A stretch of 64,000 nt of DNA from Schmidtea polychroa (Eukaryota): contig CM097885.1 of the NCBI GenBank assembly GCA_044892525.1, forward strand, positions 237,460,001 through 237,524,000. The letters run 5' to 3'. Numbering within the stretch: the stretch's first letter is position 1; each line of letters opens with the position of its first letter. Positions 1 through 64,000 of the stretch are shown here, in pieces. Under the pieces are notes generated by a model that searched no databases, had not been told where the DNA came from, and was given only the letters and a program-made list of their open reading frames with translations. The position numbers and the translations under genes were made by a program.

Positions 1-1216
1 GCAATCATACACTTAATTTGGTAGGAAATGATGCAACATTATGCAGTACTAAATCAAACGACTATTTCGTGAAATTTCAAACGCTCTTCAATTTTTTCTC
101 TTCATTTACGTCTCGCGGGCTATATTAAAGAAGCACTGCAACAAGTCACTTACGAATGTATCAAAAACCAGATGGTATGCTCGTTTTAATCCCGCAAAAC
201 CAATCGTGTCTTCTTTGAATCTGATATATTTTGCCCTTAAAGAACATGATTCAAATCTAAATCAATCTGCAGAATCCAAATATAGATGCAAGTCGCTTTT
301 AAAATTCACATTTCGATATGAAACGGTGGTCATGAATTCTATTTGGTTCCCTATACTGACAGCAGTACAGAACACAAATTTATTGTTAGAAGCAGAAGAT
401 GCAACTTTGGATGTCGAGACCGAGATTTTAGATGCACTAATTAATTCAATATAATTAATGCGATGTGAAAAGGTGATGAGTGATAGTAAGAGACATGCTG
501 AAAACTTCTCCATTCACGCATCATTTGAAATTAAAAGAAAGTTTATTGATGAAGCAGCTGTTGAGTTACATTATCAACAAATATTCAATAAGATCATTTC
601 AGTTTTACAAAAATCATTACAAACTGGCTTTTCAAGAATGATTGAAATTTGTGATAATTTTAAATTTCTGTGGACCTGCAATAGCATTGACGAAGACATA
701 CTGCAAAATCAGTGCGACAAGATTAAAATTAAATTTTCGGATGACATTTCAACAGACCTGTATGATGAAATGATATTTTTTAAAAGCATTTACGCAACCA
801 ACTTCAAATCATCAAAGCCAAAAGAAGTGCTTAAATCTATTATTGAAATGAATTTGGAGTCAACTTTTCCAAATCTTGTAGTTGTATTAAGAATATTTTT
901 GACAATCCCGGTTTCTGTAGCCGAGTCTGAACGCACGTTTTCAGCTCAAAAACGTATTAAGAATTTCTTGAGATCTACAATGGCACAAGAGCGGCTAAAT
1001 GGATTAGCAATGCTGCATATTAATAACGATATTGCAAGAAACCTAAATTTTAGTGAAATAATTGATAAATTTGCAATTTCAAATGCCCGTGAATAATTAA
1101 CATAATAAAATTTGTTTTTATATTGTGTTGTCGCTAACTATATATTTTATTTAATTACTAAAAAGGGGCCCAAAAAAATTTGGCCCCGGGCCCCGCACTT
1201 TCTCTCCTTGGCCCTG
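1..1216 (+). mobile_element. 3' part of a decayed hAT transposon (ZMYM1-like transposase), truncated by the window edge
   Basis: Frameshifted pieces read NHTLNLV (from 3) and SKTRWYARF (about 155-185). ORF 458-1096 ends in the hAT dimerisation motif FPNL..LRIFLTIPVSVAESERTFS..KRIKNFLRSTMAQERLNGLAMLHIN. GGGGCCC-type subterminal motifs lie at 1165-1195 and the element ends in ...GGCCCTG at 1216. Confidence 0.85.
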
Positions 1217-2054
1217 ATCGGACAGAGATTTTTGAATTAAAGTAAAATCAAAAAAGAGTTAAAACTGATTTCATTCATAAATGGTTATGATATCGCTGAA
1301 TCAGTCACTGTTACACGGCAATACAATTTTACGTGATATTTTACTTCTAGGATAATAATAACCACTTTAAACACCGATAGAACCAAATCAATACACGTTA
1401 TAAAGCATAAATGCAAGTCGAAAAAAAGAGAACAAGTTCGAAACAGTCATTGAAAAATGTTATATATATTTGAGTTGGAACCATATAAACTTTTATTATT
1501 TAGCAATATATTGAATCGGTAATTATAAAACGCTACATTAATGGGTTAGATGAATTAAGATTATTTTTTTATGAGATGTAAAGATTACATCTTAAAATAC
1601 TTTAAAATATTTTAATTATTATTTAATTAAAAATTAATTTTATAGATAATTATTATTTAAAGTAAAAATTAATTTTTGATTTAAAAAATATCCAAAGTTC
1701 ATTATTTTTAAAACATTAATTAAATTATTTGTTTAAATAATCACCCATATGAATACGTTTCGTATAATATACTTCTTGATTACTATTTCCATAACTTAGA
1801 TGTATTAACTAGAATTGTATTTTATTTGTAATCTTTTTACAATTTTTTAGTGTTTTTTGCAATAAAATTATTTTTATTTTAAATGCTAAAATAAATGGTT
1901 TATTAATTATTTAAACTTGATTTAATATGGAATTCTTAATTAATTTTTAAAATGTAAAATAAGTATATTTTTAAGTATATTTTATTCGCAGATTCTTGTC
2001 TATTATATTTTAGAATATTTGTAATTGTGTTTTTAAGTATAAATTATCTTGTAG

Positions 2055-5000
2055 ATGTCTTACTACGGATCGCCTCAACCATATACTTTTCCACAAGAAG
2101 TTAATTCCTCTATGTAGATCTTAAAATTTTAATATTGAAATATTTACTATTTATTAGGCAATTTGAGCAATTTCAATATAAGCCCGAAAACCAGCCCATT
2201 GGAAATGCTTTTCAAAATCCTGTTGATTTTCAGAATAGTTATGTCGATTCGTTTGCGTCAAATGGGAGTATGGAAAATTTCGATGGAGAACCTCCACTAC
2301 TCGAAGGTTGCTATATTATTTATAAGTAGAAATCTTATTTCCGAATTTAGAACTAGGAATTAATTTCGGTCACATTAAAAAGAAAGTAATTGTATTATTA
2401 TAAATTTATTAAATTTTAATATAAGTAATAATTTCAATCATAAAATATCTATGTTTTGGAGCAAACTACGTAATCTCTTTTTGTAATAAAGTCATTGTTG
2501 TTGAATTTATTCAATCGTTATATCTAAACATGACTTCAAAGTTGTCATTCAGATCACGAGACAGCAACCACAATTGGATAGGGAGGGGCTGTGTGTGATG
2601 ATATTCCAATTAAGCATTCACTCTTTTCTGTTGACTGTCAGTTTTGGGAACAGATGCACCGTGTCCATGAGCATGGGATATCGCTGTTAAAGAGGAGTAT
2701 TTTACTGTACTTAAGGCGTCGGAAAACTTAAGGAAATAATAACTAGCTTCAATTAGATATCGATCATTGACCGTAAATATGATAGATTTCGATATAATAT
2801 TCGATATTTTTAATGGTAGCGGGTGCCTTTGCCTGGGGATACATTTACTGAGTTTTTGGAATGGTCCACGCACTGGGGTAATGTTAAGGGGCCAGTTGGG
2901 TTGTGATGTGTGTTACTGATGCTGTGGAGGCGATGGAACAGTTTTAGTAATGATCGCTTTGCCCCCTGTAATGTATATGTTGGCAGACAAAGCTGTGCAG
3001 CAATTCCTCATTGGTTCACTCCATGATTATTAAAAGTAATGATTTGTTCAAATTTTTAATAATTCCCGAAATCGTAACATAAATATAATAAGGAAATATA
3101 TCAATGAGTTACAAAATTTCCCTCCTGAAAAATATGTGAGCTTTGTACGGCTCTGAGTCCCGTTAGTTGGCAATTTGATAATTCACTGCAAGGTTTGCCA
3201 TTACATTAGAGCTATGAATATGTTATGATTTATTATTTTAACTTCAAAAATTGCTTGTTTCAAGATTAAACTGAAAATCCGTGCTCTACCAATTGTGTAG
3301 ATGAGACAATCAATAAAAGTTTTCCACCATCATTTCATAATAAATTGGTTTAGGGTTAAAAAGAGTGCAATTAAATGTAACCATATGTGTTAGAAAGAAT
3401 CTGTAAAAAAGTAATAGAAAGAAAAACAACTTGTTCACTATCATTACTTATACAAAGTTCTCTGGAAACATTTTCTAGAAGATTATCAGAAATTCCATTA
3501 TTTATCCTATCTTGCTAACCAATACTAAATAAAAAGTTCATATTCCTTAAAACTAGACTATTCAGGCTATTTAATCCTTTCTACATATTCTTTTTCTATT
3601 TCTTTCTCCTGTGCACTAAACAGGGTATCTAATCGCCCTATTATTTCTATCAAAGTCCTCTCTTTCTCTTTATTTTTCTCTTTTTTTACTCTTTTCGTTC
3701 TCTTTCTCTCTTTATTTTCTCTCCCCTTTCTTTTTATTTTTCTCTTTTTTCACTCTCTTTCACTTTTTCTTACTTATTCTTTGCCTCCCCTTTCTCCTCC
3801 CTTTTTTACTCTTTCTCTCCCTCTTTCTATTTACCTTTCTCTTCCTCATTTTTTCTCGCCTCTTTTTTTTCTTTATCTTTTTTTCTTACTCTTTCTCCCT
3901 TTTTCTCTTTCCCCTTTTCTCTTTATATTTTTCTCTCTCTTTATTTTTCTCCTCCTTTCTCTTTATTTTTCTCTTTTCCTCTTTTCTTTCCCTTTTTCTT
4001 ACTCTTTTTCTAATTCTTTCTTTACCTCCCTCTTTCTCCCTTTTTTACTCTTTCTGTCCCTCTTTACCTTTCTCTCCCTCTTTCTCGTTTTTCTTTCCCT
4101 TTTTCTCCCCCTTTCTATTTACTTTTCTCTTTTTTACCCTTTTCTTTCCCTTTTTCTTACTCTTTTTCTAACTCTTTATCCTTCCTTTTTTACTCTTTCT
4201 CTCCCTCTTTCTCTTTACCTTTCTCTTTCTCGTTTTTTCTCTCCTTTCTCTTTTTTTACTCTTTTCTCCCTCTTTTTCTTTTTATTTCCCTCCCTATTCT
4301 TTCACTTTCTCCATTTTCATCTCTCTTTCCCAATCTTCATCTCTAACCGCGTTAATGTGAGCCTGACCTAAACATTGAAATTAATATGTGTAAGCCGAGT
4401 TCTAGATCGTTTTAGTGGGCCAATCTAGGCGAATCATAATTACTTTTCTGATATATTTCAAAATAAGTTCTTTATATTTAACGTGTCTGTAATAATTGAA
4501 AATTAAACATTTCAATCGAAACCTGCAAATGTTTTGGATTAATCAATTTTCAAAATTTTATTGATCATTTATTATATTTATAACGGTTTCCCTTGGAATT
4601 ATCCTCCTATTGCAAAGTTCATTTTACACTGAATGAACCTAATCTAAATATTGTCAGTTTTATTGATCAACGTAACGCTTCAAATTTTCATGAACTTTAA
4701 TCATATTAACATTGAAGTTTATTTGCCAGCAAAATTTGATCTTCAATAACAAAAATTAAGTCGTCATTGCTGTCGCTGAAATTTAGCTAAATTTGCCTTG
4801 TTTCGAAACCTCGTTGATTTTTATTACATCGTAACAATCTCGAGTATCACAATATTGAGATATGTATCGTTTTCTTTTATTATCCAAAATTTAGGATGCC
4901 CTAATAGTATAAATAATTGTTGATAAATTACCATTATCATAGAATATATATGGGAAATATTTCTCCTGATCTGATTCAATTAAGATTAAATTTGATCGTA

Positions 5001-8000
5001 TAAACGATTAATTCTGATTCTTTATGAAACTAAGTTTATTCATATTTGATCCAATCCAAGACAAAGTTATAATAAATAAATTTATGGAAAAGTGCTAACC
5101 ACTGTAAGTAGCGATTCTAGATGACCACAGTAATAAATACGCTTGTAAAATTATTCAACTCAATTTTCGATTAATCGGAAAAATACAAAAAAAAACAATT
5201 TTTTTGGAAATTTTCAAATTTTGTAAAACAACCGAAACTTGAAAAATTAAAAAGAAAATCATATTTTCAATTAACAAATTACTCATGGATAATAAATATT
5301 TCTAGTGGGGGTTATTTGTAAATGATGAAATCATAGATTGAGTTCTAAAGTTCTCGGGAAAGTTTGACTTAGGAATGTTCATATGTCTTTCTAGAGAATA
5401 AAAAGCTTCAACATTACCCAATAAGGAATTTCTGAGGTCGTTTGTAGGGTTCAGAATATCACAATTTGAGTAATGGGATGCGGATGGAGATTGGGATTTG
5501 TTTGCAGAGTTTGTACACATAATAATCGGTGAACAGTTTAAAAGACATTGTTTTGACAAAATCGGTGTCGTTCCATGTAGCGGACAGATATTATTTAGAG
5601 ATTCGCTATCAGTTTCTGTTGAATTATGAATAGGACACTGAGGTACATAAGTAGTCAGTAGTTGATTAAAAAATTGGACGTTTTTTGTGTCATTAGATGT
5701 CAACATCGATGTCGTTAGTAATGTATTCACATCGGGAATTGCTTGGGAATTATTGCCTTTAGCCTCTTGGACACCATCAAGAAAATGAAAGTTTTCTAAC
5801 GCTTCGCTATTATCCACTGTTATTCTTTTAGGAGTGCGATTTCTAAACCTGTTTTGATTATTGTTATTGCTTTCAACACATTGAGTCTTCTTTCCAAGAA
5901 AGATGTACATAATCACACCAATTATTCCAATTAAAACTATTAGTACCGACGCTCCAATGCCAATCAATATAAGTATATGGTGAATTTGGACTTTTTTTGA
6001 AATGAAATTTGGCACAATTTGTACGGTAAAATTCGTTGAAACTTTTCCTAATCGGTTAACAGCTTCGCATCGGTATTGGCCATCATCGAATCCATGTTCT
6101 ACATTTTCGATAAATAATGTCGCATTACTCCTGTATGAATCGGTATTCCATATTTTCATCCCATCGTGAGTACCTTGTACTAGCGTTCCATCTTTAAACC
6201 ATGATATTTTCAAAACAGGATTAGAGTATATCTCACATATCAAAGTAATGTTGGAATTCTGATTGGCTTTTACTGTGTATCCTTTAGTATAGATTTTCGG
6301 TTTGCATTGATAATTTTCTTCGGGAATCATTTGTAGCTCCATCTGTTTGAATGGAACGGGATTTTCACACATTGGTTTCACATATTTCGTGTATTCGTTG
6401 TTGTTGTTGCGCTTGATGACTTCCTCTATAACTGTTTTCAACCATCTCAGCTTGCAATCGCAATTCCATTTGTTACCATGAAGCAAAATTTGTGCCAGAG
6501 TCATTTTTTTAAAATCTCCTAAAAGATATTCTGGAACGGACTCGAATTCGTTGTTTGCTAAGCTAATTAACGTCAACGACGTTAAACCACGAAAAGCACC
6601 GTTTTCTATTACCATTCCTTTTACTGCTTTCTCAATATAAAGTTCCTGTAAACTTTTAAGTGGTTTAAAGAAATTTTCTTTAATTGTTCCAAGAGGATTT
6701 TCAGACAAATCTAAACGAACTAATTGATTGAGATTTTTAAATGCTTTCTGAGACAAACATTCTGGCTGTATTACTAAAATATTGTTTCTCAGTGATAGAA
6801 TCTTCAGATTTGTCAAACCGTTTAATGCATTTTCTGTGATTTTCTGTAATCGATTGTCGTCGACAATTAATTCAGCGAGATTTGTGAAAAATTTGAAAGT
6901 TTCTTCGTGAAGAATTTGTATATTATTGCTTGTTAAATTCATTTTAGTAATTTGATTGGCGACAACTTGTGGCAAATCTGGAACTTCTGTTAATCCGTAC
7001 CTTTGGCATTCTAAAATATTTATTGATTTTTCTGGTTGACATTTTCGATTGTCAGTCATTGGTAAAAGAAATGCAAATATTAAATAGGAAATCATTGTGA
7101 AATATTTGTAGAAAAACAATCAGTGATTCAATATTTCATTGCAGAAGAGCGTGTAAATATTAGCTGCATATTTTATCCAACTATATAAATTAACGTTGAG
7201 CAAGTCTCAAAGAAAACAGCATTCTGATTGGTTGATGGTCTTAGAGTATAATTGGTAGAATCTCGTGTAACAACTTTTGTGTAAACTAGTCTTCATTAAC
7301 AGTGATACTCTTCTGCGTGGCAGCAAATGAATCAATTATATTATTTGTCTCTCTATTGCTTTTTATTCATTGACTGTATCAATGGGGAAAGACTAACTGG
7401 TTGTGTATCTCTCATAGAATGCTCATAAGATGTCGTTTTTTCGTGCAGAAACTGAAGTGATCTGATTTGTGAAAACAGACACATTAATTTTTGTTTTAAT
7501 TTGAAGTTTTATGATAGACAAAAAAATCTCAGCTTAAATATAATATGCTTATTAATAGTGTAATAAATTCTCATCTTTTCCTGTTAATGTCAAGAGGAAT
7601 TTTAAGTCGTGGAAATGAATATAAAAATTATTTATATATTTCCATATTTTGATGCGTTTTGATTTTTACAGCTTTGAACTGAGAATCGGTGAAAATGATG
7701 ATATAATTATATCTCAATTGACTGAGAAAATAAATTGAAATAAATCATTTGCGTCATATTTTGTGACTTTCCCTTTCTATTTTATATATATATTTTATAT
7801 ATAATTAGATTTAGATTCACAATTAAATTAGCAAAGTAAGGGCGTTGATTATAGTTAAATAAGACAGAGTCTGATATAGAGGTTATTTTCAGTTTGTGAT
7901 GTCTTTCAGTGGCTCCAGGCAATATAATAAGATGTAAATCTCCATTAGCAAATATTCCTCTAATATCTACTAGAAAAAAAATTTTTTTATGTTAAATTTT

Positions 8001-10770
8001 TAGACACTGATTGTTTTGAATCCTTTTATCAATACTGACAAAGAAGTTGTAGAAGATACTGATTTAGCTGGTCCGTTAGTTTTCGGTCTCTTATTCGGTG
8101 CTACGTTGCTTTTGGTAAACGTAACCATTTCAATTCGTTATAATTCAATTTTAGACAGGAAAAATACATTTCAATTACATTTATGGTATCGGTGTGTTGG
8201 GATGCATAGCAATGTATGCTTTGCTAACAATGATGACAGCTACTGGTGTTAGTGTTTTGTGCGTGATTTCGATTTTAGGATACTGCCTGTTGCCAATGTG
8301 TTTACTATCGATAATTTCAACATTATTGACAATGAAGTAATTGGATTTTCTTTTCATAATTAACCCCATACAAATAATTTAACTATTTTTTAATTAATCT
8401 AATTTCGGTTTTCTGGAAATTTATATCAAATAGTTATGCAGGTTTATGGAATTTCGTTGTTATAATTTATATTCGTTTATAGCTAATTATAATTAAATTC
8501 CTATTAATAATTCTACTATTATTGCCAATTCTACTATTATTATGAAATTAATTAAATATATTACAATAATTTTTAATTTTAATCGACAATATTATATCGA
8601 GTTTTTATTGAATGATAATAAAATTAATTCAATTTTATAATTATTATTTCAAATTAAGCTATTTTAAAATTTTACAATAACTTTTAGCTTTTATCGACAA
8701 CATTATATTTTTATGGCAAAGTTATCTGAAAATCGATTTTTATCTATTGAATGATGTATAATTTATCCAATTTCACCGGGTATTTTGAATAAATTCAACA
8801 TATTGATTTGAATTTTTGCCTAATTATCATTGCAATGATAACTAAATCCTAAAATAATATTCTTTCAAAAGCCAAATATTAATAAAACAAATGTTGTTTG
8901 GTAATAATTATCAGCATTGTCTCGCTCGATATATTCAGCTCCGGTAAACTAGTAACCGGTTTGGTAGATGTGATAAAAAAATCAATACACTAGAAATTCC
9001 ATATAAAATCGTTTCCAAAATTTCTTTACTCAACATTTTTGTTCAGTCATGTGTTAACATATTTCCTTCGACATTAATATTAGGTGGATTAGAATTTCCC
9101 GTCCGAGTTTTGGAAACCAAAATCTTATCAAAATCGATTTATTTTCTCAAATAAAATTGATGCTTGCATTATTAATATAGACCGAAACAAATCGATTTCG
9201 AAAATTCAGCCATGTCAAAATTACCTCTTACAATAGGAAAATCCTATATCGTCACAAAAATTTTCTCTTTTCCTGGATTCGGCTACCTCTTGAATAAGAT
9301 TTGTAAAGATTACGGCCAGAAAAAAAGATAGATCTGAATGATCTCTATCATATTTCAAAAGAAATTTTTGAAAGAACACAAATACGAGTTATGATAAAGA
9401 TGCCTATCTCGACTCAAAAAATTTTTTTTTCTAGTTTTCACCACTTTCTGAATGAAATTCAAAAATTCCCGGGCAACAAATAGATAGATTTCGTCGAGCT
9501 CTATAACATCCTATTAAAAATAATTGTTCCCATAAACTGATAAAACTAGCACGCGATGTGCTATAACATGATTACTAATTCCAAATATTTCCCCAATCAT
9601 CTTTATTGAATACTAGATTTTATGAATAAATTTTGAACTTCAATAGACAATTTTAAAGCTGCTCTCTTTAATTGCAGTCATACTTTTGCTTTGTATGCGT
9701 AATCAAGGATCATGTTTAATAAAAGTTCGACAAATTAAAGATGCAATGAAATGACTAATAAATACTCAGTTTTTAGATATTTTAATTCTTCTAACACTGT
9801 AATGTTCATTGAATCGGAAACCGTTAATAATTTGTCAAGAAATGAAATTATTATTGTCTATCTAGAATTAATTTCCATAAACATTTAACGGGTGTTGGTT
9901 TCAACCGTGAATTATCCTAGTTCTTCCAATAAATGTAGCAATCAGTCAGATGATCTTTTAAATTGTGGAAAATCTTATTTTTGGATTTAAGATCCGATTT
10001 CAAGGCCTGAGATTTTTTGGTTACTTTTGATCTTTTTTCGATGATATTTTATTTATTTTCATTTTGACAAAAGATCTAAAATTTAATTCTAAGTGAAAAT
10101 AAATGAAATATAATTATGTCGATGCGATGATTTTACTACAAAAGACACGTATTCAGTTGTTCTATTAAGAGGACACACTTTATATGGATAAAGTTTATAT
10201 TTCATAAATCGTTTGCACTTCAAGAGAGTTACTTGAAACGGTTTGATTTTCTTCTTATTTAGGAATATCAATGTTTAATATTACAAAACAATAAAAATAT
10301 TACAATGACCAAATTCTTATCAAAATTGATTTTTTTTTCTCAAATAAAGATTATGCTTGCGTAAAAATATAGATAGATAATAGAGTTATTCTAAATTGTA
10401 ATAAATTTTATTTTTAATATATTAATTTGGATTAATTTTTTAATAGCTCAATTAAATTCCTTATCAAAAATTAAATCATCTATTGCTTTATCAAGATAAA
10501 AAATGAATTAATCAGTGCAACATAAAGTTCTTTAGATTAAAAGAAATTATTTATTTTTAATATTTAGTTTTATTTTTTAAAATATAAATATTTTTATTAT
10601 CATTTAGAAGTCTTATAGGAGTTATAGTGGCATTGATTGTTGTTCTTTGGTGTTCTCTTTCTGCTAGTAAACTTTTCGTCACAGCCCTCAACATGGAACA
10701 CCAACAAATTTTGGTTGCTTATCCGTGTTCATTGGTTTATGGAGTATTTGCCTTGCTCTCAGTATTTTAA
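2055..10770 (+). CDS. YIPF5: Yip1-domain family member 5 (YIPF5/Yip1A), 6 exons, about 232 aa
   Basis: Exons 2055-2113, 2158-2306, 2351-2385, 8004-8114, 8155-8336, 10608-10770; all introns GT-AG and the frame is preserved (699 nt). Motifs [53 protein letters not shown] and [39 protein letters not shown] match the Yip1/YIPF5 family. Confidence 0.93.
3590..4345 (+). repeat. About 750-bp polypyrimidine (C/T) low-complexity tract with internal higher-order repeats
   Basis: Almost purely C/T on the + strand, with recurring blocks such as CCCTCTTTCTATTTAC and TTTTTTACTCTTT. The F/L/S-rich ORF 3781-4371 is a by-product of this composition. Confidence 0.9.
5302..7095 (-). CDS. Single-pass LRR + Ig-domain cell-surface protein (Kekkon/LRIT/LRRC24-like LIG family), intronless, about 597 aa
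   Basis: First in-frame ATG at 7095 gives a hydrophobic signal peptide ([12 protein letters not shown]). It is followed by a Cys cap, LxxLxLxxN repeats, an LRRCT motif ([15 protein letters not shown]), an I-set Ig domain (LICEI..NP...ISWFKDG...[11 protein letters not shown]), a TM helix ([27 protein letters not shown]) and a low-complexity tail. Confidence 0.88.
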   Translation of the reverse strand: MISYLIFAFLLPMTDNRKCQPEKSINILECQRYGLTEVPDLPQVVANQITKMNLTSNNIQILHEETFKFFTNLAELIVDDNRLQKITENALNGLTNLKILSLRNNILVIQPECLSQKAFKNLNQLVRLDLSENPLGTIKENFFKPLKSLQELYIEKAVKGMVIENGAFRGLTSLTLISLANNEFESVPEYLLGDFKKMTLAQILLHGNKWNCDCKLRWLKTVIEEVIKRNNNNEYTKYVKPMCENPVPFKQMELQMIPEENYQCKPKIYTKGYTVKANQNSNITLICEIYSNPVLKISWFKDGTLVQGTHDGMKIWNTDSYRSNATLFIENVEHGFDDGQYRCEAVNRLGKVSTNFTVQIVPNFISKKVQIHHILILIGIGASVLIVLIGIIGVIMYIFLGKKTQCVESNNNNQNRFRNRTPKRITVDNSEALENFHFLDGVQEAKGNNSQAIPDVNTLLTTSMLTSNDTKNVQFFNQLLTTYVPQCPIHNSTETDSESLNNICPLHGTTPILSKQCLLNCSPIIMCTNSANKSQSPSASHYSNCDILNPTNDLRNSLLGNVEAFYSLERHMNIPKSNFPENFRTQSMISSFTNNPH

Positions 10771-10880
10771 TCACTGTGAATGCTATATATGAATAAATTT
10801 GTATTATTTCAATTATTTATAGTTTAGTTCATTCAAACAAATTTAATAATTTATTTAACAAACATTGAAAAATGAAGGTA

Positions 10881-11489
10881 TCAGTATTTTGGAGAGTACC
10901 TCCTAGTATTCTGTGAATATCTGTTGGAATATTTATGAATTGGTAATTCTTTCCGAGGAGAGTTCCGATTTATTTTGTATCGTGCAATATCCGATGAATA
11001 ATATGTAGAATGATTTTTTTTGTTGGAATTTTTTGAACTTACCACTTTAGTGGAATTACTCATTTTAGTTTTATCAAATTTCCACGATTTTGTGTATTTG
11101 GAATAAATGGAATGGTAACGAGAAGAATGTTTCATTTTAGAATTTATAGCTAATTTTATTGCTTTTTCGGATACCTTTTTCTCGATTTGGTTTTTATTAA
11201 CTGTTTGTTCTTTACACTTATTGATTGATGATAATTCATCGCCTGAATCAACTATTTCTCCCTCTTCAAAAATATTATAAGAATCGGGACTGATTTCATT
11301 TTTTAAACTTCTATTTATTTTCTGTGATAAATCTGAAAAAAATTATTTCAATACTTTTTAATATAATTACTTGATGGGGAACTATTAGTACATTGTTCTG
11401 TCTTCAATAATTCTTTCTCTAAAGCAAGGTTATTTATTATTTTTCATTATGAAAAAATTATATGTTTGTTAACTACGTCTTTTTAACAT
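10881..11489 (-). CDS. Hypothetical Ser/Lys/Arg-rich protein with an EEGEI motif (possibly 5'-incomplete)
   Basis: Exons 11489-11477, 11418-11371 and 11332-10881 join in frame through GT-AG introns: MLKRQKELLK...FEEGEIVDSGDE...RNSPRK...RRYSPKY*. The open frame extends about 200 nt upstream of the ORF-track start. No family recognised. Confidence 0.55.
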
Positions 11490-13689
11490 TTTATTTATCT
11501 ATATGGCAAAAATTTTATTGTAAAAGATCAAAATTTTTGTGAGGCGATCATTCGTATTTTTAAGACTTATTATTGTAGAATAAACTGACACTATGTTATA
11601 CCATGCCGTCACATTACATTTAGAAGTGAAGTGGTAATAGTCGAATATTTCCGTCAATATGTTGAGTATTATTGAATATACCAAGTAAACTATATTATAT
11701 TAGTACTGGACCTTAATGCGAAGGTGAGCGTCTTGCTAGTATTTCTAAATGAGGCTATTTGTTCTATGAACTTCTCGGTTCAAGGATATCACATAATTTA
11801 TCATGCCAATTCTTTTTGATGCATTTGAGTTCACAGTGCTGCAGGATACATAATTGAGGATAAATCACGGACGATTTGTATCTGTAGTCACATTTCTTTG
11901 TTTTTTCTTTATAATCGCTTTTCACTACTACAACCAGTTCTTTTAATTTTCAATTATTAATTATTCTATTGAACAGAGGTCCCCAATGTTTTTAAGAAGA
12001 GGGCCACATAAAAATTTTTCATGAGTTCAACGGACCGTATCAAAGTTTTCAATATTTTATATATTACTGTTAGAACTAATTAGAGGTTTAACTTAATCAT
12101 TAACTTAAAGTTAGTTTCCTAATCGGTCCCATCATTATTACCCCTTTAAGGTTATTGGTTATCGTTTCATCAGAAGTCAAATGTGATTGGATAATCACAT
12201 CTATAAATAGACGACAAATTTAAATAAACATTATGATTCACGACTCTCCTTCATCTTGACCTCCATCGGAAAACAATGGAATGATTCCCAACAATCACTA
12301 CTATAATATTATATTATAAAGAAATATAAATCAATTTAAGAAAAATTATGTTTTATTTAAAATATTCACACAAAAAAAACTACAAAAAAAAGTTAAGACA
12401 TATTAATAATATAATATTATTATTAAAAAAAATAGTATAGAATCTATTTTCATATTTATTTTAATTAATAAAAAGTGCTCAAGATCTTTGATCGGAATTT
12501 AGTCGGTTCAAAAGTCTCAAAGGGGTCCATAATATCAATTTATACATGCTAAAAAATAATGCTTTTTTACGTTTGCTTGCTATTTGGTTTGTAGCTTTTC
12601 TCGTAAAGGAATGAATTTGGTTTTTAGATAAAGAATTGCAAGTTGATTTTCAGTTATTAGTTTCATGAACTACTGGTCTCATTCTTATATTAAAATTTTG
12701 AAATGCCTTAATATTTTGCAGAGGTTCCAAATCTTATTAATATGATCTACCTGTTAATAGAGTAAATATAATGGCGTACCAATAGGTAATTATTTTTGGA
12801 AAAACGAATCCTAAAAGGTTTTTATAAATATTCAAGTAACGACCTTTGTCATCACTTTTCTCTCTTAAATATTTTGTCCTCAAAAAAATGACTAGTTATA
12901 CCACAATAAAGTTTTCCTAAATTATTAATTGGCTCTTTAAAATGGCTCATTAAAATTTTTGCGCCGATTATGAATGTGATCGACATAGAAAAAAACATAG
13001 AAAAAAAATACACAAAATATTAATTCATCACTTATCGCGAATCGGTACCGCTACTAGCGGTCCGCTAGGCGTACTACAGATTGGGAACGGCTGATATCGT
13101 ATATTTATTTATTTGTCATCTCTTACTAAATGCATTTTTTCAGATTTAAACCAAATTTTCTCAATCTTTTGGCTCTTTCCAATAATTGTTTATATAGCTG
13201 ATTGTTTGTAATCCTTTTTATTCCTTTTAAATATGATGCAAAATCTAGCTTATGTCACAAACTATATTTTCTCTCATGATACTGAGAAACTATTAATATT
13301 AATTTAAATGTTATTAATTGTAAAATTATTATAGGAAACATTAACATCAGTCTTAAAATCCATCAAATAAAGAGGCTTTTTGAATAAATATTAGTTCCGG
13401 ATGAAGTATCACTCATAAAATCCCTGGAATATATAATTGAAATAAGAAAAATTTGAAATTTGCAAATAATTTTTTTAATTAAGTTGAGATTTATTATTGA
13501 AAATTTAAATAATTTTATTTTACAGACTTCTATTTTGATGTAGAAATTAATACGATTTTGATTAAATTTTTCACAAGATTTTGGAATTTTTGGTAAATTT
13601 GATTTTTGAATCCCGAAAGCCCGGAATCGAGCACTTGATCTCGGGATTTGACATTTTAAGCCTAAAAGGAAAAAAAACTTAAGTATTTA

Positions 13690-16600
13690 AACAAGGATAT
13701 TAATGACGAGGAACGATCGAAATTTTTAAAAACCCACTTGGTACCAAGTATAGAATATAACTTTAAAAAGGACTTAGATACTACTGCAAAACGAGCATTT
13801 CGCCTGGAATAGTTAACAATTTATCTTTGCATAGGTTCCTCTGCCGCTGGAAAGCGCCCTTGTTTCGAACTGTGGTGCATTGCAGTTTATTGGGACCGTT
13901 AATTGTAAAGCCATCCACGCAATATAATAAATTTAATGAATTGGCAAAAGTTGATGCAATGAAACAATCAGAAAACTTTCCTAGTGTAGCATCAGGAAAA
14001 CAAACAGACGTATATGAGCAGTGCTCATGCCAAAGAAATTGATGTAAATAGAGTGAAACTTTGATCTATAATAAGTTCGATAATATTTTGCGCATGTTAC
14101 GATCTTCCTTTTCGTGGAAAAACTGACTGTGGGTTTGTATTTACAGACTTACTTCGTTTCGAGTGAATTCTGGAGATAAAATTTTGCAATAACATTTGGA
14201 ATCAGGGGCTAAGAATGTATTACATTTATCTCGTCAGTCCCAAAATGAAATTATTGGTGCTCTACAAAGTTCGTTGAGAGAAACATTGAATAATGAAGTT
14301 AAAGATGCTCAAATTTTATCTGTTCTAGCTGATGAAACTGCTGACATTGCAGGGATAGAACCGATATCTATTGGAATTCGCTACTTATATCAAGATGAAA
14401 ATAATTATTACAACACAACAAAAATATAGTTATGTTACTTTTAGAGCGTTTCTATAGTAAATCTAACCCTATGAATTCAAATTCTCCCGTTGTTTTGCTA
14501 TTGAAGTTAATCTGTTTCACTGAAATTGTTTTTAATATGCATTTATGCTATTTTTATTTTTTGATAAGATATTGATTAGATATTGTGTAACAAAATTAAG
14601 CATCTTCTCGAAATTGTAAACTATCTGCAGACTAATTTTGTTATAGCTGTGGCTAATATATTGGGCCAAAACAGCCTAAACATCAATTATTGCGTGGGAC
14701 CAAGCTGTGGACCGGATATTCTGCGTACTTTGGTATTCAAATAGGTGATCAGGACAAGAAATGGGCTTCTCATGTGTCCTCATGATAGTTCCATTCGTAG
14801 CCTCAAATGTGTTCTTTTACATAATGGAAAACAATATCCATCTATATCTGTGGCTCACTCGACGCATTGGAAGGAAGATTATAACAACATTAAATTTTTG
14901 TTCGAGAAGATAAACTACAACAAATATCAATGGGATGTATGTGGAAACTTGAAGATGATCGGGTTCCTTCTTCGCCTACAAGGTGGGTACACCAACTATT
15001 CGTGCTTCCTATGCCTTTGGGAAAGCAGAGTGTCAAAGCAACTTGAGACTGGCCTGCACGCAGGGAGCTAACAGCTGGTAAATACAATGTAATTCGTGAT
15101 ATCTTAATTTTGGCAGAGGCTTCTGCTACCACCCTTGCATATCAAGCTTGGACTAGCCAAAAAATTCGTTAAGGCACTGGATTTGCAATCAGCAGCTTTC
15201 CAGTACATATGTTCCATGTTTCCTAAGTTATCGGATGCAAAACTGAAAGCCGGCTTTTCGCTGGACCACAGATATGTTGCATGTTAGAGTCTGAGGACTT
15301 AGAAACGACCACGTATAGTTTGGAAAAAGATGCGTGGCAGGCATTTAGACATGTAGTGAATGGATTCATAGGAAATAACAGAAGTGAAGACTACAAAGGA
15401 CTATTAGATAATTTGGTAACAACTTATCACGTTGTTGGATGTCGAATGTCAATCAAGCTGCACTTTTTGCACTCTCATTTGGAATTCTTCAGACCAAATT
15501 TGGGAGCAATGTCAGAAGAACATGGTGAAAGGTTTCACTAAGATATTCAAGTCATGGAGAAGCGTTACCAATGGCGATAGGATGAATCTATTATGGGCGA
15601 TTACGTTTGGGGTTTGGTTCGTAATGACTCAAGTCAGTATAGGAGAAAGTCGAACTCAGTCCTTCATTTTTCACACAATTAAAGGTAACATTCTATTTGG
15701 AGAGTGAATACTTATCACAGCTGATGTGCTGTTATTACTTATAACTTTACTTTTTGAAAATTGCTTACGAATGGGTATGCTTCAGTTACTTAATACTGTT
15801 AATCATAATTATTAATGTAATTTTGTAAAAATTTAGTGCGAACGGTTGACAGTACACATAAACGGACTTTGAATTCGTATTCAGCACCCTCGATTCCATA
15901 TAGAACTGTAGAAAAATACACATAACTGTGACTTTCATAAAATTTTGTTGCGCTATTATAATATATTCAAAATTCATGAGTAATAATGAAGATAATACAA
16001 GATTTAGGTCTAAATCTTAACCTTTTGGTTGGTCAAGGATATGATGGCTGTGCTACAATATCTGGTCAAATGGGTAGGGTTCAAAAAATAATACGAGACT
16101 TATACCCAAAAGCAATTTTTTTCACTGCGCAAGCCATCTTTTAAATCTAGTGATTAATGACACAAACAAAGTTAATAAAATTATAAATACCATTGGGACA
16201 ATTAAGGAAATAATAACATTTTTCCAGGAATCTTCTCTATGACGAAATATGGTTCTAAATGTTCCATTACTTTGTAAAACTCGCTGGTCTACCAAACATA
16301 AAGCAATAAGAATTTTTATAAAGAAATTTAAAGAAATAATTGCTGCTTTGGAAAATATTGCTGAAAATGGAAACTCACAAAGGCAAAAAGCACATGTGCA
16401 GCAACTAATAGTATTTTTGTAGTAGCATTGCACACAAATGCTTTATATTCATCAAAATTAGAACCTGTTACTACTGCGTTGCAAGGAGTTCAACTTGGCT
16501 GTCAATCTCTCAATACAGAAATTGGCAAGCTAATGAAGATTTTCCATCGGCAGAGAACATGCAGAAGAAAATTTCAAACTTATCTTTCAAGATATTAAAA

Positions 16601-17478
16601 ATTCATGTGACTTAATGAATATTGACCTTAAATTACCCCGTATTGGGAAGATAATGACACACAAATCCAATCAAACATCAGATTCTATTGAGGAGTATTT
16701 TAGAAGATCAATATTTATTCCTTATTTGGATTCGATTATTTGTGCCTTGAAAAGCGTTTTCTGAGACCCATAGTTGAAACTTCTCGTTTTTGAAACTGCA
16801 CCCATGGAAAATGAAATAGTTGACAAAAACTGATTTTTTAAAGATTGCAACAAATTTGGAACAGTTGTATGTAAATTTTCTTATGTATAACTTTAATTGT
16901 GAAGCTTCTATATGTTATGAACACTAGGCCGAGGATGACGTGGGTACATTAAAAGTGAAATATATAGATTTATTAGATAAGGCTATAATATTTTATCCTG
17001 TAATTTTTCAAGCTATTAAAATTGGCCTAACTCTGCCCATCACAACATGTACGATGGAACGCTCATTTAACACATTTCGAAAAGTAAAGACAAGGACAAG
17101 TTCAACCATGTTAAAAGAAGGATTATCAGGTTTATGTACGATTAGATTACATGGAAAAAGAATAGATGGCAATGAAGAATTTGTGAACGCTTCCATATCA
17201 AAGTTTTCAGATAAACTGAGAAGATTACAATTTTATTTTTAGAAAATGACAAAAATAAATGACAGATTTAATTACAAAATCTTATTCTATTTGCAAGAGT
17301 TATTTTATTATTTTGTTTTAGGCTTATTTCTTTGATATTCATATTATATAAATAAATTTTTTAGAACGAAAGTTTGTTTTAATGTGTCAATTAAAATTTC
17401 AAAAATTTTGTATTGTATTATTTAGAAAATGAAAGGTGGTGTATTTGCACGACTTGCACCTCCCTGTCGACACCCATG
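13690..17478 (+). mobile_element. Decayed hAT transposon (ZMYM1/PRKRIR-like transposase) split by an inserted element
   Basis: 5' half 13690-14429: CYDLPFRG, LSRQSQNEII, SVLADETADI. 3' half about 15990-17242: LVGQGYDGCATISG, HCASHLLNL, LTLPITTCTMERSFNTFRKVKT. Many stops and frameshifts. Putative right end ...CGACACCCATG at 17478. Confidence 0.85.
14581..15957 (+). mobile_element. Internally deleted Chapaev3-like (CMC superfamily) DNA transposon
   Basis: The N-terminal Cys motif DNFCYSCG...YFGIQIGDQDKKWASHV is fused to DSSIRSLKCVLLHNG, CGNLKMIGFLL.LQGGYTNYSCFLCLWESR and CRMSIKLHFLHSHLEFF..NLGAMSEEHGERFH. Degenerate ends are TGTGTAACAAAATT (14584) and AATTTTGTTGCGC (about 15940-15953). The family assignment comes from recalled motifs. 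Confidence 0.7.
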
Positions 17479-17875
17479 GCTGTGCTTCCTCAAAACATTT
17501 TAAAAATAAAAAAAATAATTACGTATTCTTATAATTTAATATTTAAGAATATTATTAATAATAAAATAAAACCAATGAATTTAACATATAATATTATAAA
17601 AACAATTGATTTCTTTATAATTTAATAAACTGTTTTATATAAACCTATTTTTGAATGTCATTTTATCAATTTTGTTAAACATTTTAAAAATTTTAATGTT
17701 GCAACAAATTTGTGCGTTTATTTAAAATTAAAATAATTTTTATATGATTAAAAAAAATGTTTTTGAAAATTTCATTAAAATATTTTTTAGTTTGATACAA
17801 TATGATTACGATTATAATTTGTTAATCTGTTTGAATATTCTTATTTTCATTTAGTTGTTATTAATACAATTTCTA

Positions 17876-17912
17876 GCCTGAAGAAGACTGTTAAACGGTC
17901 GAAATATATAGC
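17876..17912 (+). ncRNA. Minimal type I hammerhead ribozyme motif (Penelope-element type), short helix I
   Basis: GC-CTGAAGA-A-GACTGTT-A-AACGGTC-GAAA-TATA-TA-GC: core boxes CUGANGA and GAAA, helix II with one G-U pair, palindromic helix III, and a UH (UA) cleavage site. Helix I is only 2 bp. Confidence 0.6.
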
Positions 17913-18166
17913 AATGTTATATTTTAGTATACTTAGTTTTCGATCATAAAAACTTTGCCTTCTTTCTTAGATTATTAATAATATTAATAGTAATTAGTAG
18001 ATTTTGTGATATGTTAAATGTTAAAAATGTTAATATTAAATTTAGAATTTAAGCTTTATTGTAAATTGATTATTTTAATTATTATTAGACGTTTTGATTA
18101 ATTATGTCAATTACTTGTTTGATTTTTCAAATAAAATTAACACAATCAAATTAAAACAAAACATTA

Positions 18167-18993
18167 CAGGGTTATTCATTATTATAAATACTTTTATGCA
18201 AAATTATAAATACTTTTATTCATTATTATAAATACTTTTATTTATTATTATAAATACTTTTTGTTTGAACCGCATGTCGCGCAAAATTAGAAAACCATAG
18301 ACTTTGGATGGGTATAATTTCATAATAAGGCTTTCCAATGATGTTTCAATGACACTGAAAAAGATATCGGAAATTTCAGGGTATTCCATAACAACAATAA
18401 GAAGAGCTATTGATGATCATCGCCAACAACGAGTATTTGTTAGCTCGGGCACAAAATTAAGGAACAAAATTAAAGAAAGAAATGCGGTTTTTACTACAGA
18501 AGAGTTGGTGATTCATAATTTAGTTTCATGCAATAATCTTTTGACGCAATCAGAAATTTCAGAATCAGTACAGATTAGTACAAATAAAAAATTGTCGCAG
18601 TCAACAGTCTGTAGGAAATTAAAAAAATGCAATATAACGAGAAAAAGAGTTTCTTTAATTCGTGAGGAAAGAAATAACCAGGATAAAATTGACGCACGAT
18701 CGATTTATGCCTCTGAAATTTCTAGGTTTGAGCCTGAATCATTAATTTTCCTGGATGAAACGGGATTTAATCATCACACAACACGCACATGCGGATATTC
18801 AATTTTGAATAAAAGTATTTATAATAATGAATAAAAGTATTTATAATTTTGCATAAAAGTATTTATAATAATGAATAAAAGTATTTATAATAATGAATAA
18901 AAGTATTTATAATTTTGCATAAAAGTATTTATAATAATGAATAAAAGTATTTATAATTTTGCATAAAAGTATTTATAATAATGAATAACCCTG
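18167..18993 (+). mobile_element. Internally deleted IS630/Tc1-mariner-type transposon with tandem-repeat TIRs
   Basis: TA flanks on both sides (18165-66, 18994-95). Ends CAGGGTTATTC.../...GAATAACCCTG are identical over at least 73 bp. ORF 18304-18834 has HTH segments, TRKRV..RN and the first catalytic motif LIFLDETGFN, then runs into the right TIR array. Confidence 0.88.
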
Positions 18994-19140
18994 TAATAAA
19001 TGTCAAGATCACACTAATAGATGGAAAAATCCAGCATTAAAAGATTGAATTATGAAACTTAAAAACTAAAGTTTTTATTTTTTGACTCCAACCCATTGCA
19101 AAAGACCTTAAAATTGCATTATTAAAATGTTTAATTTGTT

Positions 19141-19144
<4 letters not shown>

Positions 19145-19189
<45 letters not shown>
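19145..19189. repeat. (AT)n microsatellite
   Basis: About 22 uninterrupted AT units immediately downstream of the stop codon at 19196. Confidence 0.97.
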
Positions 19190-19190
<1 letters not shown>

Positions 19191-19195
19191 CATAA

Positions 19196-20329
19196 TTAAT
19201 TAATTATACCTGCTAGAGTGCCTGAGTGTTGACTATCTTTGATCTGCTCGGTTATTGCGGGTTTTAAAAATAAAATTTCATTAGGATTGTTAATTACCGA
19301 TGGGAAATTGTTCGGATATTTCGTGTCAGTTAGAGTCAGAGGAGTTTTCATGTTTAAATGGGTTGAAAACTGATTAAAAATTTGGTTTCTTAAATTATTA
19401 ATGTTCAATAAATCCGACATCGAATTTGTCAAGGGATTTAATTGAATTGTTGCACTATTCGACAAGTTGAGATTCGGATGTATTTTGTTGCCGACATTTT
19501 CAATCATTTCCAGAGATTTTTGATGCTTATCAATCAGGTCTTGATAGAATTCCATGTCATTGGATATATATTTTTCGCTGTCAACATTTCTGCTACTTTC
19601 AAAGGCAATTGCGTCAAAGACATTATTGTAATTCGTTTGCAAATGATGGCTGCAAGCGGAGTTTAGTTGGCTCCTTGAGTTTTTGTAGATTTGAAATATT
19701 TCTTTGTATTTTTTTATATAAAATATCATATCCTTAATGTTCCACACTGAAATCCTCTGGGAATTGTTTACTTGGTAGTTTTTATTTGCGTTTGAACTGT
19801 CAAATCGGAATTTCTGGCTCGGCGTTGGAGGTGTTTTAGGGCCTTTATATGGCCGGCAGTCGAATGTGTTATTTAAATTATTTATATACTCAGTAATTTT
19901 ACTGCTATTCTTTAATAATTGTACTAGAAAATCCAATTTCAGTTCATGCATTAAATTAATGTTTTTAAAATGTTGCTGATTCACTTCGAGTTCTTTTGAG
20001 ATGATCTCGTAATATAATTTCCTGTTTATTAAAAATTGAATTATTAATAATTAATTTATTAAAATAATTTATTACTCGTTTAATATTTCATTTTTCAAAC
20101 AATTCTTTTGATTAAATTCATGCTGAGCAACTGTAAGTAGATTTAGAAAATTTTGCTTTAAATTATCCAATTCGATTTTCTTTTTCAATCGTTCTCTTTC
20201 AAATTGTTCTCGCTCTTTCAATAGGCGCCTGTTTTCTTCGGCTAACTGTTTTAATGTTGCAACCAATAATTCCTGATGTTTCAGCTGATTGTTACCAAAA
20301 GATTCGTTGTACAAAATGTAGGAATCTGT
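19196..20329 (-). CDS. 3' exons of an unidentified coiled-coil protein gene (upstream exons not found)
   Basis: Exon 20329-20076 (follows a TTTTAG acceptor) and exon 20021-19196 join in frame across a 54-bp GT-AG intron. It contains a heptad-rich segment LLVATLKQLAEENRRLLKEREQFERERLKKKIELDNLKQ and an Asn-rich tail. Confidence 0.65.
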
Positions 20330-20647
20330 CTAAAAGAATAAATGATAGATAAATCCTTTAGGATATTTTATTCCATGATAAAAACTTTAATAAATTTTTA
20401 ATAAAAATCCAGTACTTGATAATTAAGAGGCATAATAAAATTTATTTTAATCAATAATAACTTTTAAATTTTTATTGTCAATTGATATAATTTAAAAATT
20501 TGGGACAACATGGGAGGGGTTCAAGAAATTTATAACCGGTTAGCGGAATAAGTGACTACTTCATTTATAAAAATAATTATCAATATCTTTACATTATATA
20601 CTATAAAAAATTGTCATTAAAATCCGGCTCTTAACAAAAAGGGAAAA

Positions 20648-22860
20648 TGTAGTTTTATTGACCAAGAAGAAAAAACACGTTTTTTAAAATTCTATTTTAA
20701 TCACAAATTGAGCATATTAAAACAAATTTAATTATGCAATTACATCTCCGCGTGATTTTCATCTTCGATCTCGATAAAACTGGTTTTAAAATCATCAAGA
20801 TATCGAGGTCTTCTGGTCCTGTCTCAATGTTCATCTCGGCGAAGTGAGTTGAGTATAGGATTGTTTACGCCTGTTAATCCTTTATCGTCGGTGTTCTCCA
20901 CTGCCGCTTCGTTGACAGCCGGTCGCATGTCGCAATTGATGTCGAAGTTGGTCGATGAATTTACCTTCGTTACAATCCCCTCACCCCATATCGATGTGCA
21001 CTTCGCGTTTGGGGGTTTAATGTAAACTCCATCGCCAACTTGGAATGACGTGTCTTGTGTCTTCTCTTCTTTATAACTAGCGCCAACTTTTTCCACCAAT
21101 ATGAAAACACGAATGAAGACGGTGGCTTCAGAACTTGTCATTGGGTGCTAAGTTATACCAATGTACCATTTCCAATATTCCCTTGTTGGTTCTATCTGCC
21201 ATGCGTTTAATTGTACGATGGTTCCTTTCTATTGTGCCGTTTCCTGATGGCTGATAAACACATCGAAACACACATTTCACACCCCATTTGCGACACAGTA
21301 CTTTCATTTGTGTTGACCGAAATGATGTCGTATTATCAATCATCAGCTCATCAGGGGAACCTCGTTCTCTAAAGATCTGTTCAAGATTCCGTGTAATGAT
21401 CTCCACGTCTTCATCTATTATTTCTCTTCACATTGCGACACGACCCGGTCCACACTAATTCATAGTTAAATAAATCTTACTTAGATAGTGTGTAACATCC
21501 ATAGCCAGTCTCTTCCACGTCTCCTTAACGCTTAACTCTCCATGCTCCCATTTTACAGGCGCCGAATCGATAGATTGACATTCTGAACATTCACAAATTA
21601 TAGTCTTTACATCCTCAAGTGTAATGTCCGGGCAAAGTTGCCAAATACAAGTCTTCTTGGAACAGAAATGATGCTGTCTATGACTTTCTCGTAACACTTC
21701 GCTCACAACAGCAATGGTGCTTGCAGTTGGTTCGACACACGATTTAACCGTTGTCAGCCAGTTATTACTGACTCTTGTGAGTGCATCTACTTTGTTTTTA
21801 TCTGTCGGGACAAACTCAACCGAGATCATTAAGTCATAGCTTTTTCGTAATTCACAAATAATCTACAGACGTCTTCGGACTAGCATCTCAGCAATTCCAT
21901 GAGTTCAAATTCTGGCAGTATCTGTTAAAACTCAATCTTTCTAACTTCTGACAGTAGAGGAATCTGTTACTACAACTAAGTTGCTTCTTTCCCAGCTGAT
22001 GGGTAAGTTAATTCCCTTTATCACAGCGTCTAACTCTACAAGGTTTATATGAGCAAAATCGTTTTTCTTTCTCATCCATGATGCATCCTCGATGATTTTT
22101 CCTGATATTTCTAACACAACTCCTAATGCCAAATTGTTCGCATCGCACCAGACAGATCCTTCCTTGTTTACGTGCTACTCACCAGACACCGAATCGTTCT
22201 CTTTCAACGCGATCTTTCCAATCGTGTCATTCCTCTTACTTCCACCACTGTGTCGTTTTATATAGATACTTGCTACTCTTAACCATACAGCCCAATGATT
22301 TGATCCCAGAGGGAAATTAACTCCCTTCTTGACATAGTTGTAAACGCACTGTATGGCAAAATGTTTTCACGATGCCACGTACGACCGTTAATATGTGTTT
22401 GAAGCTGGAGACCTAGAACTCTTGCATCATCAAACTCTTAAGGTGGTTTTTTAATTATTCCGTATGCTGCTAAATGGCTTATTACTTCATTGACGTTTAT
22501 TCTTGGCTGGTTGACAATATTGTCATTAATATAACTATCCTTTGCTTTCCTGATGTCTCTTCTTTAACTCAGTACCTTCCGTAATATTGTTGACATTATT
22601 TTCGGAGCCACATTTAAACCAAAACCGAGTCTCGTTAGAAAGTATCCGTTCCCTTTGTATCTAACCCTTTGGTGTTCCCATAGGTCTTCGTCAACATGGA
22701 TCTGAAGATAAGCATTTTTAAGATCAATTAACATAACCTGTTCTACCATCATTCGCCATCGCCTTACTGATTCGCCACATACTGCCATGTCATTTGTAAT
22801 GGTTAGATTCTCCACATAATTCAACAGTGAAGATTCTTTAAGGCTCAAATTCTTAAATTA
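20648..22860 (-). mobile_element. Decayed Ty3/Gypsy retrotransposon (RT-RNaseH-integrase) with a putative 3' LTR
   Basis: RT: IDLKNAYLQI...LTRLGFGLNVAPKIM (22564-22848). RNase H: WCDA..LALGVVLEI...HINLVELDAVIKG...TDSSTV. HHCC zinc finger: H..HHF...CSECQ. Integrase: LAMDVTH, LMIDN, PSGNGTIERNHRTIK. A purine tract GCGGAGA is followed by TGTA...TACA at 20744-20648. Confidence 0.85.
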
Positions 22861-22919
22861 TAAAATCTTTTCTCTTGAAATATCATGATCTAAGTTCTTT
22901 TCTTCTTTAGATCTTGGAC

Positions 22920-24814
22920 AAGCATGCTATCAGTTCGCATTAGCAGAAGAAGCACGAGAAAAAACCCGTTTTGAAGTTATTGGAGCAGTGTTGAGTCAAA
23001 TAAAAGAAGACGGTTCAGAAATAGTTATCGCATACGGTTCAAAAAATCTGACAGCCCATGAAAGGGATACTGCCTAACCAGGAAAGAGTTATTGGCATTA
23101 CATGAATATGTTTTACATTTTAGACAGTATTTATATGGAAAGAATTCGTGGCTCGAACATATCACAAAGCTTTAGTATTTATGAACACGAAAAAAAAGCA
23201 ATAAGTTCATAATTTCAGACAAGGATGGCTGATATATCAGAATACGATTTCCAATTGAAATACCGGAAAGGTGAAGAACATGCAAACTCAGATGGATTAT
23301 CAAGGATCGAGGGTAGTTTATGTGCACAGTGTCAGACAGCACATGTACAACATAAACAAGAAAGATCAAGACTAAGATATATCAATTTGATACAAAAAAC
23401 ATAGACAGTGTTAGAAATTTTTGGAAGAAAGATAAATTGTTCCAGGAAGAATGGAAATTCTTAGGTATCAGATAGATGTTCGGAAGGAATCGTTTCTAAA
23501 TAGTTTTTTATTCAGATATAAAGATCGGTTAAAGATATCGGATGATATGCTTGTATTGGAATCGGACAAAATAGATCTAGTGATAATCCCAAAAAGCTAT
23601 CAATCTAAACTAGTGATTAAAATTACATGAATATTTATGTCACGTTGGAATTAAGAAACTGTTTCATTATTTGGAAAGGAATTTTCTCTGTCCGAAAATG
23701 CAATAAACCGTTAAAGAGATAGTAAAACGACGTGTCACGTGTGCAAGAAGGAAATTAGACCAAGGTAAGACAAAGAAAATTTTAATTCCACGCGAAAGTT
23801 CTGAATTTCTAGAACAGATTGTGATGGATGTTGCTTTCACGGAGAGAACTTCAACCGAAAAAAAAATATGTTATCGTTACTATTGATAGGTTTAGAAAAT
23901 TAGTAACTTTAACGGTTACAGCAAACCAAGATGAAAAAACTATTTGAAGACGCTCATGAACAGTTGGATTTAAAAATATGGTAAACCTCAAAGTATATTG
24001 ACAGACAGAGGGCAAATTTTTGAAAGCAAATAATTGAAGGAAAAATTAGAACAACTTGGAATAAAGCAAGAATTCACCTCGCCATATCAATATCAGTCGA
24101 ATGGTTTAGTGGAAAGAGCTATCAGAACAATGAGATATTTACTTGTGACGACGATGAAAGAGGGCTGTGATAAAAAACAGTGGCACGAACTGGGCCTCGA
24201 ATTGAATTCAGTATAAATGCAACTTATCAAAGTTTAACAAAATATTCACCATTTGAGATAGTATATGGACGGAAAATAACGTTACACGCTAATTCTAGAC
24301 TCAAACATCAAGTACACGATATTTCGGAAGAAGGACAAACGAATAACAGGCAAGCTGCGCAAAAGATGATGAAATTCGAGAACGAAAAAAGAATTAAACG
24401 ACATTTCGAAGTGGGGGAGGTACTATTAAGATATTAATAGTAAGGTATATATAGTAAGGTACTAGTAAGGAGGTACTAGTAAGACGAGAACCACATAGAA
24501 GAAACAAAAATGATATTCAATATGATGGTCCATATAAAATTCTTAGATTAGTGTCAGATCATCAAGTTGAATTGCAATATCCAGATACGACGCGGCACCG
24601 ACGAATCGAATGGTTAAAGAGATGGCATCAATCTTATAAAGGGGAGAGAAATTATATTATATTAGAGGCCAGAGACCAAATGTGAATCAGTTCAGAGTAT
24701 ATTGCGTAATTCAATACAATGTGTTAGTTATTGCGCAATATACATAACTATTTAAGAAAGATCACTCTGTGTTAATAAATAATAAATCTTTAGATGGAAC
24801 CGATTGCTGTAACT
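22920..24814 (+). mobile_element. 3' portion of a decayed Ty3/Gypsy element (RNase H, integrase, PPT, 3' LTR)
   Basis: IGAVLSQ..IAYGSKNL, RQYLYGK, YRKGEEHANSDGLSR, zinc-finger HEYLCHVG, integrase TDRGQIF and TSPYQYQSNGLVERAIRT, SPFEIVYGR, YDGPYKI. PPT AAAGGGGAG at about 24638-24646. Confidence 0.87.
24647..24814 (+). repeat. 168-bp LTR (AG...AACT termini)
   Basis: Directly follows the PPT and contains AATAAA. About 90% identical by hand count to the reverse complement of 34597-34764. Confidence 0.8.
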
Positions 24815-27800
24815 TATGATAATGGCGAAATCCAACATGGCACCGACATCAACAAACAACTAAATACAAAAATTAAATTTAGAAAATTAAATCATTAAAA
24901 AGTAACTAGAAAATAACTAAAAAATTAAAAGAAATAATAAAACTATTAAAAATAAGTAGTGTATTAATAGACCCATAGGATATTTGGTCTTGAAAATTAT
25001 ATTTCTTTGCATGTCAATCTAAAGTTCTTTTTGAGACCTGCCCATCCTAAAAATATTTAGGTATATTTAGCTTGAAAATCTTTATTATTAAAAATTTTTC
25101 AGTGCTTGTCAATGAGATTGTATTGTCAATATGAAGCACTATAGTGAGGAAATAGTGTCAGTTTAAAGCACTGTAATGAATGGGTACTGTCAATTTGAAG
25201 CAATACATTGACTGATGAGATAATTGGCTTGAGAACCATTTCAATGAGTATTAGGGATGTAATTAGTGCATGTTTATGTGAAGCACTATAGTGAGAGGTT
25301 AGTTTGGTCCGAGATTTTTTGTACAGGAATTTATGGTAAGATATTTTGAAGAATCGACGTTTTATGAGAAATTAAAGTAAATAAGTAATAATTTTTTTAA
25401 ATAAGTAATGTATCAAATGTAACATATTTTGAAGAATGGACATCTTCTAAGAAATTAAAGTAAATACGTAAATTAAAGTTTATTAAAGTAGTAATTTTAA
25501 AAATAAGTAATACTATTTTTAATTGTTATCGGTATTAGGGAAATATTTCGTTGATTAAGAAAAATAATCAAGCCCATTCAAGTTAAGAAATTAAATTTGG
25601 ATTAAGTAAATTAATCCACAAACTTAATCTGCACAGTTCACACTGTAATTTCTTGTGCCCACTGTGGACTATGACAAGTGAAGGGAGAAATACCCTAACG
25701 TCCCGGTGCTTACATGTGGAAAGCCTTTGCATCTCCGTACCATGTGGAAAAAAGTAAGATGGGTAACTGTGAAGCGTTTTAGTTTGTTCGTAGTTCCAAG
25801 GTCTTAATCTACAACACTAAGGCTCTTTATACTGGTGTCTAGTGGGCCGTGTGGGGCGAGCAAATTTTAATTTAAAACGTCACATAACACATCGTCGACT
25901 TATATACGAAAAACCTACATTCGAACTTGTATTTTGTAAACAGGGCACTAAGAGCTTATACCCTAATGTCCAGTGTGCTATGTGTGTCGTAAAATACAGA
26001 ATGACATAAACTATCGATTCATGATTTGTATACTCAGTTCTTCACTAGCACGAAAAGATCATCGTTTTTTGTGTAAGCTCATGACCAAAATAACTGCAAT
26101 CAAGCACATTATTATTAAATTTGAATCAGTATGAAGAATAGAATTATTTAAAAGTCTTGTAAATTATTCGACGGCACAAATCATCGTAAACTATTGTAAA
26201 TCATCATAAATCTTTATAAATTATAGTAATAACGTAAAATGTCGAAAGTCTCACAACTCTGGATTACGGTTGATTTGAATCCAAAATTCTTGTGAAATAA
26301 TACTAAATGTTTTATAAAAATAAGTTTCATAATTTAATCTTTCTAGTTCACCGCCACATAAGGTCAAATAAGCCATGTAATTTACAGTACCATGCACTAT
26401 TAATTTAACTAAAACTAGAGAGTAAGAACATTCCGTAACATTCATATTCAAATAAAACGCAACGACAAAATTACTCTCGAAGTATTATTACTATAAATCA
26501 GAAAAACCCCGAAACTCCATAATCATTACGCTCGTAGATAGATTTTAATTTACCAAAAAACCGAGCAGGTGCTGGGGTAGAACTGATTTTGAGCCCAAGT
26601 TGTTGAAACACGACTGAAAGACATCGGAACATAACACGCAGACATAACATCAAATCAAATTGAACTCAAACACGTCCACATGTCTAAAACATCAGCCGGT
26701 AAATTTGAATTATTGGCGATAAGAAGAGATATGAATGGAAATTAGAAGGATTTCCACAAAATAACATCAGAAAATGAAGTAGGGATAAAACTTTTACAAT
26801 TGCAATGAATATAAACTAGAATATTCTATAAAAATGGCGAAATCATCATGGCCCCCAAGTAGCTAGTGGACATTAACTAAAAAACAAAAATTTAAGTAAT
26901 AAATCAGATAAAAACTAACCTGAAACAGTATAAGAATTAAAATAAATAAGAATTAGTTAAAAAATCTCTAAAACAACATAGAATATTCTAGAAATCCCCC
27001 ATATCCATCATGGTGGCGAAATTATGTAAAAATAAATAAAATATAAAAATTGGTTAAATATAATAAATAGTAAATTACGAAAAGTCGCCATCAAAATTGA
27101 TAAAAATAAGATTCGAAATTAGATAGAATTAAAATAATTCAAGTGTGTTTTACATATCCGCACATCAAAATCAGGGTACATATACCGACGCATCTTCAGT
27201 AAGAATTTAACCAACTTGTAAATTTTAGTTGTGATTTAATTCTATGCGAATATTTTGAAGCTAAAATTTATTGAAAAGATTTGTTTTAGTTTTTTAAAAT
27301 GATATAAAATATGAAATAAACGAGATAGTCTGAGATTTTGAGTTGCTGTTTTATTTTCTTTTAAAACGGAATCACTTTTTCAGTCTAACATCACATACTG
27401 TTTTTCGGCCCACGGGCACTTCAAATAACAAGTGAGTAAAATGATACGTTCAACAAGAATGGGCCAGTATCGCGGAAATTCTAGGGCGGTTAAAATCCAT
27501 ATAGGCAGATCGGAAACTACAGCAAACTTATAGTCTGCTTGTGGTTTCAAGGTCTGAATACGTAACATTAAGGGTGCATCGCACTAGAATTCAGTGGGCC
27601 GTGTGTGATGAATAATTTTCTTTTCTGTAATTTCAATGAATTATAGTGCATAACGATAACTCACCAAATATATACACTCAACTTATAGTTCTCTATATAT
27701 TTTGTTATGGAACACTAAGAGCTCGTTTCTCAAACGTCCAGTGGGCTGAGAAAAACTAGCATTTAAACCTTATCGACGCGAAATGCTCACAGAAAAACAT

Positions 27801-28229
27801 CAATGACCAGAATAGTTTCAATATTTATAGATTTGATAGATACGGCGGATCGTCGGGCTTTAAAACTGAATGTCATTCCCTATGAATTTGACCAAGGCTG
27901 TCACGGGGCGGATCTACCATGCAGCTACCATAAATCAGTGACCGCATTTGGTAGTGAGGACCCAAAGGCTGATTTTGAGTACCCAAACGGGAATGATCCA
28001 CTACATTAGGAGGTGATCGGAGCAATAAATTAAAGGTAATTAATGATATGAGTAAGGGTTGTATGATTTTGAATAATTGTGATAGTTTGAATGATAACTG
28101 TTGTGATGGTGTTTTTGATTATAGAAATTATAATACTAATATATACATTAATAAATTTCGTATGGATAAACTGTTTAAAGACCCACCTCTAACTTATAAT
28201 GAAATAAATGTATTTAATCGTGATAAACG

Positions 28230-30410
28230 GAATGATATAATAGTATACGATAAAATGCAAGGAAGGCCCAGTGTTTCCGTGATGATTAATAATGTAAAAT
28301 TAGTATGTCTATTAGATACTTGAGCTAAAATAAGTGTGATTGATTATAACTCGGAAATTTGAATATGAATACAAGTAATTTAAAATTAAGATGCGCGAAT
28401 GATAGCCCGATTGAAATTTGCGGTGAAACTTTATTAAATGTAAAAGTTGATAAAATTTCTGATATTAAAAAAGTAGAATTCGTTGTAGCCAAAGATATAA
28501 ACCCAAAGTTAATAGGAGGTATAGATTTTCTCGAAAGCTTGCAATTGCAAATAGAAAATTGTGAAGACGAAATATATGCAATTATGGAAAATTCATTTAA
28601 AAACACAGGAGTGAAGATAAGATAATAAATAATTTAATTTCCACATTTGACGGCATTTTTATGAAACATAAATGGGATGTTGGGAAAACCGAACTATTAA
28701 AGCATGAAATAATTACTAAAAGTAGCCCGATTGTAATAAACCCAAGGCGACAACCTATACATTTAATAGAAAAAATTGAAGAACATATTCAAGAAATGTT
28801 GAAATTATATCAGAATGTACATCTCCTTGAAATTCTCCATTAGTATGTATTAAAAAGAAAACCAGCAGTGATATAAGAATATGTTTGGACTATCGAGCTG
28901 TAAATAATATAAAAGAAAGACCGATTTTTACCATTCCAAATACGGATGAATTATTATATATTCTTGACAGAGCAAAGTTTTTCTCGACAATTGATTTAGG
29001 CAATACTTATTATCAAGTAGAACTCGATGATACATCAAAATTAAAAACAGCATTTTCGACAAAAAGCAAACAATATTACTTTAACAGAATGCCATTTGGA
29101 ATAGCGGCCGCACCAGCAACATTTCAAAGACTTATGAATTTGGTTCTTGGGGAATTTAATTGGAATGGAACAATTGTATACTTGGAGAATATCCTTATAT
29201 TTTCAAAAACATTGAATGAACATTATAGCACCATTGAAAAGGTTTTTCAAAAGATTAAATTAGCAAATCTTAAAATAAGTCCAGCAAAATGTCAATTCAA
29301 AAGGCAAGAAGTGAAATTTTTGAGTCATATCATTGGTGAAGATAGAATGCATACGGATGAAAGTAAGATTGAAACTATTAAACATTTTGAAAGACCTAAG
29401 TGCGTAAAGAGTTTGAGAGCATTTTAAGGCTTGACAAATTACTATCGCAGATTTATAAAAAATTACACCAAAGATTCCAAAGTATTAGTAGCGTTATGTG
29501 GAAGTAAACAAAAGAAGCTTATGTGGACTGATGAGTGTGAAACTTCATTTCAAAATTTAAAACTGAAATTAACATCTACACCTATATAGAAGTTCCCAGA
29601 TTTTTCTAAGCTATTCATTTTGGATACAGATGCAAGTTTTGACCGCATCGGTGGTGTTCTGTCTCAAAAAGATGGAAATAAAGAAAGAGTACTCGAATAT
29701 GGATACCGAGCTATGAATTACTGTCTATATTTTATTTTACTGGTCATTTCAAGCATTATCTATATGGTAAAAAGTTTATTTTGATCACAAAGCCATTTTA
29801 TTTATGATGAAGACAAAGAAAGCTATTACCCCACAATTTCAAACTTGAATTAGCCATCTTAGTGATCTGTATGAGGAAGTTTATGGATTCTTAAAGATTT
29901 AATTCGAAATTTTGTTAAATTTAAAAAAATATTTTTATTGAAAAATATTTTAAAAAGAAGACTGAAGTTTAGCATTCTTAAAAAATATTTTTATCGAAAA
30001 ATATTTTAAAAGGAAAATTGAAATTTGTTTAAATAACAAAAATAAGAAAGACAAGTTTTTGAGTGTAAAATTTATTGAATAAAATTTATGGAATTATTTA
30101 GTGATTTGCAAACAGATATTAATGTTGTAACGGATGAGAATCCTAATAGTCTGGACATGGAGATTCAATACAGAAAAGGTGATAACTTGTGGAAGAAGAA
30201 AAAATCAATCAGACGACAAATCGCGAATTTCAAATTGGTAATTGCGTATTGATCAAAGTAAATGTTTGAAATAAAGGTGATAACAGATACATGGGTCCAG
30301 GTGTGATTACTAAAAAGATTCATGATCGAAATTATGAAATAAAATTGGAAAATGGAAGTTCCGTCACGAGAAATATTAAGTAGTTAAAGGTTTTTAAAAA
30401 AGGGGGATCT
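28230..30410 (+). mobile_element. Decayed Ty3/Gypsy pol (protease, RT, RNase H, deleted integrase)
   Basis: Protease VCLLDT*AKIS (DTG motif hit by a stop at 28321). RT: MDYRAVN..FSTIDL...YYQV...KTAF...RMPFGI..APATFQRLM. RNase H: ILDTDASF..IGGVLSQ. C-terminal YMGPGVI..NYEI followed by PPT AAAAAGGGGGA at about 30397-30407. Confidence 0.88.
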
Positions 30411-31445
30411 GAGTCTTTTTGTAATTTATATTAAAATAATGGTATGGTGTTGTGCATGTTTGATTGTATGTTGAAATCCTTACTGATACATTAATTATTA
30501 TTTATTAGAAACTCCTCAAACAAATTAACGTTATAATTTGTTTTAGTAATATGTTGGATCGCTTAGGGTGTGTCATTTTATTTTTAAATGGGTTAAGAGT
30601 ATTTATGGATCTTTCCGTGACTCCTTTCTAAACGCCTTCATGATTATTGTCTTTATACCATCTGTGTACCCATGGCGACGACCATGTTGGTACTGTACAC
30701 AATGGTTGAAAATCAATGAGCTGGTGAGCTCTATTGCTAAAACTACTCATCGGGTTCTGGACTGCCGATAGAAGGTCTTACGTCATTATTCATTATCTGT
30801 TTCTATCTAATAGCCAGTGAGGATGGATTGAGATCCAAAGCATTTAAAACTAGAAACTTATAAAACCATGTAGACTTTGGGGGAAAACGTCAACACACAG
30901 TGAAAATCAATGCCTGGAAATTGGTTGTTAATGAGAACGAAAAATGTTTTTCTCCAAATTAATTTTGCCTAGAAATATTCATTTGTAAATTCTGAAATGA
31001 ACGCATTTTTTCTTATGAAAGGGAAAATTTTGAGACTTAATAAACCTAAAAAGACTAAAATTACAACTTTAGAAAAATAGTTAAATTATGATAAGAATAA
31101 CATACTGATTTACATCCACTAATTAAGTAACAAGTTAAATAAAGATGACAGTCTAAACTGAATTTTGCTATAAACTGTATCAAGCTTATTTTGGTTTATT
31201 TACTAAAAGAATTAAATGAATTACTTTGTCAATAGATTTTATTTTTATCATACACAAGAATTTCATAATACTCACAGATTGAAATATCGAAAATGTACAA
31301 AGATGTATTTATATAAACTATTCATATTTATAGCATATATATAAATTCATCTTACAAAGACTATCATAATTAATTTGACGACAATTTTTTATCACCATCT
31401 TTGTTTAATTTACATTCCTTAAAAATATTTTATGGTGTTCTTTAT

Positions 31446-31785
31446 GGTACTTCCGTGTTATCTTACCCCAAAAATTAAATTAAAAAAAGAACACATAATT
31501 ATTATATTTATTTTTTAAATCATAGTTACAAACTCAGCAAATGTTTGTAAAGAGTTTGTAAATGGTCATCCAGGTGGCCAGAAAACCACAATGTCGTTGA
31601 GAATAGTGTCGAACACGTCGGCACTGTTGCTTAGAACACGTTTGCGCCACATAAACTCACATAATCACATAAATCACAAATTCATGTTCAATAATGTTCA
31701 ATAACGCATTCTCTCTTTTTTTATATTGTTATTTTAATTGTATTTTATAATTTAATTTTTGGGGGTAAGATAACACGGAATTACC
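31446..31785 (-). mobile_element. Merlin (IS1016/ISXO2-like) non-autonomous element, copy 1
   Basis: TIRs of about 35 bp starting GGTACTTCCGTGTTATCTTACCCC, with a perfect 8-bp TSD TTCTTTAT. The minus strand retains the transposase tail LCEFMWRKRVLSNSADVFDTILNDIVVFWPPG*. Confidence 0.82.
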
Positions 31786-33229
31786 TTCTTTATTTTTAAC
31801 TTCGTAAAAGTCAATTCAAATTTATCATATACAATATCCTATTATATTGCCATATCTTTTGTTGGGGTATGTGGACAATACAAACGATTTCTGAGTTAAT
31901 CAAATTTATAATGAAAATTCGCATTCATCACATAACTACCTACAGCTTTAATGCCAAAGTAGTAATTGATAAACCCTCCCATCACATTATCAGGGCAATT
32001 AACTTGGTTTAATTTATATTAATCGATTTGTTGTAAATCAATCCACCTATTTTATTTAGTGCTCCTATTAAGAGGAAATCTAAAGGCCGAACAGGGAAAC
32101 TGCCGAAAAACCAGTGAATGAACTAAAATATCAGGTGATCAAATGCAAGGGCTGACGTAGAGAGATGAAGAGCACCTAGTTTAGCCCGACCAAGATGGCA
32201 ACTGCAGACGAAAAGCAAACAAGATAAAATTGAGCTCAAAGCCCGCTCGAGTGCTTGCCGATTATAGTGTACAAAGTACGCTCACTTTTTGCAAGTACTC
32301 ACCCACTCGATACAGTTCAACTCGATACAGTTCGCTCGATAAAGCTCAACAGGTATCGAGCGGTACAACATTCTTGTATTCTGGGTTAAGTTAAAAACAG
32401 CACGAAAGGGGAAAATGTGTATTACCTGTAACCCACCAATACCGATGTTCTCCCCTGGGGTGTCTTCTCAAGTAATTGTTTGAATAAATTTTAAAATAAT
32501 TTATTTGTTTATATTATCCCTCAAAATGAGAAACAGCCGAGTAGATAATTTATTTGTATGTTATGATGACATTTAAACTAAGAAATGCCAAGTATATAAT
32601 TTATACGTACTTTATAACAACATTACAGCTAAGAAAATGCCTAGCAGACAATTTATTTCTATTTCATATCAAAATTCCATTTGGAAAAATGCCAAGAAGA
32701 TAATTTCCCGAAACGAAATTACTATTTTAAGAAATGAAAGAGGATTTTTCAAGATGAAGCTGTCCAAATGGTCTCCAGAAGTTTTGTTTTATGACCCATT
32801 AAATTGTTATTGTAGCCTGTTCTGTTTTCTAATCTGATGTTGGGGGCACATAAATTCCATAAATTACAAGTGTTTGAATTTTATGTTTATATATCGGTCG
32901 CCAGGAAATAGAGTAATCATAATACCCAAGAGGTAGTTATGCAATGACCGTTGACCCTAACCAAAGACATTTTTTTAATATAAAGATATCGTTTAGGAGT
33001 TCGCTACTGTTTGGTGGTCTTTTTATTCACGTACCTACCTAGGGAGAAAGCTTTATTCACTAGAACCAGTATCAAAATCAATTTCTTTTAAGAAACTCGA
33101 CTAATGTTGCCAGTTATCATTGTCCCGAAAAATACAGTAAAAATAAATGGTTTTCAACTTATAGAGGCTATAAATTAATAATACCAGTTAATCATTTAAA
33201 CTAAGGTGACCCTTCTCGAAGAGTCTTCA

Positions 33230-34010
33230 GGTTCAATTTTTCTTTGTTTTCGTGAAAGTAACATGACTTTGTCTATTAGCTAAATCGTACAATAGTTAGG
33301 AATGACGAGATCGGTACCTCATTAGTATTCTTTATAGAATGACAATTATCGTGGTTATTTTTTGAAAATAAAAATAAGTGAAAATAAAAATACAAAACTA
33401 TAGCCTTTATATTTTTAGAATTTCCATTAGCATTACAGTAAAATTCATTAAAATGAGTAATAATTCCCATTAATAATTCTTGTAATTCAAACAAAAATTG
33501 TTTAATTTTAATTTTGATTTCCGTTTCAAGATTTGGCTATGATAATTTATTGTTTCACCGGAGGCTCATTAATCTCTTCGACAAATTAGTAGTTCAATTT
33601 TGATGTGCTAACGATAGATAATATTTTCTAAAAAAACTGTGCTTCACTCTCGAGAGATTCTGATATAGATTTGTGATTGTTTATATAAGCTTGAGATCTA
33701 TTTACAACTCCAATAACTCCGGATTACAAATTTTTTATTAGTAACTCCAGTTAAAATATCTTTTCTCGTTTCATCATCCATTAAATAAGGTTTCGGCAAT
33801 ATACAAAAATCCTAACTCCTAACTTCAAAAACTGCCTATTTGCTAAATCATTTTGAATTTGAAACCAATAGCAAAATAGAATTTTGCTGTTTCCCATATT
33901 TTACAGATAAATTTCTAATTCTCTCTTCAATCTTCAGGTTGATTATGAACTGGTAACTTATATCTTCACTTTATTCATTGGTAATATTTAAAATTACCCA
34001 GGTTCTAATT
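33230..34010 (-). pseudogene. Decayed dynamin-related GTPase (DRP1/DNM1L-like) fragment
   Basis: Colinear frameshifted pieces: LPVHNQPED-EERIRNL..Y..QQNSILL, DLAN..FLK, LMDDET..DIL, GVVNRSQAYINNHKSISESLESEAQFF, KYYLSLAHQN*TTNLSKRL, LLMGIITHFNEFYCN..GNSKNI. These follow the order of the DRP1 G domain and middle domain. Confidence 0.75.
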
Positions 34011-34249
34011 TAAATTTAAATAATTTAAATTAAATTCATAATAATATTTTTATTAATATTAATATTTTTAAAAATAGTAATATAATATTCTCTTTTTTAA
34101 CTAAAACAAAAACAATTTTTTAATTTTCCACTTATTTTGGTTATGAACATTTTCCAGTCAAAATAATTTCTCATTTATCACTTTCTCACAATATTGTAAA
34201 TCTGACTTCAAATTTCACGGTATAATTTTTACATTCACCATTTTATGAA

Positions 34250-34764
34250 AAATACAGGAAGAATGAGTTGTCACATGGATAAATATCCTTTAGTTTACAT
34301 CTGATTGATAAATTAATAAACTTGAGTTTTTCTACGACTACATAGCTATATGTACTCGAAATTCTTCGGTCAAAATTTGAAGTTTTTTGTTGATTTTGGT
34401 CTGCTTTTAATATTCTTAATTGCCGTTAATCATCTCTGAAATTCATTTCTTTTCTAAAATTAATAACTGCTAGTGGGACAAAAAAATTTCAATTAATTAC
34501 TCGATTTAAAGCTCTAAGGATCCCATAATTTGAAACTTTTATATTCAATTATTATTCAATCATATTCACCGTGTGAACATTTTCGACGTGGTCGCCAGTT
34601 ACAACAATCGATTCCATCTAAAGATTAATTATTTATTAACACAGAGTGATCACTCTTAAATAACAATGTATATTGCGCAATAAATAACACATTGTATTGA
34701 ATTACGCAATATACTATGAAATGCTTCACATTTGGTCTTTGGCCTCTAATGTAATATCATTACT
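34250..34764 (-). mobile_element. 5' LTR (34764-34597) + primer-binding site + start of leader of a truncated Ty3/Gypsy element
   Basis: The LTR is homologous to 24647-24814 and ends in GTAACT, overlapping the PBS-like TGGCGACC (34597-34590). Confidence 0.75.
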
Positions 34765-35772
34765 GTTTTCATTTTATTAATTTTCAAGTTCATTACAATT
34801 CCCTTGATACTGTAATTCTTTCCTCAATAATAGTACGACATTTTATCGGTTTTACGTAATCAGTAAAATTAGAACTAACAACCACCGGAGCAATTTCATA
34901 CTTTTGTTTATTTGTGTTACATTAACATAGGACCAAATGAACAAATAAAAAACAACAAGTCTAAAAAATATTCCTTACTCGTTAATTTTTTATAAATATT
35001 TGAGAATTGCAACCAATAACTTTATAAATTTTGTACTAGTTATAAAATATAATCGTAACAATTAACAATTATAATAAAATTATAATTTTATTTCCGCATT
35101 TACAAATCCATTAAATTTAGAAACCACATAAATTAAAAAATTAGTTTTATATTATTATATTAAAATAAACGCTTTGTTGACTAAAACTTCTTCCATATTT
35201 ATGGATTCAGTCAACCTTAGAAACTGTGTCGAAAATAAAGGATAATATTTCATTAATTACTAATCCATCATCTGTGGAATAATTTCATTTTCAAATTATC
35301 CCTCATTTCAAAATGTTTACAGTGATAGCTTGGCATCAATTATTTTTTACCAAAACAATTTAGACTATCTAAAACAATAAAGTGATAATTTAAGCCTTTT
35401 GCTGCGAATAATGTATTTAATGAAAAAATTTTCGACAATAAGATAGTCCTTGTCAAGATTAGCATTAGGAAATATTCTTTAAATTTTATTTTCAATGTAT
35501 CAATTTTTATTTGCGTTTAGAAAATTCTTGTGATTGAATCATTTTTTCTGGAATCAATTTCAGACATTTAGTAAATATAAAAAATCTGATTATTTATAAA
35601 ATAGATATACAAATTTAAAATTAACACTAAATCTTTTAATATTTTTTTACTATGCATATTAATTTCTTGAAAATAAAACAAAAATCGCAAATTTAACTTA
35701 AATATCAAAATAAAAGAAAACTAAAATTCGAATAATGTAACAGTCAATTAAATCGTTGGAACATTTATGGAG

Positions 35773-38700
35773 CTATTTGGAACATCCTGGACAAAATATT
35801 TGATTACCTTTTCCAACAAAACTCAACCCAACAAGTGACTGATCACATGAGCTGCAAAAGAAACATTTATTGTGCCAATTTTCATTATTAGAAGTTATAA
35901 TTTCTTCTCCGTTTATACCTAAAATTTAAATCAATAAATTATAAATGAGAATAAATTCATTTTGAAAGCTATGGTTTAAAACAGGCCTTCTTAAACTATG
36001 GGTCGCGACCCCACATGGGGTCGCTTAGCATAATTCTGGGGTCGCGAGAGATTTTTAATGCCAAATATTTAAATACACGATTTTTTTTTAAATTAATGAC
36101 TATTTAATGTTTTTAACTCTAAAAATATTTTGTTTTCGAAAATTACTTTTCGATTAATTTATAATATATCAGAATAGTATAAAATTTATAGTATAAATTA
36201 ATGTACTACTTTTGTTTATTTATTAAAATTATATTAATTTTATTGAACTTCATTTAAAAGTAATATTTGTGAAATTTTCATGTGTTATTAAATTTAATGA
36301 CATTTTTAATGACAATTATTATATGCAATATGTTATTTTTATATATTTATTGGATTTTAGAATCAAAATAATTTTTGGCCATGGATAAATGGCTGAACTT
36401 AAATAAGAATGATAATGACGCAGATGATAATGCTACAAACTCTCCTCAGCAGGACAAAGTATTGAAAAACAGCCATTTAATGTGCGAAAAAGAAAATATG
36501 ATGAGTCCTTTCTTCAATTTGGCTTTACATTTCAAATTTGTAATGGTAATGAACAACCTCTTTGTTTGATCTGCAATGAATTATTGGCTGCGGAGAGTAT
36601 GAAACCATCAAAATTAAAAAGACATCTTGAATCAAAGCATGTTTCGTATGTCAATAAACCAAAAGAATATTTTGAAAGATTGTATAAATCTTTAAATAAA
36701 GAAAAAAAATTCTTTCAAAAATTTATGACCGTTAATGAAAAATATTTATTAGCGTCATATGAAATTTCATACTGTATTGCTAAAAAGAAAAAGCCGTTCA
36801 CCATTGGAGAAGATCTTATATTACCTGCTGCTATTAAAATGGTAGAAATACTACATGGAAGTAAATATGGCGATGATATTCGAAAAATTCCTTTGTCGAA
36901 CGACACTGTCGCGAATAGAATTTCTGATATTAACAAGGACCAATTAGTGCAACTTATTGCAAGAATTAAAGAAAGCCCAAAATTTTCAATTCAGTTGGAC
37001 GAAACAACGGATATTACTAAATTGGCTCAGTTGTTAGTATATGTCAGGTACGTTTATAAAAAAACGTGGAGGAAGAATTGTTATTTTCTCGTCCTATGAA
37101 AGATATATATTGTAAAGTTGACGAATTTTTAAAAACTGAAGGTTTAGAATGGAAAAATTGCTGTGGAATATGCACAGATGGTGCAAGAGCGATGACGGGC
37201 AAAAATATTGGTTTTAAATCATTTTTTCAAGCTGCTCCTAATGATCATATAACTTTTACTCACTGTCTTATTCACAGAGAGGACCTTGCATCAAAAAATT
37301 TAGCACCAGAGTTGAACGATGTGCTTCAGAATTAAAGATTATAAATTTTATTAAGAGCCATGCCCTTAACAGTCGCTTATTTTCAAATCTCTGCAAGGAT
37401 ACGGATTCCAACTACACAACTTTATTATTACATGCAGAAGTAAGATGGTTGTCAAGAGGTCAAAGTTTAAGAAGATTATTGTTATTAAAGGATGAAATCT
37501 AAATATTTTTAACCGAACGAAAATGTGAACTTGCTGCTTTTTTTCAAATGACTTATGGCTATCTAAGTTGTGTTATTTGTCAGATATCTTTGAGAAATTA
37601 AACGATCTCAACTTGTCTCTTCAAGGAAAAAATTGCGATATATTTACTTCTAATGATAAAATTGAAAGTTTTATTAAAAAGATCAACATTTGGAAAACTA
37701 GGGTAGAAAAGAATTCGTTCGAAATGTTTTCCAGTCTCGACAATTTTATAATCGAGAAAAATCATTGTAAAACTATTATCGCAATAATTATTGTAGATCA
37801 CTTAAAAACGCTAGAAACACAGTTCCGCACATATTTTATATTAAATATTGATTTCAAAAAGGTAGCTTGGATTCAAAAACAGTTCTGCCATTCAACACCA
37901 CATATTTATGTGAAGTTACTTTCTCAGCTTTAACACATTAAATCCCAATATCGTTCATCGCTAAAAAATGTTGAAGAGGCCTTACGTCCAGCAGTGTCAA
38001 ACATTCCACCAAGATTTAATTTGTTATGCAATAAAAAACAGGCACATCCATCTCATTAAATTTAATTTTAAATTTTTGTATGTTTCAAAACGAATTCTAA
38101 AACTATATTTTGTATTGTTACATAATAAATAAATCATCAAAATAATAATCAAAAAATACTTATTTATCTTTCTGTTATATTTATATGGGGTCGCTAGGAA
38201 ACTCGCAATCATAAATGGGGTCGTAAATGAAAAAAGTTTAAGAAGCCCTGGTTTAAAACCTTTTAGTAAACGACCAAAAATTTTGAAACAAATTTCTATC
38301 ACGCCCCAGCGTGTATAGATAGAAAAAAAATTTCATTGTTTTTTCATATTTTTATTAATTTCGTGAAAAATCTGCTACCTGTCAAAACTCACAAAATAAT
38401 TTCGTTCAAATTAGTCATTACTTACAAGGCGAAATTATTTCCGTAACTCAACCATGGCTGCATGTTTTCCTTTGATTAAACAACACCGAATTCAGGAAAT
38501 GTTTTTTTTCTTTAATAAAAGAATTTCACAGAATGAATCACTTTATAACCAATACACTGAATCAATCACTTCCCACACTCTGACATCCTAGGGTAAACTA
38601 CTCAAAATGCACTTCAAATGATTGATTCTTTGGGCAAAATAATGACTTCTCACAGAAGGCTTCCATAATTTATCTGATTTCTCTATAAATTCTCTTTAAT

Positions 38701-41700
38701 TTCTGGCTCTTCTCTAATTTTAAATTTCTCGCTATTTGTTCTCGACATTTTCCTCCTCTTGTCTAACTGCTTTCAAAAATCTGTGTAGATAAATTAATTA
38801 TTGATCAAATCCCAATATTTGAGCCGTTAATTATCGATTAAAATTAGCCGATCAACTGCTAGATAATGATCTAATAGTAAAAAATAGTTGCCGAGCTGTA
38901 AAGAGATTCTTATTTTCTAATTAAGCCTCGACCTAATAATAAACCACCATTGCGCTTGATCGATTGGCGATTATAAACAAATATTTTTTGAATAAGTGAT
39001 AAATCAATTTTTATTAATATAATCGTCTTTAACTTTTAATTTTCTGCTGCTCATATCTCTCCACAAAGTATTGATTTTTCAATTTAATTAATTTTTAACT
39101 AATTATACTCTTAATTTAAATCTTTGAGTTTAATCTGATCCAAGTTGAATTTTTCCACATTTGAATTTATTTGTGCATTTTTATGTAACCCCATCAAAAT
39201 AAATGCAACACGTTCCATAATAGCGCTAATAGGAACAATTTGTGTGTTAAATTTCGTTATCTTGAAAACGAAATTAACATGATAAAAATATAAAATAAAG
39301 ATTATGATAAAATGAAATCAGGATGGTCCGTTTAACACAAGAAAAATCCTATTTAAATCTATAATCTTGAAAAAAGCTAATAATTTAATGGCACGAAAAT
39401 TCAAATCGAAAAACATATAGCATACTTGATTTTGTTGATTATAGCAGCAAGTTATTTGCATATATTCAATGTTGTTAGAGTCATTCAAAAATTTTTATTC
39501 CACAGAACATTTAAAAGTTGTATAAAATATAGAAGTTGTTTTAAGTGCAGGGTTGTAAATTCAGTTTTAAGTTTTCTATTTAAAATTTACAAAATATGAT
39601 TTAGTAATGAGATCATTATGGAGTAATCAAGTGATTGGAAATCATTGGAGTAAATCCTTCCAATGGAAGCTAAGTAAGAATTGGTACTGAGTTGTTTTGG
39701 CAATCGAGCTTTTCTTTCTATTTATTCTTAACTAGATCATGAAGTAACAATATGTTATAAAGAAAGTTAACCATGGATGTAACCTGGCAAAATTTAAATC
39801 ATTTAGGGTCTCGACTCACAGTCAACAACTAGATTCATGAAAACAATTGCAATTCACAAATCACAACAGTACAAAGCAGTAGAGCAATACACACATTATT
39901 TTTTTCCTGGAACGTGCTTCAGAATATTATTTTTATGGAATCTAACATTTTCTGTGAGAATTTTTAATTAATATTTAAAAAACATTTTTGAATCAATCAA
40001 AAATCACTCGCAATCCAGAAGTTAGGAACCACTTATTTAAGCATCTATAACTATATGTAACTTAATTCAATTATTAGAAATAAAATTTTTAAATAGGTTT
40101 TTTATATTGTATTGATTGTTGTATTAAATTAAATAATTAATAAAAATTTTTTAAATTATTAAATTAAATTTTAAATGTTAAAATTTAAAAAAAAATAATA
40201 TATTATAAAAATAATTATTGTTTTTATAAAATAAACAAATTTTTATATATAATTAATAAATTTGTTTAAAATCCTTAATTTAGTGAGTTATTATATCCCA
40301 CCTGATGATGACAGGAAAACTGTCGAAATTAATCGTGAAAAGAATGTTTGATTGGCGTTATCTTATAATTAAATCATTGCCATGTATGTTTAACTATTTA
40401 TTAGAAATACATTTTATAATATTTTTATATGCTATGTATAATTTATTCTAAAGATAAGTTTTGAAATTTTAGTTAATATATTTAATCTATTTTTTTAACG
40501 ACTCATATTTTATCTAAAATTTTATGACCATATAGAATAAATATATAAAATATATATTTATTTAAAACTGTTGTGTACATTTTTTTAAATCGACAGTAAT
40601 TATCTTTTTGCAATTTTTTTCCCTATTAGTGCAGTTGTTTAATTTACTCGCTATTTATTAGTAATAATAACATTTCTATAGTATGTTATAAATGAATATT
40701 TTAGTTAATACAAACAGAAATAAATTAATAAAAATAATTGAACAAAGAAAATGAAATATGTTAAATTAATTGTTATTTAATAAGGTTGTAGTTAAAAATT
40801 GTCAGTTTTTCTATTTATAATTACTGAACAAATAACAAATTCATACAAACCCCATTACGCAAGTATATCTTATACTAGAAATATAGATAAGCAATTTTTA
40901 ATAATATTTCTAATTTATTTTTCAAATAACCTTTGGTTGTGTTCTGTTATCGGTCATACAAATGTGCTCAATAAGATTCATTTTCTATCGTAATGAAAAC
41001 TTTTAACTTTCTGTATAATATTACATTTTTTGCTCCACACATCAAAGTGAATTTCTTTTAGTGATTCACATTTCAAAATCTATTAATTTAACACTTTATG
41101 TCTATATTTAAATTGTAAATTCATAGTTTTAAGTTTTCAATTGAAAATTTACAACTTATGATTTATTAATGATATGTAAGTATAGTGTAATTGAGATGGT
41201 CACATAAGTGATTAGAGATTAGAAAATAGAGATTTTTGATTTAAAAACGTTAATTTAATTTTAATGGGTAATCGAATATACAAAATATATATATAAAAAT
41301 ATGGTACTTCCGTGTTATCTTACCCCCAAAAATTAAATTATAAAATACAATTAAAATAACAATATAAAAAATGAGAGAATACATTATTGATGACGTTATT
41401 GAACATGAATTTATTAAGGCTATCTGTGATTTATGTGATTATGTGAGTTTCAGTGGCGTAAACGTGTTCTAAGCAACAGTGTGGATGTGTTCGACACTAT
41501 TCTCAACAACATTGTGGTTTTCTGGCCACCTGGATGACCATTTACAAACTCTTTACAAACGTTTGCTGAGTTTGTAACTGTGATTTAGAAAATAAATATA
41601 ATAATTATATGTGTTCTTTTTTAATTTAATTTTTGGGGGTAAGATAACACGGAAGTACCAAAACTATTTTTAATTCAATAGTTAAGAAATTTTCGACTAA

Positions 41701-42850
41701 ATTTAGAATTTTTAAAGAATCAATAGATACAATCAATTAAACAGTTAAATTTATTTAAATAATCATGCCCTCGAAAGCAGTACCATTTTTGAATGAATTG
41801 TATCAATTCACATACATAGACAATAAATAATGTTTTATTAGAAACTTTGACTAAAAATGCTTTAATTAACTTTTATTGTTATAATTACTATAAATTTAAT
41901 AACTTATAACATCACCTATATAAATAAGTCATGAAATCACTCAGGACATATCCAACTTCAATTTCAATCGAATATAATAATGACAAAAAGCAATATTGCA
42001 ACAAATGAACCAAGGTTTGAATTATATTATAAATCCTGTTAAGATTAAAAAATTGTAATTGAAATTTATCGATTCAAATATTTTTCAAATAAAGTCATTA
42101 ATAAAAAGCAATTTACTGTGAATTATTAATCATTTTGGGCATACCTGTAATATATTCATTGCATCTGACACAAACTTTACAGAATTTCTCATTGTAACAA
42201 TTATCGCAGTAAATAAAATCATTTTTATATAGAAATCTTGTTTCTGATAATTTTATTTCACATACATTGCATACAAAGCATTCCGAATGGAATGTAGTAT
42301 CTCTAAATTTTATATAATTTTTCCAAATTCTCTATAAACACTTTCAAAAAATGAATACTCAATAAACACATACCTCTTGACATTTTTCACAATTTTCTGT
42401 AAATAATTCACCATAACAATTTTTACAATAACTCAACTTGTCATGCAACCAAAACGAATTTGGACTTAAAACATCCCGACAGTTTTGACATTGAAAACAC
42501 TTTCTATGCCAAACTAAATCTCCAAGTTTGAACTTTTCATCCCCGAGTTTAATTAAATCTTGACATGTGCTACAGACAACTCCAAATTTGTCATCGTAAC
42601 ATTTACAACAAATGATTTCATTATTTTCCAAAGTAAATAATATATTTTCCATATTTTCGAAACATATTGAACATAAAAAACAATTATTGTGCCAAATTAA
42701 TCCTTCAAATGATGCGTGCTAGAATCAAGTTATTAAATAAAAATTATTTAAAAGAATATTAAATAAAAATAAACCAAATTTTCTTACTTTGTCATGGAGA
42801 TCTATTGAATTTTCACATTTATTACATAAAATCTCATCGGATTTATCCAT
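35773..42850 (-). CDS. LIM-only protein with 4 LIM domains (FHL/Limpet-like), 4 exons, about 246 aa
   Basis: Exons 42850-42788, 42718-42374, 42331-42145 and 35918-35773, in frame (741 nt). Four C-x2-C...W/FH-x2-CF-x-C-x2-C...C-x2-C motifs; the last exon completes LIM4 (GINGEEII...NWHNKCFFCSSCDQSLVG...IFCPGCSK*). Confidence 0.87.
35982..38250 (+). mobile_element. Full-span Buster-type hAT transposon (ZBED5/TcBuster-like) with disrupted transposase 36381-38059
   Basis: TIRs CAGGCCTTCTTAAACT / CAGGGCTTCTTAAACT; perfect 8-bp TSD GTTTAAAA; GGGGTCGC subterminal repeats. BED finger (PLCLICNE..AESMKPSKLKRHLESKH), FSIQLDETTD, GICTDGARAM, HCLIHRE, AEVRWLSRG. Several frameshifts and stops. Confidence 0.93.
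40299..40337 (+). ncRNA. Minimal type I hammerhead ribozyme motif (Penelope-element type)
   Basis: CAC-CTGATGA-T-GACAG-GAAAA-CTGTC-GAAA-TTAA-TC-GTG: helix I CAC/GTG, perfect 5-bp helix II, palindromic helix III (ATTAAT), and an AUC cleavage triplet with predicted cleavage after 40334. Confidence 0.75.
41303..41659 (+). mobile_element. Merlin non-autonomous element, copy 2 (opposite orientation to copy 1)
   Basis: Same GGTACTTCCGTGTTATCTTACCCC TIRs; 8-bp TSD AAAAATAT/AAAACTAT (one mismatch). Internal sequence is nearly identical to the reverse complement of 31446-31785. Confidence 0.82.
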
Positions 42851-43042
42851 CAAAAAATAAACATAATTTTAGAGACACCAAAAATATATGAAATAAATCA
42901 ACCAATTAAAACGCGTCAAAAATATAGAGAAATTTATTTCCTCATATCGATTGATTTATCAAAAAATAATATACAAAATATAAAAAATATATAAAATATA
43001 AAATCCAAAACTAAAACTTAAAATTTATTTGAAACACATTAA

Positions 43043-52069
<9,027 letters not shown>

Positions 52070-52524
52070 TAATACTTTATATTTGAAATTACTTTGCTAT
52101 TTAAACAAATATTTAAATAATTTGAAACTAATAATCATCAAATAAATAAGAAAACTTAATTTAATCAAACGACAAATAGCTTAAATCTTATATTAAAAAT
52201 TGCACTCTAAAACTTTAACTTTTATGTTAATACAACATTAATTATACACATCAAATTGAGCACATTATGGGTTTTACAAAAATGCTTTAACATTCATACT
52301 GGACGAGTATGAAATATGATTTGCAATTCCACGACATTACTCGACATTATCAAAGTTTTTAAAAACAATTTCTTTGTTTATTAGAACATGAAGTGTCAAA
52401 AATAATTGACTATAAATATTAAAAACTGGATTTGGCTGCTCACCATATAAATGAATAGTGTAAACGAAAAAGATAACAAATCTTCCATCACCACAAAATA
52501 TTGAATAATATTTATTCCCCGAGA

Positions 52525-54138
52525 TTAATCTATTAATAAACAATGTGACATATGCCTTTGGAAATATTGTTTGACTCTTTCGCTGCTTCCTTTGCAATGT
52601 GTTATTTCTATTTTTTTCAGATTCGGATGTCTGATTAAACTACATATTCCTTCTTCAGTGAATCTTTTGCAACCTGATTAAAATAAAATTAATTTCTATA
52701 ATAGAGTAGTTAATATTTTACCTGCTATACTTAAATACCGTAAATTAGACATACTCAATAGAAATGTCAATGATAAATCTGTGATTCCTCCACACCACCT
52801 TAGACTTAGCTTTGTCAAATTTGGCATTGTTGATAAATAGTTAACTCCATTATCAGTTATCGCTGGACACCTGAATGATGTATATTTATATATGAAAGCA
52901 TGCTTCAATTATGAATATATTTACCGATCCAGTATTAATTCTTCCAATAAGGTTAAATCACAAGCAACACATTCCAATCCAGAATCTGTTAATTTCGGAC
53001 ACCAACTAATATTCAAAACAACTAACTGTTTCATACTTTCACATATAACATCGAGACCATCGTCGGTTAACTTACTTAATCCAGATAAACTGAGATTTGT
53101 AATATTAGGCAAGGAATGTGCTACATTAACTACTCCTTGGTTAGTAATATCCATACATTGGACTATTTGCAATGTTTTCAAATTGGTTAAATGTCTTGTA
53201 TTAAAGTATGTTAAAGCCATATCCGTAACATGATAGGCTTGTAAATTGAATTCTGTTAAATTTGGTAATAATTGAGTTACTGCGCCCAGGCTTTCATCAC
53301 TGATGTTAATACAGTCCCATAGAGTTAAGACAGTAATATTAGGAACTAACGCAGACCACAGACACACTTCTGATAAATCATTACAGCAAAATATTTCTAA
53401 ATTATTCAAATTTTCAAAGGTTTCTGTAACTTTTTGCAACATCCTATCAGTGATGCTGCTACATCGTATACTTACATGAGTTATAAAACTTTCCACCTCT
53501 GATTTATTTATTTCATCGAAAAATGTTGAGATATGACGATCAGACGCGTGCTCTAATACAAAATATGTAATCTTTCGATTTTGAATGGTGTGACATATAT
53601 CTCTAAATTTCTCAATTAAATCTTCTTCGGGATAAATCTTTAAATTAATGACTAATTTAATTCTATCCCAAAACCTTTTAGAATAAATAATTGAATTCCA
53701 ACAGCGACATACCAAGCTAAAGGTACATAAATCTTTCACACTGAAATAAGTAAAAAATATTAACAGAAAATCTTTTGACAGCCATAGTTTTGAATCTTGA
53801 GAAAGAGATCGCTTTGCAAAGTGTTCTCTTGCATAATCTTTATATCTAGTTTTCTTTTTTTTCTTTGGGGATATTTCAATTTTTAGACCTTGATTAAAAA
53901 GTCTTTGTTTGATTGCCGCAACCGTTGTGCCACGACTTATAGTAGGGGAACCCTTTGGTGACACTGGACTACTATTATTAGATATAACTTGGGAATTAAT
54001 CAAATTCATTTGGTTGTTATTAGACGATTCGGCTTTGTTGATATTTATTGGTGAAGAAGGTTGAGAATTTGACTTGGAAAATCGAAAATTTCTTATGTTG
54101 TTGGATAAATCTACACAAGCTTTAGCGAAAGATGACAT
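52525..54138 (-). CDS. FBXL16: F-box/LRR-repeat protein 16, 3 exons, about 503 aa
   Basis: Exons 54138-52925, 52870-52722 and 52673-52525, in frame. F-box (LWLSKDFLLIFFTYFSVKDLCTFSLVCRCW..I.Y..FW) followed by Cys-containing LRRs (LQAYHVTD.ALTYF, DISWCPKLTDSGLECVACDL..LEELILDRC, LSLRWC). The C-terminus resembles FBXL16. Confidence 0.88.
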
Positions 54139-56511
54139 CTCCAGTTAAATCCAAATATAAATATCACAAATATTTTATCATAAATCGAACGCGATAAACG
54201 TTAAAACATAAATCTTGAGAATATAGATACTGGAAATTTTTTAGCTCTACATTTCATACATTACATAATACATATCTTGTACACTTGGTAACAAATACAG
54301 TTCATTCTTTCTTGTATTGGCTTTTTGTTGTTCAATCCATTAACACATCTGCTTTAACACACGTCTCTCATTCACTCTCACTCTCAGAATGATTTTCTGT
54401 AATAGAAATTTGTAGAATTTGTAGAAAATAAAGTTAGAAAAAACTGATGATCATAAATTATGTAGAAATGGGAACTGAAGCACTGATGCCTGTCAGACAC
54501 ACAGACACACAGACACACATTTTCTCATCAACTGAAACCTGTGTGCATCGTTCTACCACTTTTAGACAACTTTGAGTTATGCTAGTGAACAAAGGAATAT
54601 TTTCGCAGAATTTCGCAGTAAAATTCTAAAATACCTAACTCGAGAAACTGCGATACTGATAAGTAAAATATGTTGAGTTTTGGTAATGAGAAAATTTATT
54701 AAACCAGTTTTATAGAAAAAGAAAATAATTATTTAATAAAATATGATGTAAATATTGATCTTGAAGGAAAATCTGGGAAAGTTTTATGCTGTCGATTAAA
54801 TTGAGATTAAAAAAAAATTTTCTAAAATGTTATGTAGACTTAGCAGTGTGAGGTAAAATTTCAATGTAATAATTGATAAGCATTAAATAATTAGAATAAT
54901 AAAATAAAATAAGATATTTTAGAATCATTTTTTAATTTTATCAATTTAAAAAGATTTTGGAATAATAAAATATATGTTGTAAGCATGTTGTAGTTTAATA
55001 AAATTAATTTTACGGATTAAAACGAAAATCACAAAATGGTTTATAAGTTTAATTGCGACAAAGGGTTTTTAAAGACTGGACCAATGTGTTGGGGTACACA
55101 GAGATATGATGCATATAAAAGAGACAATATTCCACCTGTTTTTTAAAGTAAAATCAGAACACATTGGGAATTTATATCTGAATTATTTTTCATTTTTTAC
55201 TAAACTCCTCTGAATATATTAACACAAACCCCTATGATTAAAAGAAATTCATGCGAGTCGCTTAGAACCGACTGGCTGAAAAAAGGTCTCATTTACTACC
55301 ATCCCAACTCTGTGCCTAATGACGTTTATCGATGTGAAAAAGATGTTGCATATTAAACTTCACTCATAAAGGTCAATGCTTCACAAACTGAAATCTTATC
55401 TTCTTTTGCACATACTCATAATTCGTTAGACTTACTTTTCGATCATTGGAAAACGAACGTTTTCTTACTATCCCTGGATATATCGTCATATTTTGTTTGA
55501 GCTCAACACATTTTCATATCTTTGATAATTATAAAATATTTACAGATAGGGACGGTTACTAGTTCATGTAAAATTTATTAGACTTAAAAATAACAAAGAC
55601 TATTTAGCGTAGAGTGGGTAATTATTCGTTGTCATACATTAAAGCAGGGGTACTTCGCGAGAATGTTTCAAGTACTCTGGTAAATATGAAACATTAGCTA
55701 TTATAAATGATATCTTCTTATTTTATGTTTTTTGTATCCTGTATAAATCAAAGCAATGTTCACACACAATTTATTGTTAAATCAAATTATTTTTATGATT
55801 TTAGTGCTCTGCAAATTTTTCTTACAATCAAAAGTGCACTGTAACTTCAAAAAAGTTCATTTAGTTTAGCTGTAATTAGAAATAGAAAAATAGTAGCTTT
55901 AACGAAATAGTAGCTTTAATGAAGACAAAATCAACCATTTTAAATGTTGTAAGAAACATTTAAGTTGTATTTTTACAAGAAAATTTCATGGAAATTAATG
56001 TAATTCCATAAATTAGACCTTATAAAAGTAAAATTTGCTTTCTTGTCAGTAGATTAAACAAGGGTATTTTCTTTCATTGCGGTTATAATAAAAACGGCTG
56101 TTAGATGACAGGGGTCGGCTTATTAAAGAATTCGATCCTACAAAATTCTATCGGACAGGCCAAAACAAGTACCGGGAGTAATTCGTAATCTCAACGTATG
56201 ATAATTTGCAATCTCAATGTACGACAATTCTTAATGACAATTCATTCGGCATGGAAAATTCGTGATTTACAATTTATAATAACCGTTTTGTTTTATTAAT
56301 GTGCAATATTTTATTTTTTTATAATCATTTTGTTTTATTTTTATTCGGTGTGTACATGTAGCCTTAAATATATATCGGGGGAAAATATAATTTATTGTTA
56401 ATTATTGATTGGAAAAAATAAAATCATAAAAAGAAAACCGCTGGGAAATCTTCAATAATTTAGTAGTAATTCATAATAATAAAAATAAAAATCTAATAAT
56501 AATTAATAGCC

Positions 56512-56760
56512 CAGTGGTGGCCAACCCAAATCAATCGAAGGGCCACATTTTCGGAAAAATACTATCACGGGGCACAATAAATTCATTTAAATAAATATAA
56601 CTCGTTTTTACGATTCAAGTAAACTTAGAATCAATTTTTTAAATTAAAAACATGCTTAATTCGAATATGAATTCTAAAAAAGACAATTATTGATTTGATG
56701 TTTAAAATTGTGTCTGGGCCACATCAAAACACTTCGCGGGCCACCAGTTGGCCATGGCTG
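56512..56760. mobile_element. hAT-derived MITE (249 bp)
   Basis: TIRs CAGTGGTGGCCAAC / CAGCCATGGCCAAC; perfect 8-bp TSD TAATAGCC; GGGCCAC subterminal motifs. Confidence 0.85.
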
Positions 56761-57187
56761 TAATAGCCCTTAAAATATCATAATCTTTAAGAAATTAATG
56801 ATCATTAAAATAAAATTAATTTAATTATTATAATAACAGATTCCTGAAAATTTATATAAATAGCGGTGTAAACTCATTATTAGTCGCTCAAATATCAATC
56901 CGTATTACTCATTAGTCTAAAGAGGTTAATCCTTCTTGACTTTAATATACGACAGATACAACAAAAAAGTCGAAAAAGAGCACACAACACACCACGAAAA
57001 GATACAACATTCACACAATACATAACACGCATCTTTTATATTGAAATTTGCAGAGACGATTGAGTGTGATTCAACACAAAAGTGTTTCCGATTTTATTGG
57101 TAAATATTTCTTTATAAATAAATTTTTGAAACAAACATATTCTTGTTGTACTATATATAGGAACCCGCCAGGTTGAGAATCTCAATA

Positions 57188-57435
57188 CACTCATACCTCG
57201 CTATACGGCTGCTCTTTATACGGCTTTTCGCTATAACGGCCTACTTTAATTACGGCACTTTTTCGATTTACGGCCTAAAATGTTTCGTTATACGGCCAAA
57301 AAAAGTGATTAACTGTTATGTAGAACTGCCAAAAGAAGCAAGAACCAATGCAAGATATATGATTCGTTATGCGGCGTTTCGCTTTGCGGCCAACTTTCCT
57401 GGAACATATCTAGGCCGTAAAGCGAGGTATGAGTG
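57188..57435. mobile_element. pogo/Tigger-type (Tc1-mariner) MITE (248 bp)
   Basis: TIRs CACTCATACCTCGCT(A/T)TACGGC; TA flanks on both sides; internal TACGGC repeats. The ORF 57173-57595 overlapping it is not a credible gene. Confidence 0.82.
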
Positions 57436-58794
57436 TAATCGAGATTTCAACACGGCGATATATGTGTATGTTGACACTATAAATAAAGACGACTATTTTC
57501 TTGTCTTTAAGAGGAGAATTCCTTGCAAATTTGACATAAAATTAATTCCAAGTGACAAAATGACAAAAATGAAGCTTTTGAACTCCGATCTCTAATATAA
57601 TATTTTAAGTTAAAATGAATGTCATAAATAGGACTGAGGGCCAAGATTCACCTCAACACTTTACCCTAGACCGGATGTGATGATGATCCATATGAGCACT
57701 TGTAAACTGATCTATCAATAAAGTAAATCCAAAAATGATAATCTCTGCTACTAATCAATTATTTATCTTATATAAAAATGATATTACTAGAATAATAAAA
57801 ATCTTCTGAATTCCCTTACAAATATTTCTGACAAACCTCTGGGATAAATTAAGTCATACAGAAATTTTCGGATTTCATACAAAAACAGATAAACACTAAA
57901 TTAAAATATTACAGAATCAGGGAGAACGATTAAGACGGACACAATTTTAAAAATATTTATTTTATGAAAAAGTTCTAAATTATAATTTTTAGCATTTTTA
58001 ATTTTTTTTATTCCTAACAATAAGTTTTATAAATTTTATAAATAAACATAAATATGCAATGTATATATAATGCTAAACACAAAAATAATGTATTTCAATG
58101 TGTTGAATTGTTATTAATTGTTTGTCAGGATAATACTGTAAATCTAATTCTACGTGTTTTCGATCAGTCTGATAACTCAACACAAATAAATTTTATTAAT
58201 ATCACAGTTCATAATTATTTCCCCATTACAATTTGACTTGACCTAATGGTAGATAATCCAATATTAAGCCACCTTAAACACTATTATCTAAAAAAACCTG
58301 ATTCACTAAAATACTTTAGTTTTTTCTCTTTCCTTCTTAATAGACACTTTAAATTTAAATAATTTATTCCCTTTGGTTTTTACCAGGACCATTTATTACA
58401 GCTTGACTAAGTTGAAAGCTCCTTTTATATAGAACTCTCCATTACAATCCCAAAATTAAATATCTTCAGGGCATTGAATTATTTTGCCTTTGCTTGACAG
58501 GCTAACATTTTGCCTGTCAAGTTCATGGAGTTTGTGTTAAATGCCTCAATTGTTCTGCATATAATTTTGTGTTTACACCCCCAATATTATATAATTCCAG
58601 CAAATGTAATACTGCAATTCACAATCTATGAAGGTTTGACCAATTTAACCAAATATTAGAAAGAATCAACAAAGTAAATAAAAAACTTCATATACCTGTA
58701 TTAGATGTATCCCATAGATCACATTAAATCTTTAATAATAATATTATTCAAAAGAGAACTATTTGAATTAATAAAATTTAATCATAATCTAACT

Positions 58795-59163
58795 CAGTGG
58801 TTCTCAATTAATATAAAAGTGCGAAAAACCATTCACATATTTTTTTTACGCGGAACACTGACAAAAAGATACTTGCACACAATGAGTGACCAATCACAAA
58901 TTACTATAAATCTGTCGTAAACGTAAACAATGCCTTCTTATAAGCAAAGAAAATACCACGCGCAACAATAACAAGTAATAAAAACACTTTTATATTTGTA
59001 TGTTTATATATCTGTGTAACGGCTTTCTTATTGAATCATCTTATAAAAAAATTAATTGAGGTTTTTGATGATATGTATCTTAAATACAAATTTAAAGATA
59101 GAATGTCATTTTTTTCGCGGAACACTGGAAGCGTAATCGCGGAACACGGATTGAGAACCACTG
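58795..59163. mobile_element. hAT-derived MITE (369 bp)
   Basis: Perfect TIRs CAGTGGTTCTCAA; perfect 8-bp TSD ATCTAACT; three CGCGGAACAC subterminal motifs. Confidence 0.88.
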
Positions 59164-61444
59164 ATCTAACTTTTACTAATGGATACAATAAATAAGAAAA
59201 GCGCTGTCGCTAATATGTGGTTTTTATAAAATTCTGTTGTCGGGTAATGCCTCACTCGCAAAGAAGTTCAAAAAAAATTTATTTTATGTACTTTAGTTTA
59301 TTAATACTGTTAATTTCAAAATTAACTCAAGATATTGACTTAGATAATCATACATTTTATTAATTCCGACAGTATGTGTGAGATTTTTATGACGTATGTT
59401 TTCCACTTTTCTTTTACCAGACCCTTTTGCAAAGTCATATACCTAGTTTAACACGTTCATGCCCTTGTATACTCACAGTTTATTATAAATCATTATACAT
59501 GATATACATACATATATACATACATAAATACTTTTTCAGCTTTACCGTAATGTACCACGTGTGGTACACGACTGCTGTTTGTTTACATACACTATTTTGG
59601 GCGTCGTGTACCACCAGTGGTGCATGATGTTCAAACGTTAAATAAACGAAAAAAGTAAAAATATCGTGAAAATGTTAAACATATCACAATAATTTATATT
59701 TTACTCCATTCAACTCTAATTTTACCAATATTTTTATGAAAATTTTTCATAATATTTATTAAATATTTTCCGTCCTTTAGTGGTAATTATGATAACTTGT
59801 ACAAAGTTACTTTGTATTTTAATAAGTGAGCTCGGGCACGAAGTAAAATAAAATTAATTAATCAATTAATAATTAAATGTAATTTGAATTAATTTGGGGA
59901 ATCTCATGATGTCTGATTATTTCATTGATTATTGTGCTATAATCCTACAATCAATATTAGTGCATGTAAATTTTTTTTGACGGTTCCAGGTATTTTAAAT
60001 TCTAAATTTTAACCGGTGAAACACCCCTAACACTCCCACTCACCCAATAATTTAAAATTCTTAAAAAACCAACACGATAAGAAGTATTATAGCAATACCT
60101 TATTATTACCAAATTGCACATTTTCATTTACGAACTGTAATAATAAATAATATACTAATAATATAAGGTAGCGGTAGCTTTCACAACAAAACAACAACAT
60201 CATAAATACTTCCAAACTGGGTTTGGCTCGAGTTCTATTTCCATAGACACTTGCGTGCATTCATCAATTGCTGATCTAAGGTGTATGATTCGGCAATTTC
60301 AACATCAGAACACCTGACATTCGATAAATACATACTTTTTTTCAAATTTTCATCACCAAATTTAATTAACCAAAATTTTAAAGATAAAGACTAATTATTC
60401 TTGAGCATTAGTGCCGGTGCAAAGTACCAGCATAAAAGTCCCGATCGGTGTCTCACTCTGTGAAGCACCGGCTCCACTTCAACACTGCTATTGAATTGTT
60501 TGTCTTTCCCAATCTTCCTTACCAGAAACATCCGTGACTGCTTAGGTATTGATCATGTGCCGTTTCTATCACATATTGGGAATTCGGTCACTTTAATGGA
60601 AAACATAAAAATAAAATGAGACTTTATTATTTTAGTATGTAGGATATTTTATTTAAATGGCTCCTAAATAGGCCCAATATGATACAACGTTTTATTAACT
60701 GAGTTCAAGAAAGTATATTGACCTTTTCAAAAGTTAAAAATTTGATAAAAATTAGTTATGATATAAAAAAATAATCAATAAATTGTATTATACAATACAT
60801 ACAAACTCACTTGTGTGCTAAAAATTCATTAACAGTTACACCTGTCAATTTATTATAGGATTCCAGAAAGGGTAGAAAATATTAATGAAACATACAAACA
60901 TAGCGAGTACAATTTCTATAATAAATAAAACACACAAAAAAGCAATAAAATACACCATCTAAAAAGATAATAAATTAAAATAATAAATTTTGGGCTATTG
61001 GTTTTATAAATTTTTAAATTTTGATATTTAGTTGATTATTTAATAAATTTCATTTCATTTTTTTGAAATAATTTCTTTGGTAAACCTCTTGGAAAAAAGT
61101 GGGTCAAAAAAGCCACCCTTTTCTTCACTATTATTTTTTCAACATAATGCAGAACACAAACTAACTGGGCGACGAGTGACTAATTGTTCTCGAAAGATCA
61201 AATTAGGACACGTGTCACTCAACGCGAGCGATGCGTTCTCTAGACTGGTGGAGGTGCTCTCGGGCAAATCACAAAGGGTTTAAAATCCACATAAATAATT
61301 TAAAAGTAAAATTTCCAGAATTTCTTATAAAATCTTGACAATAATTTAACTTTGACAATCATGCCAACATACTCAGAAAAGTTTATATCAAATACAACGT
61401 TTACATATTATATAAAGCTACACTAGAAAAAGGAAATTACAACG

Positions 61445-61740
61445 CAGTGCCGGCTTTAGGAATAGGCGACATAGGCGGCTGCCTAGAGCGGCATTATTTT
61501 AAGGGGCTGCAAAATTATGAAAAATTAAAATTTAAAAATATTTTTTATGTTATGAAAATTATTTGTTGTGCTTCGTGCCACTAATATCACATTTTATATA
61601 TCACAAAAAATATATGGCGCTTTTTATGTAGCACCAAATTGACTAAGACTGGCATTGAGATCACCCCCGTGGTAACAGATTACCCCAACTGATTACCCGC
61701 CTAGAGCTCATTATTTCAAAATTGTCTAAAGCCGGCAATG
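61445..61740. mobile_element. hAT-derived MITE (296 bp), older copy
   Basis: TIRs CA(G/T)TGCCGGCTTTAG; GCCTAGAGC subterminal motif near both ends; TSD degenerate (TTACAACG/TTAAAATG). Confidence 0.65.
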
Positions 61741-62727
61741 TTAAAATGCTATTTATTGATTAGTTTATTCAAATTTTGATTACTAATTTCACTCTTAATG
61801 GTTGTCTTTCAATATTAATTCCCATTATCTTTTGTTTCAAATTAATAATTTTTAACACAATTTTCGTCACAACCATTTTCAATTTTAAAACAATTTATAC
61901 AATTTTTGTTTTTAATTAAATTTAAATTTCTTCGTTCATTTCTATTGAAAATATTTAAAATTTTTTATTTATTATTCTTTGACATATTCGTTTTTGAGAC
62001 AACAATTACATTATTCTTCCTATTATAGACAGTAAAGCTTTCTTCAATCTTTAGTATATTCTAAAGAGAAGTTAGTAAACCCGAATAATAATAATAGTAA
62101 TAATAATTATCTGATTTTACTATCACTTTCACTTTCTATTTAAAAAATTGCTTTAATTCTTTTTAAATTAATGACTTCATTCATGTTATTTGAAATTTAT
62201 TTTTAAATTCAAATTAATTAATCAATCAATTCTGTAAAATATTTTGTATACTATTTGACTCATTTACATATAAAAATTTCTATTATTGAATTTACTATCG
62301 AAATTATTCCATTAATTTCTTTCGATTTTCTTGTCAATTTTAGAAGTGACTCTTCATCTATACCTACAGCAGTTTTTAACAGTATATAAACTTTAAATTT
62401 ATAAAAAATGCAATAAATAATTTATTTAAAGAATATAAAAAATAATCACTATTTTTAAAAAATTCCACAAAAATATAATTAATATTTAGATAATTTATCT
62501 ACAATATTTAGAATGCCTAAAACTGTGATTGTACATCTTTATGATGTCTTGTATACAATTTTACACAATTACTGGATGTTGAATAACTTTTATTTGAATT
62601 ATTACTTTCCAGTTTTTTTCGTAAGGAATACCTAAAACAAATTTATATAATTCCTAATTTTTTAATATAATTAATAAAATACAACAATTTATATATTTTT
62701 TTAGATTACATGTAATATTTAAAATAT

Positions 62728-62882
62728 NNNNNNNNNNNNNNNNNNNNNNNNNNNNNNNNNNNNNNNNNNNNNNNNNNNNNNNNNNNNNNNNNNNNNNNNN
62801 NNNNNNNNNNNNNNNNNNNNNNNNNNNNNNNNNNNNNNNNNNNNNNNNNNNNNNNNNNNNNNNNNNNNNNNNNNNNNNNNNN
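62728..62882. other. Assembly gap (155 N)
   Basis: Run of N; the ORF 62719-62961 that spans it is an artefact. Confidence 0.99.
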
Positions 62883-63566
62883 TGGGAAAATAAGCTATAT
62901 TAAATGAAGAATTCAATTCAATTGACCCTACACTACATATTGTATCACTGGTGATACACAATTATCTTATTAGAATAGAAACTGTCTCGCTCTTGTTCTC
63001 GGTAAATGTTCTCTCATATTACATTGTATTGGCTATATTTGCAATATAATACAAAAAAACCGTAATGTAATTCTCAATAGTTTTGTATTACCAAATCAAT
63101 TTTTAAAACGTCTTACAGTTTAAGTGAAACATTTTTTCCTATCAAATATAAAAAGTCATGCAGTGCAGGGTTAAGAAACTTAATTTTACATAATTTTTAA
63201 AATTATTACGTTATTTTCTGAATTATCTAATAATGAAAGTTTAAGTATAGTGCATTTAACTGCAATGAAAACAGTTAATTATTTTTCTTGATGAATCCAT
63301 ATTTCCATATGAAACCCATAAATTTACAAATGTTAAAAGCGATAATTCTTAACTATTTGTTTGAATTACCCATTTTAAGTGTAATAGTTCATGTTTAAAT
63401 CTAACGGCCCATTTTTATCTCATCTACTGATGTCGAAATCTATACTGTCGAAGTGTAATGATTATTCAGCAGAACTTTTGAAGATGTTTCGCCTATATAA
63501 AGATATCGTTTAATTATACTTTCACCTGCGGTAAAATCAAAAAGTACTACCAATATAATTAACTTT

Positions 63567-63715
63567 GTAATATTGAAGGGTTAAAAATACATAAAAACCA
63601 ATTGAATAAAGATTGTTCTGGATATAATTCAACTTTTGTGAGTGATTCTTATACATGTTTATTTCATAGAACCCAAATCGACCCAGAGTTAATATAAATT
63701 ACATTGGCGACCCGT
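63567..63715 (+). mobile_element. Possible 5' LTR end + PBS of another LTR retrotransposon
   Basis: ...ATTACA at 63703 is followed by TTGGCGACCC, with AATAAA at about 63605 and TGTAAT candidate starts upstream (63381, 63455, 63567). No second LTR or coding sequence in the window. Confidence 0.35.
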
Positions 63716-64000
63716 GGGGATTTAACGTAATTTCTTTCATTCTTTGTATTAGGATTCTCATCCGTTAAAACATTAACTTCGGTTGATAAATTGCTAAATA
63801 ACCCGATAAATTTTATTCAAGAAATTATGCACTGAAAGATTATCTGTCTTCTATTTGTTTGTTATTTAAACAAATTTCAATCTTCCTTTTAAAATATTTT
63901 TAAAATTTAAAAAAATTTCTAATTAAAACTTTTAGAATCTTTCAGTTTCCTCATACTTTAATTAGATTTTCTAATAGAAAACATTTCAAATATGGTGAAG

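Follow-up and report, generated by a model that had tools for sequence, protein, structure and literature searches.

The hammerhead motif at positions 40299–40337 of the 64 000-nt stretch of DNA analysed here (the window) is very probably the 3′ pseudo-LTR (pLTR) end of a 5′-truncated Penelope-type retrotransposon, which lies antisense in an intron of a host LIM gene and is likely to be functionless. Two origins had been offered in the first-pass annotation, a Penelope-like element (PLE) pseudo-LTR or a retrozyme remnant; the former was borne out by a target-site duplication (TSD), by 5′ truncation and by a match to the intact element L122, whereas the latter conflicted with scattered 5′ ends and with continuity into a PLE ORF. 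The TSD, the high copy number, the intact master copies and the coincidence of the hammerhead with the start of an ORF go beyond that annotation. The window hammerhead belongs to the PLE minimal hammerheads and to the endonuclease-bearing PLEs, both of which are known kinds.

The motif (39 nt, plus strand) was confirmed as real and exact, with letters, core and helices I and II precisely as first described. As read from the sequence, helix I is formed by 40299–40301 and 40335–40337 (3 bp), and between its strands lie the core CUGAUGA (40302–40308), an extra U (40309), helix II (40310–40314/40320–40324, with a 5-nt loop), GAAA (40325–40328), a self-complementary helix III of six nucleotides (AUUAAU, 40328–40333, the palindrome of the UUAA subfamily) and C17 (40334), after which cleavage is predicted. 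The arrangement CUGANGA…GAAA…UH with helices I and II is that of the PLE minimal type I hammerhead. The short helix I, the extra nucleotide between A9 and G10.1, the G10.1–C11.1 pair and the small palindromic helix III are all shared with that class, as are thousands of mostly solo copies and pairs on opposite strands 100–700 bp apart; different are helix I, with 3 bp here, and helix II, with 5 bp here and 6 bp in sister families. When both strands of the window were searched with a loose hammerhead descriptor, this motif was the sole match, against one match in 150 random windows generated from an order-2 Markov model. Rfam returned no hammerhead family around the window motif at E ≤ 10 or on an intact element at E ≤ 1, a silence that reflects the limits of the models, since the family evidence stands independently of them. 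Together, A9, the extra U and G10.1 spell an AUG (40308–40310), the start of an 856-aa ORF in intact copies; a second in-frame AUG directly precedes it (40305–40307) and another lies 10 nt past the predicted cut (40344–40346).

A genome-wide motif search, which had been proposed as a check, gave 1913 matches to the exact 27-nt core (952 + 961) in the 781-Mb genome and none to a reversed control; the pattern lacking the extra nucleotide also had no match. The window copy alone therefore matters little, being one of about two thousand stubs. A DNA search with 281 nt gave 1133 candidates, 40 of which were scored and had 87–97 % identity, and 54 of 60 core-oriented loci shared the flanks of the window copy, from approximately 40078–40086 to 40403. 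Helix III was AUUAAU in 918 and AUAUAU in 812 of 1787 copies, so that 1730 carried one of two palindromes and only 57 another sequence. The swapped bases (UUAA versus UAUA) would form a 2-nt loop in a monomer and be paired in a dimer; the swap counts as one evolutionary event only.

Sister families with approximately 60–72 % protein identity and further variants were gathered, from which nine representatives were picked by hand, some of the rows being decayed single copies. Their invariant columns corresponded almost exactly to the hammerhead core, with U7 free to vary. Six of the nine pairs in helices I and II had changed on both sides (three of nine in a set of five rows), 88.9 % of the helix I/II cells paired compared with 21–46 % in slid controls, and G10.1–C11.1 was G–C in eight rows and G–U in one. 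None of 500 shuffles reached the covariation score of 0.543; the shuffle control is blind to relatedness, and the result is therefore support rather than a probability. The hammerhead interpretation had been said to fail if there were neither cleavage nor homologues with a conserved core and covarying helices, and the latter two properties were present in these nine sequences. The N-terminus of a distant homologue had no match in the genome.

Folding predictions suggested that the naked hammerhead RNA prefers inactive folds. The predicted monomer minimum free energy (MFE) was −9.3 kcal/mol, in a structure where the core pairs with the palindrome, compared with −5.6 kcal/mol for helices I and II. 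Catalytic-type homodimers were predicted at −13.4 and −14.0 kcal/mol and the UUAA/UAUA heterodimer at −7.8 kcal/mol, while the dimer MFE, about −19 to −20.4 kcal/mol, lay below that of the catalytic-type dimer. The predicted misfolding fits both the low self-cleavage activity reported for such minimal motifs in the accessible text of PMC4209133 and PMC6765202 and the way in which the Anolis Poseidon hammerhead depends on protein, its cleavage being described as protein-assisted (PMC11167929, in part). It would also fit a reading in which the motif is conserved merely as the first codons of the ORF, with the hammerhead fold inactive or incidental, as would the in-frame passage of the ORF through the motif and the account given in the available part of PMC11167929, according to which no Anolis reads start at the cut and insertion in vitro can do without cleavage. 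This coding-only reading is very unlikely: U7 varies, whereas no variation is seen in the core upstream of the AUG, the changes in helix II are compensatory despite altering amino acids, and the fold is kept in families that lack the AUG.

The element in the window is a stub of 315 nt (40083–40397, plus strand), with 86 % identity to the 3′ end of L122 over 330 alignment columns, the alignment beginning two codons before the ORF stop. It contains, in order, the last two ORF codons and the stop (40088–40096), an AT-rich spacer, the hammerhead and approximately 90 nt of the ORF start (the ‘tail’). The stub is flanked by a 12-bp TSD (40071–40082 and 40398–40409, plus strand); the first 5 nt of the right copy also match the usual 3′ end of the element (microhomology), and a 12-bp match occurred in one of 1500 random pairs of AT-rich windows. 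Among the first 30 pattern matches, 5′ ends were scattered from −9 to beyond −1500, and 3′ ends fell at +66 to +72 in ten, at +98 to +101 in ten and were unplaced in ten; these loci are not independent, since six are segmental duplicates and three pairs each represent both ends of a single insertion. Inverted copies were left uncounted in this survey of ends, where their detection gave false AT-rich matches. A further core was found in 11 of 54 oriented loci, and each case included a core on the opposite strand.

Many copies extend upstream into sequence coding for a reverse transcriptase (RT) and a GIY-YIG endonuclease. In the flanks, a search of which had been suggested earlier, RT/GIY-YIG ORFs adjoin many copies; the window, with its single hammerhead, has no tandem copies and, as had been claimed, no PLE ORF. 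Searching with the ORF N-terminus recovered three copies with open frames of 873 codons (L067, L122 and L123), in which the ORF counted from the stem-II AUG is 856 aa and the spacing from hammerhead to hammerhead is 2771 bp. Pfam detected RVT_1 in the ORF of these intact relatives (E = 1.2e-9, above the cut-off) and GIY-YIG below the curated cut-off (E = 0.019); a CxxC ahead of the YIG and two later histidines (the CCHH motif) were read by eye. The linker cysteines lie within a short repeat in the window's PLE family, and the sister family lacks them, which may point to Penelope/Poseidon. A single ORF with RT and, at its C-terminus, GIY-YIG, as in EN+ PLEs, was present in the intact relatives and not in the window copy. 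Truncated 5′ ends, pLTRs arranged in partial tandem or inverted, and a tail of 30–40 nt were also features of the family, in agreement with the accessible text of PMC8557442, where inverted copies, partial tandems and a 30–40-bp tail are counted with 5′ truncation among the hallmarks of endonuclease-bearing PLEs. By domain layout, the family probably belongs to the Penelope/Poseidon clade. No GT–AG joint was seen in the pLTR when four runs were compared with an intact element, where cover was thin. In L064 (3009–3200) and L161, the hammerhead ends of two PLE families lie approximately 120–190 nt apart on one strand, a layout which suggests that PLE families have inserted into each other's pLTR.

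A non-autonomous non-LTR retrozyme, in which a short hammerhead unit spreads via circular RNA, is highly improbable as the source of the stub. The window copy is indeed short and free of an ORF, metazoan non-LTR retrozymes likewise carry a type I hammerhead within a short repeat that is non-coding and has a long TSD (PMC7229834; bioRxiv 10.64898/2026.07.22.740005), and animal retrozymes have been proposed to derive from PLE pLTRs (the latter source), as far as the accessible text of these sources goes. However, the tandem units of 170–400 nt without a link to an ORF that characterize non-LTR retrozymes there were found neither in the window copy, with its lone hammerhead, nor in its family, which has no fixed 5′ end among the 30 loci and in which the PLE ORF follows on directly in many copies. 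The hammerhead is moreover minimal rather than canonical and colinear with an autonomous ORF, and its helix I has 3 bp compared with 6 bp in the canonical type I motifs described in the accessible part of PMC4209133. The 2771-bp units and the 856-aa RT/GIY-YIG ORF of the intact relatives identify the stub as a pseudo-LTR and not a retrozyme.

The closest parallel is Poseidon of Anolis carolinensis (PAc; Frangieh et al., 2024), for which the available part of PMC11167929 describes an ORF that begins at stem II, a cut 26 bp later and two RT start sites. Shared with PAc as described there are the one ORF that encodes RT and, C-terminally, GIY-YIG, the tandem pLTR–ORF–pLTR layout with a hammerhead in the pLTR, the beginning of the ORF at stem II and a cut approximately 26 nt downstream of it, the two classes of 3′ end that make the tail, and an AT-rich target containing ATT. 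In contrast to PAc, whose 3′ ends are placed near 111–118 in that text, the ends here lie approximately 60–66 and 92–95 nt into the ORF, a second in-frame AUG follows the cut, two palindrome subfamilies coexist and the host has an AT-rich genome of invertebrate type.

By analogy with PAc and from the anatomy of the copies, the stub may have arisen as follows. The parent element is most likely transcribed from an upstream pLTR, giving a transcript that would span pLTR–ORF–pLTR, and translation most likely passes through the ribozyme; its AUG would lie within the hammerhead or immediately past it. The RT–GIY-YIG protein would bind the RNA of the ORF start and nick AT-rich DNA, insertion likely proceeding by endonuclease-primed reverse transcription. 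If the cDNA started at one of two sites approximately 30 nt apart in the ORF start, the two classes of 3′ end would result, and early termination of the cDNA would leave the 315-nt stub. Cleavage after C17 would be no more than slow, with the hammerhead acting as a dimer formed via the palindrome and probably with help from the protein.

The stub lies within the last intron of a LIM gene on the minus strand, which we take to be FHL-like (35919–42144, 6226 nt, from GT at 42144 to AG at 35919). LIM-domain exons recognized by Pfam occupy 42113–42718, and the last exon (approximately 35780–35918), which carries a half-domain and the stop codon, completes the last, FHL-like LIM domain when the GT at 42144 is joined to the AG at 35919. 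A contig from run X3, the only one of the four runs examined that shows the joint, joins 35914 to 42141 and omits 6226 nt with CT..AC ends; other introns of the LIM gene were seen in contigs from X1 and X3. Both runs are presumed to be RNA, none being recorded as such, and their contigs carry no strand, ends or level. The last exon, the splice sites and the X3 joint sustain the intronic location given in the first-pass annotation, and the antisense orientation was likewise correct, the hammerhead being on the plus strand and the LIM gene on the minus strand. The LIM pre-mRNA therefore carries the complement of the hammerhead, which is predicted to keep only a hairpin.

That the copy has been co-opted as a regulator of the LIM gene, one that might cut an antisense RNA or pair with RNAs of the family, is exceedingly improbable. 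The gene around the stub is transcribed and spliced, and the motif is intact, but intactness is expected of a young copy among approximately 1900 identical cores, the motif is on the non-transcribed strand, and the same intron also contains a hAT element and a MITE. As a single antisense copy in an intron, the stub most likely does nothing. The hAT-like DNA transposon (35982–38250) has terminal inverted repeats, broken transposase frames and an 8-bp TSD (35974–35981 and 38251–38258); an X1 contig omits exactly its 2277 nt, so the insertion looks polymorphic. The MITE-like element (41302–41660) has 44-nt inverted ends and a very high copy number by contig depth in run X15. A 51-nt direct repeat (39563–39613 and 41125–41175) was also found, its copies 88 % alike and 1562 nt apart. 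Directly upstream of the LIM gene is another gene of several exons, presumably AFG3L2-like, which encodes AAA and peptidase M41 domains (43631–51890, minus strand).

The position of start codons varied between families. In the window family, an in-frame AUG was present at +10 past the cut in 25 of 30 loci. Families with an extra nucleotide other than U (658 matches, control 0) all lacked the stem-II AUG, and in 30 such loci an in-frame AUG was found at +7 past the cut in all 17 F2 loci, at +4 in five of nine F5 loci and at +10 in one of four others. A post-cut AUG is not universal: no in-frame AUG lies behind the cut in L124, L148, L136, L152, L125, L137 or L110, all of which carry the one at stem II, and the homologue P0009 (protein only) starts MM-x5-KYIV with no later Met there. 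Some families thus have the stem-II AUG alone, and neither position is universal. Sister families without a stem-II AUG thus mostly have an in-frame AUG 4–7 nt past the cut, which hints at a role in translation. Such a role is possible because, in some RNA viruses and HDV-bearing retrotransposons, translation is promoted when a ribozyme cleaves immediately ahead of the start codon (PMC13725137, accessible text).

It is conceivable, if rather unlikely, that the PLE hammerhead is a translation switch, in which the cut removes the start codon and turns the mRNA into an RT template, and the UUAA/UAUA swap separates subfamilies. The ‘extra nucleotide’ would then be the U of the ORF start codon, and cleavage would be protein-assisted; families that lost the stem-II AUG would have re-created one 4–7 nt past the cut, translated from the cut RNA; and the swap would block pairing of the younger subfamily with the older, as the weaker predicted heterodimer may indicate. 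The Anolis observations on reads and on insertion in vitro described above also speak against such a switch. Among the papers listed by a literature search, none dealt with the window's PLE family or with PLE hammerheads in translation, and Lunse et al. (2017) or the supplements of PMC4209133 may already cover the family. Its intact copies, its several sister families and its natural start-codon variants, in which the start codon moves from within the ribozyme to a site immediately past the cut, make the family a usable test system in which a translation-switch role is directly testable.

Several unusual hammerheads were encountered among the variants. L125, L137 and L110 (approximately position 1501 in L125 and L137) represent a more distant PLE family with an ORF in frame from the stem-II AUG and an atypical hammerhead, in which a 16-nt helix II region pairs poorly and an additional A precedes a different palindrome. 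In the F3 copy L112 (near 1031–1070), helix III differs at three positions, which alters the conserved 15.1–16.1 pair and leaves the helix self-complementary only via G–U pairs; this is a single copy, possibly in decay. L138 (1501–1530) and three more loci among the first 100 matches listed carry a compact hammerhead with a 4-bp helix II, apparently without the extra nucleotide and with a third palindrome, which may represent a separate retrozyme-like family.
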